This document shows, piece after piece, positions 1-64,000 of a DNA stretch of 64,000 nucleotides (positions are counted from its first letter, which is position 1; every line of letters begins with the position of its first letter). This DNA is from Nanobdellota archaeon. Its GTDB lineage: Archaea > Nanobdellota > Nanobdellia > Pacearchaeales > GW2011-AR1. The stretch spans positions 7,952 to 71,951 of the forward strand of contig JBBSXB010000009.1 of assembly GCA_038046005.1 (NCBI GenBank), written 5' to 3'. The translations under genes were made by a program, and so were the position numbers. The notes under the pieces were generated by a model. It did no database searches, had not been told where the DNA came from, and saw only the letters and a list, made by a program, of their open reading frames with translations.

Positions 1-207
1 CTCCTATGGGGTTAACAGACAAAATACTGCAAAAAATCATTAAGTGTGAAAGACTATTTACAATGAATTCTAAAGATGCAAGATTGTATGTAGAACAACC
101 AAGTATTAAAGGGCTAAATCCTACCAGCAGCATCCACAGAATAATTGATAACACAAACCGTTAAAATTAAACCTTAATCTTAAATACCTTTATTTCTTGA
201 ATGTATA

Positions 208-489
208 ATGAAAAAAATTAGTGGGATAGATATTTTAACAGATGTCATTGGGCCGGCAAATACTCCACATATCTTAAACGCCCAAAAAAGAGCTGAAAAA
301 AAATATAAATTAAAAAAAGTATCTGAATTTACACAAAGCTTTATTCTTCTCTTTTGTTGGGGAATATTTTTCTTAATTCTAGGAATATTTTCAGATTATC
401 TACCCTCATTGGTTTCTTACTCTATTGCGGGATTAATGTTTGTTATCATAATAATTTTGTATTTAATAAAAAAACCAAAAAAGAAATAA
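208..489 (+). CDS. hypothetical small membrane protein (hydrophobic C-terminal half, lysine-rich tail)
   Basis: ORF track; predicted TM segment (LILGIFSDYLPSLVSYSIAGLMFVIIIILYLI); no recognisable family. Confidence 0.3.
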   Translation: MKKISGIDILTDVIGPANTPHILNAQKRAEKKYKLKKVSEFTQSFILLFCWGIFFLILGIFSDYLPSLVSYSIAGLMFVIIIILYLIKKPKKK

Positions 490-497
490 AATAAAAA

Positions 498-2216
498 ATG
501 CACTACAAAAAGCTGGCTGAACTTTATGAAAGTCTTAATTCAACAACAAAAAGACTTGAGAAAATTACAATTTTAGCAAAGTTTCTAGAATATTTACATG
601 AAGATGACAAAGATGTTTTATATCTTTTATTAGGAGACATTTACCCAGAATATGACGAAAGAAAAATTGGAATAAGCACACAGCTAGCAATAAAGGCAAT
701 TTCAAAGGCAACAGGATCAACTTCAGAAAAAGTAACAAATGAATGGAAGAAAATAGGTGATTTGGGAGAGGTTTCAAAAAAATTAACTGAATCTAAAAAA
801 CAATCAACTCTAGCCTCACATATTTTAACAACTGAGAAAGTTCTTGAAAATTTAAGAAAACTTCCAGATCTTGTTGGAAAAGGAACAGTTGATAAAAAAA
901 TATCATTAATAACTGAGCTATTAACATCCGCAACTCCTATAGAAGCCCTCTATCTTGTTAGAACATTGTTGGCAGATTTAAGGATAGGAATAAAAGAAAG
1001 CACAATAAGAGAGGCAATGTCAGAAGCATTTTTCAAAAGGGATAAGGAAGCCTCTGAAAGAATACAGACAGCTGTAGACAACTCAAATGACATATCAAAA
1101 GTATTTGAGGCTGCAAAAAAAGGAAATTTCAAAAATCTAGATAAAATAGAAATAGAAGTTGGAAAGCCGTTGAAAGTAATGTTAGCTCAAAAAGCAACAA
1201 GCATAAAGGAAGGTTTTGAAAAAGTAGGAACACCTTGTGCTATAGAATACAAATATGATGGATTCAGGCTTTTAATCCATAAAAAGGGAGATGATATAAA
1301 ATTGTTCACAAGGCGTTTGGAAAATGTGACAAAACAATTTCCAGAAGTTGTTGGATTTATAAAAAAGTATGTTGAAGGCAATTCTTTCATCCTAGATTCA
1401 GAAGCAGTTGGATTTAATTCAAAAACAAAAGAGTATACCTCTTTTCAACAAATAAGCCAGAGAATAAGAAGAAAATATGATATAGAAAAACTGCAGGAAA
1501 GTCTTCCTGTTGAAGTAAATGTTTTTGACATTCTTTATTACAATGGAAAATCCTACATAAACGAGCCTTTCAAAAAAAGAACAGAATTAATAAGAAAAAT
1601 AATCAAAAGCCAGCCTTACAAAATTATCCATTCAAAGCAAATAATAACTGATAGTGAAAAAGAGGCAGAAAATTTCTACAAAAAAGCCTTGAAAGACAAC
1701 CAGGAAGGAATTATGTTCAAAAACCTCGATACATTTTACCAGCCAGGAAGTAGAGTAGGCCACATGCTAAAACTTAAACCCTCTGAAAAAGACCTTGACC
1801 TTGTAATAACCTCGGCAGAATACGGCACAGGAAAAAGATCAGGCTGGCTTTCTTCTTTCATTCTTTCTTGTAGGGGAGAAAAGGGATTTTTGGAAATAGG
1901 GAGAGTCGCAACAGGATTAAAAGAAAAAGCACAAGATGGAATATCTCTTGAAAATGTTTCATTTGATGAGTTAACTGAAAAACTAAAGCCATTGATAATA
2001 AAAGAAAAAGGAAAAATTGTAGAGGTTAAGCCAAAGATTGTTGTCTCTGTCACATACCAAGAAATCCAAAGATCTCCAAATTACAAATCAGGATTTGCAT
2101 TAAGATTTCCAAGATTCACAGCTTTAAGACCTGACAGACATGGCGAAGATATTGCAACATTAAAGGAAGTTGAAGAAGCCTTTGAGGCTCAGAAGAGGAA
2201 TTATAAGTATGGGTAA
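498..2216 (+). CDS. lig: ATP-dependent DNA ligase
   Basis: 572 aa; adenylation motif EYKYDGFRLLIHK (KxDG); overall archaeal/eukaryotic Lig layout with conserved C-terminal OB domain. Confidence 0.9.
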   Translation: MHYKKLAELYESLNSTTKRLEKITILAKFLEYLHEDDKDVLYLLLGDIYPEYDERKIGISTQLAIKAISKATGSTSEKVTNEWKKIGDLGEVSKKLTESKKQSTLASHILTTEKVLENLRKLPDLVGKGTVDKKISLITELLTSATPIEALYLVRTLLADLRIGIKESTIREAMSEAFFKRDKEASERIQTAVDNSNDISKVFEAAKKGNFKNLDKIEIEVGKPLKVMLAQKATSIKEGFEKVGTPCAIEYKYDGFRLLIHKKGDDIKLFTRRLENVTKQFPEVVGFIKKYVEGNSFILDSEAVGFNSKTKEYTSFQQISQRIRRKYDIEKLQESLPVEVNVFDILYYNGKSYINEPFKKRTELIRKIIKSQPYKIIHSKQIITDSEKEAENFYKKALKDNQEGIMFKNLDTFYQPGSRVGHMLKLKPSEKDLDLVITSAEYGTGKRSGWLSSFILSCRGEKGFLEIGRVATGLKEKAQDGISLENVSFDELTEKLKPLIIKEKGKIVEVKPKIVVSVTYQEIQRSPNYKSGFALRFPRFTALRPDRHGEDIATLKEVEEAFEAQKRNYKYG

Positions 2217-2219
2217 GAG

Positions 2220-2549
2220 TTATACTTTCTTTGGTTCAAACCCTGCAACATTTAAAGTAAAAATACTGCCATTCCAACTACACCTAGCTTTCACTTCTAA
2301 TTTGTTTTGGGAATTTAAACTAACAGTTGCACCATCTTGTATGCTACATAAAAGAGTTCTAGAAACAGGCCCTAAAGTTCCAGGCTTTCCAATGCAAATT
2401 AATTCTCCTTTTTTAAATTCATAAATTCCTTCGCCAGTATAAAAAACATCTTCGGGCAAAACAGCTAATAAAGGACAATTAAAAGGTTTATCTCCATCTA
2501 AACTCCTCAAATATTCTCGAAACTTTGAATAGTCATTAACTTCTTTCAT
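2220..2549 (-). CDS. hypothetical protein (~110 aa), start taken at internal Met because upstream part of the ORF is the tRNA gene
   Basis: ORF 2220..2711 minus; N-terminal 54 codons are the translated GC-rich tRNA, so the real start is probably MKEVNDY at 2549. Confidence 0.4.
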   Translation of the reverse strand: MKEVNDYSKFREYLRSLDGDKPFNCPLLAVLPEDVFYTGEGIYEFKKGELICIGKPGTLGPVSRTLLCSIQDGATVSLNSQNKLEVKARCSWNGSIFTLNVAGFEPKKV

Positions 2550-2608
2550 AAAAATTAAATTAGTTTTAAGTTTAAATTCATTATTATACTGCAGAATATT
2601 CAAAAAAA

Positions 2609-2746
2609 CGCCCCCACCAGGAGTCGAACCTGGATGCCCATAAGGCGCGGTGAACTCGGCTTCCTTCCGAAAAGGGAGAGGGTGTGAGGGAGAACCATAA
2701 GTTCTTCCCATTCGAGACCGCTACACTACCGTTGTGTGATGGAGGC
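2609..2746 (-). tRNA. tRNA-Ser(CGA) with 58-nt intron at canonical position 37/38
   Basis: GC-rich island in AT-rich DNA. Minus-strand read: acceptor GCCTCCA/TGGGGGC (one G-U), D-arm ACAC-AACGGTA-GTGT, anticodon stem GCGGT/ACCGC, loop CUCGAA|C, 13-nt variable arm, T-arm CCAGG-TTCGACT-CCTGG, discriminator G. Confidence 0.55.
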
Positions 2747-2796
2747 ACAAAAATCGAAATCAAAATCCTTATATATATTTATTCCTTTCAAAAAAG

Positions 2797-3180
2797 ATGA
2801 ACAAAGAAATTGTCTATTTTATTATTTCGTTCTTACTGCCATTTATTTATTATAGAACTCTTTTTCTTATTGCTTCAAGGGTTTTTGACAAACCAATACT
2901 AAGAGAAAAAACAGGCCTAAAAATCCACCATATTCATTATGGAATGATCTTAACACTAATATCAGCATTGGTATTGTTATTTGCAGGAAAAAATGTTTAT
3001 GTAGTAATTTTACTTGGTTTAGGTTTAGGATTTATGTATGATGAATTTATTCCAGCACTTCTCATGAAGTCGAAAAGATCTGATGAGCTCATAGTTTACA
3101 AAAAAGCATTCAAATCAACTTCAATTTTATTCTTAATAATTATCATTATAATTCTAGCAGTTAGTTTAATAATTTTATGA
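2797..3180 (+). CDS. hypothetical multi-pass membrane protein
   Basis: ORF track; several hydrophobic helices; no family recognised. Confidence 0.35.
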   Translation: MNKEIVYFIISFLLPFIYYRTLFLIASRVFDKPILREKTGLKIHHIHYGMILTLISALVLLFAGKNVYVVILLGLGLGFMYDEFIPALLMKSKRSDELIVYKKAFKSTSILFLIIIIIILAVSLIIL

Positions 3181-3225
3181 CCACAAACTATTTAAACATA
3201 TGAAAAATCATTCATATATCTCAAA

Positions 3226-3822
3226 ATGACACACGAATTACCAAAATTAGCATACAGTTACGATTCTTTAGAACCTTTCATAGATGCAAAGACCATGGAA
3301 GTACATTATAGCAAACACCATAAAACTTATGTTGACAAATTGAATGCTGCTTTAGAAAAACATCCTGAACTTCAAAAAAAGAAAGTTGAAGAGCTTTTGA
3401 TGGATTTAAATAAAGTTCCTGAAGATATAAAGACAGCTGTAAAAAATCATGGAGGCGGCCATTTTAATCATACTTTTTTCTGGCAGATTTTAAAGAAAGG
3501 TACAAAATGCAAAGCTGAAATTGAAAAAGCAATAATAAAAAAATTCGGAAGTTTTGATGAATTTAAAAAACAATTTTCAGATAAAGCAACAACATTATTC
3601 GGCAGTGGTTGGGTATGGTTAGTTTTAAACAAAAAAGAACTCGAGATTTTACAAACTTCAAACCAAGATTCTCCAATAAGCCAAAATAAAACCCCATTGA
3701 TAGCTCTAGATGTTTGGGAACATGCATATTATTTAAAATATCAAAACCGAAGAGCAGAATATATCGAAGCTTTCTTTAACGTAATTAATTGGGACAAGGT
3801 TAATGAATTCTTTAAAAAATAA
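3226..3822 (+). CDS. sod: Fe/Mn superoxide dismutase
   Basis: [10 protein letters not shown] and [15 protein letters not shown] motifs typical of the Fe/Mn SOD family. Confidence 0.9.
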
Positions 3823-5242
3823 ATCAGTTATAATGAAAAACTCTCAAGAAACAATTGATATAAATAGGGAAAGGTATGACCACTACAATCCAGAGGACCT
3901 TAAATTTAGGTCAAAACCCGGGATAAATGAAAATTTGATAAGAGAAATATCAAAAGACAAAAAAGAGCCAGAATGGATGTTAAAAAAAAGGTTAGAGGGA
4001 TTGAAACTTTTTAATGAAATAAAAATTCCAAACTGGGGCCCTGATCTTTCTGACCTGAATATTAATGAAATATCATTGTACATAAAACCAAATGCGAAAA
4101 GAAACTCTGAAAATTGGAATGATGTTCCTGAAGAAATAAAAAACACTTTTGAAAAGCTCGGAATCCCGCAAGCTGAAAGAGAAGTTTTGGCAGGAGTTGG
4201 AGCACAATATGAAAGTGAAGTTGTTTATCATAATCTGAAAAAAGAACTGAAAGACCAAGGAGTTATTTTCATAGATTGTGATGAGGCATTGAAAGAACAT
4301 GAAGAGCTTTTCAAAAAATATTTCATGACAACATGCATTCCTCCAAATTTGCATAAGTTCACAGCATTGCACGCAGCTGTATGGAGTGGAGGAACTTTTA
4401 TTTATATTCCAAAAGGAGTAAAATTAAAAGAACCACTGCACGCTTACTTCAGAATGAATGCAAAAAAAGCAGGCCAATTTGAACACACATTAATCATCGC
4501 TGATGAAGGCTCTGATCTTCATTATATTGAAGGATGTTCTGCCCCAGTATATTCTAAAAACTCACTTCATGCAGGAGGAGTCGAAATTCACGTATTAAAA
4601 GGAGCAAGAGTTCGTTATACTTCAATTGAAAACTGGAGTAAAAACACATATAATCTAAACACAAAAAGAGCAATTGTCCATGAAAACGGAATAATTGAAT
4701 GGGTAAATGGAAATTTAGGAAGTAAAGTAACAATGTTATATCCTTGCAGTGTTTTAATAGGAAAAAATTCAAAATCAGATTATATTGGGATAGCTTATGC
4801 TGGGCAAGGACAATATCAAGATACAGGATGCAAAGTGATTCATCTGGCTCCAAATACCTCATCAACAATTTTAAGCAAAGGGATAAGTAAAAATGGAGGA
4901 ATTAGTTCTTACAGAGGGCTAATAAAAATTCCAAAAGGATCAACAAACTCAAAATCAAGTGTAAGATGTGATGGACTGATGCTGGACAATTTAAGCAAGG
5001 CTTTAACATTTCCAAGCATGGAAGTTGGAGAAAATGAAGTTGAAGTTGCGCACGAAGCAGCAATTGGAAAAATAGGGGAAGAACAATTATTCTATTTGAT
5101 GTCAAGAGGTTTAAGTGAGCAAGATGCAATAAAAATAATTGTCTCAGGATTTATAGAGCCAGTAATAAAACTCTTGCCTTTGGAATATGCTGTTGAATTA
5201 AATAAATTAATAGAGTTGGAGATAGAAAACTCTGTATGTTAA
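3803..5242 (+). CDS. sufB: Fe-S cluster assembly protein SufB (alternative start MKNSQE at 3833)
   Basis: 479 aa; conserved SufB/SufD C-terminal beta-helix region ([45 protein letters not shown]). Confidence 0.85.
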
Positions 5243-5638
5243 ATGGAAAAATCACTTTACAAGGAAGAACTTCTTGAAATTTATTCTGAAAAACCAAACT
5301 ATGGAAAACTTAAAGGCAAAACTCATGAGCTAAAGCAAAGAAATCCAATTTGTGATGATGAAATAACTCTAGAATTAAAAATAAAAGACAATAAGATAAT
5401 TGACGCAAAGTTTCATGGAGTAAATTGTTTTGTGACAACTGTTTCATCATCTGTTTTAACTGAAAAAATAAAAGGAATGAAAATTGAACAGGCTTTAAAG
5501 TTGACAAAAAAAGATATTGATGAGTGGCTTGGAATAAAAATAACACCGGGAAGGATAAGATGTGAACTTTTAGCTTTGGATGCTTTAAAAAAATTAAAAA
5601 TAGATGTAAAAAACAATGCTAGAAATAAAAAATCTTAA
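5243..5638 (+). CDS. IscU/SufU-like Fe-S scaffold (NifU N-terminal domain)
   Basis: Three conserved Cys motifs: NPICDDE, GVNCFVTT, RIRCELLALDA (compare LHCSxLAEDA of IscU). Confidence 0.7.
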   Translation: MEKSLYKEELLEIYSEKPNYGKLKGKTHELKQRNPICDDEITLELKIKDNKIIDAKFHGVNCFVTTVSSSVLTEKIKGMKIEQALKLTKKDIDEWLGIKITPGRIRCELLALDALKKLKIDVKNNARNKKS

Positions 5639-6353
5639 AGTTGAAATAGAAGGAAAAGAAATTCTTAAAGGAATTAACTTAAAGCTTGAAGATGGAAAAA
5701 TACATGCATTAATGGGGCCAAATGGAAGTGGAAAAAGCACTCTTGCATTGGCTCTAATGAATCATCCTAAATACAAAATAACTTCAGGAAAAATTATTCT
5801 TAATGGAAAAGATATAACAAACCTCTCGCCAGATGAAAAAGCAAAAAAAGGATTATTTTTATCTTTCCAAAACCCCCAAGAAATTGATGGAGTAACAGTT
5901 TACAATTTTTTGAGACAAGCCTTAAATTCTGTAAGCAAAGAAAAAGTTTCAATTTTCGAATTCAGAAAATTAATTGAAAAAAAAGCAGAAGAGTTAGGAT
6001 TAGAAAAAGAATTTTTGCTGAGATACGTGAACGCAGGATTTTCTGGCGGAGAAAAAAAGAAATCAGAGATATTGCAGATGTTTGTACTTGATCCCAGCAT
6101 AGCTATACTTGACGAAACAGACTCTGGCCTTGACATTGACTCTCTAAAAACAATATCTGAAGGAATAAAAAAATTCACAAAAAAAGGAAAAATATCTCTG
6201 ATAATAACTCACTACAAAAGAATGTTGGAATATCTTAAGCCAGATAAAATATTCATAATGAGTGATGGAAAAATAGCCCTTGAAGGAGATAAAACCCTTG
6301 CAGATGAATTGGAAAAGAAAGGATATAAGGGTGTGCTGAGTGGGAAAGGTTAG
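5616..6353 (+). CDS. sufC: Fe-S cluster assembly ATPase SufC (ABC ATPase)
   Basis: Walker A LMGPNGSGKST, ABC signature FSGGEKKK, Walker B ILDETDSGLD. Confidence 0.9.
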   Translation: MLEIKNLKVEIEGKEILKGINLKLEDGKIHALMGPNGSGKSTLALALMNHPKYKITSGKIILNGKDITNLSPDEKAKKGLFLSFQNPQEIDGVTVYNFLRQALNSVSKEKVSIFEFRKLIEKKAEELGLEKEFLLRYVNAGFSGGEKKKSEILQMFVLDPSIAILDETDSGLDIDSLKTISEGIKKFTKKGKISLIITHYKRMLEYLKPDKIFIMSDGKIALEGDKTLADELEKKGYKGVLSGKG

Positions 6354-7507
6354 TTAGTCAAAAGTTCTTTTATAGAACTTAATCCAGTTTCAATATCTCT
6401 CTTCAATCTGTCTATATTTTCTCTTATATAATCACTAGCATTATCTATCTGTGTTAATTTAGTCTGAATATTCTTAAAGTCTAACAATTTCATTTGCAGT
6501 CCTTCGACTTGCTTTTGAATTTCATCTACAGGAATTGCTTTCTTGTTAACTTCTCCATTTCTCTCAACAAATAATCTTGCAACTCTATAAGCAAAGTAAA
6601 GACCATAATTATCGAAAGAGGTGATAATATAATTGTTAGTAATCTTCATTGGTGCTAAAGCCGTTGGAATTTGAGATTGAGACTTGAATAAAAATATACC
6701 AAACTTAGCGCTTCTGTTTTCTATTGCATCATTAATTTCATCAATGGTTTTTTTATGGGAGTAAGCTGAGCTATCTTTACACTCAATGATAACTCTTTTG
6801 TTTTCATCTCCATCAATATCAACAGCTATATCTCCTATTTTATTATTTTTACCCAAATTTTCTCCAACAAAAGCGATTATATCTTCGTACTCCGAACAAA
6901 AGTCCTCAATTGATTCAAGAACAACTTCTTCAAATTTGCTTCCCTTTAATGTTGTTTTTTCCATCATTTCCCCAGTAGCTTTTTCTTTTATTAATTCGTC
7001 TCTTAAATCTTGTATCTTTTTGAAAATCTCTTCTTTCAACTTATTAATAGGAGAGCCCTCTTCAAAAGGACTTAATAAATCGCTAATCTTACCTTTCCTT
7101 TTATCAAAATAATCTTCAAACAACACCCTCATTTTTCCTAAAGAACTGGAGTTGCTATCAACATCAAGTGTTTTTTCAATCATATTTTTAATGTCTTTTG
7201 ATTGATTTTCAGAACTCTTTAACAATTCTCTAAATTCTTTCTCAAGATTATTCTTAATATCTTTTGACTGACTCTCCAATCCCTTCAATACTTCTTTAAA
7301 CTCTTTCTCAATATAATCGACATTTTCAGTCAAGTAAAGATTTCTTAATCCTATCGCACCTATTATGATTGCTTTTTTAATAAAATCCTCTCTTTTATCC
7401 TCTTTAATGTCTTTTAGAATTTTGGAAGTATTTGAATCATTAATAATAAGATTGTTAATAAGTATGGATTCGTTCTCTACTTTAACTTTTTTGTCTTGCT
7501 CGTTCAT
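6350..7507 (-). CDS. coiled-coil protein with C-terminal PD-(D/E)xK nuclease-like domain (RmuC-like / DUF2130-like architecture)
   Basis: N-terminal ~250 aa heptad-rich repeats (KDIKNNLEKEFRELLKSSENQSKDIKNMIEK); C-terminal GDIAVDIDGDENKRVIIECKD matches the D...(D/E)xK nuclease core. Confidence 0.5.
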   Translation of the reverse strand: MNEQDKKVKVENESILINNLIINDSNTSKILKDIKEDKREDFIKKAIIIGAIGLRNLYLTENVDYIEKEFKEVLKGLESQSKDIKNNLEKEFRELLKSSENQSKDIKNMIEKTLDVDSNSSSLGKMRVLFEDYFDKRKGKISDLLSPFEEGSPINKLKEEIFKKIQDLRDELIKEKATGEMMEKTTLKGSKFEEVVLESIEDFCSEYEDIIAFVGENLGKNNKIGDIAVDIDGDENKRVIIECKDSSAYSHKKTIDEINDAIENRSAKFGIFLFKSQSQIPTALAPMKITNNYIITSFDNYGLYFAYRVARLFVERNGEVNKKAIPVDEIQKQVEGLQMKLLDFKNIQTKLTQIDNASDYIRENIDRLKRDIETGLSSIKELLTN

Positions 7508-7628
7508 AAAATACCCATTAAGAAAGGGCTTAAAAATTTATCTATTAAGTATCCATAATCCTCAAAAACCCCTTTAAAAAGCTTTATAAAGCATCTTCGA
7601 CATAATTTTATCATCTTAGAATAATAAA

Positions 7629-8195
7629 ATGTCATCTCAAAAATCCAAAAGCAACTATAAAATACAGAATATCGTTGCCACAACTTCTTTAGAAAAGCCA
7701 ATTCCTTTGACTAAATTAGCAAGGACACAGCCTAACACAGAATACAATCCAGAGACATTCCCAGGCCTTGTTTTAAGGGTTAAAGAGCCAAAATCAGCTG
7801 TTTTAGTCTTCTCTTCAGGTAATTTAGTGTGCACGGGGACAAAATCAATAGCACAAGTCAAAGAAGTAATACAGGCAGTAATAAAACAACTAAGAAAGAT
7901 AAATGTCAACATTACAATAAAGCCAAAAATAACTGTCCAAAACATAGTCGCTTCAGGCTCAATAGACCTAAAACTTAACCTTAATTTCTTAGGATTGGAA
8001 ATGGAAAACACAGAATACGAGCCAGAGCAATTTCCGGGCCTTGTTTACAAACTAGCAGAACCGAACGCAACATTCCTTTTATTTAGTAATGGAAAACTTG
8101 TATGCACAGGAACAAAAAATAGGCAGCAATTGGAAGATTCCATGGATCAGCTTTTAAGAAACGTAAAGGCTGCATTGAAGAATTACGAGAAATAA
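7629..8195 (+). CDS. tbp: TATA-box binding protein
   Basis: Two direct repeats with IQNIVAT/VQNIVAS, PGLV, LVCTGTK motifs; 188 aa. Confidence 0.9.
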   Translation: MSSQKSKSNYKIQNIVATTSLEKPIPLTKLARTQPNTEYNPETFPGLVLRVKEPKSAVLVFSSGNLVCTGTKSIAQVKEVIQAVIKQLRKINVNITIKPKITVQNIVASGSIDLKLNLNFLGLEMENTEYEPEQFPGLVYKLAEPNATFLLFSNGKLVCTGTKNRQQLEDSMDQLLRNVKAALKNYEK

Positions 8196-8220
8196 AAATA
8201 AAAAAGAAAAATTAAAATAA

Positions 8221-8814
8221 TTACAAGTTTAGCTTTATTCCTGTTGAGAATTCTGGTGGATTTTGCCAAGGATATTTTTCCCCTCTAACGACTACAGATA
8301 AATCTTTTGCAATCTTAAAAGATCCTTCCAATTCTCCACTTGGAGTAATTTTTCCACTTTTGTAGTCTAAATCCACCCATCCTTCTAAGCCAAGAGCCTT
8401 ATAATTCGTAGAAGCATAAATTCCTAATTGAGAACCAAGTTTTCTAGAAGTTTCAATTGGTGAGAATTTAGCATCTAAAAATATTGGACCAACTTGTTTT
8501 GTGTAAGATACTTGAGGCCTGAGAATATCTCTTACACCAATGCCTCCGTTATACTCAGCTCCTACGGCAAATCCTTTTCCAAAAGATTTTCTTACTCTAG
8601 CTTCTCCATACATAGACTCAAAGTCAAAGTTCTTATCTCCATAAAGGTTAAGGAACCCATAGGCATTCTTTGTCCCTCTCTGAAGCTTGACAGTTGAGGT
8701 ATTGTCAGTCTTGTAAGTAGCTGTAGCATTTTGCCATTGAGCACTAGCTAAAGTTGGAACAGCTGATAAAGCCAAAGCTATAACAACATTTCTTATTGTT
8801 TTGTTCATTTTCAT
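8221..8814 (-). CDS. secreted beta-barrel (outer-membrane-protein-like) protein with bacterial-type signal peptide
   Basis: N-terminus MKMNKTIRNVVIALALSAVPTLASA|QW; alternating amphipathic beta-strand pattern with Gly/Tyr-rich turns; gene appears GC-richer than its surroundings. Confidence 0.45.
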   Translation of the reverse strand: MKMNKTIRNVVIALALSAVPTLASAQWQNATATYKTDNTSTVKLQRGTKNAYGFLNLYGDKNFDFESMYGEARVRKSFGKGFAVGAEYNGGIGVRDILRPQVSYTKQVGPIFLDAKFSPIETSRKLGSQLGIYASTNYKALGLEGWVDLDYKSGKITPSGELEGSFKIAKDLSVVVRGEKYPWQNPPEFSTGIKLNL

Positions 8815-8957
8815 CTTATTTTTCTCCTTTGATTTATTTAAGTAAAAAACGACTATGTCGCTTTTGTATTTACTTAATAATAGTATCAGATTTAACTATA
8901 TAAATAATAACTCTCCTAAAAAAGAGAGTTTAAATACTATGGACTGTTCAGTGTATT

Positions 8958-9674
8958 ATGGACACAAGTGTTCTGGAAGAGATAGGGTTGAACAAAGGCG
9001 AAGCAAAAGTATATCTTGCTCTTTTAGAATTAGGTGAGTCAAAAGTAGGTCCAATAATAGACAAGTCAGGATTAGTAAGTTCTGTTGTTCATGTAAATAT
9101 AAACAAACTGGTTGAAAATGGGTTGGCCTCTTATATTAAAAAAGGTAAAATTAAATTTTATAAAGCTGTTTCTCCAAAACAGATTCTTGATTTTATAAAA
9201 GAAAAAGAAAAGAAACTCCTAGAGATTATTCCTTTTTTAGAGGAAAAACAGAAAAAATCAGAAGGCAAGGAAGAAGCAGAGATATTTGAAGGGATTAAAG
9301 GAATAACATCAATGCTAAATCTTATTATTGAAAATTCAAAAAAAGGTGAAGAATTTTTCCTTTTTGCAACAGATATGGAAGAAAAACAAAAAGAAATACA
9401 AGAATTCTGGGAAAAATATGACTTGAAAAGAAAAGAAAAAAGGCTTATAGTCAAAGGCATAGCCCCAAAAAAACTAAGACATTTGTTCGCAAAAAGAGAA
9501 GTATTAAAAATGAAGTACACAAACTCTCCTCTTTTATCAAGCATAACTATATTCCAAGACAAAGTTGCAACTATATCTTTTGGCGAAAAACCTGTGGGAT
9601 ATTTGATAAAATCAAAGCAAGTATCAGAAATGTACAAAAATTACTTTAGGAAAATGTGGAAATCAATAAAATAA
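8958..9674 (+). CDS. TrmB-family transcriptional regulator
   Basis: N-terminal wHTH GEAKVYLALLELGESKVGPIIDKSGLVSSVVHVNINKLVENGLASY typical of TrmB; paralog of 36483..37241. Confidence 0.65.
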   Translation: MDTSVLEEIGLNKGEAKVYLALLELGESKVGPIIDKSGLVSSVVHVNINKLVENGLASYIKKGKIKFYKAVSPKQILDFIKEKEKKLLEIIPFLEEKQKKSEGKEEAEIFEGIKGITSMLNLIIENSKKGEEFFLFATDMEEKQKEIQEFWEKYDLKRKEKRLIVKGIAPKKLRHLFAKREVLKMKYTNSPLLSSITIFQDKVATISFGEKPVGYLIKSKQVSEMYKNYFRKMWKSIK

Positions 9675-9709
9675 TCGTTCTCTACAACATATAATTTTAT
9701 AAATAATTA

Positions 9710-10198
9710 TTGATAATAAAAATCATGAAAACACTTCCAACAATTATTTTAGCAACAGGATTATCAATACTTCCTGCAACAAAACAAGGAAATGCTGGAG
9801 TTGGAATTCCGGGAAATGTTGGATATTCTAATACAAATTCTTCCTCATCAAATTTACTTTACGGAAAAACCGAATTCAAAGGAATAGTCCAAGAAGAATA
9901 TTTAGAACGTGTCTCTGGAGATAGCCTAAAAATTACTCATGATTATCTTATAACAGTCCAAAAAGGAGATAATTTATCCGTCATAGCTGATAGAATAAAC
10001 AGTTTAAACAGAATGAGAGCAGAGTATCCTTTTCCAAGCAAGATTTCATGGCCAGATGTTTATAACACCAACTATATTTATGGGTCAGATAATATTTCTG
10101 ATCCAGACAAAATTTATCCTGGGCAAAGGATATTTTTTAAAACTGAGCATGAAATCCCTGTTTTTCATCACTTTCAGGGATTACGGGTTGGATCTTAG
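9710..10198 (+). CDS. secreted protein with LysM-like domain
   Basis: Signal peptide/TM MKTLPTIILATGLSILPA; LysM-like ITVQKGDNLSVIADRI...IYPGQRIFF. Confidence 0.45.
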   Translation: MIIKIMKTLPTIILATGLSILPATKQGNAGVGIPGNVGYSNTNSSSSNLLYGKTEFKGIVQEEYLERVSGDSLKITHDYLITVQKGDNLSVIADRINSLNRMRAEYPFPSKISWPDVYNTNYIYGSDNISDPDKIYPGQRIFFKTEHEIPVFHHFQGLRVGS

Positions 10199-10227
10199 TA
10201 AAACATTCACCCTCTTTCAAGAATAAA

Positions 10228-10860
10228 CTAATAGTTATTAACTGAATCAGAAGAATCTTTTTTTCTAACTACCTCCACATTATCAGTAAACCAATTAGTT
10301 TTTTGGTTCAATCTGTAAATTCCCCAGAGATATGTTTTATAATTTACGTTTGCCTTAGTCATTATTGGATGCATATCGTTAAATCTAATTGCATCACTAA
10401 ATTCATTTTGTTGGAAAATAACCTCATCCACAGGTTTGTTATCATTTAAAGGTCTGCAAGAGTAAGATCTAAAGTCCAGAGGCCCATTAAGAACATCATC
10501 AAGAGTATAATTAGCTCTATATGGAACTTCCAAACAACCACAACCTTTATCGACATATTCATACAATTGTCCGTCCGCCCTCCTGACTTTTAGCGAGCAA
10601 TCGCAAGTAAAAGTATTTCTTTTAACACTAAATTCCGCTTCATCTTCTAAAAATTTTCCTTTAAAACCATATCTTTTCATTAAATCTACTTCCATGCGCT
10701 TATTACTCTGATACCATAAAGGAAGACTAAACCCCAGTGTTATGGCCACAGCCATGAGAAAGATATATCTAAATTTAGTCGTTTTTATTTCTTCATTATT
10801 TACTTTAGATTTCAAATTAGACGGAAAGACCCCATTCGGATCATATTCATATTGTTTCAT
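10228..10860 (-). CDS. hypothetical membrane-anchored Cys-rich protein
   Basis: Single N-terminal TM (FRYIFLMAVAITLGFSLPLWY) followed by an extracytoplasmic domain with CDC, CGC and C motifs. Confidence 0.35.
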   Translation of the reverse strand: MKQYEYDPNGVFPSNLKSKVNNEEIKTTKFRYIFLMAVAITLGFSLPLWYQSNKRMEVDLMKRYGFKGKFLEDEAEFSVKRNTFTCDCSLKVRRADGQLYEYVDKGCGCLEVPYRANYTLDDVLNGPLDFRSYSCRPLNDNKPVDEVIFQQNEFSDAIRFNDMHPIMTKANVNYKTYLWGIYRLNQKTNWFTDNVEVVRKKDSSDSVNNY

Positions 10861-10978
10861 TTTTTTGTCCTAATAATTTAAGGTAAAATTAAAGAATTGA
10901 AACAGTATAAGAAACTTTCTAGCATTTTTTCATTCAAATAGGTAATTTTAAATAGTTACTATTCCTTTTTGGCTTATA

Positions 10979-11941
10979 ATGACAGAATTAAAATCTATAG
11001 ACCGAAAAATATTATTTGAATTAGATTCAAATAGCAGGCAATCATTTAGAACCATTTCAAAAAAAGTTGGATTAAGTAAGGATGCTGTAATTTATAGGAT
11101 AAATAAATTAAAAGAAGAAGGAATAATAAAAGGATATCAAACAATACTAGACTTAGGTAAGTTAGGATTTATTTCATTTAGGCTTTACTTAAAATTTCAA
11201 AACACAACTCCAAAAAAAGAAGAAGAAATAATTGAATTTTTAAAAAGACAAAAAAACATCAGTTGGATAGTTTCTATAGAAGGAGAATATGATTTGGGAT
11301 TATGGTTTTTATGTAAAAAAAATAAAGAAATGGATTTATTCTGGAAAGAACTACTAAAAAAATATAGAGATTATATAGAAAAAAAATGGTTAACAATTCC
11401 AACGAACGTTATTTACTACTCTAGAAACTATTTATTAGAAGATAATAATCAAAAAATAGAGGAATTCAATTTTATTTCTGATTTAGAAGTAAAGATTGAT
11501 GATGTTGACTTAGAATTATTGAAAGTAATTTCTTCTAATGCTAGGCTTCCAGTTTTAGATATTTCAAAAATTATAAAATTAAATCCAAAAACAGTAATGT
11601 CTAGATTAAAAAGATTAGAAAAAGAAAAGATAATAATTGGATATCGATCAGTTTTTGACATTGATATGTTAGGATATCAGTACTTCAAAATACACTTTAA
11701 CCTTCATAATTTAACCAGTGAAAATGAAAAAAAATTAAAAAATTATATAAAAGAAAATGAGAATATAATATTCAATAATGAAATTTTAGGAGGAGATGAT
11801 TTAGAAATAGAAATCCAAGTTAGATCACTTCAGGACCTAAGAAAACAGATTGATGAAATAAAGAAGAATTTTTCTGGAATTATAAGGAATTATAAGTATA
11901 TGAACTTCTACAAAGAACACAAATGCCTATCTTTTCCTTAG
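10979..11941 (+). CDS. tandem Lrp/AsnC-type HTH transcriptional regulator (two HTH_AsnC-like repeats)
   Basis: IDRKILFELDSNSRQSFRTISKKVGLSKDAVIYRINKLKEEGII and DLELLKVISSNARLPVLDISKIIKLNPKTVMSRLKRLEKEKII. Confidence 0.6.
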   Translation: MTELKSIDRKILFELDSNSRQSFRTISKKVGLSKDAVIYRINKLKEEGIIKGYQTILDLGKLGFISFRLYLKFQNTTPKKEEEIIEFLKRQKNISWIVSIEGEYDLGLWFLCKKNKEMDLFWKELLKKYRDYIEKKWLTIPTNVIYYSRNYLLEDNNQKIEEFNFISDLEVKIDDVDLELLKVISSNARLPVLDISKIIKLNPKTVMSRLKRLEKEKIIIGYRSVFDIDMLGYQYFKIHFNLHNLTSENEKKLKNYIKENENIIFNNEILGGDDLEIEIQVRSLQDLRKQIDEIKKNFSGIIRNYKYMNFYKEHKCLSFP

Positions 11942-12030
11942 TAATTCACCCCTCTCAAATAACTCTTGCTCTATAAAATACTCCAAAATTCTACAATAAT
12001 AATTAAAAACTCCGTTTATATTGAAAAAAT

Positions 12031-14058
12031 ATGGAACAAGAGCAACAGAAACTGAAAAAAGAAGATTTGATACTTGAAGCAAAAAATTTCTTTGACGCCC
12101 ATAAGAGAGAGTTTGGAGAATCATTGAGGAAAGGTTCAAATGTCATTTATCTTGATTTCATGAAATTGACAGAATTTTCAAACGTCCTTTCAGATCAAAT
12201 AATAATAAATCCTGAAGAAACATTAGGCATCATAGAATTGGCTATAGAAGAGTCAGGTCTTGTAAGCAATGTAAGAGTCAGGCTGACTAACCTCCCAAAA
12301 AGCCAAGAGATGAAAGTGAGGAATATTCGTTCAAAAAATCTTGACCAGACAATAATTGTAGAAGGAATTGTAAGACAAACTTCAGATGTTAGACCACAGG
12401 TTGTAAATGCAAAATTCGAGTGCCCTAGCTGTGGGACAATTCTCGGGGTTCTCCAGATAGAAAAGAAATTCAGAGAACCTTCAAGATGTTCATGTGGAAG
12501 AAGAGGCGGTTTTAAATTGATAAGCAAAGATTTGGTCGACACTCAAAGGTTGGTAATTGAAGAAACACCTGAATCTTTGTCTGGAGGAGAACAACCGAAA
12601 AGAATTAATGTGTTCCTGAAAGAAGATCTCGTTGAGCCAAAAATGGAAGAGAAAACAACTCCTGGAAGCAGGGTAAAAATAATAGGCGTTCTAAAAGAAG
12701 TGCCAGTCCCTCTCCAGTCAGGAGGATTGTCAACAAGATTTGATTTGGCAGTAGAAGCAAACAACATAATTCCTTTGGAAGAAACTTTCGAAGAATTAGA
12801 CATCTCTGAAGAAGACGAAAAACAAATCCTTGAACTTTCCCAAGATCCAAGAGTTTTTGAAAAACTTGCAAGAAGTATAACCCCAAGTGTCTGGGGTTAT
12901 GAAGAGATAAAGAGATCATTAGTTTTACAATTATTCGGAGGAGTTCAAAAAGTCCACGCAGACGGCCAGAAAAGTAGAGGAGACATTCATATACTTCTTA
13001 TTGGAGATCCAGGAGTTGCAAAATCCGTAACATTAGACTTCATGGCAAAAATTTCCCCAAAGGGAAGGTATGTTGTAGGAAAATCTGCATCAGGTGCTGG
13101 TTTAACAGCAACAGTTGTAAGAGACGAATATTTAAGGGGTTGGAGTCTTGAAGCAGGAGCGATGGTTTTAGCCAATAAAGGATTAGTCTGTATTGATGAG
13201 CTAGAAAAAATGGATCCAAATGACAGGAGTGCAATGCATGAGGCAATGGAGCAGCAGACAATAACAATTTCAAAAGCAAATGTCCAGGCAACATTGAGGG
13301 CAGAAACTTCAGTATTGGCTGCAGCAAACCCAAAATTCGGAAGGTTCGACCCATATCAGTCAATCGCACAACAAATTGACCTTCCTCCAACTTTGATAAA
13401 CAGATTTGACGTTATTTTCACATTAAGAGATTTGCCAAACAGGGATAAAGATGAAAAAATAGCCTCCCATGTTTTGAGAGAGCACATAAAACAAGGAGAA
13501 GAAATGACAATTCCAAGAGATTTGTTTAGAAAGTACATTGCATATTCAAAGCAGAGAGTAAGACCTGTTCTTGGAGAAGAGGCAATAAACGAAATAAAAA
13601 AATTCTATGTTGAATTGAGAAACAAGCCTGTTTCTTCAGACAGCGCATTAAGGCCAATCCCGATTTCTGCAAGACAGCTTCAAGCTTTAATAAGAATGGC
13701 AGAAGCATCAGCAAAATTAAGGTTGAGTGAAGTGGTCTCTATAGAGGATGCCAAAGGCGCGATAGATATTATGAAATACTATTTGATGCAGGTGGGTTAT
13801 GACTACGAATCAAAAACTTTTGATATAGACAAAATCACGACTGGAATATCAACTTCAAAAAGATCAAAAATACTCGGAGTCCTTCACTCAATAACAGAAT
13901 TAGAGGATAAATTAGGAAAAATGATTCCTATGGAAGAGCTTGAAAAAGAACTTGAAGGAAAAATGGAAGTGTTTGAAATTGAAGAAGCAATAACAGAACT
14001 AAAAAAAAGAGGAGACCTTTATGAACCAAGAAAAGGTTATATTAGCAAAACTAGCTAA
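12031..14058 (+). CDS. mcm: MCM replicative helicase
   Basis: Zn finger CPSCG...CSCG, Walker A GDPGVAKS, Walker B CIDELEKM, arginine finger SRFD, C-terminal wHTH; 675 aa, no intein. Confidence 0.95.
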   Translation: MEQEQQKLKKEDLILEAKNFFDAHKREFGESLRKGSNVIYLDFMKLTEFSNVLSDQIIINPEETLGIIELAIEESGLVSNVRVRLTNLPKSQEMKVRNIRSKNLDQTIIVEGIVRQTSDVRPQVVNAKFECPSCGTILGVLQIEKKFREPSRCSCGRRGGFKLISKDLVDTQRLVIEETPESLSGGEQPKRINVFLKEDLVEPKMEEKTTPGSRVKIIGVLKEVPVPLQSGGLSTRFDLAVEANNIIPLEETFEELDISEEDEKQILELSQDPRVFEKLARSITPSVWGYEEIKRSLVLQLFGGVQKVHADGQKSRGDIHILLIGDPGVAKSVTLDFMAKISPKGRYVVGKSASGAGLTATVVRDEYLRGWSLEAGAMVLANKGLVCIDELEKMDPNDRSAMHEAMEQQTITISKANVQATLRAETSVLAAANPKFGRFDPYQSIAQQIDLPPTLINRFDVIFTLRDLPNRDKDEKIASHVLREHIKQGEEMTIPRDLFRKYIAYSKQRVRPVLGEEAINEIKKFYVELRNKPVSSDSALRPIPISARQLQALIRMAEASAKLRLSEVVSIEDAKGAIDIMKYYLMQVGYDYESKTFDIDKITTGISTSKRSKILGVLHSITELEDKLGKMIPMEELEKELEGKMEVFEIEEAITELKKRGDLYEPRKGYISKTS

Positions 14059-14101
14059 ATTTATCATAAATCTTTAAAAAGAAATAAAATTTTTAACTAA
14101 A

Positions 14102-14437
14102 ATGGCAATAAATAAAAAGTACAACAACCAAAGCATATATCATAAAAGAAAAGAAGGAAAAATAGTTTATTTTCAAGATCCAGAAACAGGCATTCTTCAT
14201 TTGAGTGGGGAATTTTTTAGTGGTTCTGAGATAGATGAATATAAATCACGAATTGATAATCAAAATCAAATGTTTCCATTGTCATGCCTAAACAGCTTAG
14301 TAACTCTTAAAGACGTAAAGGATGTGAAACCTCTTGTCCTAAACCCCAGACTAGAGCAAAAAATTATTGAAACCGAAGAAAAATTCGGTAGAGTAGATTA
14401 TACTCATGTAATTGGAGCAGGTAGCGACGGAACTTAA
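14102..14437 (+). CDS. hypothetical protein
   Basis: ORF track only. Confidence 0.3.
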   Translation: MAINKKYNNQSIYHKRKEGKIVYFQDPETGILHLSGEFFSGSEIDEYKSRIDNQNQMFPLSCLNSLVTLKDVKDVKPLVLNPRLEQKIIETEEKFGRVDYTHVIGAGSDGT

Positions 14438-14458
14438 ATTAAACAAATAAAATAAAAA

Positions 14459-15088
14459 ATGGCAGACCAAGAATTCAAAAGACACACAGCATACAAATTG
14501 AGAGTTGGAAATATTATTTTAGGAAAACCAGTGATGGACGGGGAAAGATTCTCATTTCTGGAACTTGGAAGCAAGAAAATAGTAAGGGTGAATATTATAG
14601 GAAATATCGTTGACAAATATGAAGGGGCAGGAGAGTCAAAATATCTTACATTTACCCTTGATGATGGTTCTGGCCAGACAAGGCTAAAAACTTTCGGAGA
14701 CGACACTTCAAGATTCATAAATTTCATGCAGGGGCAGACAGTTGTTGTCATAGGAACTCTAAGATTCTGGAACAACGAACTCTATATCTCCCCAGAAATA
14801 ATAAAAGAGCAGGATCCAAAATATCTCCTTATAAGAAAACTTGAATTGGAAAAAGAAAATTCAAAAAATGTTAAGGACGTATTGGGAAGGGAAGAGATAA
14901 TTGCCGTAAAAGACAGAATTTTAAGGGAAATAAAAAATTATGAAGAAGAAGGCGGAATAGAAAGAGACAAACTGATTATGAACTTAAAAGACATAACTCC
15001 CGTAATAATTGAAGATGAAGTGCAAAAATTCTTAGAAGAGGGAATAATATTTGAACCAAGGCCTGGGAAAGTTAGATACTTGGGATGA
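14459..15088 (+). CDS. OB-fold nucleic-acid-binding protein (RPA-like ssDNA-binding candidate)
   Basis: OB-fold-like beta-rich N-terminal half (RVNIIGNIVDKYEGAGESKYLTFTLDDGSGQTRLKTFGD...VVVIGTLRFWNNELYI), adjacent to mcm. Confidence 0.4.
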   Translation: MADQEFKRHTAYKLRVGNIILGKPVMDGERFSFLELGSKKIVRVNIIGNIVDKYEGAGESKYLTFTLDDGSGQTRLKTFGDDTSRFINFMQGQTVVVIGTLRFWNNELYISPEIIKEQDPKYLLIRKLELEKENSKNVKDVLGREEIIAVKDRILREIKNYEEEGGIERDKLIMNLKDITPVIIEDEVQKFLEEGIIFEPRPGKVRYLG

Positions 15089-15111
15089 AAAATAATCTAA
15101 TTTTTTGAGAA

Positions 15112-15396
15112 TTAAACAAGAATCACAACTCCAATAACAATAAGAATTATTCCTAAAATTAGATAAAAAATCATATAATTCATAGCTTTTTGTTTGGTTA
15201 AATTTTGTGTGAAATTTAAGAATTTAAAACCTTCATACTTGACTAATAAAATTCCATTAACTATCATTAAAATTCCCAATAGAATTAAAGAAACAGACAA
15301 TCCCTTCATATTTGGAGCAAGAGATTTAATTATAAAATTTAGGACAGCAAATCCTAGTGCCCACCAGAGCCAATTTTGTTTTCCTTTATCATTCAT
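15112..15396 (-). CDS. small membrane protein
   Basis: Three hydrophobic segments; ORF track. Confidence 0.3.
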   Translation of the reverse strand: MNDKGKQNWLWWALGFAVLNFIIKSLAPNMKGLSVSLILLGILMIVNGILLVKYEGFKFLNFTQNLTKQKAMNYMIFYLILGIILIVIGVVILV

Positions 15397-15731
15397 TTTA
15401 TGTGTTTAGGCCCCCATTTTCCTTTGGCTACAAGAACGAGAAAGATTCCCAAACCACCAAAGACAACAATATTTAGAATAAAGAGAATAACCATTGCGAG
15501 AGGAATTGGGGTGCCTTGAATACTTGGGAAAATTAAACTAATAATTAAAAATAACAAGCTTCCAATACCGATAAATGAAAAGAATATTCCTAAGACCCAT
15601 GAAAATATTATCAATGGTTTTGCTATTTTGCTTTCTTTCTTATAATAAAACTTATAGAATAAATATATTATAAAAATAAATAGGGAATATCCAACAATTT
15701 TAGCAATTAGTTGTGAGGTTTCACTTGCCAT
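15393..15731 (-). CDS. small membrane protein
   Basis: Multiple TM segments; overlaps the previous ORF by 4 nt, suggesting an operon. Confidence 0.3.
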   Translation of the reverse strand: MASETSQLIAKIVGYSLFIFIIYLFYKFYYKKESKIAKPLIIFSWVLGIFFSFIGIGSLLFLIISLIFPSIQGTPIPLAMVILFILNIVVFGGLGIFLVLVAKGKWGPKHIK

Positions 15732-15862
15732 GAATTATAGAATAAAACACGGTATATAATCTTTTCTAAACAGTCAGGTATTTGTTTATTTCTATTATTT
15801 CCCCTTATAATTATGCAGTAGCATGAGAAGTAGATTGTTTACTCAAAAAAGTAAGTTAAAAA

Positions 15863-16411
15863 CTAATGTTTTTTCTTCTTCCCACTTCTCTTACTCAAGA
15901 AATAAGCAAACCATATCAAAACTATTAATCCTGCCAGAGATAACAAAAACCTAACCCAATTTTCAGTGTAAGGCCAGTAAGCTCCGCTTCCGTAAATTAA
16001 TGTTCCAACTCCACCACCCATTAATCCAGCACCAACACTTTCCAATCCGAAAAAGAAAGCTCCGCCCGCAATCAACAAAATTCCCAGAGGCAATGCTATA
16101 AAGAAAACATTTCTCGATCTGGATTTCATTGCACTATCAAAATCTTGCATGCAATAATAATTAAGATCACAATATCCTGGAGGAAATCCCTTGACTGGAA
16201 CAGCTTCAACTGGAGCATTTCCGTAAGGAGGATTCCATTTTCCTTGGACAGCTTCGCATTGAACAGAAGTATTTATTTCTTGATAATAAGGCCTATCTTT
16301 GCAAAAAGAATTGTATTCAGGACTAGGAAAAAACATGTTTATTCCATAATAAGTCACAAAAATCGTGAGAATTATTATTGCAATGCCCATCAAAACATTT
16401 TTAAGATTCAT
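15863..16411 (-). CDS. membrane protein with Cys-rich extracytoplasmic loop
   Basis: TM-loop-TM topology; loop contains CKD, CEA, CDLNYYC. Confidence 0.35.
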   Translation of the reverse strand: MNLKNVLMGIAIIILTIFVTYYGINMFFPSPEYNSFCKDRPYYQEINTSVQCEAVQGKWNPPYGNAPVEAVPVKGFPPGYCDLNYYCMQDFDSAMKSRSRNVFFIALPLGILLIAGGAFFFGLESVGAGLMGGGVGTLIYGSGAYWPYTENWVRFLLSLAGLIVLIWFAYFLSKRSGKKKKH

Positions 16412-16491
16412 TAGAAGATTAAGGATAAAAGATTTATAAATGTTCTGAAAAATACAATAAAATTTATATATTATCTTTCCAAGAAAAATTT

Positions 16492-17664
16492 ATGAAAGAT
16501 TTAAGCCAAAATATTCTTAAAGGCCTATGGTTCTACGACACCCTTCTTGAGGATATCACAAATGAAATGTACTTGTCAGAAGAAGCATTTTCCAAAGCAA
16601 AAAAAGCATATAAAGAATGTGTAAGCAAATTTAGACTATCAAATAAATCTTTAGATGATTTTTTAATTCAAGATTTGTCATTAGAAAGAATAACTTTTAG
16701 AGATTTTATAAAACTCTTTGAAGATCAAAAGGCAACATCAGAATACCATTTATTAAAAAGAAGAAGTTGGGTTTCTGGAATAAGAAATGCAACAACTATA
16801 CTCATGGGCCCTGCAACAATAGACAGTCTTATAGATGAATCACCAAGAACATATGAGTATATCAAAGAAGGTCGTCTTCCATTTAATAATTTATTTTTTA
16901 ATCTTTTAGAACCATATAAAATAAAAGTTCCTTTTGAAAATAAAGAAAGTGAAATATTTGGAATTTGGTTTTATAGAAGAGGTGAGATTGATGAAAGCTA
17001 TGTTAAAACTGAAGAATCAAAAGAGTATGGATATAGGTTAATAGCATTTTCAAAAGAATATGAACAAGTTTCCAGCCCTCTAGAGCTCATTCTTAATCCA
17101 GAGTCTATGGGGAAGTTTTTTGGTCAAATAAATGACTATTCCTTTCTAATTGACACAAATCAAGGAACTGTGGATTTTACAAAATGGAGTAATAATTGGA
17201 AAGGTATTGAAACTAATGAATACGAAAGAAGAATAAAATTAACAAATATGTTAAATAGCCAGGAGTTTTTCAACATAGCTAACTTATCCACTAATATAAT
17301 CAACTACATCAACGCACACAATGTCACGTTTATAAAAAAAGAAAGAAAAGTTAAAGTACCAACAAAATTTCAAACTGTGAAAAAAAAGGCTTCATCAAAG
17401 CCATTCTATTTAGTAACTGTAAAAGATGAAATTGTCGAAACAGAGCCTGATCCAACTAAATCTTGGGAATTGCAATGGAAGGTGTATGTAAGGGGCCATG
17501 ATAGAAGATATAGAGATGAACAAGGAGAGATAACAAAAATTATTTGGATTGCCCCATACGTAAAAGGGCCTCCTGAAGCACCATGGAAAGAAAATCGCTA
17601 CGCTGTTTCGGCAGAAAAATTATTAAGAGAAAGAGAGTTAAACAAACATTTTGAAATAAATTAG
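16492..17664 (+). CDS. hypothetical protein (390 aa)
   Basis: ORF track; no recognisable motif. Confidence 0.35.
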   Translation: MKDLSQNILKGLWFYDTLLEDITNEMYLSEEAFSKAKKAYKECVSKFRLSNKSLDDFLIQDLSLERITFRDFIKLFEDQKATSEYHLLKRRSWVSGIRNATTILMGPATIDSLIDESPRTYEYIKEGRLPFNNLFFNLLEPYKIKVPFENKESEIFGIWFYRRGEIDESYVKTEESKEYGYRLIAFSKEYEQVSSPLELILNPESMGKFFGQINDYSFLIDTNQGTVDFTKWSNNWKGIETNEYERRIKLTNMLNSQEFFNIANLSTNIINYINAHNVTFIKKERKVKVPTKFQTVKKKASSKPFYLVTVKDEIVETEPDPTKSWELQWKVYVRGHDRRYRDEQGEITKIIWIAPYVKGPPEAPWKENRYAVSAEKLLRERELNKHFEIN

Positions 17665-17708
17665 TGTTCTATCAAAACCTTATTAAACCCGGTAAATGAC
17701 CTATTTCT

Positions 17709-18119
17709 ATGGAAACATACGAAAATCTTTTAGAAGGAATATACAAAAAAGTCAAGAAAGTGGAATCATCTAACGAAAGATTTGAAATTCCAAAAGTGGA
17801 AGGCCATTTTGAAGGGAAAAAAACAATATTGACTAATTTTATACAAATTGCATCATACATAAGAAGAACCCCAGTTCATTTTCAAAAATATCTTCTTAAA
17901 GAGTTGGCTGTTTCCGGCCAAACAGAAGGTGAAAGATTAGTTTTAAACATGAAAGTGCCGAGTGCAAAAATCACCCAAAAGATTGAAGACTATGCAAAAG
18001 AATTTGTAATATGCAAAGAATGTGGAAAACCCGACACAGAATTAATAAAAGAGGAAAGATTCATGTTCGTTAAATGTTTGGCATGCGGAGCAAAACACGC
18101 AGTTAGATCAAAAATCTAG
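17709..18119 (+). CDS. eif2b: translation initiation factor 2 subunit beta (aIF2-beta)
   Basis: YENLLEGIYKKV N-terminus and C-terminal zinc ribbon CKECGKPDTELIKEERFMFVKCLACGA. Confidence 0.85.
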   Translation: METYENLLEGIYKKVKKVESSNERFEIPKVEGHFEGKKTILTNFIQIASYIRRTPVHFQKYLLKELAVSGQTEGERLVLNMKVPSAKITQKIEDYAKEFVICKECGKPDTELIKEERFMFVKCLACGAKHAVRSKI

Positions 18120-18493
18120 GAAGCTCGTACTTTTTCCCTTTCCGATCTTTCTTCAATTATTTTTTCCGCCATTATTCTATAGTCAAATGCATCTACTTCA
18201 TGACCTATTTTTGAATTTACAGAGTCTGGAAAGACAAAATCCATTATAAATAGAGGTTTATTCCTGTCATTACCAATAACAACTTCTTTATATCTACTCT
18301 CAATAAAATTTGTTGCTCTTTTCAGTTCCTGAACAAGCACCTCCAAAGTTGTAGATTCTAAATAATTTCTACATCTCTGAATTTTAACTTCCGGATCATA
18401 ATCCCCAACAACGATAGAAATTTTAGATGCGGGAAACTGGTAATGGCTAGAATTTGCAAAATTCTGGAGAGTTTTTTTACGTTTCCAAAACAT
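18116..18493 (-). CDS. hypothetical protein
   Basis: ORF track; weak resemblance to RNase P Pop5-like (YDPE..RC) not sufficient. Confidence 0.3.
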   Translation of the reverse strand: MFWKRKKTLQNFANSSHYQFPASKISIVVGDYDPEVKIQRCRNYLESTTLEVLVQELKRATNFIESRYKEVVIGNDRNKPLFIMDFVFPDSVNSKIGHEVDAFDYRIMAEKIIEERSEREKVRAS

Positions 18494-18545
18494 AATTATA
18501 AGTGTGTGTTATTCTTTTTAATTATTTCTATACTAATTTAAAGAT

Positions 18546-18833
18546 TTAATTGAAAATAGAACCTCTTCTTTTTTCGATTATCAGCGCATCAAGTACGCCA
18601 ATATATTTAGGTTTGGGCCAACTATTGCCCTCTCTTTCAATTTTTGCGCCCTCTTCATCAACACGTAACTTTTCTACCATCAGATTGTACAAATCCAAAG
18701 AAGATAGATAAGCCATTATTTCACGGCTTAAAGCTCCTTCATTAACAGCATCCTCATACTCTTTTGAAGAACGAACAAGCTTCGGAATAGGAATAATACT
18801 CTGAAATTTATCGACACCTCTTTCCAATCCCAT
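18546..18833 (-). CDS. hypothetical small protein
   Basis: ORF track. Confidence 0.3.
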   Translation of the reverse strand: MGLERGVDKFQSIIPIPKLVRSSKEYEDAVNEGALSREIMAYLSSLDLYNLMVEKLRVDEEGAKIEREGNSWPKPKYIGVLDALIIEKRRGSIFN

Positions 18834-18943
18834 AGAATAAGCAAGGTGTTCAAATATTAAAACCTTTTTATAAGCAATTTATGCCTATCCAAATCTTTAT
18901 AAAACGAATTTTCGTAAGAAATTAAATAAACGGAGGAAAGAAA

Positions 18944-19138
18944 ATGGTTGAAGCTTATTGTGTTAAATGTAAGAAAAAAGGCGTTAAGATGCTGAATGCT
19001 GTGATATCTCAAACTGCTAGAGGCGGTTACATGGCAAAAGGAAAGTGTGGAGTCTGCGGAACTGTTATGTGTGCCATGATGTCAAAGGAAAAGGCAGATG
19101 CAGCTATAAAGTCTGGCGAAGCTAAAAAGGATTTTTAG
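18944..19138 (+). CDS. small zinc-ribbon protein (DUF5679-like)
   Basis: CVKCKKK...CGVCGT four-Cys ribbon in a 64-aa protein. Confidence 0.5.
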   Translation: MVEAYCVKCKKKGVKMLNAVISQTARGGYMAKGKCGVCGTVMCAMMSKEKADAAIKSGEAKKDF

Positions 19139-19149
19139 TTATTTGCAGA

Positions 19150-19446
19150 ATGTATATCAATATAATAAGAAGTTATAGAGATATAGTTGCGATTTGTGAT
19201 GCAGAACTACTTGGAAAATTTTTTGAAGAAGAAAATTTTCAGCTGGATGTCAAGGAAAGTTTCTACAAGGGTGAGAAAACGACAGAGGAAAAAGCCGTAA
19301 GTCTGATGAAAGACATGGCAATCGAAGACGCAACATTCAACATTGTTGGGGCAAAGTCTGTGAATGCCGCGCTAAAGGCGGGAGTAATAAACCAACATGG
19401 AGTGAATAAAATTCAAGGGATTCCGTTCGCATTGATATTGATGTAA
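19150..19446 (+). CDS. DUF424-family archaeal protein
   Basis: Pattern IVAICDAELLGKFFEEENFQLDVKESFYKGEK resembles the conserved archaeal DUF424 family. Confidence 0.4.
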   Translation: MYINIIRSYRDIVAICDAELLGKFFEEENFQLDVKESFYKGEKTTEEKAVSLMKDMAIEDATFNIVGAKSVNAALKAGVINQHGVNKIQGIPFALILM

Positions 19447-19491
19447 ATTTAATTCCATCACCTTTATAAAACCAATAATTCTAATTTTAAG

Positions 19492-19839
19492 ATGGTTGAA
19501 GAGTTCAAAGATATAAATGAAGAGCAAAACTCCGGCGAGAATGGAGAACAACAAGTTACGCGAGCAAGACTTCCTAGAGGAAAAGAAGTAATTGGAGTCA
19601 TAGAACAAAGGCTTGGAGGGAATAAGATGAATGTTGAATGCTTAGATGGGAAAACAAGAAACTGCAGGGTCCCTGGAAGATTGAAAAGAGCTTTGTGGTT
19701 AAGGCCAGGCGATGTTGTAATAATTGAGCCTTGGGAATTTGACCCAAACAAAGGAGATGTAATTTTTAAATACAGATCCAACCAGATTGAATGGCTGAAA
19801 AGAAACGGCTTTTTAAAAACGGAAAAGAATGAGTTTTAA
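19492..19839 (+). CDS. eif1a: translation initiation factor 1A (aIF-1A)
   Basis: S1-like OB domain GKTRNCRVPGRLKRALWLRPGDVVIIEPWEFDPNKGDVIFKY. Confidence 0.9.
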   Translation: MVEEFKDINEEQNSGENGEQQVTRARLPRGKEVIGVIEQRLGGNKMNVECLDGKTRNCRVPGRLKRALWLRPGDVVIIEPWEFDPNKGDVIFKYRSNQIEWLKRNGFLKTEKNEF

Positions 19840-20003
19840 AATGAAAAAAATTTACAAAATAATTCTTCTTGCAATAGTCATCTTACTTTTCATTGGAACA
19901 ATTCTTTTAATTGCCTTAGGAAATCCCTTGGTAAATAACATACTTCAAAAAACTCCATAACACAAATCAAAAATCTTATAATGCCAAATTTCTTAATAAC
20001 AAA

Positions 20004-20516
20004 ATGAAAAGATTAATGATTGATAAAACTTCAAGAATAATAAAAAATAAAAAAAAGCTTGAAGAAACCCTGAATGCCGCTATAAGCACTAAAGATAAAG
20101 AAGTGTTCATAGAAGCCACTCCTGAAGATGAATATGTTGCAGAAAAAGTTGTAGAGGCTTTAAATTTTGGATTTCCTTTTTCAGTAGCATTAACACTAAG
20201 AGAAGATGCTTTATTTGAAACAATGAGCATAAAAGATCACACTACAAAAAAAGACTTTGCAAGAATAAGGGCAAGAATAATAGGAAAAAATGGAAAAACT
20301 TTAAGGGCTCTTTCAGAGTTGACAAAATGCCATTTCGAGCTTAAAGGGAATGTAGTTGGGATTATTGGAGAACCCGAGTATATAAAAAATGCCCAAATGT
20401 CTGTCATCTCTTTGATAAAAGGTTCAAAACAAGCAAATGTTTATGCTTATCTTGAAAAGCATCAAGTTCAGCCAATTATTGATTTGGGATTGAAAGATAT
20501 GGGAAAGAAAAAGTAA
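20004..20516 (+). CDS. KH-domain RNA-binding protein
   Basis: KH GXXG-type motif IIGKNGKTLRALSELTKC and a second KH-like repeat. Confidence 0.65.
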   Translation: MKRLMIDKTSRIIKNKKKLEETLNAAISTKDKEVFIEATPEDEYVAEKVVEALNFGFPFSVALTLREDALFETMSIKDHTTKKDFARIRARIIGKNGKTLRALSELTKCHFELKGNVVGIIGEPEYIKNAQMSVISLIKGSKQANVYAYLEKHQVQPIIDLGLKDMGKKK

Positions 20517-20804
20517 TTAAAACACTTTTTCCATCTCAGTCATTGCTTGTTCTAAACTTAAATTTCTTCTTGGAGTATGACTATCTTTGATATCTTTTAC
20601 TCTCATATAAATGCCACACGTTGTTAAAATAGCTAATTGGGTTATTTTTCCCTTATCACCAAGTGCAGGACCAATTCTAACATTTGCGCCATGTAAGGCC
20701 AAAATCTTATTCATTGGATCATAACCTTCAGGACGAATTGTAGGCATAGTATTATCTACATAAAAAAAAGCTTTGTATTCATCTTTATAATTTACATTGC
20801 TCAT
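20517..20804 (-). CDS. hypothetical protein
   Basis: ORF track. Confidence 0.3.
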   Translation of the reverse strand: MSNVNYKDEYKAFFYVDNTMPTIRPEGYDPMNKILALHGANVRIGPALGDKGKITQLAILTTCGIYMRVKDIKDSHTPRRNLSLEQAMTEMEKVF

Positions 20805-20889
20805 GATAAAATAATATCTACACCCTTTATATTAATTATTGTACTCTATCAAACAATTATCGACTTGTGTTTAAAGAAAAAGTAAAGGG

Positions 20890-21205
20890 TTTTATTTAAT
20901 TTTTTCTAGAGGTTGTACAATCAACATATGAAGTCCCCTTTCTGCTATATATCTTCTCGTAATTCTTTGATGTGGTTTATAATCTATCTCCTTGCTATCA
21001 GATTTTGAAAAAACTGCAATTCCTTGATATTTAAAATTATCACCATTAGAATCTCTTATAGCCCCGCTAAAATACGTGCAGTAGGACTAATTTCTCTTGT
21101 TGGATATTCTAAATCCACTAAAGCAGGATTACCTTTAGTGATATATCCTTGAGATTTTATCTCAGACAAAGCCATGTCTTTAAAAAAACGATAATCTAAA
21201 GCCAT
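20890..21205 (-). pseudogene. frameshifted ORF remnant (~100 codons in two frames)
   Basis: Minus strand ATG at 21205 gives 49 codons (MALDYRFFKDMALSEIKSQGYITKGNPALVDLEYPTREISPTARILAGL*); a +2 shift continues ~55 codons (RDSNGDNFKYQGIAVFSKSD...QPLEKIK*). Sits in a ~500-nt region next to tRNA-Asn that otherwise lacks ORFs. Confidence 0.3.
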
Positions 21206-21310
21206 GTACTAGACACAACTGATATCTTTAAAAGTATTATTATAAACTAAAAGTATATTCAAAAATCCAAACAAAAACCTTTAAATAACAATTTCTGTTA
21301 AAAATTTCAT

Positions 21311-21433
21311 GTCCGGGTAGCTCAGTCGGTAGAGCGCACGGCTGTTACAACACGAACTGAAAAGTTCGTGGAGTCTGATAGCTCAGATAACGCAGAGACC
21401 GTGAAGTCGCAGGTTCGAGTCCTGCCCTGGACG
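21311..21433 (+). tRNA. tRNA-Asn(GTT) with 50-nt intron at 37/38
   Basis: GTCCGGG acceptor, D-arm GCTC-AGTCGGTA-GAGC, anticodon stem CACGG/CCGTG with loop CUGUUA|A, variable AAGTC, T-arm GCAGG-TTCGAGT-CCTGC, discriminator G. Confidence 0.55.
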
Positions 21434-21501
21434 TTAAATTTTAATGAACGACCTTAGCCAAATGAGAATCGTTTGAGCCTGGACGTTTTATTTTTAAGAT
21501 T

Positions 21502-21786
21502 ATGCGTTTTATTTTTAAACTCCTTCTTCCTAGTTTATTAATGGACCCAAAACTAAAAAAGATAATAATCATAATCCTAATACTAATATGCATTCTAGCA
21601 ATGGTTCTTATTTTAAAAAGATCTTTATATGAAAAAGGCAGTTTAACAGATTCTGAAAAAAACTGCGCAACATATTCAAAACAATGCACATGTTTAGGGT
21701 TTTTAGCGGAAGAACTCACTTACCCCTCAGCGTATAGTTGTGATGGAATAGAATTATGCAGAAATATCAATAAGGAAGTTTGCTAA
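21502..21786 (+). CDS. small membrane protein with Cys-rich tail
   Basis: TM segment KIIIIILILICILAMVLIL; C-terminal CATYSKQCTCLGF...CDGIELC. Confidence 0.3.
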   Translation: MRFIFKLLLPSLLMDPKLKKIIIIILILICILAMVLILKRSLYEKGSLTDSEKNCATYSKQCTCLGFLAEELTYPSAYSCDGIELCRNINKEVC

Positions 21787-22217
21787 AATTTTGCAACTAT
21801 TTTTATAAACCCATAGATGTTAAAAATAATATGAGATCAAATTATGAAATGAGCGATCTGGCACTAAAAGCAGCAATAGGGATTGGTCTAGATCTTCGCG
21901 GGGAAAATAATCCATATCTTAAAGCAATAAATGACCTATCAAAGGAATTATACGAATTTTCTCGAACTAGTGAAAAAAAAGCAAGTTCGACAAGTGAGCT
22001 AATGATACTAGCAGGAGTAATATGGCCAAACAAAGAAAATTGGAAGGGCAAAAAAGTTGAAGATGTTTTATTACAAACCTATCTTCTTGCAAAGAATTTA
22101 GAAACAATATCTATAGCAACAGAAAATGAGAAAGAATCTATTAAAAGTATCTGTCTAGATTTACAGGGTCAATTCTCACATTATATGGAACAATTTAGAA
22201 GAAGTCTAGTTGCTTAA
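21780..22217 (+). CDS. hypothetical protein
   Basis: ORF track. Confidence 0.3.
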   Translation: MLKFCNYFYKPIDVKNNMRSNYEMSDLALKAAIGIGLDLRGENNPYLKAINDLSKELYEFSRTSEKKASSTSELMILAGVIWPNKENWKGKKVEDVLLQTYLLAKNLETISIATENEKESIKSICLDLQGQFSHYMEQFRRSLVA

Positions 22218-22619
22218 TCACTTCTTCTTCTTAAACTCCAGTGAGCAAGAATTAACACAATATCTTTTTCCTGTTGGCTTTGGCCCGTCATTGAAAACAT
22301 GGCCTAAATGTCCACCACATTTTGCACAAATAACTTCTTTTTGAGGAATAATTAAAGAAAAATCATTTTGTAACTTAACAGCACCTTTTTCAGCATCATA
22401 AAAGCTAGGCCAGCCTGTTCCTGAATCAAATTTTGTCTTTGAACTAAAAACCAAGTTTCCGCATGCAGCACACCTATATCCTCCGTCCTTTTTGTTGTAA
22501 AGTAACTTTCCTGTTCCAGGCATCTCAGTTCCTTTTTCAAACAAAACATTATATTGTTCGGGAGTAAGCTTATCTTTCATTTTGTTTATTGATGGTTTTT
22601 TCATAAAAATACATACCAA
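22218..22619 (-). CDS. msrB: peptide-methionine (R)-S-oxide reductase MsrB
   Basis: Two CxxC zinc motifs (CAACGN..., [12 protein letters not shown]) and the GWPSF active-site region. Confidence 0.9.
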
Positions 22620-22653
22620 AAACCTTTTTAATTCTTATTAGGCTTGAGTTATA

Positions 22654-23916
22654 ATGAAACCTCAACCCAAAAAAATCCTTTTAGCAATGTCAGGAGGAGT
22701 TGATTCTAGCGTAGCAGCTTATTTGTTAAAAAAGCAAGGCTATGAAATTGTTGGTGCATTCATGAAAAACTGGGGCAACACAAAAAATGATTTTGGAGAG
22801 TGTGCTTGGAGAGGTGAAAGAAGATACGCATTGAAAATCGCGGCAATGCTTGAAATCCCATTAATAACTTTGGATTTTGAAAAAGAATACAAAAAATATG
22901 TTGTTGAAAAAATGTTCAAATTATACAAACAGGGAATAACTCCCAACCCTGATATTGACTGCAATGAAAAAATAAAATTTCCTTTGTTAATTAAAGCTGC
23001 AAAAAAACTTAACTGCGATTGCATTGCAACAGGTCATTATTCTAGAATAAAAAAATTGAAAGCTAGGGTGGGCGAGCGATTTCGCGGTGGAATTGGTAAA
23101 GATTTGGAAGCGGGGTCGCGAGTTGGTCGGAGAGATGGTAGTGGGACAAAATACCTCTTCGAACTCCACAGGGCAAAAGATGAATCAAAAGACCAATCAT
23201 ATTTCCTCTATAGATTAAAACAAAAAGAACTTGCCAAAGCTCTTTTCCCAATAGGAAATTTTTCAAAACAAGAGATAAGAGAAATCGCAAAAAAACAAAA
23301 CTTTCCAAATTACGATAAAAAAAGCACTGTTGGAATTTGCTTTATTGGAAAAATTAATTTGAAAAAATTCCTCCAGAAAAAAATAAAGCCAAAAAAAGGA
23401 ATAATTCTTGATCCAGATGGGAATAAAATAGGAGAGCATGATGGAATTTATTATTACACAATTGGCCAAAGAATAGGCCCAAGATTTGGAATTGAGGTTG
23501 AAAAACAAGAGATAATACAAAAAAGATGGTATGTTGCAAAAAAAGACAATAAAAAAAATATAATAACAGCAGCTCCAGAAGGCCATGATTTAAATTTCAG
23601 AAAAGAAATTTTTGTGAAGGATGCACACTGGATTAATAATAATAATAATAATAATAACTTTAGCCCTTCTTCAATTAAAACCAAATCAATTTCGAGCGAA
23701 GCGAGACTATCTGGGGGCTGGGTGGGTGGGAAAGAAATCAAAGTCCTCTCTAGAATACGTCAAGTTGGTGAACTTCTCCCAAGCAAAATAAAATTTGAAA
23801 ATAAAAATATCAAAGTCACATTAAACAAAGCGATAACAGGAGTTTCAGAAGGCCAGGCAATTGTATTATATCAAGAAACAAAATGCATTGGTGGTGGAGT
23901 CATAAGTTTTCACTAA
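22654..23916 (+). CDS. mnmA: tRNA-specific 2-thiouridylase MnmA (with lineage-specific insertions)
   Basis: PP-loop LLAMSGGVDSSVAAYLL, CIATGHYSRI, DQSYFLY motifs; carries two insertions not present in E. coli MnmA. Confidence 0.85.
   Translation: MKPQPKKILLAMSGGVDSSVAAYLLKKQGYEIVGAFMKNWGNTKNDFGECAWRGERRYALKIAAMLEIPLITLDFEKEYKKYVVEKMFKLYKQGITPNPDIDCNEKIKFPLLIKAAKKLNCDCIATGHYSRIKKLKARVGERFRGGIGKDLEAGSRVGRRDGSGTKYLFELHRAKDESKDQSYFLYRLKQKELAKALFPIGNFSKQEIREIAKKQNFPNYDKKSTVGICFIGKINLKKFLQKKIKPKKGIILDPDGNKIGEHDGIYYYTIGQRIGPRFGIEVEKQEIIQKRWYVAKKDNKKNIITAAPEGHDLNFRKEIFVKDAHWINNNNNNNNFSPSSIKTKSISSEARLSGGWVGGKEIKVLSRIRQVGELLPSKIKFENKNIKVTLNKAITGVSEGQAIVLYQETKCIGGGVISFH
23634..23657 (+). repeat. (AAT)n microsatellite inside mnmA coding for poly-Asn
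   Basis: taataataataataataataataa run translated as NNNNNNNN. Confidence 0.8.
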
Positions 23917-23948
23917 ATTTATAAAGAGAGAGAGAGAGTTAGTATTCT

Positions 23949-24386
23949 ATGGAAAAAATGAGCAAAGGTGAAATAGTCTTTGTTGTTATTGTTATATTAC
24001 TTATTGTAGCTGCAATGTGGGTAGCTCCTCTTTTTGTACAAGATAAGAATCTTAATCTAAAAAATCAAATATATGTAACAATTATTGGTTTATTTTTAAT
24101 TTTCTTTGTTGTAAAATATAAAAATCAAATAACTAAACCTAAAAATAAATTTGAACAATATACAGGTAAAGTAAGTGGATGGTATAGATTAATTTATTCT
24201 TATATATACTTAATCGGAGGGATAGTCTTTACTATTGCTGGAATATTAATGATTTTTAAAGAAAGCAAATATTGGTATCTTGGACTTCTTGCGATATTAG
24301 CTGGTTGTGGTATTATATATCTTTCAAGAAAAGTAAGAATCGTTGCAAAAGAGATTTTAGAAAAAACCAAAAGTGTTGCAAGATAA
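23949..24386 (+). CDS. hypothetical membrane protein
   Basis: Four predicted TM helices. Confidence 0.35.
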   Translation: MEKMSKGEIVFVVIVILLIVAAMWVAPLFVQDKNLNLKNQIYVTIIGLFLIFFVVKYKNQITKPKNKFEQYTGKVSGWYRLIYSYIYLIGGIVFTIAGILMIFKESKYWYLGLLAILAGCGIIYLSRKVRIVAKEILEKTKSVAR

Positions 24387-24428
24387 CTTTTCAATAACCT
24401 TTTTATAATCCTAATTCTTTAATAAACC

Positions 24429-24986
24429 ATGGATTTAGACCATGTAATTCATGCAAGAAGAAGCATTAGAGAATTCTCAACAGAAAAACCTGATTGGAGA
24501 TTAGTTATTGAAGCAATTGATGCGGCAAGATTTGCCCCCACATCAGGCAATAATTTCACAACAAAATTTCTTATGGTGTCTGACCCTGAGAAAATATCAG
24601 TTTTGGCAGAAGCAACTCAACAACATTTTGTTGGAAAAGCGAAGTGCATTGTCGTGGTTTGTTCCTCTCCTGCAAGAACCATAAATGCGTATGGCGAAGC
24701 TGGAAAAGCTTATGTAAGACAACAAGCCGGAGCAACCATTCAAAACTTTCTTTTAAAATTAACAGAGTTAGGGTTGGGAACTTGTTGGATTGGTTATTTT
24801 GCAGAGGAAATAATAAAAGAAACTCTAAAAATTCCTAAAGAAATCCAAGTAGAAGCTTTATTTCCTGTAGGTTTTATTTCAGAAAAAAATAAAGGAATAA
24901 AAAGCAGCATAGATTTAGATAATATATTATACTTTGAAGAATATGGAAATAAAAGAATGAAAAAAATAAACAAAATTGAGGTATAA
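24429..24986 (+). CDS. nitroreductase-family protein
   Basis: N-terminal RRSIREFSTEKPD...AARFAPTSGNNFTTKFLMV typical of the NADH oxidase/nitroreductase family. Confidence 0.8.
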   Translation: MDLDHVIHARRSIREFSTEKPDWRLVIEAIDAARFAPTSGNNFTTKFLMVSDPEKISVLAEATQQHFVGKAKCIVVVCSSPARTINAYGEAGKAYVRQQAGATIQNFLLKLTELGLGTCWIGYFAEEIIKETLKIPKEIQVEALFPVGFISEKNKGIKSSIDLDNILYFEEYGNKRMKKINKIEV

Positions 24987-24988
24987 AA

Positions 24989-25588
24989 ATGGGTGAAGAA
25001 AATTTATCGACACAGCCGGTTTCAACATATCTTCCAAAATCCAATACAGAAGATGTGCCGCAAAAGAAAAATGTATTTCTAGCATTTATTCTTACAGTAA
25101 TAACTTTATGTGTGTACACCCCATTATGGTACTTAAAAAGAACACGACAATTTTATAATCTCGGCACAACAAAAAGATTAGTCAGGATTCTTCCATCCTT
25201 GCTTTTATTCTTCCAAATAATATTAATAGTTTGTGTTGTTGCTTTCGTAACCACTCTGTCTTCTAGCATGGGCACATTTTTTCAGAACGTCACAACTTTA
25301 CAGGCCGCTCTTTTATTTTTGATACTGGTCTCAGCAATAATAACCTTCCTATTGACAATAATAACTGCATTCTATTCCAGAACAATAATGAACCAGGCTC
25401 TAGAAAATAAAGGGGTTAAGAAAAAGCTCTCAATTTTCCATACTTTAATTTTTGGCCATTTATACCTTCAATACGAAATTAATAGAATAATGAACGACAA
25501 CGAAGAAAAACCAAGAATTGCTCCGTTAGTTGTTTTGTTATTGATATTATTGGCTGTAGGAATTGGAATGTACTTATTGCTCAAGTGA
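24989..25588 (+). CDS. hypothetical membrane protein
   Basis: Several TM helices; ORF track. Confidence 0.35.
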   Translation: MGEENLSTQPVSTYLPKSNTEDVPQKKNVFLAFILTVITLCVYTPLWYLKRTRQFYNLGTTKRLVRILPSLLLFFQIILIVCVVAFVTTLSSSMGTFFQNVTTLQAALLFLILVSAIITFLLTIITAFYSRTIMNQALENKGVKKKLSIFHTLIFGHLYLQYEINRIMNDNEEKPRIAPLVVLLLILLAVGIGMYLLLK

Positions 25589-25933
25589 AACTTCTAAAAA
25601 TTTCCAATCCATATGTTGTATCTTAATATCTTTTTCCTTAATTCTTAAAATTTTACAGACTTCATCATAACTTTTTTCCAAAATCAAACTAACTGGAAGA
25701 AAATTTGAATCTAAAGAAGCATGAAAATCCAAAACTCTTTTTTCAACAGGACTTCTTTGTTGAGGTGTTCCATAAAAAAAATCCTCATGCCATTGAGTAA
25801 AACTCCCATTATCTGCTAGAGTATATTGCGACGCGACAGCAAATTCAACTCCCCTAATTTTAGATAAAGAATATTGAACTACTTTTGTTGCTTTTCCATC
25901 AAAATAATGAATTTCCGGGTTTTGAAATTTCAT
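25574..25933 (-). CDS. hypothetical protein
   Basis: ORF track. Confidence 0.3.
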   Translation of the reverse strand: MKFQNPEIHYFDGKATKVVQYSLSKIRGVEFAVASQYTLADNGSFTQWHEDFFYGTPQQRSPVEKRVLDFHASLDSNFLPVSLILEKSYDEVCKILRIKEKDIKIQHMDWKFLEVSLEQ

Positions 25934-26025
25934 TAAAAAATCATCTAAAATAAGTTTAAAAAACTATGCAAAAGAAAAAAAGAAAAAACCTCGGGAAACC
26001 CCGAGGCGTAAAATCAAATTATGAT

Positions 26026-27102
26026 TTAACCGTAAATTTCTATGCCAAGATCAGACATCTCTCTACGTGCTGGCTTGCTGTCTTCATAGCCCTTTCCAAG
26101 TACATAAGGAGACTTAACACCAGTCATTATGGTGATAACTCTAACCTTTCCGACAAAGTCTTTGCTGATTCTCGCTCCAATAATAACCTGTGCATCTGGG
26201 CTTAAGTTTTCAGAAACAATTCTACCGATAAGATCGAATTCTTCCAGCTTAAGATCAGGTCCGCAAGTTATGTGTATCAAAGCACCAGTAGCTCCTTGGT
26301 AGTCAACATCCAATAAAGGGTGTGTAAGAGCCTGCTTTACAGCTTCATTAACTCTATCTTGCGTGTCTGCTTCTCCAATTCCAATAACAGCAACTCCGCC
26401 GTCTTTCATTATTGCTGAAACGTCTGCATAGTCTAGATTAATCAAGCTAGGCAATGTTATAGTCTCAACAATACCCTTTATCATTGTACTAACTAGTTCG
26501 TTAGCGACAGCAAAGGCTTGTTCAATTGGCAACTGGCCGGCAATGTCTACTAGTCTGTTATTATCCAAAACAATACATGTGTTGGACATTTCTCTAAGCT
26601 CCTGAAGTCCGAATTCAGCTTTGTCAACTCTTGCTCTTTCAGCTTCAAAAGGCATAGTTACAACACCAATAACAACAGCACCAGTTTCTTTAGCAAGTTG
26701 AGCAATGACAGGAGCAGCACCAGTTCCGGTTCCACCACCCATTCCAGCAATTACGAACACCATGTCTGCATTAGCAACAGCTTTTTTCAAGTCAACAAGT
26801 GCTTCTTTAGCAGCTTCTCTTCCTCTTTGAGGCATTCCTCCGCATCCAAGACCTCTTGTTAATTCCTTACCAATAAGAATCTTGTCGTCAGATTTTGAAA
26901 CGCTCAAATGCAAAGCATCTGTATTTGCAGCAAAAATAGTGGCACCATTTATTCCTTTGTTGTAAAGCCAGGTTACAGCATTGCAACCCATTCCACCGAC
27001 ACCAATAACCTTGATGTTAGCTTTTCCAGCTTTCAACTCATCGAAATTAATACTGTGAGTCTCTGTCTTGTCTATGGCTTCTTTTGCAAAATCTAATACC
27101 AT
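26026..27102 (-). CDS. ftsZ: cell division GTPase FtsZ
   Basis: Tubulin signature GGGTGTG, NTD, and T7-loop NLDYADV regions. Confidence 0.95.
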   Translation of the reverse strand: MVLDFAKEAIDKTETHSINFDELKAGKANIKVIGVGGMGCNAVTWLYNKGINGATIFAANTDALHLSVSKSDDKILIGKELTRGLGCGGMPQRGREAAKEALVDLKKAVANADMVFVIAGMGGGTGTGAAPVIAQLAKETGAVVIGVVTMPFEAERARVDKAEFGLQELREMSNTCIVLDNNRLVDIAGQLPIEQAFAVANELVSTMIKGIVETITLPSLINLDYADVSAIMKDGGVAVIGIGEADTQDRVNEAVKQALTHPLLDVDYQGATGALIHITCGPDLKLEEFDLIGRIVSENLSPDAQVIIGARISKDFVGKVRVITIMTGVKSPYVLGKGYEDSKPARREMSDLGIEIYG

Positions 27103-27108
27103 TTTTTT

Positions 27109-27113
27109 CCTCC
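27109..27113 (-). promoter_or_regulatory. Shine-Dalgarno (GGAGG) 6 nt upstream of ftsZ ATG
   Basis: Minus strand reads GAAAGGAGGAAAAAAATG. Confidence 0.5.
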
Positions 27114-27193
27114 TTTCAATTATTTTTGTTTTAGTTCTTCGTTTTCAAAACGATTTGGGCGAAAACTTTTAATTTTCAGCCTGATTAGTTGTT

Positions 27194-27222
27194 TTTTCGT
27201 CTATGACGAAAAGTTTATATAG
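27194..27222 (-). promoter_or_regulatory. ftsZ promoter: TATA-like box (minus strand CTATATAAA) followed by perfect 19-bp palindrome TTTTCGTC-TAT-GACGAAAA (operator-like)
   Basis: Palindrome at 27194..27212 lies between the TATA-like box (27214..27222) and the expected TSS, ~90-115 nt upstream of ftsZ. Confidence 0.35.
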
Positions 27223-27276
27223 TTATTACACTGTCAACTAATAGAGAATGAGGAATCGCCTCTGCATGCAAAGGTA

Positions 27277-27298
27277 TTAATTGACGGCAATCAATTAA
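27277..27298. promoter_or_regulatory. inverted repeat TTAATTGA-CGGCAA-TCAATTAA
   Basis: 8-bp perfect arms with 6-nt spacer in the intergenic region between the small gene (27409..27648) and the ftsZ promoter. Confidence 0.3.
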
Positions 27299-27408
27299 TA
27301 TAATGAAAGGAACAGAGGATTGTTCTATTTAAACTTTTTTATTTTCCAAAACATGCTTTTGAAAATGGATTTTTGAAATAATTTTAAGAATTATCCAAAT
27401 TTTTTAGA

Positions 27409-27648
27409 TTAATTCGTTCTAAACCCGTGTTTCTCCAGATAATCTCTAAGAGAACTGTCGTGTCCATCATTGATTATGACAGTTCCTCCCTGAACAACAA
27501 CACTTCCAATGATGAGTTTGTGTAAATTTTCACCAGAGTAACATTCAACTGTCGTGGTTTCCCCTTCATGCACAAGACTAAACCTATAATAGGGATGTGC
27601 GAAACTAAATGCAGTACACACATCCAAGATTTTTGTTAATGTTGTCAT
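27409..27648 (-). CDS. hypothetical small protein (79 aa)
   Basis: ORF track; 5 nt downstream of the DHH gene. Confidence 0.3.
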   Translation of the reverse strand: MTTLTKILDVCTAFSFAHPYYRFSLVHEGETTTVECYSGENLHKLIIGSVVVQGGTVIINDGHDSSLRDYLEKHGFRTN

Positions 27649-27653
27649 AAAAA

Positions 27654-28718
27654 TCAGTTCAATATGTTTCTTTTAAACCTTTCTAAATCTTTTTTTAAAA
27701 AACTTCCACCAGATGCTTTTTTATGCCCGCCAGCTAAAGCATCTTCAAGACCATTTATAGATTTTTGCAGTAAAAGATTTACATCAACATCTCCAGACTG
27801 GCTTCTTGCCGAAACCTTGCATTTTCCAGGTTCTCTTTGAGAGTCAGAAACAAAGACAATTGTTTTGCCCGGGATTTCAATAGAAAGAGTTGTGCATATT
27901 GCAGAGGTGATTCCAAATTTAGGGGCCCCATAAAAGAAAAGCAATTTTTTATTTTCATAAAATTCAGCGTTTTTTTTAAACTTGTCAATCCATTTTTTAA
28001 ATTCTTTATCAATTTCTCTTCTTGCTTTTTCCATGGATTTAATGTCTTTTTCCTTCAAAAGATTATAAACACCTTTTAAATCATCATTATAGTATATTAT
28101 CGCAGCCCCGATTGTTTGCATTAACTCCCCTGGAACTGAATCCATGATGTTATCTTCAGTAATTGAATGGTATTTTTTCTGAAGCAATTTTAAATTTTCT
28201 TCAGCAAAGTAAGACCTGTCCGCTATCAGTGTGGCTTCTAAGAGCCAATCAAGATTAGAGACGTCAAAATAATGTTTGGCTAAACCATAAATTATCAAAG
28301 CGGCACAAAAAGGGGTTTCTGCTTTTATTATGTTTTTTATATTTTTAATTTTGGAATTTATTGGATGGTGATCAATCACAAACAAATCAAAATCACTAAA
28401 GGCATCAATCAAAAAATTTATATCATCTCTTCCGTCAGCATATATATCACTCATCAAAATTTTTTTTATGCCTTCCTTTTTACATTTGCTAAAACAATTT
28501 TCTAATTCACCATAGTTGATAAGCTCTACAAATTTTGGTTTTATTCTTTTAAAATCAAGTATTTTTTCAAGAAAAAAAGCGCTCGCAAGCCCATCTAGAT
28601 CATTGTGACTTATTATTGCAACATCATCCTCTTTTGTTATCGAATCGACAAAATTCCAGAAATCTTTTTCCTGCCCCATTAAAAATTTCATCTTATTCCT
28701 TTTCCAAAACCAAAACAT
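27654..28718 (-). CDS. DHH/DHHA1-family phosphoesterase (NrnA-like nanoRNase / pAp phosphatase candidate)
   Basis: DHH motifs ISHNDLDGLASA, VIDHHP; DHHA1 motif GGHKKASGG. Confidence 0.75.
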   Translation of the reverse strand: MFWFWKRNKMKFLMGQEKDFWNFVDSITKEDDVAIISHNDLDGLASAFFLEKILDFKRIKPKFVELINYGELENCFSKCKKEGIKKILMSDIYADGRDDINFLIDAFSDFDLFVIDHHPINSKIKNIKNIIKAETPFCAALIIYGLAKHYFDVSNLDWLLEATLIADRSYFAEENLKLLQKKYHSITEDNIMDSVPGELMQTIGAAIIYYNDDLKGVYNLLKEKDIKSMEKARREIDKEFKKWIDKFKKNAEFYENKKLLFFYGAPKFGITSAICTTLSIEIPGKTIVFVSDSQREPGKCKVSARSQSGDVDVNLLLQKSINGLEDALAGGHKKASGGSFLKKDLERFKRNILN

Positions 28719-29358
28719 TTATTCCGGCTTCATGGCAAAGCCCTGAAAACTCCTTGGCATCATCATCGCTACCAACAATGCTTCCCCAATGCATAGGAAT
28801 TACAATTGAAGGTTTTATTATTTTAGCGGCCTCTGCAGCCTCTTCAGCACCCATTGTAAATCGCCCACCTATGGGGAGCAAAGCAACAAAAGTTTTGCCC
28901 TGCTGCTTGAATCCCGTAAGTTTTTTCATTTCTGGAATTAAATCACAATCTCCGCTATGATAGACAATAACCTCATTCATTTTTATTATATATCCAACCC
29001 AGCCTTCATCTTTAGGATGAAAATGTTTCCCGATATTATACGCAGGAACAGTGACAATTTTAACCTCCCCTAAATCAAGTTCTTGTCCTGCCTCTACAAG
29101 TTCCATTTTTATAGGAATGTCAAACTTTGTGACACTGCTTTGGCAGTCAGCAGTCATAATAATTTTTGTCCCTTCTTTTGCAACTTTTTTCAAGTCAGCA
29201 AAACTGCAATGGTCATAATGGCTGTGGGTTATGAGAATTATATCTGCTTTAGGCAGTCCGTCTTTTATGTTGTAAGGGTCAATATAAATTGTCTTGGAAT
29301 TCTGAATAAGAAAACCAGAATGCCCCAGCCATTTTAGTTCAATATCTTCAATTTTCAT
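28693..29358 (-). CDS. MBL-fold metallo-hydrolase
   Basis: ILITHSHYDHC zinc-binding motif (HxHxDH). Confidence 0.8.
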   Translation of the reverse strand: MKIEDIELKWLGHSGFLIQNSKTIYIDPYNIKDGLPKADIILITHSHYDHCSFADLKKVAKEGTKIIMTADCQSSVTKFDIPIKMELVEAGQELDLGEVKIVTVPAYNIGKHFHPKDEGWVGYIIKMNEVIVYHSGDCDLIPEMKKLTGFKQQGKTFVALLPIGGRFTMGAEEAAEAAKIIKPSIVIPMHWGSIVGSDDDAKEFSGLCHEAGINVLVLEKE

Positions 29359-29762
29359 TTTATATCTCCTTGTTCTATCAAAAATTTTATATTAGGGGCT
29401 ATTTTATATTTTTCTTTCTTGATTTCCGATATATTTATCCACTTAATTTCTTTTATTGGTGCAATAGCTCTAATTTTATCTTTATTTTTCAGTTTGGCTA
29501 AATAATGAATTAAAACAATTGTCATTTTTTCTCCGCTTTGAGGATTTTTATAAATAATCAGAGGATTTAAAGGTTTAATTATTTCAATCTCAGCATTAAT
29601 TTCTTCTCTTACTTCCCTTATACAAGCATCGTAAAGAGAATCTCCTTCTTCAACAGTTCCTCCTGGAAGTTTATAAAAGTCATCTTTATCACCCCTATTC
29701 ACTAATAATTTTCCGCCTTCAATTATTACAGGGCCTGAAGTGACAATAAATCTCATTTTCAT
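29355..29762 (-). CDS. NUDIX hydrolase
   Basis: Nudix box GGTVEEGDSLYDACIREVREEINAEI. Confidence 0.85.
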   Translation of the reverse strand: MKMRFIVTSGPVIIEGGKLLVNRGDKDDFYKLPGGTVEEGDSLYDACIREVREEINAEIEIIKPLNPLIIYKNPQSGEKMTIVLIHYLAKLKNKDKIRAIAPIKEIKWINISEIKKEKYKIAPNIKFLIEQGDIK

Positions 29763-29780
29763 AGAAAATCATTTTAGTTT

Positions 29781-30896
29781 TTAAGAGTTTTGATATTTTC
29801 CAAAGGGCATTTTATAGACCAAAGAATTGATATTCGGGCCACCTGCTCCAATAGCAGTAATAACAACATTATCTCCAGCATCTAAGGAATGATTGTTTAA
29901 CTCACCTCTGAATAAAAGGTCCAGCACTGTAGGACAAGTTGCCACAGAATTGTTTGCTAGCCAAGAAATTATCATAGGCATGATATTTTTAATTTGGTCT
30001 GGTGTGGGATTTGTCCCATACAACTTGAATAATCTTTTCACAACAGAATGGTCTAATCTCTCATTTGCCTGATGAATAGCTATTTTGGTAATGTCTTCTA
30101 GTTCTAGTCCTGCCTTGTCAATACTTTCTTTTATAACTCCAGGCATATATTTTACTGCATACTCAAAAACATCATGCCCTGTCCTCATTTTAAAATATAA
30201 TCTCCCATCTTTGTTTGGGCCATAGCTTTCCCCCATTCCCATGGCATCAACACAACTTGAATCGCCACAATCAACAGCATAGGACAAAATACCAACTGGA
30301 GTTTCACTTGCTACACGTTCAAGCACAACAGCTCCTGCACCGTCAGAATATATCATGCTGTCTCTATCATGCGAATCAGCCACTCTTGACAGAGTTTCAG
30401 CACCAATGACAATGGCCCTTTTTCCATCTCCACTTTGAAAAAATCTATGAGCAACAATGAGCCCCTGAACCCAGCCAGGACATCCAAACGGAATGTCATA
30501 AGATTCAGTTTTTCTATTTTTAATGCCCAATTTCTTTTTCACCCTTGTAGCAAGATTCGGGACTTGATTAGTCCTCATGTATTTTGGATCTATGTCTCCA
30601 AAATTTTGTGCAAAAATAATATAATCAAGAGTCTCAGAATCTATCTTAGAATTGTCCAAAGCTTTTACAGCAGCTTTCCTGCCTAAATCAGAAGCAAGTT
30701 CATTATCTTCAGCATATCTTCTTTCTTCTATTTTAGTAATATCTGAACATTTGTCTATAGCTTCTTGGTTTGGAGTGTCACTTTTATTTCCGTTACTATC
30801 ATAAAACTCGCTGTTTAAAAAATAAGAATTAGGAATCACACTTGATGGAATATAAGAGCCAGTTCCAGTTATAATAGTGAATAGATTTCTTGGCAT
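29781..30896 (-). CDS. thiolase-fold condensing enzyme, 3-oxoacyl-ACP synthase III (FabH)-like
   Basis: IITGTGSYIP N-terminus, FGCPGWVQGL active-site Cys region, C-terminal AIGAGGPN. Confidence 0.55.
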   Translation of the reverse strand: MPRNLFTIITGTGSYIPSSVIPNSYFLNSEFYDSNGNKSDTPNQEAIDKCSDITKIEERRYAEDNELASDLGRKAAVKALDNSKIDSETLDYIIFAQNFGDIDPKYMRTNQVPNLATRVKKKLGIKNRKTESYDIPFGCPGWVQGLIVAHRFFQSGDGKRAIVIGAETLSRVADSHDRDSMIYSDGAGAVVLERVASETPVGILSYAVDCGDSSCVDAMGMGESYGPNKDGRLYFKMRTGHDVFEYAVKYMPGVIKESIDKAGLELEDITKIAIHQANERLDHSVVKRLFKLYGTNPTPDQIKNIMPMIISWLANNSVATCPTVLDLLFRGELNNHSLDAGDNVVITAIGAGGPNINSLVYKMPFGKYQNS

Positions 30897-30960
30897 TGAT
30901 TTATTTAATAAGCTAATCTTTTAAATTTTTATATTCTATTTTTCAACCCGTAAAAAATAA

Positions 30961-31458
30961 TTATTTCTTTACTTTAATCTTAAAAAGAAGTTGATTATAT
31001 TCTATAGACATTTTATCCCTAACATAAGTCCGTATTATTTCTCCACTACAAGGGGCCTTAATTTTGAACATATGATTTAAATATTCATAATAACCTAGTA
31101 TGTCTCCTACTCCAATATGACGTCTCCTTTTTAAAAAACTTCTTAAAGTGTCTCTCAAGGGGTATGCCACCTCTGATTTATCTTCACGCCAGTAAAAAGT
31201 TGCAACTTCCGGAGATTTTAATGTAACACGTCCGTGGCTTTCTTTAACAATTATGAATTTAGGTTCAACAGAAACAGAAGGCTCTGGTTTTCTCTCTGCT
31301 ATTTGAGCCAAGTGTTCAATAGTTTTTTGAGAATCCCTCCTATTTTCTATTTTCAGAGTATTAATCTTTAATCCAAAAGGAGAAAACGAATATTCAAAAC
31401 TGTCAACATCAGATTCTTCAACAAGTTTTACTAATCTCCTTACATAGCTAATACGCAT
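30961..31458 (-). CDS. hypothetical protein with biotin/lipoyl-like hybrid-barrel C-terminus lacking the modified Lys
   Basis: VGDILGYYEYLNHMFKIKAPCSGEI resembles the G-D-x-L...E-A-M-K-M...AP-x-SG pattern but with no AMKM. Confidence 0.3.
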   Translation of the reverse strand: MRISYVRRLVKLVEESDVDSFEYSFSPFGLKINTLKIENRRDSQKTIEHLAQIAERKPEPSVSVEPKFIIVKESHGRVTLKSPEVATFYWREDKSEVAYPLRDTLRSFLKRRRHIGVGDILGYYEYLNHMFKIKAPCSGEIIRTYVRDKMSIEYNQLLFKIKVKK

Positions 31459-31505
31459 AAAAAATCAAGCCGTAGCAAGATTAAAAGATTAATTGTGGTG
31501 GAGTT

Positions 31506-32309
31506 TTAGATGTCAATTGCTACATAATCTCCATTAAATCCAACATTATAAACTTCAGATTTTCCAATCCTTGTTTTTCCTTTTCCCTCATGAATGTGTC
31601 CGCAAAAAACATATTTTGGTTGATATTTTTTTATGTAATCTAAAATTACTTTGCTTCCAGCATGTTTTCCGTGCCAGTGTTTTGGGGCACCAAATTTTCC
31701 AGTTACTTCATCAAGGTAACCATATGGAGGTTGATGACATACTAAAATGTCTAAACTTCCAAATCTCTTTAAAATTCTTCTAGCTTTGTCTGTAGCTTTT
31801 TTAGCCTTTTGTAATTTCTTCTTGTAATCTGAAGGCTTAAAATCCTGCACCCAATTTGTATCAACAAAATATTCCAAAAAACCAATTCTCAATCCACCAA
31901 TAGTTTTTACACTATTTTTAACAAGATAAAAATCTTTCATTGAATTAATCTTTTCACGAGTAGAAGGAAGATTCAATCCATATTTTTTCTTTTCTTTTTT
32001 TATTTGAGGAGTGGAAGGAATTCCAACATTCCCTTGCAAAGAATAAACAGGAGCAATTTTACTGAGATATTTTAGCACTTCAATTGTTGAGTTATGGATT
32101 TCCATGTGAACATCTTTTTGATGTTTCGCAGTTTCTTCCAATTCTGGCAAACCTTCTTTTTTTCGGTTAATATTTTCAAAATGTCTTTTTCTAGCCAAAT
32201 CAGCCTTACCAATATCTCCAGTTAAAAGAATTAAATCAATACCTTTTGAAGAAACTTTTCTAACATTTTCAATTGCACCATGCGGGTCTCCAACCACTAA
32301 TATTTTCAT
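31506..32309 (-). CDS. calcineurin-like metallophosphoesterase
   Basis: KILVVGDPHG, GDIG, GHIHEG motifs. Confidence 0.75.
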   Translation of the reverse strand: MKILVVGDPHGAIENVRKVSSKGIDLILLTGDIGKADLARKRHFENINRKKEGLPELEETAKHQKDVHMEIHNSTIEVLKYLSKIAPVYSLQGNVGIPSTPQIKKEKKKYGLNLPSTREKINSMKDFYLVKNSVKTIGGLRIGFLEYFVDTNWVQDFKPSDYKKKLQKAKKATDKARRILKRFGSLDILVCHQPPYGYLDEVTGKFGAPKHWHGKHAGSKVILDYIKKYQPKYVFCGHIHEGKGKTRIGKSEVYNVGFNGDYVAIDI

Positions 32310-32313
32310 TTTC

Positions 32314-33639
32314 TCACGGCTTCCATCTCGTCATTGTTCTTGGAAAAGGAATTGCATCTTTGATAGTTTCTAAACCACATATCCATGAGATAACTCTTTC
32401 TGTTCCCATTCCAAACCCACCATGAGGAATACTTCCATATCTTCTAGTATCAAGATAAAATTCATAATTTGCAGGATCTTCACCCATATCAACAAGATTT
32501 TCTTTTATTTTTTTAATATCAGATTCCCTTTCAGAACCCCCAATAATTTCTCCATAACCTTCGGGTGCAATAAAGTCAACGCCATGAACAACTTTCTTGT
32601 CTTCGGGAGCCTCTTTCATGTAAAATGCCTTTACAATCTTTGGATAATTTGTAATCATGATAGGAACATCAAACATGGCACTCAACTTGTCTTCTTCAAC
32701 TGTCCTCAAATCTTTTCCCCACTCAACATTCATGTGGGCTTTTTCTTTAAGAAGTTTCAATGCCTCAGTGTAAGTTATTCTGACAAACTTTTTCTTTATG
32801 ACAGGTTCCAACTTTTTCACATCTCTCTCAAGAATTTGCAACTCTTCTTTATTTTCATCCAAAACTTTTTTAACAATATGTTTTATGAGTCCTTCTCCAT
32901 AACTCAAGATATCATCGAAACTCGCCCACGCAACTTCCATCTCTGCATGCCAATATTCTGTCAAGTGTCTGGAAGTTTTTGATTTCTCGGCCCTGAATGA
33001 AGGAGCAATTGTATAAATTTTTTCCAAACTAAAAATTGCAGGTTCTGCATACAACTGCCAAGATTGAGATAAGAAAACTCCTTTCTGTCCAAAATAGGGA
33101 ATAGAAAACAATGTTGATCCCCCTTCTGACTGAACGCTCTGAAAAATAGGACTTTGATATTCATAAAATCCTTCCCCCCTAAAATAATCGTGAATAGCGC
33201 CAAACACAGTGCTTCTAATCTTTAAAATAGAAGTCATCTTCCTGCTTCTCAACCATAAATGTCTTCTATCTCCTAAAAGTTCTTCATTCAAATCTTTGTT
33301 GATTGGAAAATCCTCTGCAATCTGTATAATGTTTATTTTTTCGGCAGAAATCTCAAATCCTGTCGGTGCTCTCTTGTCTTCTTTTATTGCTCCTTCAATC
33401 TCAACACTGCTTTCAATTTTTATTTTGTCTATCTCATCCCACTGCTTTTCAAATTTGCCCCTGTCCAAAACACACTGAATTATATCACTTGCATCTCTCA
33501 ACACAAGGAATTTCATCTTGTTGCTTCCTCTCTCTCTGTGTATCCATCCACGCACAGCTACTTTTCCGCTGCCTTTCTTCATGGCCTCTTTTATTGAAAG
33601 GAATTTTGTGGATGCCATGGTTTTACTAAACAACAACAT
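32314..33639 (-). CDS. asnS: class IIb aminoacyl-tRNA synthetase, probably asparaginyl-tRNA synthetase
   Basis: N-terminal OB anticodon-binding domain; motif 2 FRAEKSKTSRHLTEYWHAEME; LSQSWQLYAE instead of the AspRS QSPQ. Confidence 0.55.
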   Translation of the reverse strand: MLLFSKTMASTKFLSIKEAMKKGSGKVAVRGWIHRERGSNKMKFLVLRDASDIIQCVLDRGKFEKQWDEIDKIKIESSVEIEGAIKEDKRAPTGFEISAEKINIIQIAEDFPINKDLNEELLGDRRHLWLRSRKMTSILKIRSTVFGAIHDYFRGEGFYEYQSPIFQSVQSEGGSTLFSIPYFGQKGVFLSQSWQLYAEPAIFSLEKIYTIAPSFRAEKSKTSRHLTEYWHAEMEVAWASFDDILSYGEGLIKHIVKKVLDENKEELQILERDVKKLEPVIKKKFVRITYTEALKLLKEKAHMNVEWGKDLRTVEEDKLSAMFDVPIMITNYPKIVKAFYMKEAPEDKKVVHGVDFIAPEGYGEIIGGSERESDIKKIKENLVDMGEDPANYEFYLDTRRYGSIPHGGFGMGTERVISWICGLETIKDAIPFPRTMTRWKP

Positions 33640-33668
33640 TTTTTAAAGTTATTTGAATTACAAGAGTC

Positions 33669-34070
33669 ATGAAAAATTTTTATACCAAAATAGACAAAAC
33701 GCTAAAAAAAGCTCCAAAAAGAGTTATAGGAATGTATAATAATTTGATAGCCGGAATAATAGGAGGAACTATAATTTATTACCTATTAATCTTAAAAACT
33801 CTTGAGAATATAATTCTAGGATTTTTTTATGTATTGATTCTAATGATTCTAGGATTTCTTATTTTATTGAATATTTTAAAAAATATAAGAAGCAAAAAAT
33901 CAAAAAAAGATGAACTAAAAAATTATATCTGGAATGTGCTAATGGCTTTATTAGGGGGTTTTTATTTATTACTAGTATTTAATTTAGGATTAAACAAAAT
34001 TTTGTCAGGATTAATTCTTTTAGTTTTATTCATACTGATCAGTTATTTTAGAAATAAATATAACTTCTAA
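33669..34070 (+). CDS. hypothetical membrane protein
   Basis: Four TM helices. Confidence 0.35.
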   Translation: MKNFYTKIDKTLKKAPKRVIGMYNNLIAGIIGGTIIYYLLILKTLENIILGFFYVLILMILGFLILLNILKNIRSKKSKKDELKNYIWNVLMALLGGFYLLLVFNLGLNKILSGLILLVLFILISYFRNKYNF

Positions 34071-34113
34071 GGAGTCAACCTCATTCTATCTTTAGGAAAT
34101 AATGTAGCTTCTC

Positions 34114-34968
34114 TTATGTTAAACCTTTCTTAACTAGAAACTCCTTAAGAATTTTTTGTTTTCTGTCTATTGTAAAACCAACTAGCGAATAAAACAATAA
34201 AATAGAATTCTTATCATGAATCCTTAAAACATATTTTTGAGAAGTGTTTGGTCTTAAATCCTTCTTTTTTATTATAGTAGATCTTATCTTCAAAAAAGAA
34301 AGCAAATCTTGAACCTCTTTTAAGCCACCAAAATTCATAGAAACTGCTCCAACTCTACCAATCTTTCTGTCTATTTCACCCTCAGAGTCAAAGAAACCCA
34401 TTATGAAAGAGGATTTTATATTGCCATCACTAGTTTTGATAATTTCTGGAACTTTCCATTTATCTTTACCAAAATTTCCAAATTCTAAGATAAAATCACA
34501 AGCTTCTTTAGAACACAATCTGGTCACATATTGATCGCGCCAATTACTATTCCTTGATTTTCTGAATTCTGTAGTTGGATTTATTTTAAAGTAATTTCTT
34601 AAAACATTTCTAAACTTATCAACAAACTCTTTATCAGTAGCTGATAAAACAATATGGTATCTTCTTAATTTTTTATTGCAGCTAATGCACCCATCTCCAC
34701 ATAAAACTCCAAAAATATAAGATAAGTCTTCACTTATTATTAAATCACTAGGAATATTATGTTTCTTTATTTTGATTCTTCCAGATTTAACACCTTCTTT
34801 TGCAGCCGAACTCTTGTTTCTTCTTTCAATGTTTAGTCTTTTCATATGATGGAGAATTGTAGAGTGTTGAATGTTAAACCTTTTAGCAATTTCCCAAGTT
34901 GACAAACCAGAGCCATATAAAGAAGAAATAGACAGAATATTACTATTTGTTAACTTTCTTGTTACCAT
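34114..34968 (-). CDS. free-standing LAGLIDADG homing endonuclease with N-terminal HTH
   Basis: Two LAGLIDADG motifs (LSYIFGVLCGDGCIS and FIMGFFDSEGEI); N-terminal sigma-70 region-4-like HTH GLSTWEIAKRFNIQHSTILHHMKRL. Confidence 0.75.
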   Translation of the reverse strand: MVTRKLTNSNILSISSLYGSGLSTWEIAKRFNIQHSTILHHMKRLNIERRNKSSAAKEGVKSGRIKIKKHNIPSDLIISEDLSYIFGVLCGDGCISCNKKLRRYHIVLSATDKEFVDKFRNVLRNYFKINPTTEFRKSRNSNWRDQYVTRLCSKEACDFILEFGNFGKDKWKVPEIIKTSDGNIKSSFIMGFFDSEGEIDRKIGRVGAVSMNFGGLKEVQDLLSFLKIRSTIIKKKDLRPNTSQKYVLRIHDKNSILLFYSLVGFTIDRKQKILKEFLVKKGLT

Positions 34969-35095
34969 CTTTTTTTATAGTTATTTCAACTAGCTCTCCT
35001 TTCTTCAATTTGAATTTTTCTATAATAGAATAAGGAATTGTTACAACAATAGCATTTCCAGTTTTCCACAATTTAGCATCGAATTGTCTCTTCAT
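34943..35095 (-). CDS. AbrB/SpoVT-family small DNA-binding protein (50 aa), overlapping the HEG start by 26 nt in a different frame
   Basis: Not in the ORF track (<60 aa). MKRQFDAKLWKTGNAIVVTIPYSIIEKFKLKKGELVEITIKKDGNKKVNK matches the swapped-hairpin AbrB/MazE pattern. Confidence 0.45.
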   Translation of the reverse strand: MKRQFDAKLWKTGNAIVVTIPYSIIEKFKLKKGELVEITIKKDGNKKVNK

Positions 35096-35162
35096 TTTGT
35101 ATTTACAATGTAAATACATAGAGATATATAAAGTTTAATATTATCTAAAAAGTAGTTAATAA

Positions 35163-36443
35163 TTAAGGAGTTAATCTATTTCTATCACGAGGAAAAAGAG
35201 TTGCCTCACGAATGTTAGGAAGACTCAGCATAGTTTGCGTCAAACGCTCTAAACCTATTGACCATCCACTGTGAATAGGACTACCATACCTGAAAGAATC
35301 AATATACCATTTGAAATTTTCTGGCTTCAAACCTTTTGCCTTCAGATTTTTTATCAAAATATCAGGAACATGAATTCTTTGTCCACCAGAAGAAATTTCT
35401 ATTCCCCCATAAAGTGCATCAAATCCTCCAGAAACTCCAGTCTTCTCATCTTTAGGCCAAATATAAAAAGGTTTTATCTTAGAAGGCCACTCATATGTAA
35501 AAACAATGCAGTTAGGGAACAACCCACAAAGTTTTCTCTCGGCTTCAGGCTCAAAATCATCTCCATCTTTCATTTTTATTCCATGTTTGTTCATCAAATC
35601 CAAAGCTTCTTTATATTTCAAATATTTAACATCAGGAACTTTTAATTTAACTCCTAACAAATCCAGCTCAGTTTTGCATGTATCAATAACTTTCTTAAAG
35701 ATATATTTAACAACTTCTTCAAGATGTTTCATAATCCCAATGTCATCCTCAAAAGCCATTTCAATATCCATTTGTCTTATCTCATTGATGTGCTTTGAAG
35801 TATCGTGCTTCTCAGCCCTCCAAACGGGAGTTATAAGAAAAACTCTTTCCATTGAAATTGCCATAAGCTGTTTGTATAATTGGGGGCTTTGAGCAAGATA
35901 AGCAGGCTTGTCAAAATAATTTATCTTAAACAAATCGGTTCCCCCTTCTGTTGAAGTTCCAATAATTGCGGGAGTTTGTATCTCTATAAAATTTTTGTTT
36001 GCAAAAAATTCTCTGAATGAATTTGCGATCACAGATTGAATCTTGAAAATTGCCATCACTTTCGGTTTTCTGACATCTAAGCTCCTATAATCAAGCCTTG
36101 AAGGCAGTTCAGCACTGACAGCTTTTTCATTGACTTGTATTGGTAATTTTTCAGCCTTGGCCAAAACAACTAAATTTTCAACTTCAACTTCAGCGTCTTT
36201 CCTTGCCAAATCATTTTTGACATCAGCTTTCTTTACTTTTCCCTGAATCTCAATAACACTTTCCAAAGTAAGTGAAGGAATCTCTTTCAGGATTTTTTCA
36301 TCTTTTATAATACACTGCACAATTCCAGAATTATCTCTTAAAAGGATAAATGCCATCTTTGACATGATTCTAAGCTCATGACACCATCCCTTCAACAAAA
36401 CTTCCTGCCCTATTTTTACTTCCTTGATAAAAGAGCGTTGCAT
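35163..36443 (-). CDS. aspS: aspartyl-tRNA synthetase (archaeal/eukaryotic type)
   Basis: YLAQSPQLYKQ motif, motif 2 WRAEKHDTSKHINEIRQMDIEMAF, motif 3 GGIEISSGGQRIH. Confidence 0.75.
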   Translation of the reverse strand: MQRSFIKEVKIGQEVLLKGWCHELRIMSKMAFILLRDNSGIVQCIIKDEKILKEIPSLTLESVIEIQGKVKKADVKNDLARKDAEVEVENLVVLAKAEKLPIQVNEKAVSAELPSRLDYRSLDVRKPKVMAIFKIQSVIANSFREFFANKNFIEIQTPAIIGTSTEGGTDLFKINYFDKPAYLAQSPQLYKQLMAISMERVFLITPVWRAEKHDTSKHINEIRQMDIEMAFEDDIGIMKHLEEVVKYIFKKVIDTCKTELDLLGVKLKVPDVKYLKYKEALDLMNKHGIKMKDGDDFEPEAERKLCGLFPNCIVFTYEWPSKIKPFYIWPKDEKTGVSGGFDALYGGIEISSGGQRIHVPDILIKNLKAKGLKPENFKWYIDSFRYGSPIHSGWSIGLERLTQTMLSLPNIREATLFPRDRNRLTP

Positions 36444-36482
36444 AAAATGAATAGAAGAAAGGTATTTATTAAATTGTTGGTT

Positions 36483-37241
36483 TTATTTTACACTCTTCCA
36501 AACTTCATTAAAGTAATTTCTTAGGTTATTTGCAATACTTTCAGATTTTATTAGTATTCCAACAACGGATGGCCTCCAAGAAACAATGAAAACCATGTCT
36601 TTTATTATGTCTATGTTACCCGGAATTGGGTATTTTACAAATTTAAGATTAGACTTCATTTTTTTCGCCTTTTTTGCGAACCAAGAATTTTCATATTTTT
36701 TGTTTGCAATGCCTTTGATATTGAATTTTCTTGTTATTTCCCACATAGAATGATAAAATTGGTCTGACTCTTCAGCATATTCATCATCATGCAAGTAAAA
36801 AAACAAAGCTTCATCTTTTTTTGTTAAACTTTGAAACAATTTTTCATAAGCACTTCTAAGTCCTTTTAAACCGACAAAAACCTCTGCTTCTTGAATATTC
36901 TTTTTTTCTCTTAATCTCTCAAGTTGAGGTATGATTTTCTTTAAAGATTCTTTATTTTCCAAAATTTCACTTTGTTTTTTATTAAGATATTCTAAGAGGT
37001 TTATTGGAGAAGTGGCAGAAAAATGCTTTGTCTTTTCTTTTATAACAAAGCTTACAAGACCTTTTTTAATGAGTCTATTTAAAATATCATAAACATTAGA
37101 GTAAGCAACTCCAGAAAGTTTAACAATTGGTCCAACAGTGCTACTTCCGATCTCACTTAAAGCCAAATAAACTTTTGCTTCTCCATCAGTCAAGCCAACT
37201 TTTAACAATTCAGAATATTCCTCGTTTACCATTATCAACAT
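36483..37241 (-). CDS. TrmB-family transcriptional regulator (paralog of 8958..9674)
   Basis: GEAKVYLALSEIGSSTVGPIVKLSGVAYSNVYDILNRLIKKGLVSF; shared C-terminal ...YFNEVWKSVK vs ...YFRKMWKSIK. Confidence 0.65.
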   Translation of the reverse strand: MLIMVNEEYSELLKVGLTDGEAKVYLALSEIGSSTVGPIVKLSGVAYSNVYDILNRLIKKGLVSFVIKEKTKHFSATSPINLLEYLNKKQSEILENKESLKKIIPQLERLREKKNIQEAEVFVGLKGLRSAYEKLFQSLTKKDEALFFYLHDDEYAEESDQFYHSMWEITRKFNIKGIANKKYENSWFAKKAKKMKSNLKFVKYPIPGNIDIIKDMVFIVSWRPSVVGILIKSESIANNLRNYFNEVWKSVK

Positions 37242-37326
37242 AATAACCTAAGCTATAAAAATTTAACTGTTATATACCCTGTACAGAATAAATAAGTTTT
37301 ATAAAAAGCCATTAATACTTGAAAAA

Positions 37327-37935
37327 ATGAAGTCAGAGCAAGAATTAATTAACCACATAGAAAAACATGAAAATTCTTCTTTAGTAAGAGCTGTGCTAGC
37401 TGGGAACACAACTTTCAAACGAGAAGCACGAAGGTTTTATGATTTAGAAGTGCGTATAATAGCTGGAAGAGGAATGGCTGGAAAATTATTCAATTTTAAA
37501 AAGGAGAGTACACTAAAATTAAACCAGAATCCTACGGAATTAATAGAGTTACTTCAGCCATTTAGTGATGAACCTATAGATAAAAATAAATTGGATTATG
37601 AGAAAGTAAGAGAAGATTACAAAAGGTGGCACTCGGGATTAAGAAAGCTAAAAATAGTTGGAATAAATATTGGAAAATTAAGTATACTTATAGGATCAGC
37701 CTTTATTACAGCAAACAACCTAGATAATTTATTGCTAGCAGTTCCTTCAGGAGCAATAACTGTTGTTGGTTCTTTTTTATACAATAAAATACTTCCTACA
37801 AACAAACCTCCAAAAAACACAAACTACGAGTTTATAGAATATATGAAAATAGATGACGCTGTTTATGAAGCTGATGGTTTTATGGATAAACAATATAGAA
37901 AATATTTTGTGGGAAAAAATCTCAAAACTAAGTAA
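37327..37935 (+). CDS. hypothetical protein
   Basis: ORF track. Confidence 0.3.
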   Translation: MKSEQELINHIEKHENSSLVRAVLAGNTTFKREARRFYDLEVRIIAGRGMAGKLFNFKKESTLKLNQNPTELIELLQPFSDEPIDKNKLDYEKVREDYKRWHSGLRKLKIVGINIGKLSILIGSAFITANNLDNLLLAVPSGAITVVGSFLYNKILPTNKPPKNTNYEFIEYMKIDDAVYEADGFMDKQYRKYFVGKNLKTK

Positions 37936-39376
37936 ATCTCTTAAACTCATTTGTATGTTTTTTGATTATTTCCATTGCTTCGCTGCCGGAAATCTTGCCT
38001 TTATATTTCTGCATGACCAACCCCATGTAAGCATTTGCATTTAATCCAGGGTTAGATTTTATTAAATTTAAAATTCCCTCTTCAATTTCACCATAATCAA
38101 TTTTTGCAGTCGCCTCTTCAAAACTCATTCCTTCAACAAGCCTGTCAAGAACTCCCTTAACATCCCCCTCATTTATTTTTCCTTTTTTGACTAGTTCTAA
38201 AACACTAGGGATCTGGTCTTCAAGTTTTTCCAAAACACTTTCAAAACTAAGCTTCTTTTTTGAAGCAATCTCTTTAGTAAAAACCAAAAGCGTTTTCGCG
38301 ACAAATTGTGGCCTGTTTAAAATAATTAGAAGTTCTTTAAATTCTTCGAGTTTTCTTTCCTTAAACAAAATAGAAATCATTTCCTCAGAAAGTCCTTGTT
38401 TTCTTAATTCATTTTCAGTTTCTTCTCTTAGTTTAGGAAGATTTTTTTTAGACACATTTATCATATCCCTTGAAATTTTCAATAAAGGCAAATCAGTTTC
38501 TGGATACATCCTCGCTGCACCAGATATTGGCCTTAGAATAACGGAGCTTCCATCTTCAAGAACATTCCTTACCTCTTTATCATTTTTTAAACCTCTATTG
38601 ACAAAATTAAGCTGCCTCTCAACTTCTTTTTCAATTGTCCTTATCATAAGTTTCGGGTCTTGAAATCCTTTAAGCTCAACTCTATTGCTCCCTTTAACTG
38701 AAATGTTAATATCCTGTCTTATTGTCCCAATTCCTCTTTTAACCTGGCACGCTCTCAATATTTCGCCAATCTTCAGCGCAGTTTCTTTCGCCTGCTCTGC
38801 ATTTTTTACGTCCGGCATTGTGGAAATTTCAACAAGTGGAATTCCCAGCCTGTCTAATCTGTAAATTACCTCACCATCTTTCTTGCTGACAAGTCTGGCA
38901 GAATCCTCCTCCAAAAAAATTCCACTTATTCCAACTCTCCCAAAACTAGTGTCAACAAATCCATCTCTAGCTATCATGACTGTCCTTTGAAATCCAGAAG
39001 TGTTGCTTCCATTGATGACCGTTTTTCTCATAATCTGTGTTATCGGAATTATTGTGGCGTTAAGCAAAGCAGAAATTTGCAAGACTATTCCTAAAGCGTC
39101 TTTATTAATTTCGTGAGGGGGCTCTTCATCCAATTCAACGAGACAGTTAGTGTTGTAAACTTGATAGACAAATTCCTCTCCCAAAGAGGCCTCATGCTCT
39201 GCAGCCATGTCAATTTCTCCAGCCTCTCCGGCTACAACATGGAGCCTTCTTCTGACAACTATCTCAGGATCATCACTCCTAAAAATGCTAGGGCAATTGC
39301 AGAAAAGTTTTCTAGTATCAAGTTGCTGATGAATTTCCAATCCAGCTTTAAAGCCTATTTTAGTGTAATCAAACAT
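37928..39376 (-). CDS. gatE: Glu-tRNA(Gln) amidotransferase subunit E (compact GatE; GatB/E family)
   Basis: N-terminus GFKAGLEIHQQLDTRKLFCNCPS (GatE-type EIHQQL); C-terminal GatB/YqeY-like helical domain; gatD present 2.7 kb away. Confidence 0.7.
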   Translation of the reverse strand: MFDYTKIGFKAGLEIHQQLDTRKLFCNCPSIFRSDDPEIVVRRRLHVVAGEAGEIDMAAEHEASLGEEFVYQVYNTNCLVELDEEPPHEINKDALGIVLQISALLNATIIPITQIMRKTVINGSNTSGFQRTVMIARDGFVDTSFGRVGISGIFLEEDSARLVSKKDGEVIYRLDRLGIPLVEISTMPDVKNAEQAKETALKIGEILRACQVKRGIGTIRQDINISVKGSNRVELKGFQDPKLMIRTIEKEVERQLNFVNRGLKNDKEVRNVLEDGSSVILRPISGAARMYPETDLPLLKISRDMINVSKKNLPKLREETENELRKQGLSEEMISILFKERKLEEFKELLIILNRPQFVAKTLLVFTKEIASKKKLSFESVLEKLEDQIPSVLELVKKGKINEGDVKGVLDRLVEGMSFEEATAKIDYGEIEEGILNLIKSNPGLNANAYMGLVMQKYKGKISGSEAMEIIKKHTNEFKRFT

Positions 39377-39407
39377 AGATTGAATAATAAAAAAGAGTTA
39401 ATAAAGT

Positions 39408-40187
39408 TTATACTTTTAAGTCTCCAAGAATGTTATCAAGTGCGCTGTTTACTTTACTAGCACAGTAATCAAAGAAAGGTTTTAGTTCATCTCTAGATTC
39501 TTCGCCATACGAAGGAAGAATCTTCCTTAGTAAACCGTGATAATAAGTTCCCTCCCCTGCATGTATTTGCACAGGAGGAAGCCCACAGCTGTGTAAAATT
39601 CTATTTTGCACAAGCCTAGCAGTTCTTTTATTCCCCTCTACAAATGGCTGAATTGCTGCAATACCCAAATGTGCCTCTATTGCTGATTCAAGAGGATCAG
39701 AAACATATTTGCCCTTTACAAGACCAATTAGAGTATGAATTTTCTCTGGCACTCTTTCCCAACTAGGAGGGGTATATCTTGGAATATTTAATGTAACATC
39801 ATTTGTTCTAAATTGACCAGACCCATATTCTTCCGGAACAACAAGCTTGTTAGTTCTTTTGATTAATTCCTCATCTAAAATGTTAATAAAGGATTCTGTA
39901 ACAGCCCCCTTATTCTGGAGAAAATACCATGCATTTTTTATATTATGAATCCCCTTTCTTGCCAATTTTTTAATAGTCTCAGGAGATTTTTTGTCTAGCA
40001 AAAGTTCTCTTCTAAGGCCAGGATTTTCTATCCAAAAAGAATAGATATCGCCAAGAGTCTTAAGAGATCTAGCAATAGTTTTTTGTCTGGCATTATAATA
40101 GGCTGAATCACCATCTATTTTTTCCAGTTTCTCTTGAACTTCCCTTCTTATTATGGGATTTATCATAGTAGACTCCATATTCCACAA
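39408..40187 (-). CDS. Fic/Doc-family protein with degenerate active-site motif
   Basis: Motif QPFVEGNKRTAR (39615..39650) in place of canonical HPFx(D/E)GNGRxxR: His replaced by Gln and GNGR by GNKR. Confidence 0.7.
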   Translation of the reverse strand: MWNMESTMINPIIRREVQEKLEKIDGDSAYYNARQKTIARSLKTLGDIYSFWIENPGLRRELLLDKKSPETIKKLARKGIHNIKNAWYFLQNKGAVTESFINILDEELIKRTNKLVVPEEYGSGQFRTNDVTLNIPRYTPPSWERVPEKIHTLIGLVKGKYVSDPLESAIEAHLGIAAIQPFVEGNKRTARLVQNRILHSCGLPPVQIHAGEGTYYHGLLRKILPSYGEESRDELKPFFDYCASKVNSALDNILGDLKV

Positions 40188-40284
40188 ACTATTTTTCCAT
40201 ATTTAAACCTTTCTATTTGTAACCTCTTAGGAGTTACAACTAACACGTTAAAAAACTTTATAATTTCCCATTCCATAAAAGAGC

Positions 40285-40689
40285 ATGGTAAAAGAGGCAA
40301 AAATACAGGCAAAACCAGAACATCCTGTGCTAAGGGCTCCAAAAACCTTCGGCCAAAAATCAGCAGATTTATTGACAAAAATTGTCGGGAGTTGGGGATT
40401 TATAATCATGTTAGTAATCATGATGATTATATGGATACTCTTAAATGGGTATTATTTGATAAAACAAACAGGAAATTCTTTTGATCCTTTTCCATTCATA
40501 CTTCTTAATCTTGCTCTGTCCTGCCTTGCAGTAATTCAGGCGCCAATAATTTTAATGAGTCAGAACAGGCAAGAACAAAAAGACAGGCTTAGGTCAGAAT
40601 ATGACTATGCTGTCAATAGAAAAGCTGAGAAAGAAATTCAAGAGATAAGAAAACAGCTTGATAGGATTGAGGGAAAAGTCAGAAGATAA
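40285..40689 (+). CDS. DUF1003-family membrane protein
   Basis: GSWGFIIMLVIMMIIWILLN...FDPFPFILLNLALSCLAVIQAPIILMSQNRQ matches the conserved DUF1003 core. Confidence 0.6.
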   Translation: MVKEAKIQAKPEHPVLRAPKTFGQKSADLLTKIVGSWGFIIMLVIMMIIWILLNGYYLIKQTGNSFDPFPFILLNLALSCLAVIQAPIILMSQNRQEQKDRLRSEYDYAVNRKAEKEIQEIRKQLDRIEGKVRR

Positions 40690-40730
40690 AAATTATTTGT
40701 ATATTTCTTCTAATTTCCCCAATCCAAAGT

Positions 40731-41060
40731 TTAATCTTTAAGTGCTAATTGTTGATACTCTACCACTAGATCATCCATTTCTGAAAGGTGTAGCCTATTT
40801 TCATAAGTCTCTTTCACTAAACTGTTTCTAAGTTCTCTTTCTAAGCTAGTGTGTCCGTTGAATGCTGATAAAGCTCCACCATTTCCAACCGGCTTGTAGT
40901 ATTGCATTGCTATTGATCTAGCTAACTCTTTACGAATCGTGGGTGTATTATCTGTAATTCCAAAATACATAAGTGATCCAACTAGAGAAATTACAGCAGC
41001 TGGAAAAACGAAGGGTTTCAAACAATCGCTTATATTTTTTGACAATTTCTTTGTGTTCAT
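40731..41060 (-). CDS. hypothetical secreted/membrane-anchored protein
   Basis: N-terminal TM; ORF track. Confidence 0.3.
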   Translation of the reverse strand: MNTKKLSKNISDCLKPFVFPAAVISLVGSLMYFGITDNTPTIRKELARSIAMQYYKPVGNGGALSAFNGHTSLERELRNSLVKETYENRLHLSEMDDLVVEYQQLALKD

Positions 41061-41173
41061 TTTTATTCTCCCGTTATTTAGTTAAAATATGATATTCATA
41101 ATAAGTAATATATACTTGGTTCAATAATAATTAAACCAAAAGGTTTAAATAAAGAATTAATCTATTAAGTTTA

Positions 41174-42031
41174 ATGACAATAGATATAGCTCTTCCATTT
41201 GTAAAGAAGGGAAATGTAGATGACTTAGTGTTCACTATATTAACTAAAGAGTATCCTTTAAGAGTTATTGACTTGATGAACCTCATAAGAAAAAGATATG
41301 GGAAAAGTGTGACCTTTCAAGCTGTGAGAAAAGCAGTTCTACAACTTATGGAAAAAGAAGTTTTAGTGGCGCAAGAGAGTAGATATTCGATAAATAAAGA
41401 GTGGGTTCTAAAGAGCAAGGAATTAGTTGATTCTCTTTATGAAGAATTAAACAAGGCAAAAACTTCTCCAAAAAGTATGGAATCAATTAAAGGAGAAATT
41501 ACAGTATTCAGTTTTGATTCCTTAAATGATCTTATGAAATTCTGGCAAAATTTGATAAATGATTGGTTTAAAAAGTTCAAGAAAGGAGATTATGGAGTAA
41601 ATTATTATCAATCTGCTCATGCTTGGGAAGGATTGTTACATCCAGACATAGAAAAATCAACTATGCATCAATTAAAGCAGAAAGGAATAAAATGTTATAT
41701 TATTACTACAGGAAATACTCCTCTGGATCGACAAATAGCTAAATTTTATTCAAAATTAGGAATTACAACCCAAGCGATTCCATCTTCATCCACATTTGAT
41801 AAGAGTTATTATGTCGGAACTTATGGTGATCTAGTTATTCAAACACAATATCCTCAGTTAATTGTAAAATTGTTAGATGCTTTTTTTAAAAAGACAAAAT
41901 CTCTCACAGATGTAGATTTAGTAGAATTATCTAATATTGTCAATAGAAGAATTCTGATTAAATTAACAATAATAAAAGATCTAGCAATGGCAAAACAAAT
42001 TAACAAATCGATCCATTCTTATATAGAATAA
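41174..42031 (+). CDS. hypothetical protein with N-terminal winged-helix-like region
   Basis: LRVIDLMNLIRKRYGKSVTFQAVRKAVLQLMEKEVLV. Confidence 0.35.
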   Translation: MTIDIALPFVKKGNVDDLVFTILTKEYPLRVIDLMNLIRKRYGKSVTFQAVRKAVLQLMEKEVLVAQESRYSINKEWVLKSKELVDSLYEELNKAKTSPKSMESIKGEITVFSFDSLNDLMKFWQNLINDWFKKFKKGDYGVNYYQSAHAWEGLLHPDIEKSTMHQLKQKGIKCYIITTGNTPLDRQIAKFYSKLGITTQAIPSSSTFDKSYYVGTYGDLVIQTQYPQLIVKLLDAFFKKTKSLTDVDLVELSNIVNRRILIKLTIIKDLAMAKQINKSIHSYIE

Positions 42032-42035
42032 AATT

Positions 42036-43343
42036 TCACTCCTCCAGCCTATTATTAAACTCATGGCTAATATTTGAAAGCATTATTTCTTTAATTTTCT
42101 CCTTGTCCTTTGCCCAATCATCATGGCCCAAAACCCAACCTAACTTTACAAAAGCCGTTTCAGACAGCATGTCTTCAAGAAAAACAGCCCCAGTGTCATT
42201 CAAAGCCCTGAGATTAGAATAGACATAAGGGTCGACTCTTCCATAAATGCATTGTGTTGTTATTCCCACAAAAATTCCTTTTGCAATAATTCTCTTCAAT
42301 GTTGGAATCCATGAATTTTTGGAAGTGAGAGCCGGAACATGTCCCAGACCAGTTGCCTCAATTATTAGTCCTTTATATCCTCGCTTAGCATAATAGTCTA
42401 AAATTTCAGGATTTTGACCAGGATAAATTTTTAATAAAGCAACTTGGCCTTCAAACTTTGTATCAACTTTGACTTTCTCTTTTCCAACAACATTATAAGG
42501 AGATAAAATTTCAAGAACGCTGGAAGATATTTTTGCAATTGGCTTTGAATTAACAACCTTAAATGTGTCTCTTCTTGTGGAATGTAATTTCCTGACTTTC
42601 GTGCCAGGCATTGCATAACAAAAATCATCATTTGTAGAGGCATGGCCAACAATCATGACTTCTGCAATGTCTGAAATAGCCGCAAGTGCAGCACATTTTA
42701 AATTCAAAGCAGCATCGCTAGAAGCCCTGTCAGAACTTCTCTGGCTGTAAGTTAAAACGATTGGTTTATTCAAATTCTTTATAAAAAAAGACAAAGCAGA
42801 TGAAGTGTAATGCAAAGTGTCCGTTCCATGTGTTATGACAATTCCCTTGATATTTGTATCATTCAAAAAAGGCTCAAGAGTCTTTGCAATTTTCTGCCAG
42901 TCTTTATAATCCATATCTTCGCTAGCTTTCATAAAAGGCATTTCAATTTTCACAACATTTACAATATCAAAAATCTCTGGGTAAAACTTGAATAATTCTT
43001 CTGGAGAACTCAAAGGCGCAACAGCACCAGTTCTTGAGTCATAACGATTTGCAATTGTCCCTCCAGTAATTATCATAGCAATATTTGGCTTTTTAGAATC
43101 TTTTTTAATCTCTATTTTTTCTGTTTTCTTTTCAGATTTTTCCAAAACATTAATTTCAAGAACATCTTTTTTGTTTAATCCTATATTATAACCAGAATCC
43201 AGCTTCAAAAGTATGATTCCTTTCTCGTCTTCAGGAGTTGCAAGAAAAATCCCTTCATAAACAACTTTCCCAAAATGCACCTCGACATAATCTCCAGGTT
43301 CTGGCTTGGAATGTATTGACTTTTCAGGTTTCTTTGGTTTCAT
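42036..43343 (-). CDS. gatD: Glu-tRNA(Gln) amidotransferase subunit D (asparaginase-like)
   Basis: GatD N-terminal domain (GDYVEVHF...LKLDSGYNIGL) plus asparaginase motifs ITGGTIA and VITHGTDTL. Confidence 0.85.
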   Translation of the reverse strand: MKPKKPEKSIHSKPEPGDYVEVHFGKVVYEGIFLATPEDEKGIILLKLDSGYNIGLNKKDVLEINVLEKSEKKTEKIEIKKDSKKPNIAMIITGGTIANRYDSRTGAVAPLSSPEELFKFYPEIFDIVNVVKIEMPFMKASEDMDYKDWQKIAKTLEPFLNDTNIKGIVITHGTDTLHYTSSALSFFIKNLNKPIVLTYSQRSSDRASSDAALNLKCAALAAISDIAEVMIVGHASTNDDFCYAMPGTKVRKLHSTRRDTFKVVNSKPIAKISSSVLEILSPYNVVGKEKVKVDTKFEGQVALLKIYPGQNPEILDYYAKRGYKGLIIEATGLGHVPALTSKNSWIPTLKRIIAKGIFVGITTQCIYGRVDPYVYSNLRALNDTGAVFLEDMLSETAFVKLGWVLGHDDWAKDKEKIKEIMLSNISHEFNNRLEE

Positions 43344-43348
43344 TTTAT

Positions 43349-44026
43349 TTACTCTAATTGAACGAAAACCATATTCTTAAATTTAATTTCATTAGATATT
43401 TCAGGAAAAATTTTCTTCTTTTGAATTTTATCAACTAATTCAGATACTTTTGTGTTAACAGGATATGGGTGGCAACTATATTCTATTCCATTGCAACTAA
43501 ATGAGCTTAAAATTTGAGGTAACTCATCAAGCACATAGCTAGCAAGCTTCTCAATTTCAAGTTCATCTAGCTTAAGAGTAATAGTATTTTTAACAACATC
43601 TAAAACTGATTTCTTAAAATTCTTGTCTTGATTAAATTTTTTATGGAAAAATTCTCTACGTTTTTTATACTCAAAATTTTCTAAAAGTTCTTTTCTTGCA
43701 ATATTGATAAATTTCTTCCTTTCATTTAGTAATTCATTAATAATCTCATCAATTATTATTAAAATTCTGTCTCCTTCTTTTAAGGCTCTTTTTAGTGCAT
43801 TTTCAGGACTTTGATTATTTTTAACTTCATAATTTATAGCATGGATTTTATCAGCAATCCAAATAAGCACTTTTTCTTTAGTATTTTTTAAAGCCCATCC
43901 AATATACTCTTTAAGATGTTCTTTAGTAAACCACTTATTTCCAAGACTTATTCCAATAAAAATATTATGCTTTCTAGACAAAACATCTTCTTTCTTTCCT
44001 CCCTTAACATTTATTATCTTTAACAT
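43349..44026 (-). CDS. cyclodipeptide synthase (CDPS)-like protein
   Basis: 225 aa. NIFIGISLGNKWFT parallels the CDPS signature (AlbC ...IGISAGNSYFS, catalytic Ser). SYVLDELP parallels YVLAEAP (Tyr/Glu catalytic pair). A downstream YP pair fits. 5 bp upstream of gatD on the same strand. Confidence 0.55.
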   Translation of the reverse strand: MLKIINVKGGKKEDVLSRKHNIFIGISLGNKWFTKEHLKEYIGWALKNTKEKVLIWIADKIHAINYEVKNNQSPENALKRALKEGDRILIIIDEIINELLNERKKFINIARKELLENFEYKKRREFFHKKFNQDKNFKKSVLDVVKNTITLKLDELEIEKLASYVLDELPQILSSFSCNGIEYSCHPYPVNTKVSELVDKIQKKKIFPEISNEIKFKNMVFVQLE

Positions 44027-44125
44027 TTTAAGAACTATTACTCCATAAAATAAACAAATAAGTTAAATATAAAAAACTATTCCCAACCACATAAATCTTT
44101 TTAAACAAAAAAAGTAGTAAAAGGT

Positions 44126-44515
44126 ATGAGAAGAAATTTAATTGCAGGATATGTTTTGGGAGGATTACTCACAATTGGAGGTGTGCTGACAGGAGAATAT
44201 GAAAGAATTAATGGGAAAGAAATTTTAAAAAGTAATCCCAGTTATGCGGAATACATTCAGCTAAATGATCAAATAGAAAATTTAAATCAGCTTTATGATA
44301 TGACCTCTCATTATAAAGAATTGAGATTATATAAAGAATTGAGATTACATGAAAGAGATAGTTTAAAATCCAAAAGAGATAGCTTAGAAAGTCTTGCCTC
44401 AACACAAAAAGGAATAAAAGAAGCGGAAAATAACGATTCAGCAGATTTTGCTTCTTTTGTTTTGTTTACGCTGGGTTTATCTTTACTTGGGGCAACAGCA
44501 ATTAATCATAAATGA
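44126..44515 (+). CDS. hypothetical N-terminally membrane-anchored protein with internal tandem repeats
   Basis: YKELRLYKELRLHERDSLKSKRDSLESL encoded by an 18-bp tandem duplication. Confidence 0.35.
   Translation: MRRNLIAGYVLGGLLTIGGVLTGEYERINGKEILKSNPSYAEYIQLNDQIENLNQLYDMTSHYKELRLYKELRLHERDSLKSKRDSLESLASTQKGIKEAENNDSADFASFVLFTLGLSLLGATAINHK
44312..44347 (+). repeat. 18-bp perfect tandem duplication (tataaagaattgagatta x2) inside CDS
   Basis: Direct reading of the sequence. Confidence 0.8.
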
Positions 44516-44624
44516 GCCTACTAGGAATCGAACCTAGATCAACGGGGTTTTTCAAAAGTAATCCACATAATAAAGCAAACGACTTTTCCGAAACCCGCCG
44601 TTCTATCCATTAAACTATAGGCCC
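44513..44624 (-). tRNA. tRNA-Arg(TCG) with 40-nt intron at 37/38
   Basis: Minus-strand read: GGGCCTA acceptor, D-arm GTTT-AATGGATA-GAAC, anticodon stem GCGGG/CCCGT with loop UUUCGG|C, T-arm CTAGG-TTCGATT-CCTAG, discriminator A. Confidence 0.5.
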
Positions 44625-44769
44625 ACGAATGACAGCTTGCTGGCGTTCGTTCACGAAAACCTTTAGGGTTTTCAGTGTTTAAAAAACAAGATTTTGAGGT
44701 TTATTTAATTATTTGCTATACGCCAAAAATTCCTTAATTTTAAAAAGCCTTTTAACTAAATAATACAGA

Positions 44770-45684
44770 ATGGCAACATACAAAAAGAGAAATAATTTCC
44801 AGACAGATGCTCCTGTCCAGCACATAGTCTTGAAAAGACATCATAAGATTGTAATTGGAAGTTTCACAACTATAGTCATTGTTTATATGATTATTACTGC
44901 CATACTTCTAAACGGACTAATTGTAAAGCAAAGTATCAACAATAAAGATTTGACAAATAAAATAAACAGTCTCCAAGCAGACACACAAAGCAAGTTAAAT
45001 GAAGTAACTTCAGGATTGATGAAAACAAATGAACAAGTATCCTCGTTAGGCTCTCAAGTAGGTTCAATAGACAAAGAATTTTCTTCATTAAAAGCTTCTG
45101 TAAGCGAAGATTTTTCAGGAATAATTGAGCAGTTGATTCCTTCCGTCGTAACAATAAGAACAAACATAGGCCAGGGAACAGGTTTTGTAATAACAGATGA
45201 CGGATATGTAGTAACAAATGCCCACGTCCTTTCAGGAGGAAATTTTGTCCAGGCAATAAATTACAAGCAAGAAATCATTGAAGCAAATTTAGTAGGTTAC
45301 TATGAAAATTACGACATAGCTCTTTTGAAAATTAACGGAAGTTATACCCCATTAAAATTAGCAAATTCAAACAATGTGCAGATTGGAGAAAAAGTCATAG
45401 CAATTGGAAATCCTTTAGGTTTGCAATTTTCTGTCTCTCAAGGAATTGTTTCAGGAGTCCACAGATCAGGCCCAAATAATTTGTTAGCATACATCCAAAC
45501 AGATGCTGCATTAAATCCTGGAAACTCCGGCGGCCCTTTAATAGACAAAAATGGAGAAGTTGTTGGAATAAATAATTTCAAAATCGGTTCAGGAGAAAGC
45601 TTAGGATTTGCACTAGAGAGTAATTTCATAAAAGATTCTGTGAATCAAATAGCTTACAAAAACTTGAATCAAACTTTGATTTAA
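44770..45684 (+). CDS. HtrA/DegP-like trypsin-family serine protease (membrane-anchored, no PDZ)
   Basis: N-terminal TM and coiled coil; catalytic-triad context GFVITDDGYVVTNAHV, YDIALLKI, GNSGGPLID. Confidence 0.8.
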   Translation: MATYKKRNNFQTDAPVQHIVLKRHHKIVIGSFTTIVIVYMIITAILLNGLIVKQSINNKDLTNKINSLQADTQSKLNEVTSGLMKTNEQVSSLGSQVGSIDKEFSSLKASVSEDFSGIIEQLIPSVVTIRTNIGQGTGFVITDDGYVVTNAHVLSGGNFVQAINYKQEIIEANLVGYYENYDIALLKINGSYTPLKLANSNNVQIGEKVIAIGNPLGLQFSVSQGIVSGVHRSGPNNLLAYIQTDAALNPGNSGGPLIDKNGEVVGINNFKIGSGESLGFALESNFIKDSVNQIAYKNLNQTLI

Positions 45685-45731
45685 CATTCTCAAAACCTTA
45701 ATTTAATAAACCCCAATCAATTTATACTAAA

Positions 45732-47186
45732 ATGCAGGAAAAACAGAACAAAGAAGGATTAACAGTCAAGAAAGATGAGAATTTCTCAGAATGGTATTCA
45801 CAAATTGTCCAGAAATGCGAGCTGGCAGACCTCAGATACAATGTCAAAGGTTTTTTAGTTTTTCAGCCATGGTCTGTCCTTTCTATGGAAAAAATGTACT
45901 ATTATCTTGAAAAAGTATTGCGAAGAAAAAAACACAAACCATATTTTTACCCAACAGTTATTCCAGAAAGCAATTTCAAAAAAGAATCTTCTCATGTCAA
46001 AGGTTTTACGCCGGAAGTTTTTTGGGTTACACACGGCGGAACAAAAGAACTGGAAGAGAGACTTGCTTTAAGACCAACTTCAGAAACTGCGTTTTACCAG
46101 ATGTTTGCATTATGGATAAGAAGCTACAAAGACCTTCCATTTAAGACGTATCAAAGAGCTCAAGTTTTTAGATATGAAACAAAAGCCACAAGACCTTTCC
46201 TAAGAAGCAGAGAATTTCACTGGATAGAAACCCATTGTGTTCACGCAACAGAAAAAGACGCTTTGACCCAGGTTAATGAAGACATGGAAACGACTGAGGA
46301 AGTTTTACATCAAATTTTTGGGTTGCCATTCATGTTTTTTGAAAGACCTTCTTGGGATAAATTTGCAGGAGCATACAGAACATTCGCAGCAGATGTTTTG
46401 AATCCAGATGGAAAAGTTGTCCAACAACCTTCAACCCACATACTCTCTCCTAGTTTTGCAAAAGCATTTGGCATAAAATACAAAGACAAAGACGGCAAAG
46501 ACAAAGGAGTCTATACAACATGCTACGGCCCAGCTGTTTCTAGGATAATGGCAAGTGTTGCAATAGTCCACGGAGATGATAAAGGATTAAAATTCCCCTG
46601 GGAAATTGCCCCAGTCCAAGTTGTAATAGTCCCCATAGGTGAAGAAAAAGAAGTAATTGAAAAAGCGAAAGTCCTTGAAAGTAAAATAAGTGAATTAGCC
46701 TCGGTAGAGATAGACGAAACAAACAAAAGACCGGGAGAAAAATTCAACTATTGGGAAATGAAGGGAGTCCCTTTAAGAATTGATATGGGAATGAATGATA
46801 TAAAGAAAAAACAATTAACAATATTTAGAAGAGATTTAGACAAAAAAGAAACCATTCAAGAAAAAAACATTTTAAGCTACATAGAAGAAACTTCAAAAGA
46901 AATAACAAAAAATCTCAGAGAAAAAGCTGACAAGATTTTTAACAACAGAATAAAACTAGCAAAATCCAAAGAAGAAATGAAAAAAATAATAGAGCAAGGT
47001 GGAATAGTTCAATGCAATTTTTGCTCTGTAGAAAAAGAAGGAATAAAATGTGCAGAAGTCATAGAAAAAGAAATTGGTGCTGATGTTAGAGGAACCAGAT
47101 TAGATGAAACAAAAAAACCTTCAGGAAATTGTGCAATATGCAATAAAAAGGCAAACCATGTTGTTTACATCGCCAGAAGCTACTGA
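45732..47186 (+). CDS. proS: prolyl-tRNA synthetase (archaeal/eukaryotic type)
   Basis: Class IIa motifs (RPTSETAFYQMF, FRYE); C-terminal zinc-binding domain ending ...CAICNKKANHVVYIARSY. Confidence 0.9.
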   Translation: MQEKQNKEGLTVKKDENFSEWYSQIVQKCELADLRYNVKGFLVFQPWSVLSMEKMYYYLEKVLRRKKHKPYFYPTVIPESNFKKESSHVKGFTPEVFWVTHGGTKELEERLALRPTSETAFYQMFALWIRSYKDLPFKTYQRAQVFRYETKATRPFLRSREFHWIETHCVHATEKDALTQVNEDMETTEEVLHQIFGLPFMFFERPSWDKFAGAYRTFAADVLNPDGKVVQQPSTHILSPSFAKAFGIKYKDKDGKDKGVYTTCYGPAVSRIMASVAIVHGDDKGLKFPWEIAPVQVVIVPIGEEKEVIEKAKVLESKISELASVEIDETNKRPGEKFNYWEMKGVPLRIDMGMNDIKKKQLTIFRRDLDKKETIQEKNILSYIEETSKEITKNLREKADKIFNNRIKLAKSKEEMKKIIEQGGIVQCNFCSVEKEGIKCAEVIEKEIGADVRGTRLDETKKPSGNCAICNKKANHVVYIARSY

Positions 47187-47483
47187 ATATCTACAGCTAT
47201 TTGTTTTAGCTCATCTTCTAATCTTAAGGTCAGGCTAATCAATGACTCAAACTCTTTCTGCAAATATTCTATTTCCTTATCTTCTTTTTCCATTTTATTT
47301 GATCAGAAAATTTCCCTGAATTAACTAAGAACTAACTCCTTAATCTAATCCAGCAAAAACTCTGAATTAAATTAAAGTGACTTTTTACATTTGATATTAA
47401 GAGCTATAGCTAGAAAAATATTCAAATCTGTATCTTCCAGCCTATCCATAATAAATTAAGTTATATCTGATATTTATATTTAT

Positions 47484-48524
47484 CTATACTAAAGTTTTGA
47501 TTTTATCAACAAATTTTTCCAAACTGTCTGCACTCATCTGTCCGCCAACAGCATCTTTATGGCCACCGCCCGTCGCACCATCAATCCCCTCAAGAGCTTC
47601 CAAAAATTTCTCCCTAATATTGCTTCCCCTAAGAGAGATATTAACCTTGCTGCCTTTAAGATAGGCAACAACCACTATCTTGTCAGGAAAAAGATATTTG
47701 ACATTATTCGCCAACTCTCCGCTGACACTCAAATCTCCGCCGTATTTAAAAAATAAAACCCGGCCATTTTTTTTATAAACTTTTTTAGCCTTTTCTAAAA
47801 GCTGAACGTATTTTTTTCTAATCTCTAATGACTTCTTGTGCATATTGCGATTTTTTCCATTTTCTTCCAGAATGTCATAAGGCGATTTCACCTTTACCAG
47901 ATATCTGAGCATATTAACCACATTAGTTGTTGAGTCCTTAAGTCCATTGCTCATTATAAATGCAACTTCTCCTATCTTAGACTCATAAAGAACTTTAAAT
48001 GGATCCTTAGTCTCTACTGCAAGTTCTGGAAATTTCTCCTTAAAATTATCATAAAAACCAGGGAGATAGCTGTCAGAAACAGAACCTATTAATGCTATCC
48101 ACTCATCCTCTTTTTTTTTAGTGGCATAATAACACAAAACAGTTGTCGGCTCATTTGATTTGGGATTATTAAAAATAGGATTGTAATAGGAAACAAACTC
48201 TGGAATTTCCTCCCCATCAATCTCATGATGGTCAATCCAAACAATAGGAATATTAACTTCTTTAGCTCTCTCAAAAAATCCTTTAGACACAACCGGTTTA
48301 TCTAGGATAAAGATGTAATCTCCATTCAACTCTTGCACTTTTCTAAAATAATTCTCATCCAGAGCAGGAAAAGATTTTATTACCACCCCTTTCCCTCGGC
48401 CAATATACCTTTGAAGGATCAGAAAAGCGCACAATCCATCAGGATCATTATCAAAAAAGAAAACAGGATTTTGGGCTTTTTCCAGATGTTCTCTGATTTC
48501 TTTGATTTGTACATCATTCAACAT
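47484..48524 (-). CDS. DHH/DHHA1-family phosphoesterase (second paralog)
   Basis: DNDPDGLCA, WIDHHE, DHHA1 GGGHKDAVGG. Confidence 0.75.
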   Translation of the reverse strand: MLNDVQIKEIREHLEKAQNPVFFFDNDPDGLCAFLILQRYIGRGKGVVIKSFPALDENYFRKVQELNGDYIFILDKPVVSKGFFERAKEVNIPIVWIDHHEIDGEEIPEFVSYYNPIFNNPKSNEPTTVLCYYATKKKEDEWIALIGSVSDSYLPGFYDNFKEKFPELAVETKDPFKVLYESKIGEVAFIMSNGLKDSTTNVVNMLRYLVKVKSPYDILEENGKNRNMHKKSLEIRKKYVQLLEKAKKVYKKNGRVLFFKYGGDLSVSGELANNVKYLFPDKIVVVAYLKGSKVNISLRGSNIREKFLEALEGIDGATGGGHKDAVGGQMSADSLEKFVDKIKTLV

Positions 48525-48581
48525 TGCAGAAAAACGTTAGAGGCCTTTAAGAGGTTTTTCCTATTATATTTTTCAAAGCTC

Positions 48582-48596
48582 GGACGCTACGCGTCC
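48582..48596 (-). other. GC-rich hairpin GGACGC-TAC-GCGTCC spanning the stop codon of 48587..49330
   Basis: Perfect 6-bp GC-rich inverted repeat in an otherwise AT-rich spacer between two co-oriented genes. Confidence 0.3.
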
Positions 48597-49330
48597 TCGC
48601 ACACCCCAAAAGCATAGCCGTTGTTGTCACCAAACCAGCCGTCGCCATCGACATCCAACCTGTTGCGACCAAAGTCTCTGTCGGAGTAAAGACTAGCAAC
48701 TCTTAAAGCAGGTTCTTTAGACTTATCAAAATTAAAAACATTAACTCCTTTCTTGTAAAATTTAGGTGAAGAAATTTCTCTAAGCTTTTCAGCAGTTTTG
48801 TTTTCAATATGTTCTAATATTCTTGCTAATCCGCCTTCACAGAAACTATCACAATCTTGAGTTCCTTGTCTGAATGTTTCGTAAGGTGCAAATCCAAAAT
48901 CATTGTCTAAAAGATAAATCCCGTTTACTTTTCTGTCTGAAGTTAAAAATACTTTAAGAACATTTTCATCAGTTATTGGATTTCCTTGAGCACCTTTTGG
49001 AGGATTTGCAAAAACTCCCTCGCTTGTTCTTACAATGTATCCTAGCTGAAGCCATCTCGGGTCAAAAATCTGCGGTTTAGCTAAATTCCCAAAATCATAA
49101 GCAGCAGCTGAAACTGATTCAGAAGTTGTTGGAGCTTTAAAATTAATCTCTTTTCCTGTTTGTGGATGAGAATAATCTTTTTTCATTTCAGAAATATTTA
49201 TACTAAAATAATTTGACCCAAAAGCCGGATGAGAAACAACCAATCCTTTATTTTTATGAGGAACTACAAGTAAATCTCTTAGCTCATATTCGGACCTTTT
49301 TGCCGTGATTATTCCATATTGCGTTTCCAT
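48587..49330 (-). CDS. conserved hypothetical protein (247 aa) between DisA-like cyclase and the DHH phosphoesterase
   Basis: ORF track; no motif recognised; C-terminal GC-rich Gly/Asp-rich tail DVDGDGWFGDNNGYAFGVCEDA. Confidence 0.4.
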   Translation of the reverse strand: METQYGIITAKRSEYELRDLLVVPHKNKGLVVSHPAFGSNYFSINISEMKKDYSHPQTGKEINFKAPTTSESVSAAAYDFGNLAKPQIFDPRWLQLGYIVRTSEGVFANPPKGAQGNPITDENVLKVFLTSDRKVNGIYLLDNDFGFAPYETFRQGTQDCDSFCEGGLARILEHIENKTAEKLREISSPKFYKKGVNVFNFDKSKEPALRVASLYSDRDFGRNRLDVDGDGWFGDNNGYAFGVCEDA

Positions 49331-49375
49331 GGTTTTCCTATTAACTCGGACTTTTTAAACTTTATTGTGCAGAAA

Positions 49376-50530
49376 TCAAATCTTCTTCCCTTCCAATATC
49401 TTTTCCTTCAAAGATTCCAGATTCCTCTTCAAAGACTCGGCAACAGATTGCTTACCGAGCACAGTCACCAAAACCTGGTCACTTGCCCCAAATAGCTTTC
49501 CCAAAGACTTAAAGTGATTCATCAAAATTCTAAGGTCTTTGTCCAAAAACCCTGTCTTCCTCAAAATTCTAAAACCCCTAGGAAAAACAGATTTATCATG
49601 CAATTCTTCAAAAATAAGTCTAAGCAAATTAGAAGTTTCTATAAGAAAATCATAATTCATTGATCTTAGTATAATGTCAATTTTTGAATGAGATGAACCA
49701 AAATAGTCTCTAAGTATCAATTCTCTTTCATTGTCAAGATTCCTTGTCAACTCCTTGACCCTCATGCTGACTATCAGCCCTTCTTTTCCAAGCTCAATAA
49801 GATATCTCTTTATTGTATCTGTGATTCTCCTTATCATTTCTTTCCTCTGCAAAACATTGCAAACATCACTTGTTGAGACCAGATCAGTAATTTCCAGAAC
49901 ATTCAGGTGCACAATTATGTCATCTAAGACCTCTTTTTGTTTCTCAAGAATCTGCAGGCTTTCTGTAGCCCTTCTCAAGATCTCAGAACTATTCTCTAGA
50001 ACCTGCCTATGCTCTCCCCAATACAAAGATATTTTATTTCTTCTTTCGGAAACAGCAACAACGATTGTCCCAAGCTGTTTGGCAGTTCTCTCGGCAGCTT
50101 TGTGCCTTGTCCCAGTCTCACTTGTCTTGAATGAATCTTTAGGAACAAGCAATGTATTTGCATAAAGAATTTTTTTCAAATCCTTGGAAAGTACAATAGC
50201 TCCATCCATTTTCGCAAGCTCCACAAGTTTTTGGGCGCTGAACCTGCAATTAATTCTGAACCCACCATCAATGATTTTAGACATCCCCTCTTTTTCAACA
50301 ACAATCAACGCCCCCATTCTTGCCCGCATAATATCATCTAAAGCAGTCCTCATAGCAGTTCCAGGAGAAAATATTTTCATTATCTCTAAAAAGTTTGAGT
50401 CATTCTTTTCTTGATTCTTTTGAAGTAATTTGTCCTTTGTATGTTCACCCACAGGCAAGTTAACTAAAGGTTTTGTCTCCTGAATTTTTTCAGGAATCTT
50501 CTCTTTTTTTTCTAAGATTACAGAGTCCAT
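49376..50530 (-). CDS. DisA-like diadenylate cyclase (DAC domain + helical linker + HhH-like C-terminus)
   Basis: DAC signatures DGAIVLS and TGTRHKAAERTAKQLGTIVVAVSE (RHxxA); C-terminal LGKLFGASDQVLVTVLGKQSVAESL HhH-like. Confidence 0.75.
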   Translation of the reverse strand: MDSVILEKKEKIPEKIQETKPLVNLPVGEHTKDKLLQKNQEKNDSNFLEIMKIFSPGTAMRTALDDIMRARMGALIVVEKEGMSKIIDGGFRINCRFSAQKLVELAKMDGAIVLSKDLKKILYANTLLVPKDSFKTSETGTRHKAAERTAKQLGTIVVAVSERRNKISLYWGEHRQVLENSSEILRRATESLQILEKQKEVLDDIIVHLNVLEITDLVSTSDVCNVLQRKEMIRRITDTIKRYLIELGKEGLIVSMRVKELTRNLDNERELILRDYFGSSHSKIDIILRSMNYDFLIETSNLLRLIFEELHDKSVFPRGFRILRKTGFLDKDLRILMNHFKSLGKLFGASDQVLVTVLGKQSVAESLKRNLESLKEKILEGKKI

Positions 50531-50649
50531 GCTTATTTTAACTACTCCATATATATAAAACTTTACAGAAATTTTTTAAATCTTTCTTTTTTGTTTTTAT
50601 TATTTTAAAGAGACACAATGGAAAACTTCTTAAATGAAAAAACCTCACT

Positions 50650-51645
50650 TTGAGAATGGTTGACATAAAAAAAGCGCTTGAAAAAGCAAGAAAAGAAGTT
50701 TTCAAAAAGTCAAAAGAAGTAAAAGGAACAGAAATAAGAGGTCCGGACTTTAACAAAGAGATGTCTCTAAATGAATTAATAAATTCTTACAAAAATATTG
50801 GATTCCAGGCATCAAACCTCCATAAAGCTATAGAAATAATAAAAAAAATGCGAGAAGATAATGCAAAAATATTTCTAGCTTACACATCAGGGATAGTCAG
50901 CTCAGGATTAAGAGACATTGTAAAATATTTGGCCGAAAAAAAATTAGTGGATGTTTTGATAACAACAACTGGGGGAATTGAAGAAGATATAATAAAAACA
51001 TTAAAGCCTTTTGTGCTTGGAAAATTTGACGCAGATGGAAAAGAATTAAGAGAGCGAGGAATTAACAGAATAGGAAATATTTTTGTCCCTAATGATAGGT
51101 ATGTTCTTTTTGAGGATTGGATAAATCCCCAATTAGAAGAGTTATTAAAATTGCAGAAAAAAGGAACTAACCTGACTCCTTCAAAGATTATAGATTTTCT
51201 TGGAGATAAAATAAACAATAAAGAATCAATTTATTATTGGGCTTCAAAAAATAAAATTCCAGTGTTTACGCCAGCCCCTTTAGATGGTTCTTTAGGAGAT
51301 ATGGTCTACTTTTTTAAACAGTCAAACCCAGAGTTTAGAATAGATGTGACTGAAGACCTAAAAAAATTAATTGATATATCAATAAATTCTGAGAAAGTTG
51401 GAATAATAATTTTGGGGGCTGGAATTGTAAAGCATGTGGCATGTAATGCAAACTTGTTCAGAGGCGGAGCTGATTATGCTGTTTACATAAATGCTGCCCA
51501 AGAGTTTGATGGAAGCGATGCTGGAGCAACTCCTGATGAAGCCGTCTCATGGGGAAAAATCAAAGGAGAAGAATCAAACTCTGTGAAAGTTTTCTCAGAT
51601 GCTACGTTGGTTTTCCCATTAATAGTGGCAGAAGCCTTCAAGTAA
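50650..51645 (+). CDS. dys: deoxyhypusine synthase
   Basis: Near-collinear with eukaryotic/archaeal DHS: TTTGGIEEDIIKT, NRIGNIFVPNDRY, PAPLDGSLGDM, GADYAVYINAAQEFDGSDAGATPDEAVSWGKI. Confidence 0.95.
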   Translation: MRMVDIKKALEKARKEVFKKSKEVKGTEIRGPDFNKEMSLNELINSYKNIGFQASNLHKAIEIIKKMREDNAKIFLAYTSGIVSSGLRDIVKYLAEKKLVDVLITTTGGIEEDIIKTLKPFVLGKFDADGKELRERGINRIGNIFVPNDRYVLFEDWINPQLEELLKLQKKGTNLTPSKIIDFLGDKINNKESIYYWASKNKIPVFTPAPLDGSLGDMVYFFKQSNPEFRIDVTEDLKKLIDISINSEKVGIIILGAGIVKHVACNANLFRGGADYAVYINAAQEFDGSDAGATPDEAVSWGKIKGEESNSVKVFSDATLVFPLIVAEAFK

Positions 51646-51701
51646 AGCATATTTTCAAAAACGAAAATCTTTTTAAATGAAGGTTTCATTAAAAATTTAC
51701 A

Positions 51702-51917
51702 ATGAACAAATGGAGTGAACTTTTGCTGGGCCTTATCCTTTTCATAGGAATTATTTTACTAGCTTGGTTCTCGTCAGCAAATGGTTGGGCAATATTCGGA
51801 AAAAATCTTAATCTTTTAACTTCTGCATGGATTGTGTTAAAAGGATTTTTGTTCTGGATGATTTTCTTTGTAGGTTTGCTTTTGATAATTCTGGGAATAA
51901 ACGATTTGAGAAACTAA
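51702..51917 (+). CDS. small membrane protein
   Basis: Two TM helices. Confidence 0.3.
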   Translation: MNKWSELLLGLILFIGIILLAWFSSANGWAIFGKNLNLLTSAWIVLKGFLFWMIFFVGLLLIILGINDLRN

Positions 51918-52561
51918 CCGACAAAAATTATTAGAGTTGTCTCGATTATTGCAGCAATGACCAAAAGAGGAAACACTATCAATAAGAATATTCTTAATGA
52001 ATTAATCAGCCATTCTTTAAAGGAACTTTTTTTTCCATGTATGAAAAGATAAGATCCTAACTTAATTCCAAGCCCCAGGGAAATAAAGACAGCAGGAAGT
52101 TCAAAAATTCCGTGAGGCAAGATTTTCCATAAGATGCCTATCCCACTTACTTTCACACTTATGGCTGCAACAAACCCCAAGATATACCCGTTAAGTAATA
52201 TTGATATAAGAGGGAAAAGCCCAAAGAAAATTCCAAAAGCTAATCCAAAAAAACTGCTTTGGATATTGTTAAAGAATATAAAACCAAGAAGCTGAAGATA
52301 ATTCATTCCTTCTGTCCGTATAATCAAATTTTCCAAATATACTAAAAGTTGTGAATTAAGATCAATTTTAAATAAAGATTTAAACAACAATTGAAGAATA
52401 TCTTGGAAGAAAAATCCTATAACCCCAAAAATAAAGAAAAGTAAAATTGTAGCATAAATAAAATCTCGGGATTCTTTTAAAAATGAAAAACATCTTCGGT
52501 ATTCAGAAATTATTGAAAAATGTTTTTTTCTGAAAGAAACCTTCACTCTTTTTTTCGGCAT
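51914..52561 (-). CDS. SpoIIM-like (DUF95) integral membrane protein
   Basis: HGIFELPAVFISLGLG motif characteristic of the stage II sporulation protein M family. Confidence 0.45.
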   Translation of the reverse strand: MPKKRVKVSFRKKHFSIISEYRRCFSFLKESRDFIYATILLFFIFGVIGFFFQDILQLLFKSLFKIDLNSQLLVYLENLIIRTEGMNYLQLLGFIFFNNIQSSFFGLAFGIFFGLFPLISILLNGYILGFVAAISVKVSGIGILWKILPHGIFELPAVFISLGLGIKLGSYLFIHGKKSSFKEWLINSLRIFLLIVFPLLVIAAIIETTLIIFVG

Positions 52562-52591
52562 TGAAGAAAAAAGTTAACACATTATAAAAAC

Positions 52592-53257
52592 TTAACTAAA
52601 AGCCTGACTGATGTAAAGAGTCTTCTTTTTGTATTTCTTCTTGAGATAAAGACCATAAAAAATACCAAGAATAAATCCTCCAAGATGTGCAGTATTACCT
52701 ATCGAAACATTTCCAGCAATAGAAATCAGCCACAAAACAATCAACATTCCTGGCGCAGCATATTTCATTTTTATAGGGATTGGGATGAACATCAAGTAAA
52801 CTGGAAGATTTGGAGTTAACAGCATTAACAACCCTAGAAGCCCAAATATTGCCCCAGATGCTCCAACAGCATATGCACTAAGTTCTCCAGGCAATATAAA
52901 AGCGGAAACTACAAATAATAAGCCAGCAAAAAGTCCTGCAGCCAAATAAAAGTAAAGATATCTTTTAGACCCTAAAATCCTTTCAATTAAACCCCCTATA
53001 AAAAATAAGGAAAGCATATTTGCAAAAATGTGGAAAAAATTTGCATGCATAAACATACTTGTTAAAAAAGTCCAGAGATATTGTCCGTGAATTATATTGT
53101 CAGGTTTTAATGCTATAAAGTCTATAAATTTGGGATTAAGTGAAAGAAGTATAGAAAACAAAATAAAAGCAGCTACATTAATCAGCACTATTATCAAGGT
53201 TACGCTCAGACTAGAGAGAAAACTTTTTCTTTTTGGAACAGCATAAACCTGGGCCAT
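52592..53257 (-). CDS. rhomboid-family intramembrane serine protease
   Basis: GASGAIFGLLG (catalytic Ser) and downstream AHLGGFILG (catalytic His). Confidence 0.85.
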   Translation of the reverse strand: MAQVYAVPKRKSFLSSLSVTLIIVLINVAAFILFSILLSLNPKFIDFIALKPDNIIHGQYLWTFLTSMFMHANFFHIFANMLSLFFIGGLIERILGSKRYLYFYLAAGLFAGLLFVVSAFILPGELSAYAVGASGAIFGLLGLLMLLTPNLPVYLMFIPIPIKMKYAAPGMLIVLWLISIAGNVSIGNTAHLGGFILGIFYGLYLKKKYKKKTLYISQAFS

Positions 53258-53964
53258 TATCTTTTTTTCTTAGGTTTTATTTTTTTAGAATTATTTTTAG
53301 GCTTCTTACTTACTTTTTTATTGGCCTTAAACAATTTTTTCTTTTTTGTTTTAACAAATTTATGAGATTTATTTTTCTTTATTTTTGTTTTTCCAAGTTT
53401 TGCCTCTTTCTTTTTTGGCTTTTTAACAATCGACAATTTTTCATTTTCAGTTTTAATTTCCTGGTCAACTTCATTAAGTTCTACCTGTAATTTGCTAAGT
53501 CCTTTTTTTAGATCATTAAGTATGGGAACATTATCTAATAGAACAAAAATATTCCCGCATTCTTGACAAGTAAAGTCTTTGAGTAATGCATTTTCTTCAT
53601 TAATTTCCACATGGCACAAAGGACAATAATAGAATTGTCTCGCCTCCCTATTCTTTACTTGATTATTCATTTGAGAAATTTTATTCAGTAGCTCATTTCT
53701 ATAAAATTCCATTGCTTTCACAGGTTCTATCTTCCAAAAATAAGTGTACCATCCTTTTTTCTTATCCTTCTTCCTGACGAAGCTTACAAGACCGCGATCA
53801 GAAATTTTGTACAAAATATTTCTAGTTTGGTTTATAGTTATATTTAATTTCTTTGCTATCAAAAATTCATTGACATGTTGATTGCTGTCTAACAACTCAA
53901 CAATGCCCTCGGCCGGTTTTCCAGCAATTATCACTACTACTTCTCTAAGAATTTTTTTAAGCAT
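53257..53964 (-). CDS. tfe: transcription factor E (TFE, TFIIE-alpha homolog) with Lys-rich C-terminal tail
   Basis: N-terminal winged helix (IAKKLNITINQTRNILYKISDRGLVSF...YTYFWKIE) and zinc ribbon CPLCHVEIN...CQECGN. Confidence 0.8.
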   Translation of the reverse strand: MLKKILREVVVIIAGKPAEGIVELLDSNQHVNEFLIAKKLNITINQTRNILYKISDRGLVSFVRKKDKKKGWYTYFWKIEPVKAMEFYRNELLNKISQMNNQVKNREARQFYYCPLCHVEINEENALLKDFTCQECGNIFVLLDNVPILNDLKKGLSKLQVELNEVDQEIKTENEKLSIVKKPKKKEAKLGKTKIKKNKSHKFVKTKKKKLFKANKKVSKKPKNNSKKIKPKKKR

Positions 53965-54107
53965 TAACTCAATAAAAAAAATCAGAATAAATACCTTTCG
54001 GTTGTTGGTTGATTATAAAATTTATAAGAACGCTTAAAAAATAAAGATTTTTAAACCTATATTGTCTCTTATATATATTAAAATAAGTATATTAGACTAT
54101 ATCAAAA

Positions 54108-54842
54108 ATGGGTTGGTTCAATAAAAAAGAGGAGGTAAAAAGAGATTCTAGTAAGATGAGTCTTCCAGATTTTCCGAGGCTACCAGAACTTCCCGAGTTG
54201 CCACCTTTGTCATTGTCAAAACCAAAAGAGCCATTACCTCAGCTTCCTAGCTTTCCAACAAATCCTTTAGGTGAAAAATTTTCTCAGAATATTATCAAAG
54301 ATGCAATAGCTGGAAAACCAGATTTCAAATTTAGTCCATATCCTGAGGTGAAAAAGAGTGAGAGGACATTCGAAGCAAATGACTTTGCCACATCTAAACA
54401 GGAAATGCAAACGATGCAGAGACCTCTAAAACAACAAAGCAGAGAGTTTGAAATGCCAAAAGTAAAGGAAGTAGAGCCTGAGGAAGAAAATTTCGAAGAT
54501 TTTGAAGTTGAAGATGCAGGAGATGAGGAAGAAACAAAAGAGTATAATGAAACCTATCAAGAGGAACAAGAAGGACCTAGATTTGAATATAAACCGGAAT
54601 TTAGATCATCAAAGTCAAAGAAAAACGAACCTGTATTTATTAGAATAGACAAATTCGAAGAGAGCATGAAGGCGTTTGAAAAGGCCAAAAAAGAAGTTTT
54701 AGAGATAGAAAGAATGTTAAAAGACATTATGAAGGTCAAAGAAGAGGAAGAAAAACAATTAGACTCTTGGGCAAAAGATATTTTGAGAATTAAGGAACAA
54801 ATAGATAAAGTTGACAAAGATATTTTTTCTAAATTAGAATGA
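54108..54842 (+). CDS. hypothetical acidic coiled-coil protein with Pro-rich N-terminus
   Basis: PDFPRLPELPELPPLSLSKPKEPLPQLPSFP repeats; C-terminal coiled coil. Confidence 0.35.
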   Translation: MGWFNKKEEVKRDSSKMSLPDFPRLPELPELPPLSLSKPKEPLPQLPSFPTNPLGEKFSQNIIKDAIAGKPDFKFSPYPEVKKSERTFEANDFATSKQEMQTMQRPLKQQSREFEMPKVKEVEPEEENFEDFEVEDAGDEEETKEYNETYQEEQEGPRFEYKPEFRSSKSKKNEPVFIRIDKFEESMKAFEKAKKEVLEIERMLKDIMKVKEEEEKQLDSWAKDILRIKEQIDKVDKDIFSKLE

Positions 54843-55237
54843 AAACAAAAAACGACAGCTTGATACATGTTAAGCTAGAATACGAAGAAGCTTTGCAATC
54901 AAAAAGAGACATCTTACTTACAGAAAGTGAACTAATAAAAACGGCTCAGGCAATACGGAAATACAAAGAGTTAAGGATGAAAGAGATTGCAATGAAGCTT
55001 GAACTCATAAAGAGAATAAGGGATTTTAAGACGCAATGGCGAAACACGTTGCATCTCTTGCCGCCTTTGGAGCTGCCAAAAATAATCGAAGATATTGAAG
55101 AGGAAAGACACAAAAAAGAACATCATAAAGATAATAAAAAAGCTCACCACGAAAAAAAGGAAAAAACAGAAAAACACCACGATAATCTTGAAGCTCAATT
55201 AAAAGACATACAAGAAAAATTGAATAGACTTGGATAG
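54839..55237 (+). CDS. hypothetical coiled-coil protein with His/Lys-rich segment
   Basis: HKKEHHKDNKKAHHEKKEKTEKHHDN; start overlaps the previous stop by 4 nt. Confidence 0.35.
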   Translation: MKTKNDSLIHVKLEYEEALQSKRDILLTESELIKTAQAIRKYKELRMKEIAMKLELIKRIRDFKTQWRNTLHLLPPLELPKIIEDIEEERHKKEHHKDNKKAHHEKKEKTEKHHDNLEAQLKDIQEKLNRLG

Positions 55238-55273
55238 CAAATAACTTTTAAACTTGGAGTTCTTATTGTTCTT

Positions 55274-57352
55274 ATGAATCGCATACAGCTTATAAAATCA
55301 TACATTGATTTTTTTAAATCAAAAGGCCACAAAGAAATAGAAAATTCCTCTTTAATTCCAAAAGAAGATCCAACTGTTTTATTTACCACAGCAGGTATGC
55401 ATCCTTTAGTCCCATATCTCTTAGGCCAAAAGCATCCTCTTGGGAAAAAACTTTGTAATGTTCAAAGATGTTTAAGAACAGATGATATAGATGAAGTTGG
55501 AGACGAATTCCACCACACTTTTTTTGAAATGTTGGGAAATTGGAGCCTGGGAGACTACTGGAAAAAAGAAGTAATAGAAATGAGTTTTGAATTCTTAACA
55601 CAAGTTTTGAAAATTCCAAAAGAAAAAATAGAAGTAACTTGTTTTGTAGGAGATAAAGATGCTGAAAAAGATAGTGAAGCTGCAGAAGTTTGGAAAAAGT
55701 TGGGAATAAAAAAAATAAAATTCTTGGAAAAAAAAGATAATTGGTGGGGTCCTGCAGGAAAAACAGGTCCTTGCGGGCCAGACACAGAGATGTTTGTCAA
55801 TGGCTGTGAAATATGGAATGATGTTTTCATGCAGTATAAGAGAGATAAAAGAGTAATATTAGTTGATGGAATGCACTGCTTATATGATGATAAGTTTGGT
55901 ATTAATAAAGAATTATTAGAAATAATAAACAACTTGAACAGCCATTGCATACTAACTGTTAATGGATTTAGAGAAAAGGGGTTTAATTTAATAAAAAATC
56001 ACAACCCCAACAAAAATACTAATTGGCAAGCTTTTTCGTTAGAAGAACATGGAATTAAAAAAGATAATCCAGAATATTTTAAAAGACTATTAGCAACATT
56101 TGGTTTAGACTCAAAAGAAACTATTTATTTTGATCATGATAAGAATAATGTAAAAACAGCCGAAAAATTAGGGATACTCTCTAAACATTATAACTCTAAT
56201 AAAGAAATAAAAAAATTCATTGAAGATGATCTGTATAGCACAATCCCAGCAAAACAAAAAAATGTAGACACAGGAATGGGGGTTGAGAGGACTCTTGCAA
56301 TAATAAATGGATTGAATGACAACTATCTTACAGATTCATTTAAACCAATAATAGATGAAATAGAGCATCTTTCTGGAAAAGAATATTCTGGCAAAAACAA
56401 AAAAATAATGAGAATTATTGCAGATCACATAAAAGCTTCTGTTTTTATAATTGCAGAAGGAATAACTCCAGGCAACAAAGAGCAAGGATATGTCTTAAGA
56501 AGATTATTAAGAAGAACAATAATAAATTTGAGAAAGCTCGGATTTATGGGAACTGACTTGATAAACCCAATTGCAGACAAAGTCTATGAAATATACCTAG
56601 ATTATAAAATCCTTCACGAAAAAAGAGAATTTATTTATGAAACAATAAAAAAAGAAGAAGAAAAATTCGAGGAAACTCTTGAAAAAGGCCTCAATCTGCT
56701 TGATAGATTAACAAAAGATAAGAAGAATATATCTGGAAAAGATTCTTTCTTGCTTTTTCAGTCATACGGATTTCCTATTGAAATGACTCTTGAGCTAGCA
56801 AAAGAAAAAAATATTAAGGTCAGCCTAGAAGAATTCAAAGAAGAACTAAAAAAACATCAGGAACTTTCAAGAACAGCGGCAGAAGGAAAATTTAAGTCAG
56901 GTTTAGCAGACCATTCTGAATCAACAACTAGACTTCACACAACCACCCATCTTTTACTTTCAGCATTAAGAAAAGTTCTCAAAGACGAAAAAATAATACA
57001 AAAAGGCTCAAACATAACTCCAGAGAGATTAAGGTTTGATTTTTCTTTTGATAGAAAACTTACTGATGAAGAGATAAAAAAGGCAGAAGCGCTTGTCAAT
57101 GAACAGATAAAGAAAAAAATAAATGTTGTCAGAGAAGAAATGTCGTTAGAACAGGCAAGAAAATCAGGAGCCCTTGGAATCTTCGGAGAAAAATATGGAG
57201 AAAGAGTTTCTGTTTACACAATTGGTAATTTTTCAAAAGAAATCTGCACTGGACCACACGTCAAGAACACTGCAGATATTGGAAATTTCAAAATAGTGAA
57301 AGAAGAGTCATCTTCATCCGGAGTGAGAAGAATTAAAGCTGTGGTTGAGTAA
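55274..57352 (+). CDS. alaS: alanyl-tRNA synthetase, compact form: catalytic + tRNA-recognition + editing domains, no C-Ala domain, with ~135-aa insertion
   Basis: FTTAGMHPL, QRCLRTDD, HHTFFEMLGNWSLGDY, GPCGPDTE, EIWNDVFMQY, DTGMGVERT; editing HTTTHLL and CTGPHV; ends after the editing domain. Confidence 0.9.
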   Translation: MNRIQLIKSYIDFFKSKGHKEIENSSLIPKEDPTVLFTTAGMHPLVPYLLGQKHPLGKKLCNVQRCLRTDDIDEVGDEFHHTFFEMLGNWSLGDYWKKEVIEMSFEFLTQVLKIPKEKIEVTCFVGDKDAEKDSEAAEVWKKLGIKKIKFLEKKDNWWGPAGKTGPCGPDTEMFVNGCEIWNDVFMQYKRDKRVILVDGMHCLYDDKFGINKELLEIINNLNSHCILTVNGFREKGFNLIKNHNPNKNTNWQAFSLEEHGIKKDNPEYFKRLLATFGLDSKETIYFDHDKNNVKTAEKLGILSKHYNSNKEIKKFIEDDLYSTIPAKQKNVDTGMGVERTLAIINGLNDNYLTDSFKPIIDEIEHLSGKEYSGKNKKIMRIIADHIKASVFIIAEGITPGNKEQGYVLRRLLRRTIINLRKLGFMGTDLINPIADKVYEIYLDYKILHEKREFIYETIKKEEEKFEETLEKGLNLLDRLTKDKKNISGKDSFLLFQSYGFPIEMTLELAKEKNIKVSLEEFKEELKKHQELSRTAAEGKFKSGLADHSESTTRLHTTTHLLLSALRKVLKDEKIIQKGSNITPERLRFDFSFDRKLTDEEIKKAEALVNEQIKKKINVVREEMSLEQARKSGALGIFGEKYGERVSVYTIGNFSKEICTGPHVKNTADIGNFKIVKEESSSSGVRRIKAVVE

Positions 57353-57995
57353 AATGCATTTTAAACTTATTGAGTATATTTCCAAGATAAACAAATCCAG
57401 AATTCTTTACAAAAGCAAGATAACAACCATAGATAGATTATCAGAAAAAACAATTTTAAAGATTATTCCAAAAAAAGTAACCCCTAACCATGTCACAACT
57501 TTTAGGTTTATCACAATTCCAATACTAATAACATTGCTCGTGTTTGAATATTACAAGCTAGGAGCCCTGTTGTTTATTATTTCTGCATTTTCAGATGTGA
57601 TAGATGGGGCTCTTGCCAGAACCAAAAATAAAATAACGACTTGGGGGGCAGTATATGACCCAATAGCAGATAAATTATTAATTGGAAGTGTATCAGTAAT
57701 ACTAATTTCTAAATTAATTTCACCGTATCTCAGCCTATTAATAATTGTAATTGAAATAATGATCATCTTGTTGGCATTATATTGCTTCAAAGGAGAAATG
57801 CCTCCAGCCAAGATATTTGGCAAGTTAAAAGGAATTTGTTATACAACAGGGATTTTCTTGTTAATAATTTATTCGCTTAGAAACTTTCAAGTGCTATTGG
57901 GGGTTTCAAAAGTTTTTGTGTATCTTGGGTTGTTGTTTGCAATATTAAGTCCAACATTGTATTACGAGATGTTAAAGAAAAGGTATAAACATTAA
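57345..57995 (+). CDS. CDP-alcohol phosphatidyltransferase-family membrane enzyme
   Basis: DVIDGALARTKNKITTWGAVYDPIADKL matches D-x2-DG-x2-AR...G-x3-D-x3-D. Confidence 0.8.
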   Translation: MSKMHFKLIEYISKINKSRILYKSKITTIDRLSEKTILKIIPKKVTPNHVTTFRFITIPILITLLVFEYYKLGALLFIISAFSDVIDGALARTKNKITTWGAVYDPIADKLLIGSVSVILISKLISPYLSLLIIVIEIMIILLALYCFKGEMPPAKIFGKLKGICYTTGIFLLIIYSLRNFQVLLGVSKVFVYLGLLFAILSPTLYYEMLKKRYKH

Positions 57996-58109
57996 AAACT
58001 GATTTCTCGTCGGGAAAAATATTCTTTCTAAGACTCAAAAATGTACAACTGATTAGATATGGTCTAAAAAAATAAAGTTTTATAAACTGAAAAGTCTTTT
58101 CGATCATGT

Positions 58110-60350
58110 ATGAATGAAGAAGAGGTGAACTTAGAATCTATTCCTAAAGATCCAAAAATATGTTTTCTTAGTAATTACCCTCCAAAAGAATGCGGAATAG
58201 CAACATTTACAAAAGATTTGGTCACATCTATGAACAGGAGATTTAACCCAAAACTAAGATCAAGAGTAATTGCATTGAACGACCCAGCAACGCACTACAA
58301 TTATGACAAAAGAGTAATTCTTGAGATAAATAAAGAAAATCCAGAAAATTATAAACAGATGGCCCAGGTAGTAAATAATTCTCCAGACTTGAGACTTGTC
58401 TGTATTCAACATGAATTCGGTATATTTGGAGGAGAATATGGAGAAAATATCCTACCATTTCTGGAGGAAATTCAAAAACCAGTTGTCGTGACATTCCATA
58501 GTGTTTTGCCTAACCCAGATGAGAAAAGAAAAAGAATTGTAAGAGAAATCGCAGCAAAATCAGCAGGTATAGTCGTCATGGCAAAAACAGCAGCAGACAT
58601 ATTAAATAAAGATTATGGAATCGAGAAAAGTAAAGTCTACCTTATACATCACGGAATACCAAACGCAAAATCAACATCCTCAGAACAGTTCAAAAAAAAG
58701 CTTAATTTAGAGAATAAAACAGTAATCCTAACTTTCGGGTTATTAAGTAGAGGAAAAGGAATAGAATACATGATAAAGGCTCTTCCAAACCTTGTTAAAA
58801 AATATCCTAACCTACTTTATTTAGTTCTTGGTGAGACTCATCCAAATGTGAGAAAAGAAGAAGGAGAAAAATATAGAAACGAGCTCCTAGAGCTTGTAAA
58901 AAACCTTGGTCTTGAGAACAATGTGAAATTCCAGAACAAATATGTAACGCTAAAAGAACTTGTTGAGTACATTCTAGCCTGTGACATATATGCTTTCACA
59001 AATCTTGAAAAAGCCCAAATAACAAGTGGAACACTCGCTTACGCAATGGGTTGTGGAAAGCCAGTAATAGCAACTCCAGTAAGATATGCAGAAGAACTTC
59101 TAGAACAAGATAAGGGAATAGTGTTAAAAGAATTCAAGAATCCAAAACTTTTCGAAGAAGCAATATACAAACTAATTTCAGATAAAGAAGCCATGAAAAA
59201 CATGTCTGAGGCAGCTTATGCATTCGGGAGAAAAATGACCTGGTCAAATGTTGCTGCAGAATATTTAAGAGTCTTTAATAAAGCCGTAAAGCTAAGGGAA
59301 GAAATCACAAAGAAATATCCTGCTATAAAACTAGAACACTTAAAAAAACTAACTGACAAAACTGGATGCATACAATTCGCTCAAGGATCAACTCCAGACA
59401 AAAGCTCAGGTTACACAGTAGACGACAATTCAAGAGCTTTAATAGCCTCTGTGCTACATCACTCTTTAACAGCATCAAGGATCTCACACAATCTTTCTAA
59501 GACCTACTTAAATTTCCTAGAATACTCACAAGAAAAAGACGGCAGCTTTATAAATAATTTCAAAAACGCAAATGTAGAAACCGAAGCGTATAGTGAAGAC
59601 GCAATTGGAAGAGCAATCTGGTCTTTAGGCTATACAATAAGAAAAAGTAAAAGCAAAAAGATAAGCGAGATGGCTGAAAAATTGTTTAACAAAGCGAAAA
59701 GAACAATAGAAGGGCTAGGGAGTTTAAGGGCAAAATCCTATATAATAATAGGATTGTACCATCACTACAAAAAGTTTAGTGAAGGAGCAGACGAACAAAA
59801 AATAATAAAATTGGCAAATTCAATAATCAGCCATTATAAAAAACATTCCAGCCCAGAATGGTATTGGTTTGAAGACAAACTCACATATGACAATGCAAGA
59901 ATTCCAGAATCGTTATTTTTAGCTTATGAAATAACTGGAAAAGAAGAATATTTGGATGTGGCAGAAAAGACAATAAATTTCCTTTCAGACATTGTTTTTG
60001 AAAATGATGAATTAATGCCTATAGGGCAAAATGGGTGGTTCGACAAAGAAGGCAAAAGAGCAATGTTCGATCAGCAACCAATAGATGCATGTTCAATGGT
60101 ATTAGCTTACTTAACTGCATACAGAACCACAAAAAACAGAAGATATTATGAAAAGGCAGTTCTAGCTTTCAATTGGTTTTTGGGAAGAAATCATTTAAAA
60201 CAAATGCTTTATGATGAAGCATCAGGTGGTTGTTTTGACGGCTTGGGAAAACACGCAGTTAACTTGAACCAAGGAGCAGAATCAACAATTTCATATTTAA
60301 TGCCTAGATTAATGTTAGAGGAAATGAAGAGAGATTATCCTAGCATCTAA
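58110..60350 (+). CDS. GT4-family glycosyltransferase fused to a C-terminal (alpha/alpha)6 glycoside-hydrolase-like domain
   Basis: N-terminal GT-B/GT4 features (...GETHPNVRKEEGEKYRNELL..., E-x7-E region ...TSGTLAYAMGCGKPVIAT...); C-terminal ~350 aa helical-repeat domain. Confidence 0.6.
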   Translation: MNEEEVNLESIPKDPKICFLSNYPPKECGIATFTKDLVTSMNRRFNPKLRSRVIALNDPATHYNYDKRVILEINKENPENYKQMAQVVNNSPDLRLVCIQHEFGIFGGEYGENILPFLEEIQKPVVVTFHSVLPNPDEKRKRIVREIAAKSAGIVVMAKTAADILNKDYGIEKSKVYLIHHGIPNAKSTSSEQFKKKLNLENKTVILTFGLLSRGKGIEYMIKALPNLVKKYPNLLYLVLGETHPNVRKEEGEKYRNELLELVKNLGLENNVKFQNKYVTLKELVEYILACDIYAFTNLEKAQITSGTLAYAMGCGKPVIATPVRYAEELLEQDKGIVLKEFKNPKLFEEAIYKLISDKEAMKNMSEAAYAFGRKMTWSNVAAEYLRVFNKAVKLREEITKKYPAIKLEHLKKLTDKTGCIQFAQGSTPDKSSGYTVDDNSRALIASVLHHSLTASRISHNLSKTYLNFLEYSQEKDGSFINNFKNANVETEAYSEDAIGRAIWSLGYTIRKSKSKKISEMAEKLFNKAKRTIEGLGSLRAKSYIIIGLYHHYKKFSEGADEQKIIKLANSIISHYKKHSSPEWYWFEDKLTYDNARIPESLFLAYEITGKEEYLDVAEKTINFLSDIVFENDELMPIGQNGWFDKEGKRAMFDQQPIDACSMVLAYLTAYRTTKNRRYYEKAVLAFNWFLGRNHLKQMLYDEASGGCFDGLGKHAVNLNQGAESTISYLMPRLMLEEMKRDYPSI

Positions 60351-61216
60351 AGCCACTTCAAACCTTCAAAGTCAAACTTAAAGTCAATAACGCTTCTTCC
60401 AAATTTTTTCTTTAAAGAATTTTTGTTCCCGAAGAATAAAACACTGCCACCATTGCCACTGCCGCATATTTTAGCTGCAGTTGCGCCGTTGCTTAATCCA
60501 TCTTTTATCATGTTCTCGACATTTCTTGGCAAAGTGCTTGAGTGAAGTTTTCTTCTGTTTTCAGTCTCTTCATTTAAAAGTTCTGCAAAAGAATTAAGAT
60601 CTTTTTTCTGCAATGCTATTTTCATCTCTTTTGCAATATCTCTAATTCTCAAAAGTTCTTTTATATTTTTCCCTTTCTTAAAGTTCTCAATCATATTTTT
60701 GTTAGAACTTCCTGCAAAATGTGGTTTCCCAGTGTAAACAAGGACAAGTTTATTCTCAAGTTCTCTAACAAAATCCTTAGGTAACTTTAATTGTTCAACT
60801 TTAACTTTTCCATTTTTAAATTCAAGGTAATTTATTCCCCCAAAAGCTCCGGCATACTGATCTTGTTTTCCCCCAACAATTCCCAAACTTTGTTCAAGTT
60901 TGTAAACTCCTTCTGCAAGTTCCTCTCTTTTTTTAAAGTTTATTCCATTTTTTTTGTGTAATTTTACTTGAGAAATCAAAGCAAGCCAAACTAGATTCAT
61001 AACACCGCTAGTTCCCAAACCGCTTGAAGTTGGAGTATGCCCAGTATACTCAAGATGAACGTTTTTATCTGTTTTTATTATTTTTCCAACAACATATCTG
61101 TTAATCCCGCAATTCAAAACAGCCCCACCATATTTGTCTGCAAATACAGATATATCTGTAGTTCCTCCTGCAAAATCAACTCTTACAGGTGCTCTGACTT
61201 TTTTTATTTCTTTCAT
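60347..61216 (-). CDS. GHMP-family sugar kinase
   Basis: VRVDFAGGTTDI N-terminus and GHMP motif PTSSGLGTSGV. Confidence 0.7.
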   Translation of the reverse strand: MKEIKKVRAPVRVDFAGGTTDISVFADKYGGAVLNCGINRYVVGKIIKTDKNVHLEYTGHTPTSSGLGTSGVMNLVWLALISQVKLHKKNGINFKKREELAEGVYKLEQSLGIVGGKQDQYAGAFGGINYLEFKNGKVKVEQLKLPKDFVRELENKLVLVYTGKPHFAGSSNKNMIENFKKGKNIKELLRIRDIAKEMKIALQKKDLNSFAELLNEETENRRKLHSSTLPRNVENMIKDGLSNGATAAKICGSGNGGSVLFFGNKNSLKKKFGRSVIDFKFDFEGLKWL

Positions 61217-61554
61217 TTTTTATTTTTTTTAGGTTTTATTTTTTTATATAAGAAAGATACTAAACAAATTATTAAATACCAAAAAATACCATCAATAATT
61301 AAATAAAATAAAGAAAAATTTGCTGTCCTGACCCCACAATCATACACAAGTTCGGAGCTAAGAAGACTGGGGCCAGACACTATCTCTTCTAAAAATTTAA
61401 ATGGACTACCCGCAGATCTAAGGCATGGACAAGGATCACAAAGAGCAAGGAAATAAAATCCTATAAAAAACATTAATAAGAATATTAATATTAAGAAAAT
61501 GAATTTACCCCTCGTAGGCTTAAAAAATTCTTTTGTGTTATTTTTCTTTATCAT
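61213..61554 (-). CDS. small membrane protein
   Basis: TM helices; 4-nt overlaps with both flanking genes. Confidence 0.3.
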   Translation of the reverse strand: MIKKNNTKEFFKPTRGKFIFLILIFLLMFFIGFYFLALCDPCPCLRSAGSPFKFLEEIVSGPSLLSSELVYDCGVRTANFSLFYLIIDGIFWYLIICLVSFLYKKIKPKKNKK

Positions 61555-62366
61555 CTTACCAGCAAACTTGCCCCCAAAAGTCCAGGATGTTCAATCTTGC
61601 TCCATTCTATAGGTGTTTTTTTAGGAAGAACGCTATATTTCCATGCTTTCTTTCTTATCATATTCAAAAAAACATTTCCACTCTCTCTAGCCCCACCCAT
61701 TAAAACAACAACTTCCGGATCAAAAACATTTATCATGCTTCCAATTCCTTCTCCAAGATAAAGCGTCACATCATCCAAAATCTTCTTAGCTCTTTTATCT
61801 TTCATTTCTAAAAGCTCTTTTATAAGCAAAACTTTTCCAAAATGTTTTATTGATTCTTTTTTATGCATTTTCCACATACTCTCAAAATCTTTTCCATTAT
61901 TTAGAATAATATGCCCCATCTCGCCTGCAAATCCCCCTCCCTTATACAATTTTCCATTTATTATTATTCCTCCTCCAATTCCTGTCCCAAAAGTTAAAAT
62001 TATAAAATTTTTCTTCCTCACACCATAATACATCTCAGACAAAGCAACACACTTTGCATCATTTTCAACCTCAACTCTAACTTTAAACTTCTTTTTCAAA
62101 TAGTCCTTAAGATCAAAATTTCTCAAGGGTAAATTTGGGGGGTTTTTTATCACGCCATTTAACAATGGACCCGGACTCCCAACACAAATTGCTTTAACCC
62201 CTTTCCCCATCAAACCTGAAACAGAATCAAAAATAGCCTTAATCAACGCCTTGCCAGTTTTAGGAGTTGGAACTCTTGTATAGTCTATAATCTTTCCATT
62301 AGTAACAATAGCGGTTCTCAAATTTGTTCCTCCCAAATCAACAGCAATGACTTTATTTCCGACCAT
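61551..62366 (-). CDS. ROK-family sugar kinase (glucokinase-like)
   Basis: VIAVDLGGTNLRTAIV, GTGIGGGIIINGKLYKGGGFAGEMGH. Confidence 0.85.
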   Translation of the reverse strand: MVGNKVIAVDLGGTNLRTAIVTNGKIIDYTRVPTPKTGKALIKAIFDSVSGLMGKGVKAICVGSPGPLLNGVIKNPPNLPLRNFDLKDYLKKKFKVRVEVENDAKCVALSEMYYGVRKKNFIILTFGTGIGGGIIINGKLYKGGGFAGEMGHIILNNGKDFESMWKMHKKESIKHFGKVLLIKELLEMKDKRAKKILDDVTLYLGEGIGSMINVFDPEVVVLMGGARESGNVFLNMIRKKAWKYSVLPKKTPIEWSKIEHPGLLGASLLVR

Positions 62367-62685
62367 ACTTATCCTCCAATCTTATAATATCATTTTCATC
62401 AAAATCACCATATGAAACTTCAAGAACTCTAACTCTTTTTGGTCCAGCAATAATTCTATGTTTTGTTTTCCTTGGAACTTTAACAAAATCTCCTTCTTTG
62501 ACCTTGAACTTTCTATTGCCAACAACTGCAAATCCTGACTCAAGAAAATACCAATTCTCCTCTCTTTTGTTATGGTATTGCAAACTAAACTCCTGTCCAG
62601 GCTTCACTTCAAGAATCTTAATAGTACATTTTTTGTTTTTTGCAAACCCCTTGAAATTCCCCCAAGGACGAATCACCTTTTTCAT
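62353..62685 (-). CDS. cupin-domain protein (type II phosphomannose isomerase-like cupin)
   Basis: RPWG...G..FSLQYHNKREE.WY.L.G motif typical of MPI-type cupins. Confidence 0.7.
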   Translation of the reverse strand: MKKVIRPWGNFKGFAKNKKCTIKILEVKPGQEFSLQYHNKREENWYFLESGFAVVGNRKFKVKEGDFVKVPRKTKHRIIAGPKRVRVLEVSYGDFDENDIIRLEDKYGRK

Positions 62686-62721
62686 AAGAACATTAGATAA
62701 ATTTAACTTAAATACTTTATC

Positions 62722-63633
62722 TTAAGAACCTTCATTGGGAAACTGCCCTTTTGCAACTAAATTAAGCGAGGGAATGTGAGCCGAAGTTGTAAACACATAA
62801 TTTACTGCTTCACCGACTGAAGTTGGAGGTGCTAAAGTAATTTGCTTTCTCCAAATTCCATTATATTCGTCAGAAATAACTTTAACAGCTTCTTGAACAG
62901 AAAGATTATCATACATTCCCGTATCTACAGCTCCTGGTCTGATTGTTGTTAAAAAAATATTATCTTTATAATTACTTAACATTGCACTATTAGCATATCT
63001 GTCTATTGCCCCCTTAGCCGCACAATGTGTGCCACCATAGGAATATCCTCTTATTGCACTCATCGAACTTACTATAGCAATCCTCGACTCTCTTTGTTTT
63101 CTAAATAAGGGAAGTAAGTTCTGCATCATCAAATGTGTGGATCTCAAAACAGTATTAGACTCGTTTTCAAGTAAGTCTAAAGGTATTTGATCTAGAGGTA
63201 AGTAAGGATTATCATCTTTTAATTTATAACTTCCCGCACCTAATCCAACAGACTGAACCCAGTACAGATTTTTATCTTTAGGAAGACTTTCAACAAACTT
63301 CTTAACTTGAGCCCCATCCAACAGATCCAAAGCAGAATATTCTATTAAACCGCTTCCAACATCTTTCTCAAGTGCATCTTTGATGTTTTGTAATTTATCT
63401 TCAGAAGTTGAAACCATATGAACAATAGCACCATTTCTAGCTAAAAATCCTGCTACTGCTGTGCCAATGTTTGCTTTCATCTTTTTATGATCAATAGAGA
63501 TATAATCTGCACTATCTTCTCCAGATACAATATCTCTAAAAGTGTTGGTAGCTGGCTTATATCCACATCCAGTTACAACTATTCTTTTCCCATTTAGTCT
63601 TCTTGATTTCGCAATATCTTCTAGTCTTTTCAT
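62722..63633 (-). CDS. Rossmann-fold short-chain dehydrogenase/reductase-like oxidoreductase
   Basis: GKRIVVTGCG; cofactor-binding NIGTAVAGFLARNGAIVHMV; YGGTHCAAKGAID active-site region. Confidence 0.5.
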   Translation of the reverse strand: MKRLEDIAKSRRLNGKRIVVTGCGYKPATNTFRDIVSGEDSADYISIDHKKMKANIGTAVAGFLARNGAIVHMVSTSEDKLQNIKDALEKDVGSGLIEYSALDLLDGAQVKKFVESLPKDKNLYWVQSVGLGAGSYKLKDDNPYLPLDQIPLDLLENESNTVLRSTHLMMQNLLPLFRKQRESRIAIVSSMSAIRGYSYGGTHCAAKGAIDRYANSAMLSNYKDNIFLTTIRPGAVDTGMYDNLSVQEAVKVISDEYNGIWRKQITLAPPTSVGEAVNYVFTTSAHIPSLNLVAKGQFPNEGS

Positions 63634-63700
63634 TTAAAATTTAGTAATTTTAATTACTAAAAAATAGTAGCATCGTGTTTTAACTAAATTTACCCGACAA

Positions 63701-64000
63701 TTATCGGTAATTTAAGAAGTGGCTTATTATTTTGTTTTCCGCTTTTCTAAGGTTTTCCTGAAAAGTTGAATAGGATTTTTTTATCGATGACGCCAATACA
63801 GGCAGAGTTAAATTTCTAGGATAGTTATAATATCCATTCTTGTAGGCTAATTTAATAGCTTCAAGCTGTTTATCAGTTACATCTGGAGCAATATTAACTG
63901 TAGAAATGGTTTTTATTTTCTCATTATTTATTGAAAAAAGCTCACCATGATAATGTTTCAAAGCAGAATTAATTAATTTGTTTAAAGATTCTCTAAGAAC
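63701..64000 (-). CDS. HTH_10 (Bat-type) DNA-binding domain protein, 5' end beyond window
   Basis: C-terminal LTDKQLEAIKLAYKNGYYNYPRNLTLPVLASSIKKSYSTFQENLRKAENKII; reading frame stays open to the window edge. Confidence 0.5.
   Translation of the reverse strand, partial: VLRESLNKLINSALKHYHGELFSINNEKIKTISTVNIAPDVTDKQLEAIKLAYKNGYYNYPRNLTLPVLASSIKKSYSTFQENLRKAENKIISHFLNYR

Follow-up and report, generated by a model that had tools for sequence, protein, structure and literature searches.

A conserved disA-DHH1 gene pair in a DPANN archaeon and the probable orphan DGR target inserted between its members

The 64-kb stretch of DNA analysed here, which we call the window, comes from a tiny groundwater archaeon. 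Three ORFs follow one another closely on its minus strand, exactly where an earlier note on this DNA had placed them: disA (384 aa), a gene that we call X (247 aa) and DHH1 (346 aa). The gaps that it gave are also borne out, with 45 nt between disA and X (49331-49375) and 62 nt between X and DHH1 (48525-48586). The features of the locus, in the order of transcription of these genes, are the following.

49376..50530, minus strand: disA, DNA-integrity-scanning diadenylate cyclase, full length, with DAC domain, DisA linker and C-terminal region
48563..49375, minus strand: insertion of ~813 nt in the ancestral spacer of 43 nt, holding the putative X promoter, the X ORF, the VR and the hairpin
49351..49363, minus strand: archaeal TATA-like element AAAGTTTAAAAAG, ~20-30 nt upstream of the X ATG
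48587..49330, minus strand: X, an AvpA-like C-type-lectin-fold protein of the DGR variable-protein family, 247 aa
48606..48700, minus strand: segment equivalent to the VR, coding for X residues ~211-241, where the family is hypervariable at its C-terminus
48602..48613, minus strand: IMH-like VR end, GCTTTTGG followed by GGTG with the boundary between the two, encoding the conserved AFGV strand
48582..48596, minus strand: GC-rich hairpin GGACGC-GTA-GCGTCC overlapping the X stop codon, the DGR target hairpin or cruciform after the VR
48525..48562, minus strand: ancestral disA-DHH spacer, kept downstream of the insertion and aligning to the whole spacer of L030 (AGGAAAAACCTCTTAAAGGCCTCTA[A/G]CGTTTTT...)
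47484..48524, minus strand: DHH1, compact DHH/DHHA1 phosphoesterase of the archaeal RecJ-like clade, 346 aa, all catalytic motifs intact, conserved downstream partner of disA

The earlier note called the product of 49376-50530 a DisA, and correctly so. The protein matches the NCBIfam equivalog NF010009 with 344 bits (cut-off 201), covering model positions 3-353 of 357, and Pfam recognises both the DisA linker (109 bits) and the DAC domain (96 bits), the profile match by which the note had proposed to check its call. Pfam calls no separate HhH domain. The DGA motif is present here and at 78 of 80 DPANN disA loci, and RHK replaces the canonical RHR, as GTRHK does at 71 of the 80 loci (RHQ is found at four). 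This change is conservative and typical of the lineage. The protein shares with bacterial DisA (T. maritima, B. subtilis) the full-length equivalog match, the succession of DAC, linker and C-terminal region, and DGA. It differs by its DPANN archaeal host, by RHK and by a low-complexity N-terminal extension of ~40 residues. The neighbourhood differs too: bacterial disA is typically linked to radA, whereas here the downstream partner is a DHH/DHHA1 gene. By homology, this full-length diadenylate cyclase most likely makes c-di-AMP, the replacement of RHR being a point against its activity. NCBI and JGI already use the names DisA or diadenylate cyclase for proteins of Nanoarchaeota and Pacearchaeota MAGs. 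A noisy term search returned no relevant paper on DisA in DPANN, and the archaeal c-di-AMP literature examined does not discuss it, which is no proof of novelty. DPANN have been treated as devoid of the archaeal cyclase DacZ (PMC12699388).

The description of 47484-48524 as a DHH/DHHA1 phosphoesterase holds as well. Pfam gives DHHA1 37 bits against a cut-off of 25.9 and DHH 27.8 bits, marginally under its cut-off of 28.1, and the motifs DNDPDG, DHH (98-100) and GGGH (319-322) are all present and invariant in 38 homologues. The DHH and DHHA1 domains, joined by a long linker helix (226-248), make up the entire protein. The earlier note had regarded a grouping with RecJ/GAN-type nucleases, rather than with NrnA/GdpP, as speaking against its reading. 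DHH1 does group with RecJ/GAN-type proteins and with an archaeal PAP phosphatase, and none of the characterised c-di-AMP PDEs falls in its group; no NrnA/GdpP family model matches it, and neither sequence nor structure places it in that group. A role as c-di-AMP/pApA hydrolase nevertheless stays plausible. DHH1 also falls short of the RecJ family proper: its best score against the NCBIfam RecJ models is 42 bits, far under cut-offs of 360-900. Its identity to archaeal RecJ-like enzymes (Mth RecJ-Cdc45 7BHI, Mja RecJ2, GAN) and to the PAP phosphatase of M. thermolithotrophicus (8A8K) is ~15%, and neither the CID nor the OB insertion found in RecJ-Cdc45 and GAN is present in DHH1. The closest fold is that of the same-sized archaeal PAP phosphatase, an enzyme of a small nucleotide. 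The stand-alone DHH/DHHA1 PDEs (B. burgdorferi DhhP, S. aureus Pde2/NrnA, T. maritima TmPDE) are not its closest relatives by sequence or fold, and DHH1 has no TrkA_N domain, unlike PyaPDE (TrkA_N-DHH-DHHA1), the sole characterised archaeal PDE. The window also holds, as reported earlier, a second DHH/DHHA1 paralogue (27654-28718, minus strand), with both domains found by Pfam, upstream of FtsZ (26026-27102).

disA and DHH1 are a real conserved pair in a housekeeping block. DHH1 lies directly downstream of disA on the same strand at 47 of 52 DPANN disA loci (42 of 46 non-redundant ones), at a median distance of 46 nt, normally within 0-100 nt and in many cases at 0-13 nt. In DPANN Nanoarchaeota (MAGs of Woesearchaeales/Pacearchaeales type) the block comprises, in this order, TFIIE-alpha, rhomboid, SpoIIM, deoxyhypusine synthase, DisA when present, DHH1, ProRS on the opposite strand and a trypsin-like protease. 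The distance and orientation of the flanking deoxyhypusine synthase and ProRS genes change from locus to locus, whereas the disA-DHH1 pair remains tight. The two genes are probably co-transcribed. Yet, the association, strong from the side of disA, is not reciprocal: of four DHH1 orthologues sampled independently, two (L114, L116) stand in the same block with no disA. DHH1 is thus not dependent on an adjacent disA.

X interrupts this pair. In the nearest relatives (L030 and L031, with DisA 94% and DHH1 86% identical) only 43 nt separate the disA stop from the DHH1 ATG. Both align with the window on either side of a gap of ~813 nt, and homology resumes at AGGAAAAACC (48562-48553). X was found between disA and DHH1 at none of 80 other disA loci of the DPANN set. 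The TATA-like element upstream of its ATG suggests that X has its own TATA-type promoter; a similar element, GAAA.GTTTATAAA, precedes the ATG at essentially all X loci, mostly by 20-35 nt and by up to ~50 nt. The genome has acquired, within the 43-nt spacer, a self-contained cassette of ~813 nt carrying X. Two exact direct repeats, TAATAGGAAAA (11 nt) and TTTCTGCA (8 nt), flank the X ORF. We considered them as target-site duplications and set them aside, since such repeats may arise by chance in AT-rich DNA and one of them overlaps a likely ribosome-binding site. X also occupies the disA-DHH1 spacer of a distant genome, L008, whose DisA is only 50% identical and whose hairpin is nearly the same (AGACGC-GTA-GCGTCT). 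A purely random insertion does not predict this second occupancy. One might speculate that X and other orphan DGR-target genes move as cassettes and prefer certain sites, which would account for X in the same spacer of two distant genomes, but we think this quite improbable.

What, then, is X? The earlier note found no recognisable family, and at the level of sequence this stands: X has no match in Pfam, NCBIfam, PADLOC, PHROGs or PDB sequences, and no signal peptide or transmembrane segment. Beyond that level the statement fails, as X has the C-type-lectin fold presenting variable residues and is a DGR variable protein of AvpA type. Its family, unannotated, counts at least 355 cluster representatives in DPANN. 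Among ~25 independent X loci the only recurrent neighbour is an RT 200-400 nt downstream, found in eight of them and matching the PHROG 'Reverse transcriptase' at 9.7e-117. These eight loci are complete DGR cassettes (VR, TR, RT), with TR/VR pairs of 87-107 nt and 9-23 mismatches, almost all at TR adenines; at L024, tandem X paralogues share one cassette. The family agrees with canonical DGR cassettes (Mtd/TR/Brt of Bordetella phage BPP-1; the DPANN DGRs of Paul et al. 2015, PMC4372165) in its VP-TR-RT order, adenine-specific TR-to-VR mismatches, IMH/IMH* boundary and hairpin after the VR. The inverted repeat GTCTTAG...CTAAGAC encloses the TR in its DPANN cassettes. The copy in the window differs in being the target half only. 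We conclude that the members of the X family are variable proteins with an AvpA-like lectin fold, and that roughly half of them are uncoupled from any retroelement. At three loci (L006, L007, L009) X lies 5' of Mre11-Rad50. A place in a DNA-repair module was considered and rejected: the three are closely related (L007 and L009 being the same in sequence), L007 and L009 carry an apparent remnant of a deleted TR/RT (GTCTTAGCTGCTAAGAC), and L006 keeps a TR with no RT.

[quoted passage not shown] 2016, PMC5006420). X is only 13% identical to it, and a profile of X does not detect AvpA by sequence. The VR of X lies at the extreme C-terminus, with six residues beyond it, and the stop codon falls within the hairpin, whereas AvpA has a 46-residue extension containing the hairpin (PMC5006420). 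X also differs from AvpA in that the 84 kb examined contain neither a TR nor an RT cognate to it.

The 3' end of X carries all the cis marks of a DGR target. The C-terminal ~35 columns of the family alignment (A1) are hypervariable and the remainder averages 55% identity. The VR of X is C-terminal and rich in AAY-derived codons. Its alignments with TRs from six foreign DGRs give 69-77% identity, and the mismatches are enriched at TR adenines (Fisher p 0.0015-0.03). At nearly all X loci the VR ends in ...GC(T)TTTGG before the boundary and GGTG after it; in the TRs, ...GCTTTTGG is followed by AATGGCT. Just as the IMH-like end in X encodes the conserved AFGV strand, the IMH of AvpA encodes a non-variable beta5 strand, RFxGV (PMC5006420). 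The GC-rich hairpin spotted in the earlier note is there (48596-48582, over the TAG stop at 48589-48587), and hairpins downstream of the VR have been described for archaeal DGRs. In 16 of 23 X loci, the window included, a GC-rich stem with 5 bp or more and no mispair lies 8-19 nt past the VR end; the loop counts 3 nt in 15 loci and 4 nt in L001. The stems themselves differ (CTGGC/GCCAG, GCGCC/GGCGC, GTCCC/GGGAC and others) and the position is conserved. It is this conservation of position across loci, and nothing else, that makes the hairpin significant. In folding, the one in the window is not thermodynamically exceptional (z = -0.8), and we discarded the idea of a terminator or an unusually stable structure. 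We read it as the DGR target hairpin, not a terminator.

X is an orphan within the 84 kb searched, on a contig of 251 kb. Neither a VR-like repeat (blastn of the X VR) nor an RT (tblastn with seven DGR RTs) occurs in the rest of the window, and extensions of ~9.5 kb past each of its ends hold no cognate TR. The right-hand extension (L112) has no RT. The left-hand one (L110), with 12.2 kb of 100% identity to the window, does carry a DGR, 7.1 kb outside the window. Its TR matches not X but another VP, all 11 mismatches falling at adenines, and its RT, of the same clade as the X-linked RTs (55-63% identity), has an in-frame TAA stop. About 11 other X loci are orphans too, and AvpA-like proteins with no DGR are on record in Woesearchaeota. 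Since no matching TR is found in these 84 kb, the VR of X is probably frozen. X would then be a ligand-binding scaffold whose binding-site sequence was fixed by past adenine mutagenesis.

Two other accounts of X must be weighed. The earlier note saw the three genes as a dedicated c-di-AMP turnover operon, with the middle protein as receptor, regulator or PDE partner. The genes are indeed co-oriented with short gaps, disA and DHH1 are truly linked, and the order DisA-X-DHH recurs in L008. But L008 is the only other place where it does. X is missing from all 80 other disA loci, including the relative with the 94%-identical DisA, and the note itself had held that the reading would suffer if the three-gene order were not conserved, which it is not. 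The ~25 X loci lie in unrelated contexts (DGR RT, Mre11-Rad50, assorted others), X has the fold and the family of DGR variable proteins, and it appears to have its own promoter. As the linkage of X to disA and DHH1 is not conserved, the operon idea is largely refuted. It survives for disA and DHH1 and fails for X, which is a DGR variable protein rather than a c-di-AMP component; that the three genes form such an operon is very improbable. In the other account X is an active target: a TR and an RT that lie beyond these 84 kb, at some other place in the genome, would still diversify its VR in trans. The perfect IMH-like end and the intact hairpin would fit continued use as a target, the genome holds a DGR of the right RT clade, and the tandem pair of L024 shows that X paralogues can share one cassette. 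Yet, in the only DGR seen the TR is non-cognate and the RT contains an in-frame stop, no VR-like repeat lies in the window or its extensions, and the 90% cluster of X contains one single protein sequence, on three contigs. We find this account unlikely, if less so than the three-gene operon. Hence, we favour with reasonable confidence the view that the locus holds two separate things: a conserved disA-DHH1 pair and an inserted orphan, probably frozen, DGR variable-protein gene.

In our preferred reading DHH1 may hydrolyse small adenylates (pApA and/or c-di-AMP, possibly pAp or nanoRNA) as the degradative partner of DisA, a proposal for which we see slightly less than an even chance. We give about the same chance to a role as RecJ-like nuclease or in housekeeping. 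DHH1 would then be unrelated to c-di-AMP: a RecJ-clade ssDNA/RNA exonuclease, a nanoRNase, a pAp phosphatase or a nuclease partner for DNA scanning by DisA, and disA would have joined a conserved block. The tightness of the pair and the fold shared with an enzyme of a small nucleotide have to be set against the RecJ/GAN-type grouping and the DHH1 loci devoid of disA, and we rate this alternative, too, just short of even. The wider proposal, that DPANN of Woesearchaeales/Pacearchaeales type run a bacterial-type DisA c-di-AMP pathway with a co-transcribed compact RecJ-clade DHH/DHHA1 protein as dedicated hydrolase, is somewhat less probable still.

These results correct a plausible case of guilt by association, the gene between a cyclase and a phosphoesterase being an inserted orphan DGR target. 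The X family bears on how ultra-small symbionts use, and later fix, hypervariable binding proteins. The tight disA-DHH/DHHA1 pair found across many DPANN genomes makes c-di-AMP synthesis and turnover in these archaea testable. If DHH1 proved to be the hydrolase, it would represent a new class of c-di-AMP/pApA phosphodiesterase and part of the first c-di-AMP circuit in DPANN.

The three genes lie in a row on the minus strand of low-GC DNA (about 32% in the window). Their limits, their gaps of 45 nt (disA/X) and 62 nt (X/DHH1) and the hairpin over the stop codon of X agree exactly with the description in the earlier note:

49376-50530, minus strand: disA ORF, 384 aa
48587-49330, minus strand: ORF of X, the middle gene
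47484-48524, minus strand: DHH1 ORF, the DHH/DHHA1 gene
48596-48582, minus strand: hairpin GGACGC-GTA-GCGTCC, overlapping the TAG stop of X

That note took the row for a candidate three-gene c-di-AMP turnover operon. Our results correct this reading: disA and DHH1 do form a pair, probably transcribed together, X stands outside this module, and X is an orphan target of a diversity-generating retroelement (DGR).

The first gene is, as proposed, a DisA-like diadenylate cyclase: its product scores 344 bits against the NCBIfam DisA equivalog (cut-off 201), spans nearly the whole model and carries the Pfam DAC and DisA-linker domains. The annotation is not new, and close homologues in many Nanoarchaeota and Pacearchaeota MAGs are already named DisA or diadenylate cyclase by NCBI and JGI. 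The archaeal c-di-AMP papers that we consulted handle DisA as a bacterial class, and in one of them the archaeal cyclase DacZ is stated to be absent from DPANN (PMC12699388).

We scanned 80 loci encoding DisA relatives (53-95% identity). The DGA motif is kept in 78 of them, and the canonical RHR has become RHK in 71 and RHQ in 4. In 52 of the loci there is room for a DHH1 orthologue downstream, and in 47 of these one directly follows disA in the same orientation (42/46 after de-replication, median gap 46 nt). X is found in none of the 80. The operon idea thus stands for disA and DHH1 and fails for X, and with it the suggestion that X is a c-di-AMP component. Nor is the three-gene order conserved, since among about 25 X loci DisA-X-DHH recurs in a single other one, L008. 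We found no description of a conserved disA-DHH1 pairing in DPANN in the searchable literature.

The nearest relatives, loci L030 and L031 (DisA 94%, DHH1 86%, deoxyhypusine synthase 92% and prolyl-tRNA synthetase, ProRS, 91% identical to the window), have a disA-DHH1 spacer of 43 nt that aligns with window positions 48562-48525. Hence, about 813 nt (49375-48563), X included, were inserted into this spacer. X carries its own predicted promoter-like element, AAAGTTTAAAAAG in the window, which is conserved upstream of X in essentially all X loci. Unrelated genes occasionally occupy the spot of X in other disA loci (L034, L055, L064, L099); in the last, a toxin-antitoxin-like pair (L099:5026-6558) sits directly downstream of disA, in the usual place of DHH1.

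The sequence of X has no match in Pfam, NCBIfam, PADLOC, PHROGs or PDB sequences, and the protein is 100% identical to NCBI AABW51_04985 from a DPANN 'Nanoarchaeota archaeon' MAG, where its contig measures up to 251 kb. Its family is well conserved (299 matches at 53-66% identity, at least 355 cluster representatives), with about 210 conserved residues in the alignment and the last 35 or so hypervariable; the AlphaFold model built from this alignment is confident (pLDDT 88, pTM 0.88). We clustered the ORFs flanking X across about 25 independent X loci. The sole recurrent neighbour, present in 8 loci, is a protein of 360-430 aa encoded in the same orientation 200-400 nt downstream, and it is a reverse transcriptase (RT; Pfam RVT_1; PHROG 1423, 9.7e-117). 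All 8 RT loci carry a second copy of the 3' end of X (87-107 nt, 72-89% identity) in the interval between X and RT. Where the two copies differ, the downstream one almost always has an adenine, the hallmark of a DGR with its variable region (VR) and template repeat (TR). The VR ends in ...GCTTTTGG followed by GGTG, whereas the TR continues from ...GCTTTTGG into AATGGCT, which makes an IMH/IMH*-type boundary. X belongs to a sequence family that is new but of a known kind, the variable proteins resembling AvpA, the Nanoarchaeota DGR protein with a C-type-lectin fold.

Two further elements accompany these repeats. In 16 of 23 loci a GC-rich stem, perfectly paired over at least 5 bp and nearly always closed by a 3-nt loop, stands 8-19 nt past the VR end; its sequence varies from locus to locus. 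Post-VR hairpins of this sort have been reported for archaeal DGRs, and the hairpin over the stop of X is this element; taken alone, it is energetically ordinary (z = -0.8). In the X-RT intervals of L002, L011, L012, L015, L017, L022 and L024, the TR lies between the arms of a conserved inverted repeat: TTGTCTTAG precedes it, and CTAAGAC/CTAAGAT comes about 15-20 nt past it. The TR is immediately followed by AATGGCTCTAGC. In the DGR RNA this arrangement around the TR probably forms a structural element.

Some members of the family differ in other respects. The homologue P0014 has an N-terminal extension (MAITMMVAGMVMLSGC...) resembling a lipoprotein signal with a lipobox, and such a signal is absent from most members, window X included. 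Single genomes may hold at least two paralogues (L009 and L025, L021 and L023, L004 and L020), and in L024:7998-9415 a tandem pair of X copies precedes a single TR and RT. A small toxin-antitoxin-like pair (HicAB) lies near X in L001:1410-1850.

Complete cassettes are found at 8 loci, a TR without RT at 2, and about 11 are orphans like the window X. These orphans agree with the AvpA-like proteins lacking a DGR that were reported before from Woesearchaeota (PMC5006420), so that the state of X is already known for such proteins. In the closest relatives of window X (L006, L007, L009), X lies just upstream of Mre11-Rad50. L006:6047-6136 retains a TR (14/14 mismatches at adenines) and lacks the RT. 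In L007:5741-5900 and in L009, which has the same sequence, only GTCTTAG-CTG-CTAAGAC is left, the inverted repeat that elsewhere brackets TRs; it looks like the scar of a deleted TR and RT.

In the window, the VR-equivalent of X (48606-48700, minus strand) aligns to foreign TRs and differs from them preferentially at TR adenines (Fisher p 0.0015-0.03), and the 64 kb hold neither a second VR copy nor an RT. Contigs 100% identical to the window, retrieved via its end-of-window proteins, add about 9.5 kb per side. The left extension (L110, whose position 9504 is window position 1) carries a DGR 7.1 kb outside the window, its parts spanning 6.1-8.2 kb to the left:

L110:1323-3393, minus strand: DGR on the left extension
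L110:3393-2689, minus strand: variable protein, 235 aa, of a family other than X
L110:2791-2711, minus strand: VR
L110:2453-2373, minus strand: TR, 11/11 mismatches to the VR at TR adenines
L110:2378-1323, minus strand: RT, with an in-frame TAA after ...RIVHHA

This RT is 55-63% identical to the X-linked RTs, and its in-frame TAA marks either a pseudogene or an assembly error. One might speculate that X is diversified from a distant TR elsewhere in the genome. The L110 TR has no match to the VR of X, and the X sequence is identical on all three contigs that bear it; we consider such diversification unlikely, and X is probably frozen as a DGR target.

The shared insertion site in L008:3818-7155 (GCA_053534555.1) is puzzling. 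This genome is distant (DisA 50%, DHH1 66%, X 59.5% identical to the window), X lies in the same disA/DHH1 spacer with a 370-nt gap after it, and the post-VR hairpin, AGACGC-GTA-GCGTCT, is nearly that of the window. A preferred site may have been hit twice independently, an old insertion may have been lost many times over, or the lineages may have exchanged X laterally. The X ORF lies between two pairs of exact direct repeats (given in X sense):

49333-49343 and 48556-48566: TAATAGGAAAA, 11 nt
49368-49375 and 48525-48532: TTTCTGCA, 8 nt

GTCCGAG also occurs on both sides of X. All these repeats may have been left by the insertion process, or may be coincidental in AT-rich DNA.

The catalytic DHH and DHHA1 motifs of DHH1 are all invariant among homologues, and its structure model is very confident (pLDDT 93). 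The earlier note placed it in the DHH/DHHA1 family, which includes c-di-AMP/pApA phosphodiesterases. Sequence searches matched only RecJ-type models and structures, weakly, and Foldseek ranked RecJ-Cdc45, RecJ2, GAN and bacterial RecJ (1e-18 to 1e-13) above Pde2/NrnA (1e-10 to 1e-7); DHH1 therefore groups with the archaeal RecJ-like clade and not with NrnA/GdpP. The window paralogue next to FtsZ (27654-28718) is also RecJ/GAN-like and shares 25% identity with DHH1, in the C-terminal domain only. The genes around DHH1 form a housekeeping block conserved across divergent DPANN genomes:

44770-53964 in the window, also in L008 and L114-L117: TFIIE-alpha, rhomboid, SpoIIM, deoxyhypusine synthase, [DisA], DHH1, ProRS (opposite strand), trypsin-like protease

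Looking the other way, from DHH1 to disA, we examined four DHH1 orthologues on long contigs. Two directly follow disA (L115, L117), and two lie in the same block without it (L114, L116). The block thus has DHH1 as a constant part and disA as a frequent one that is tightly attached. An ornithine decarboxylase is inserted in the block of L115, and in L116 DisA is replaced by an APH/choline-kinase-like gene.

What DHH1 does can be read in two ways. A RecJ-like or housekeeping role would fit its clade and its constant place in the block. True RecJ and GAN have OB and CID domains and DHH1 has neither; its closest structural relative is an archaeal PAP phosphatase, which acts on a small nucleotide. 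A role in hydrolysis of pApA or c-di-AMP is a reasonable if tentative hypothesis, based on genomic association and family chemistry rather than on membership of a known phosphodiesterase family, and the RecJ-like or housekeeping role has about the same probability. The conserved disA-DHH1 pairing makes c-di-AMP signalling in DPANN testable.

Follow-up and report, generated by a model that had tools for sequence, protein, structure and literature searches.

Domain Architecture of the Host Gene

The open reading frame examined here, together with the features nested in it (Table 1), encodes an alanyl-tRNA synthetase (AlaRS) and lies in a 64-kb stretch of DNA from an archaeon with a tiny genome, which was analyzed as a whole and is referred to below as the window. 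Its product is identical to the sequence P0001, named 'Nanoarchaeota archaeon' by NCBI. The match to PF01411 (E = 7e-117, 391.7 bits for a cut-off of 30.3) is divided into two stretches, as is the match to NF002436, a 595-aa AlaRS model of NCBIfam that fits the protein best among the AlaRS models (725.8 bits for a cut-off of 529), and PF07973 of Pfam is matched as well (65.4 bits). The bacterial AlaRS model TIGR00344, with 847 positions, also scores above its cut-off (534.6 bits, cut-off 457); the archaeal model TIGR03683 reaches 239.6 bits only, for a cut-off of 744.7.

Table 1. Features of the AlaRS gene and of its nested domain, with coordinates in the window.
Feature	Coordinates	Strand	Residues	Basis and remarks
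Small-AlaRS gene with guest domain, complete	55274..57352	+	692 aa plus stop	ORF listing, PF01411, PF07973, NF002436
Class II aminoacylation core, N-terminal part	55274..55852	+	1-193	Aligns to 1riq residues 10-210
Guest mini-HAD domain (predicted)	55853..56230	+	194-319	AF2, Foldseek; missing from orthologues P0002, P0081, P0098
HAD motif I equivalent, ILVDGMHC	55856..55879	+		Putative nucleophile D198 at 55865..55867; Met200 in place of Asp+2
HAD motif II position, ILTVNG	55949..55966	+		Val229 where Thr is usual; Asn230 conserved
HAD motif III region, IKKDNPEYF	56054..56080	+		Lys263 at 56060..56062; HAD-IA 'KPdpeiF' segment of TIGR01509 and PRK09456 matched
HAD motif IV equivalent, YFDH	56126..56137	+		Asp287, His288; second acidic residue replaced by His
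Hairpin return strand, motif 3 and helical tRNA-recognition domain	56231..56878	+	320-535	Aligns to 1riq 211-427, E. coli 3hxu 228-438
Motif 3, DTGMGVER	56267..56290	+		D332 (= E. coli D235), G334, G336, E338, R339 invariant
Editing domain, to protein end	56918..57349	+	549-692	PF07973; AlaXM-like match 550-691; Foldseek to AlaX structures
Editing motif HTTTH	56936..56950	+	555-559	H555, H559 invariant
Editing motif CTGPH	57245..57259	+	658-662	C658, H662 invariant

The initial annotation of this DNA had described an AlaRS that stops after the editing domain and lacks C-Ala, and this description is borne out, the chain ending at residue 692 straight after that domain. In the structural model, the helical domain extends to about residue 535; a disordered linker (533-544) then leads, with no cradle-loop barrel, to the AlaX-like editing core (549-692), in which both AlaRS zinc motifs, HxxxH and CxxxH, can be found. 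All the motifs quoted at the outset (VILVDGMHCLYDD, ILTVNG, IKKDNPEYF, YFDHDKNN, HTTTH, and CTGPH) were recovered in the ORF. Judged from its sequence, the ORF is a bacterial-type small-AlaRS, possessing the editing domain and devoid of C-Ala. Such a short architecture without C-Ala has been published as the 'small-AlaRS' of CPR, DPANN, and Asgard lineages (bioRxiv 10.1101/2023.05.29.542759).

Regarding the catalytic residues, R68 (E. coli R69) and N182 (E. coli N212) are located in the N-terminal part of the core, the latter on the strand entering a β-hairpin; the E. coli equivalents (R69, N212, D235, and G237) were numbered through alignment to 3hxu. R68, N182, and the residues marked as invariant in the motif 3 and editing rows of Table 1 are found in all of 104 sequences, with or without the insert described below. 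The host core keeps its fold and every catalytic and editing residue, and orthology and synteny with insert-less AlaRS genes support a housekeeping role of the gene.

Limits and Site of the Inserted Domain

An in-frame insertion of 127 aa separates FMQY from PAKQKNVDTGMGVER, in a hairpin ahead of motif 3. When aligned with the Aquifex AlaRS (1riq), residues 8-197 of the query correspond to residues 10-210 of the chain and residues 325-534 to residues 211-427; because 1riq is continuous across 210/211, some 127 residues have no counterpart in the solved enzyme. With respect to P0002 (locus L001), the closest insert-less orthologue, which has the loop DDKEN instead, the difference is a single clean 381-nt indel between flanks of about 84% nucleotide identity. 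These alignments agree with the earlier observation of an extra segment between two conserved AlaRS motifs, which had been placed at 55844..56257 and within which the folded guest lies. The junction sequences are KRDKR/VILVD and FIEDD/LYSTIPAK, the slash marking the junction.

The full-length model has a pLDDT of 91 (at least 89 in the junction blocks) and superposes on fragments of the E. coli and Aquifex AlaRSs with TMt values of 0.83-0.87. In this model, the strands 178-192 and 321-336 form the entry and return strands of the host hairpin, and the linkers between hairpin and guest are very short. The guest is thus predicted to sit at the tip of the β-hairpin that joins the strand of Asn182 to the strand of the motif-3 residue Asp332.

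A segment of this kind might be missing from the mature enzyme if it were an intein, an archaeal bulge-helix-bulge intron of the mRNA, or a chimera created in assembly. In favor of this, its site in an essential gene is highly conserved, its distribution is as sporadic as that of inteins, and tRNAs with introns are present in the genome. Nevertheless, the identical protein is encoded on six contigs, two of which were retrieved and belong to assemblies made independently (ENA Hainich H41 and Logan SRR32696712), and 70 homologues carry an insert at the same position, so a misassembly was rejected, in line with the initial annotation. An intein was likewise rejected: no Hint or intein match is obtained with Pfam, the predicted fold is an alpha/beta Rossmannoid one, and the junctions display neither a Cys, Ser, or Thr on the N-terminal side nor a His-Asn plus nucleophile on the C-terminal side. 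The same conclusion had previously been drawn from the continuity of the frame; it stands by virtue of fold and junctions, but the original argument is faulty because inteins are themselves in-frame. As for a bulge-helix-bulge intron, the best junction candidate has a score of 10 out of 11, is out of frame, and is equaled by 127 of 200 random position pairs; moreover, the frame remains open across inserts whose length varies from 121 to 134 aa. The absence of the segment from the mature enzyme can consequently be given next to no credence. A transposon-like insertion was also discarded, with no direct or inverted repeat pair bracketing the insert and no target-site duplication. Regarding a virus-borne cassette, no phage of INPHARED was matched by tblastn, IMG/VR yielded no match to the type-A or free-standing-type patterns, and a BFVD search returned generic HAD-fold matches only.

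Fold and Active-Site Residues of the Guest

Modeled alone, the insert adopts a capless Rossmannoid fold with five strands and five helices (AF2 pLDDT 94.5, pTM 0.88), for which the top Foldseek matches in the PDB are all HAD phosphatases (probability 1.0, TMq 0.6-0.67), namely the N-terminal domain of sEH, YihX, 2pr7, MDP-1, and HisB-N. HAD profiles match the insert weakly, below their curated cut-offs (PF00702, 15.7-17.7 bits for a cut-off of 26.4; TIGR01509, 24.6 for 29.4), although some homologues, e.g., P0079 and P0097, exceed the PF00702 cut-off in precomputed matches; within NCBIfam, the insert alone is matched best by the YihX model PRK09456 (E = 3e-8). The modeling shows a domain predicted to fold independently as a capless Rossmannoid HAD, in agreement with the HAD-like character attributed to the segment from the outset.

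Two types of insert, A and B, are distinguished among the relatives. At motif I, D198 is present in 70/70 inserts, G199 and M200 in 63/63 type-A inserts, and C202 in 62 of these; half of the DxDx(T/V) motif is hence kept, the +2 position being Met in type A, Ile or Asn in type B, and variable but non-acidic in the free-standing members inspected. The lack of Asp+2 characterizes the family as a whole and extends to its free-standing members. At motif II, V229 (58/63) and N230 (59/63) dominate in type A, so that the window insert lacks the usual Ser or Thr; 6/7 type-B inserts have one of these, as do most of the listed free-standing members, and the pair there reads T-N. K263 of motif III is present in 70/70 inserts. 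At motif IV, D287 is found in 68/70 (two inserts have Glu instead) and H288 in all 70, and free-standing relatives have F[ED]H. The signature of the mini-HAD family can be written as hhVDAxxT / hhhTNA / NPxK..PEYF / YF[ED]H. The qualification 'degenerate' given to the segment earlier is consequently apt for Asp+2 and the motif II Thr, which are gone, but not for the nucleophile Asp, the Lys, and the motif IV Asp-His, which are essentially invariant.

Considering that Asp+2, the general acid/base, is absent and that Val replaces the motif II Thr in type A, phosphatase activity is not assured. The guest could accordingly be a catalytically dead, HAD-derived pseudoenzyme with a structural, binding, or protein-interaction role, or a domain that is merely tolerated, and a motif IV in which His stands for the second acidic residue, the HAD scores below the Pfam and NCBIfam cut-offs, and the lack of a cap domain for a small-molecule pocket are all consistent with such an enzyme. 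However, the invariant residues are exactly the HAD active-site positions (D198, K263, D287, and H288, in 68-70 of 70), which a structural role alone would not require. Purifying selection also appears to act on the guest, with dN/dS values far under 1 (about 0.25-0.30 for type-A pairs). For the host flanks, dN/dS between the window and P0002 is 0.045; all these values are rough because dS is near saturation. Furthermore, E. coli YihX, which is among the top structural neighbors, has no Asp+2 in its sequence and is yet an active phosphatase. A dead enzyme is therefore regarded as quite improbable.

Presence, Absence, and Type of the Insert Among AlaRS Relatives

Among the 120 closest AlaRSs, a sample biased because it was picked by score to the query, an insert can be found at the same site in 70 and is absent in 50. 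Sequences with and without it are intermingled on the host tree, on which parsimony counts at least 22 changes of insert state. Three syntenic pairs with and without insert are 90.6% (P0001/P0002), 96.6% (P0016/P0081), and 89.7% (P0004/P0098) identical in their flanks; the insert-less members differ from their partners by a clean indel of 363-381 nt. Orthologues without the insert have 561-570 aa in general. Conversely, the syntenic P0004 and P0050 have flanks 87-88% identical and inserts only 31% identical, so that three allelic states (no insert and divergent insert types) are encountered at one orthologous site. Type-B inserts are dispersed over the host tree, and insert identity is uncorrelated with flank identity (Spearman rho = -0.15). 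A genome scan with the type-A alignment detected the same AlaRS site filled in CPR bacteria, namely Saccharibacteria, Komeilibacteria, and Gracilibacteria. The additional segments of the longer AlaRS homologues P0039, P0075, P0013, and P0015 gave no match with Pfam.

Since orthologues 91-97% identical outside the insert do without it, the guest appears to be dispensable for AlaRS, and the comparison of sequences also shows a guest history decoupled from that of the host gene. These data support the view of the guest as an optional and probably exchangeable cassette. It had been called a domain accretion, but it is not a fixed one, being present, absent, or of a differing type among close relatives.

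Free-Standing Homologues and Other Hosts

In DPANN, CPR, and Flavobacteriaceae, homologues of the guest also exist as free-standing proteins of 121-135 aa with their own ATG and stop, which span the whole profile and are up to 48-55% identical to the window insert; the guest unit corresponds to such an ORF in its entirety. One free-standing copy, on a DPANN contig, immediately follows SBDS and shortly precedes Rrp4/Rrp41/Rrp42, a gene cluster that is absent from the 64-kb window. The domain is also embedded in LeuRS, Ile/Val-type RS, Asp/Lys/Asn-type RS, and GyrA, fused terminally to the ribosomal protein L22, and present in a flavin reductase fusion and a VTT-domain membrane protein. The embedded homologues were found by a profile search of a representative library; a word-index search with the insert alone gave three free-standing proteins and no AlaRS-embedded ones. 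By sequence comparison, the same domain is thus shown both free-standing and inside other housekeeping proteins. No second copy was found in the 64-kb window, nor was any free-standing mini-HAD found within 3-6 kb of the insert-less AlaRS loci.

GNAT, NUDIX, Ham1, and Ser-hydrolase domains were observed as well, nested in the same synthetases as the mini-HAD; because of this shared nesting, they may also share the intein-like lifestyle considered for it below.

It can be asked whether the guest, attached as it is to the strands of the alanine-binding residues Asn182 and Asp332, works in cis with AlaRS, regulating aminoacylation, e.g., as a phospho-Asp or ligand-controlled switch, or acting on a reaction partner such as PPi, a mis-activated aminoacyl-adenylate, or a tRNA end, in possible analogy with the INS editing domain between motifs 2 and 3 of bacterial ProRS. 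The guest indeed lies between motifs 2 and 3 of the class II core, where very short linkers attach it to a rigid hairpin, aminoacyl-tRNA synthetases make up most of the identified embedding hosts, one free-standing copy belongs to the SBDS-exosome cluster, and without Asp+2 an aspartyl-phosphate should turn over more slowly, as it does in switch-like HAD or receiver domains. However, some 10 β-strand residues separate the hairpin tip from the alanine pocket on either side, and the domain is missing from orthologues 91-97% identical, in which no change beyond the junction compensates for its absence. The domain is also shared with GyrA, L22, the flavin reductase fusion, and the VTT-domain protein, and stands alone in Flavobacteriaceae. 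A function in cis is, on the whole, unlikely.

Considering its patchiness among close relatives and the three allelic states at one site, the guest might instead be a selfish nested element that persists in-frame in essential genes, where an imprecise deletion would be lethal, and spreads horizontally with no benefit for the host, with an intein-like lifestyle devoid of splicing. Its repeated nesting in several different essential hosts, its spread between CPR and DPANN, across the two domains, and the identity of the guest unit with an entire free-standing ORF agree with this. Yet no associated nuclease, recombinase, or homing function is found, terminal repeats and target-site duplication are both absent, the phage and viral collections searched (INPHARED and IMG/VR) do not contain it, the conserved active-site residues would be needless for a pure parasite, and one free-standing copy resides in a housekeeping operon. 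Selfishness without benefit is accordingly thought very unlikely. In a wider formulation, genes for mini-HADs of about 125 aa would be mobile in-frame guests that lodge repeatedly in essential genes of CPR and DPANN, persisting in AlaRS as a polymorphism both of presence and of allele type, behaving as inteins without splicing and crossing the boundary between bacteria and archaea. This wider formulation is speculative and rather doubtful; if true, it would amount to a previously unrecognized kind of domain-level genetic element.

A Proposed Autonomous Module in a Permissive Loop

The favored explanation, to which a probability of about 0.5 is assigned, is that a functional AlaRS carries the guest in a permissive loop as an autonomous phosphoryl-transfer module, which is exchanged by recombination. 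The gene would be the working alanyl-tRNA synthetase of the cell, of the small-AlaRS kind, and the guest would be a whole mini-HAD protein, deprived of the start and stop codons of its free-standing gene and nested in-frame at the hairpin tip. As an autonomous, Mg-dependent phosphoryl-transfer or hydrolase module, it may use His288 as acid/base in place of the missing Asp+2. Its job would not be specific to alanylation; it can be hypothesized that it contributes to the 'house-cleaning' of nucleotides or phospho-metabolites or that it has a role linked to translation or RNA. It would ride in a permissive surface loop of an essential gene whose expression is constitutive. The occurrence of an insert and its type would be swapped between alleles by homologous recombination through the highly conserved flanking codons, the proposed flanks being IWNDVFMQY and AKQKN[VI]DTGMGVER; this proposal is inferred from the incongruence between insert and host sequences. 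The enrichment of aminoacyl-tRNA synthetases among the hosts could mean that the role is synthetase-related rather than autonomous.

Comparison with Known Systems

Like other small-AlaRSs, represented by NF002436 (PRK01584), the host has only catalytic, tRNA-recognition, and editing domains of its own and a bacterial-type sequence in an archaeon; the window gene and 69 of its 120 closest relatives differ in holding a HAD-fold domain of 121-134 aa before motif 3. Whole folded domains between motifs 2 and 3, with the core fold intact, are found in other class II synthetases: INS in bacterial ProRS, GAD in bacterial AspRS, and the insertion domain of HisRS. Whereas these are fixed, lineage-wide, and synthetase-specific, the mini-HAD is optional, exists in divergent types as well as in free-standing form, and turns up again in unrelated hosts. 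The literature searched yielded no report of a HAD fold at such a class II synthetase site.

With the HAD-IA and capless C0 HADs (YihX, 8pne and 2b0c; the sEH N-terminal phosphatase; 2pr7 from C. glutamicum, 137 aa; MDP-1; and HisB-N), the guest shares the Rossmannoid core, the Asp nucleophile, the motif III Lys in a 'KxxPExF' segment, and one acidic residue at motif IV. In contrast to them, it has about 126 aa and no cap, Met, Ile, or Trp in place of Asp+2, and [DE]-His instead of two acidic residues at motif IV; type A is further set apart by the motif II Val in place of Thr and by its own DGMxCxYD / FSLEE signature. The likeness to inteins is limited to population behavior, i.e., an in-frame and sporadic occurrence at a conserved site of an essential gene, with more than one allele type and several different essential hosts; unlike inteins, the guest lacks a Hint fold, splice-junction residues, and a homing endonuclease, and is predicted to stay in the mature protein.

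The short AlaRS architecture is thus already known, and for the HAD insert in AlaRS no description was found in the literature searched; the paper on small-AlaRS mentions no hydrolase, haloacid, or phosphatase domain (bioRxiv 10.1101/2023.05.29.542759). In literature abstracts, AlaRS is counted among the synthetases whose architecture is most conserved. In the present case, the middle of its catalytic core accommodates a complete enzyme-like domain, and AlaRS apparently tolerates its gain, loss, and replacement within close lineages. The hairpin tip would represent a naturally permissive insertion point beside the alanine-binding residues of a synthetase, and the natural matched pairs with and without insert offer a means of gauging the effect of the guest on activity or fidelity. 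The mini-HAD family, as defined here, ranges from Flavobacteriaceae to DPANN and is set apart by the lack of Asp+2 and the invariant His. As regards genome evolution in ultra-small cells, the free-standing copies of the guest, its nesting in several other synthetases and GyrA, its fusion to L22, and the other small hydrolases and a GNAT nested alongside together point to a habit for which no earlier description was found, be it a recurrent housing of accessory enzymes in essential genes or, alternatively, a selfish strategy.

Architecture of the AlaRS and Reality of the Insertion

The alanyl-tRNA synthetase (AlaRS) of the window matches the AlaRS core family PF01411 in Pfam (E = 7e-117), split over two stretches, together with the editing-domain module PF07973, and the NCBIfam short AlaRS model NF002436 (595 positions), also in two pieces (725.8 bits, cut-off 529). 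Its architecture without the C-terminal C-Ala domain is that of the published small-AlaRS; the paper describes the same C-Ala-less architecture and makes no mention of an insert (bioRxiv 10.1101/2023.05.29.542759). When aligned with the solved catalytic fragment of Aquifex AlaRS (1riq), residues 8-197 and 325-534 correspond to chain residues 10-210 and 211-427, leaving ~127 residues where the solved chain is continuous. The initial annotation had reported a ~135-aa HAD-like insertion at this place; the motifs that it quoted are all found where it placed them, and the extra segment, unmatched in 1riq, is confirmed. Asp332 is equivalent to the alanine-pocket residue D235 of E. coli (3hxu numbering), and Asn182 probably to the pocket residue N212, as judged from the constant 30-residue offset upstream of the insert and not from a residue-level alignment.

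Six contigs carry a gene for the identical protein, and two of these loci, from the ENA Hainich groundwater H41 assembly and the Logan assembly of SRR32696712, were retrieved as independent assemblies. The insertion is real. Sequence evidence, as far as it goes, excludes an intein, an intron or an assembly artefact; the initial conclusion against an intein or a chimera holds to the same extent, although a continuous frame is no argument against an intein, inteins being in-frame. The window DNA is archaeal, with TFE adjoining AlaRS, MCM, GatD/GatE and intron-containing tRNAs, and NCBI labels the identical protein as from a 'Nanoarchaeota archaeon' MAG.

With Rfam, two tRNA genes interrupted by long introns can be found in the window (see table), while ARAGORN reported no tRNA in the 64 kb. 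A stretch rich in aminoacylation genes comprises two paralogous class II Asp/Asn/Lys-type synthetases close together, with GatE-like, GatD and ProRS genes; no guest domain is present in any of these genes.

Coordinates of the AlaRS gene and of other features discussed in the text
Feature	Sequence	Coordinates	Strand	Detail
AlaRS ORF	window	55274..57352	+	692 aa
Alanine-pocket strand	window	55814..55828		aa 181, 185
Alanine-pocket strand	window	56270..56278		aa 333, 335
CDP-alcohol phosphatidyltransferase ORF	window	57345..57995	+	overlaps AlaRS 3' end by 8 nt
tRNA gene with long intron	window	21311..21433	+	51 nt inserted at anticodon loop; Rfam 58 bits
tRNA gene with long intron	window	44513..44624	-	43 nt inserted at anticodon loop; Rfam 56 bits
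Gene of aminoacylation-gene-rich stretch	window	32314..33639	-	
Gene of aminoacylation-gene-rich stretch	window	35163..36443	-	
Gene of aminoacylation-gene-rich stretch	window	37928..39376	-	
Gene of aminoacylation-gene-rich stretch	window	42036..43343	-	
ProRS	window	45732..47186		same stretch
Free-standing type-A gene (P0275)	locus L008	6001..6384		127 aa
Free-standing type-A gene (P0275)	locus L009	1309..1692		127 aa
DPANN LeuRS	locus L014	6632..7710		Ser_hydrolase/Abhydrolase segment; adjoins insert-free AlaRS P0098

Fold and Active Site of the Guest Domain

Taken alone, the insert gives weak HAD matches (PF00702, E = 0.005; also NIF and Acid_PPase), scores 24.6 bits against TIGR01509, under the cut-off of 29.4, and matches the YihX model PRK09456 at E = 3e-8. 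The initial HAD-fold reading is nevertheless supported by a confident AlphaFold2 model (pLDDT 94.5, pTM 0.88), built from 38 aligned inserts and free-standing relatives, in which five strands alternate with five helices. Its best PDB matches in Foldseek are HAD enzymes only (probability 1.0), namely the N-terminal phosphatase of sEH, E. coli YihX, C. glutamicum 2pr7 (137 aa), MDP-1 and HisB-N. At ~126 aa, the insert is too short to accommodate a cap domain. In the full-length model (pLDDT 91, pTM 0.73), which superposes on the AlaRS catalytic fragments of E. coli, Aquifex and human (TMt 0.83-0.87), the HAD domain (194-319) is mounted on the tip of a long hairpin made of host strands 178-192 and 321-336, with essentially no linkers and with both junctions at high confidence.

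All 70 AlaRS inserts have Asp198 (nucleophile position), Lys263 (motif III) and His288, and 68 have Asp287 (motif IV), replaced by Glu in the other two. Two classes can be distinguished. Type A (63/70, including the insert of the window) has a Thr to Val change in motif II and a strictly conserved signature of its own, VDGMxCxYD ... FSLEE, and the remaining seven, type B (VDA[IN]xC/T ... VTN ... FTLE), resemble the wider free-standing family (hhVDAxxT / hhhTNA / NPxK..PEYF / YF[ED]H). The second Asp of motif I (Asp+2) is replaced by a non-acidic residue in all 70. Since the type-B and free-standing signatures are alike in this respect, the absence of Asp+2 is a trait of the whole mini-HAD family rather than decay in the window gene. 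The term 'degenerate' applied initially is half right: Asp+2 and the motif II Thr are lost, and Asp198, Lys263, Asp287 and His288 are kept almost without exception. Invariant His288 is, by our own inference, a candidate substitute acid/base. Values of dN/dS, rough because dS is near saturation, are ~0.25-0.30 for type-A insert pairs vs 0.05-0.2 for their flanks (Nei-Gojobori). Less probably, the guest could be a pseudoenzyme; the conserved Asp/Lys/Asp-His set argues for a putative phosphoryl-transfer chemistry retained in it.

An Optional Cassette in Small-AlaRS

As for the host, catalytic and editing residues are all invariant in 104 AlaRS with and without insert, dN/dS is 0.045 for the flanks of the window AlaRS and P0002, its nearest relative, and the gene lies in the orthologous, syntenic position of insert-free AlaRS genes. 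The alanine-pocket strands co-vary in 18/120 small-AlaRS (P0007, P0019, P0027, P0032, P0039, P0063 and others), where IWNDVF...DTGMGVER becomes IGNDV[LF]...DFGGGVER, W181G being accompanied by T333F and M335G. The joint changes resemble a compensated remodelling beside the substrate-binding Asn and Asp.

Among the 120 best AlaRS matches, an insert of 121-134 aa occupies precisely this site in 70, and the other 50 have a 4-residue turn instead. Insert-bearing and insert-free AlaRS are interleaved in a flank-only tree, on which parsimony requires at least 22 changes of state (mean for shuffled labels, 38). The nearest relatives of the window AlaRS are insert-free (flank identity 90.6% for P0002 and 87% for P0003), and relatives with the insert reach 72% at most. 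Gene order at the P0002 locus follows that of the window (DAC, deoxyhypusine synthase, SpoIIM, rhomboid, TFE, two small ORFs, AlaRS, glycosyltransferase), and the two AlaRS genes differ by a single clean 381-nt indel. The CDP-alcohol phosphatidyltransferase ORF is missing from this locus (L001), so that the sister genomes differ by another indel as well. Similarly, the syntenic P0016 and P0081 (96.6% protein, 95-96% nucleotide identity) differ by a 363-nt indel.

Insert types also differ among close relatives. P0004 (type A), P0050 (type B) and P0098 (no insert) are syntenic with flanks mostly 80-95% identical in nucleotides, while the inserts of P0004 and P0050 share just 50-60% nucleotide and 31% protein identity. 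Insert and flank identity are uncorrelated among insert-bearing pairs (Spearman rho = -0.15), and for every type-B insert the nearest insert-bearing relative of its host is type A. From these comparisons, the guest is an optional cassette. Less probably, it could be a selfish nested element. No direct or inverted repeats were found bracketing the insert. The bordering codons (IWNDVFMQY; AKQKN[VI]DTGMGVER) are highly conserved, in DNA too, and would permit exchange of the cassette by homologous recombination. Some insert-bearing AlaRS are 50-170 aa longer still (P0039, 868 aa; P0075, 773 aa; P0013, 741 aa; P0015, 749 aa); their extra segments gave no match in Pfam and may represent additional inserted guests or extensions.

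Occurrence in Other Hosts and Lineages

A search of 1.84 billion representative proteins with the insert profile gave 114 proteins at E ≤ 1e-10, many of them of 120-135 aa and covering the whole profile. Free-standing copies, named and sourced by word-index searches, can be found in DPANN (Nanoarchaeota, Aenigmatarchaeota), CPR (Pacebacteria) and Flavobacteriaceae (Mariniflexile, Lentiprolixibacter, Eudoraea). The closest are type A, 48-55% identical to the insert, with their own ATG and stop and with ends coinciding with those of the insert. One such gene, P0275, begins 2 nt past the end of SBDS. It lies upstream of Rrp4, Rrp41, Rrp42 and RpoK, from which a single ORF on the opposite strand separates it, and the surrounding archaeal cluster of information-processing genes also includes S5, SecY and proteasome alpha. 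The flavobacterial members (P0299, P0311, P0318, P0326; MKTILVDAWNTF...IIVTNA...YFEHN), from cultured or near-complete genomes, are annotated just as hypothetical or HAD family hydrolase; their carriers would be tractable organisms for finding the function of the mini-HAD.

Embedded or fused copies occur in two LeuRS (one with GNAT and Ser-hydrolase guests, the other with NUDIX and Ham1 guests), Ile/Val-type class I synthetases (with a GNAT guest in 2/3), an Asp/Lys/Asn-type class II synthetase, GyrA/ParC (PF00521 split by the guest) and ribosomal protein L22 (N-terminal fusion), and less certainly in a SecA fragment, an SNF2 helicase and a flavin reductase. The multi-guest LeuRS and Ile/Val-type synthetases are metagenomic (P0157, P0188, P0169, P0176, P0205), and the small enzymes beside the mini-HAD are GNAT acetyltransferase, NUDIX, Ham1/ITPase and Ser_hydrolase. 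In these lineages, essential synthetases seem generally prone to harbour guest domains. In a neighbour-joining domain tree, only indicative with its 126 columns, the AlaRS inserts of P0050 and P0060 group with the Ile/Val-type, GyrA and Asp/Lys/Asn-type guests, not with type-A AlaRS inserts.

Among GTDB species representatives, 15 DPANN genomes have a type-A insert at this position of AlaRS, and CPR AlaRS with the insert were found in MAGs of Saccharibacteria (50% identity), Komeilibacteria (39%) and Gracilibacteria (33%), at the same site in all three (L030, L031, L032). Read with table 11, the Gracilibacteria gene contains TGA codons in frame, which fits the known recoding of TGA as a sense codon in this lineage.

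Function and Significance

Class II synthetases are known to bear domain insertions between motifs 2 and 3, e.g., ProRS INS, AspRS GAD and the HisRS insertion domain, which are fixed and specific to their own synthetase. By comparison with ProRS INS, the guest could act in cis in AlaRS, in a regulatory or proofreading role. The best-supported reading is that of a working small-AlaRS with an independently folding guest, whose function would not be specific to alanylation because the guest exists alone, sits in unrelated hosts and is missing from sister-lineage AlaRS. A link to translation or nucleotide house-cleaning may exist, given that most of the embedding proteins are synthetases and that guests of the NUDIX and Ham1 families share those proteins.

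Domain insertion in a class II core, small-AlaRS and the HAD fold are all known parts. Full-text literature, from a corpus that covers a minority of subscription journals, yielded no account of a HAD domain within AlaRS or of guests of this kind in DPANN/CPR synthetases. What is unusual is the population behaviour of the insert, which is optional, of several types and recurrent in several essential hosts, in both CPR bacteria and DPANN archaea.
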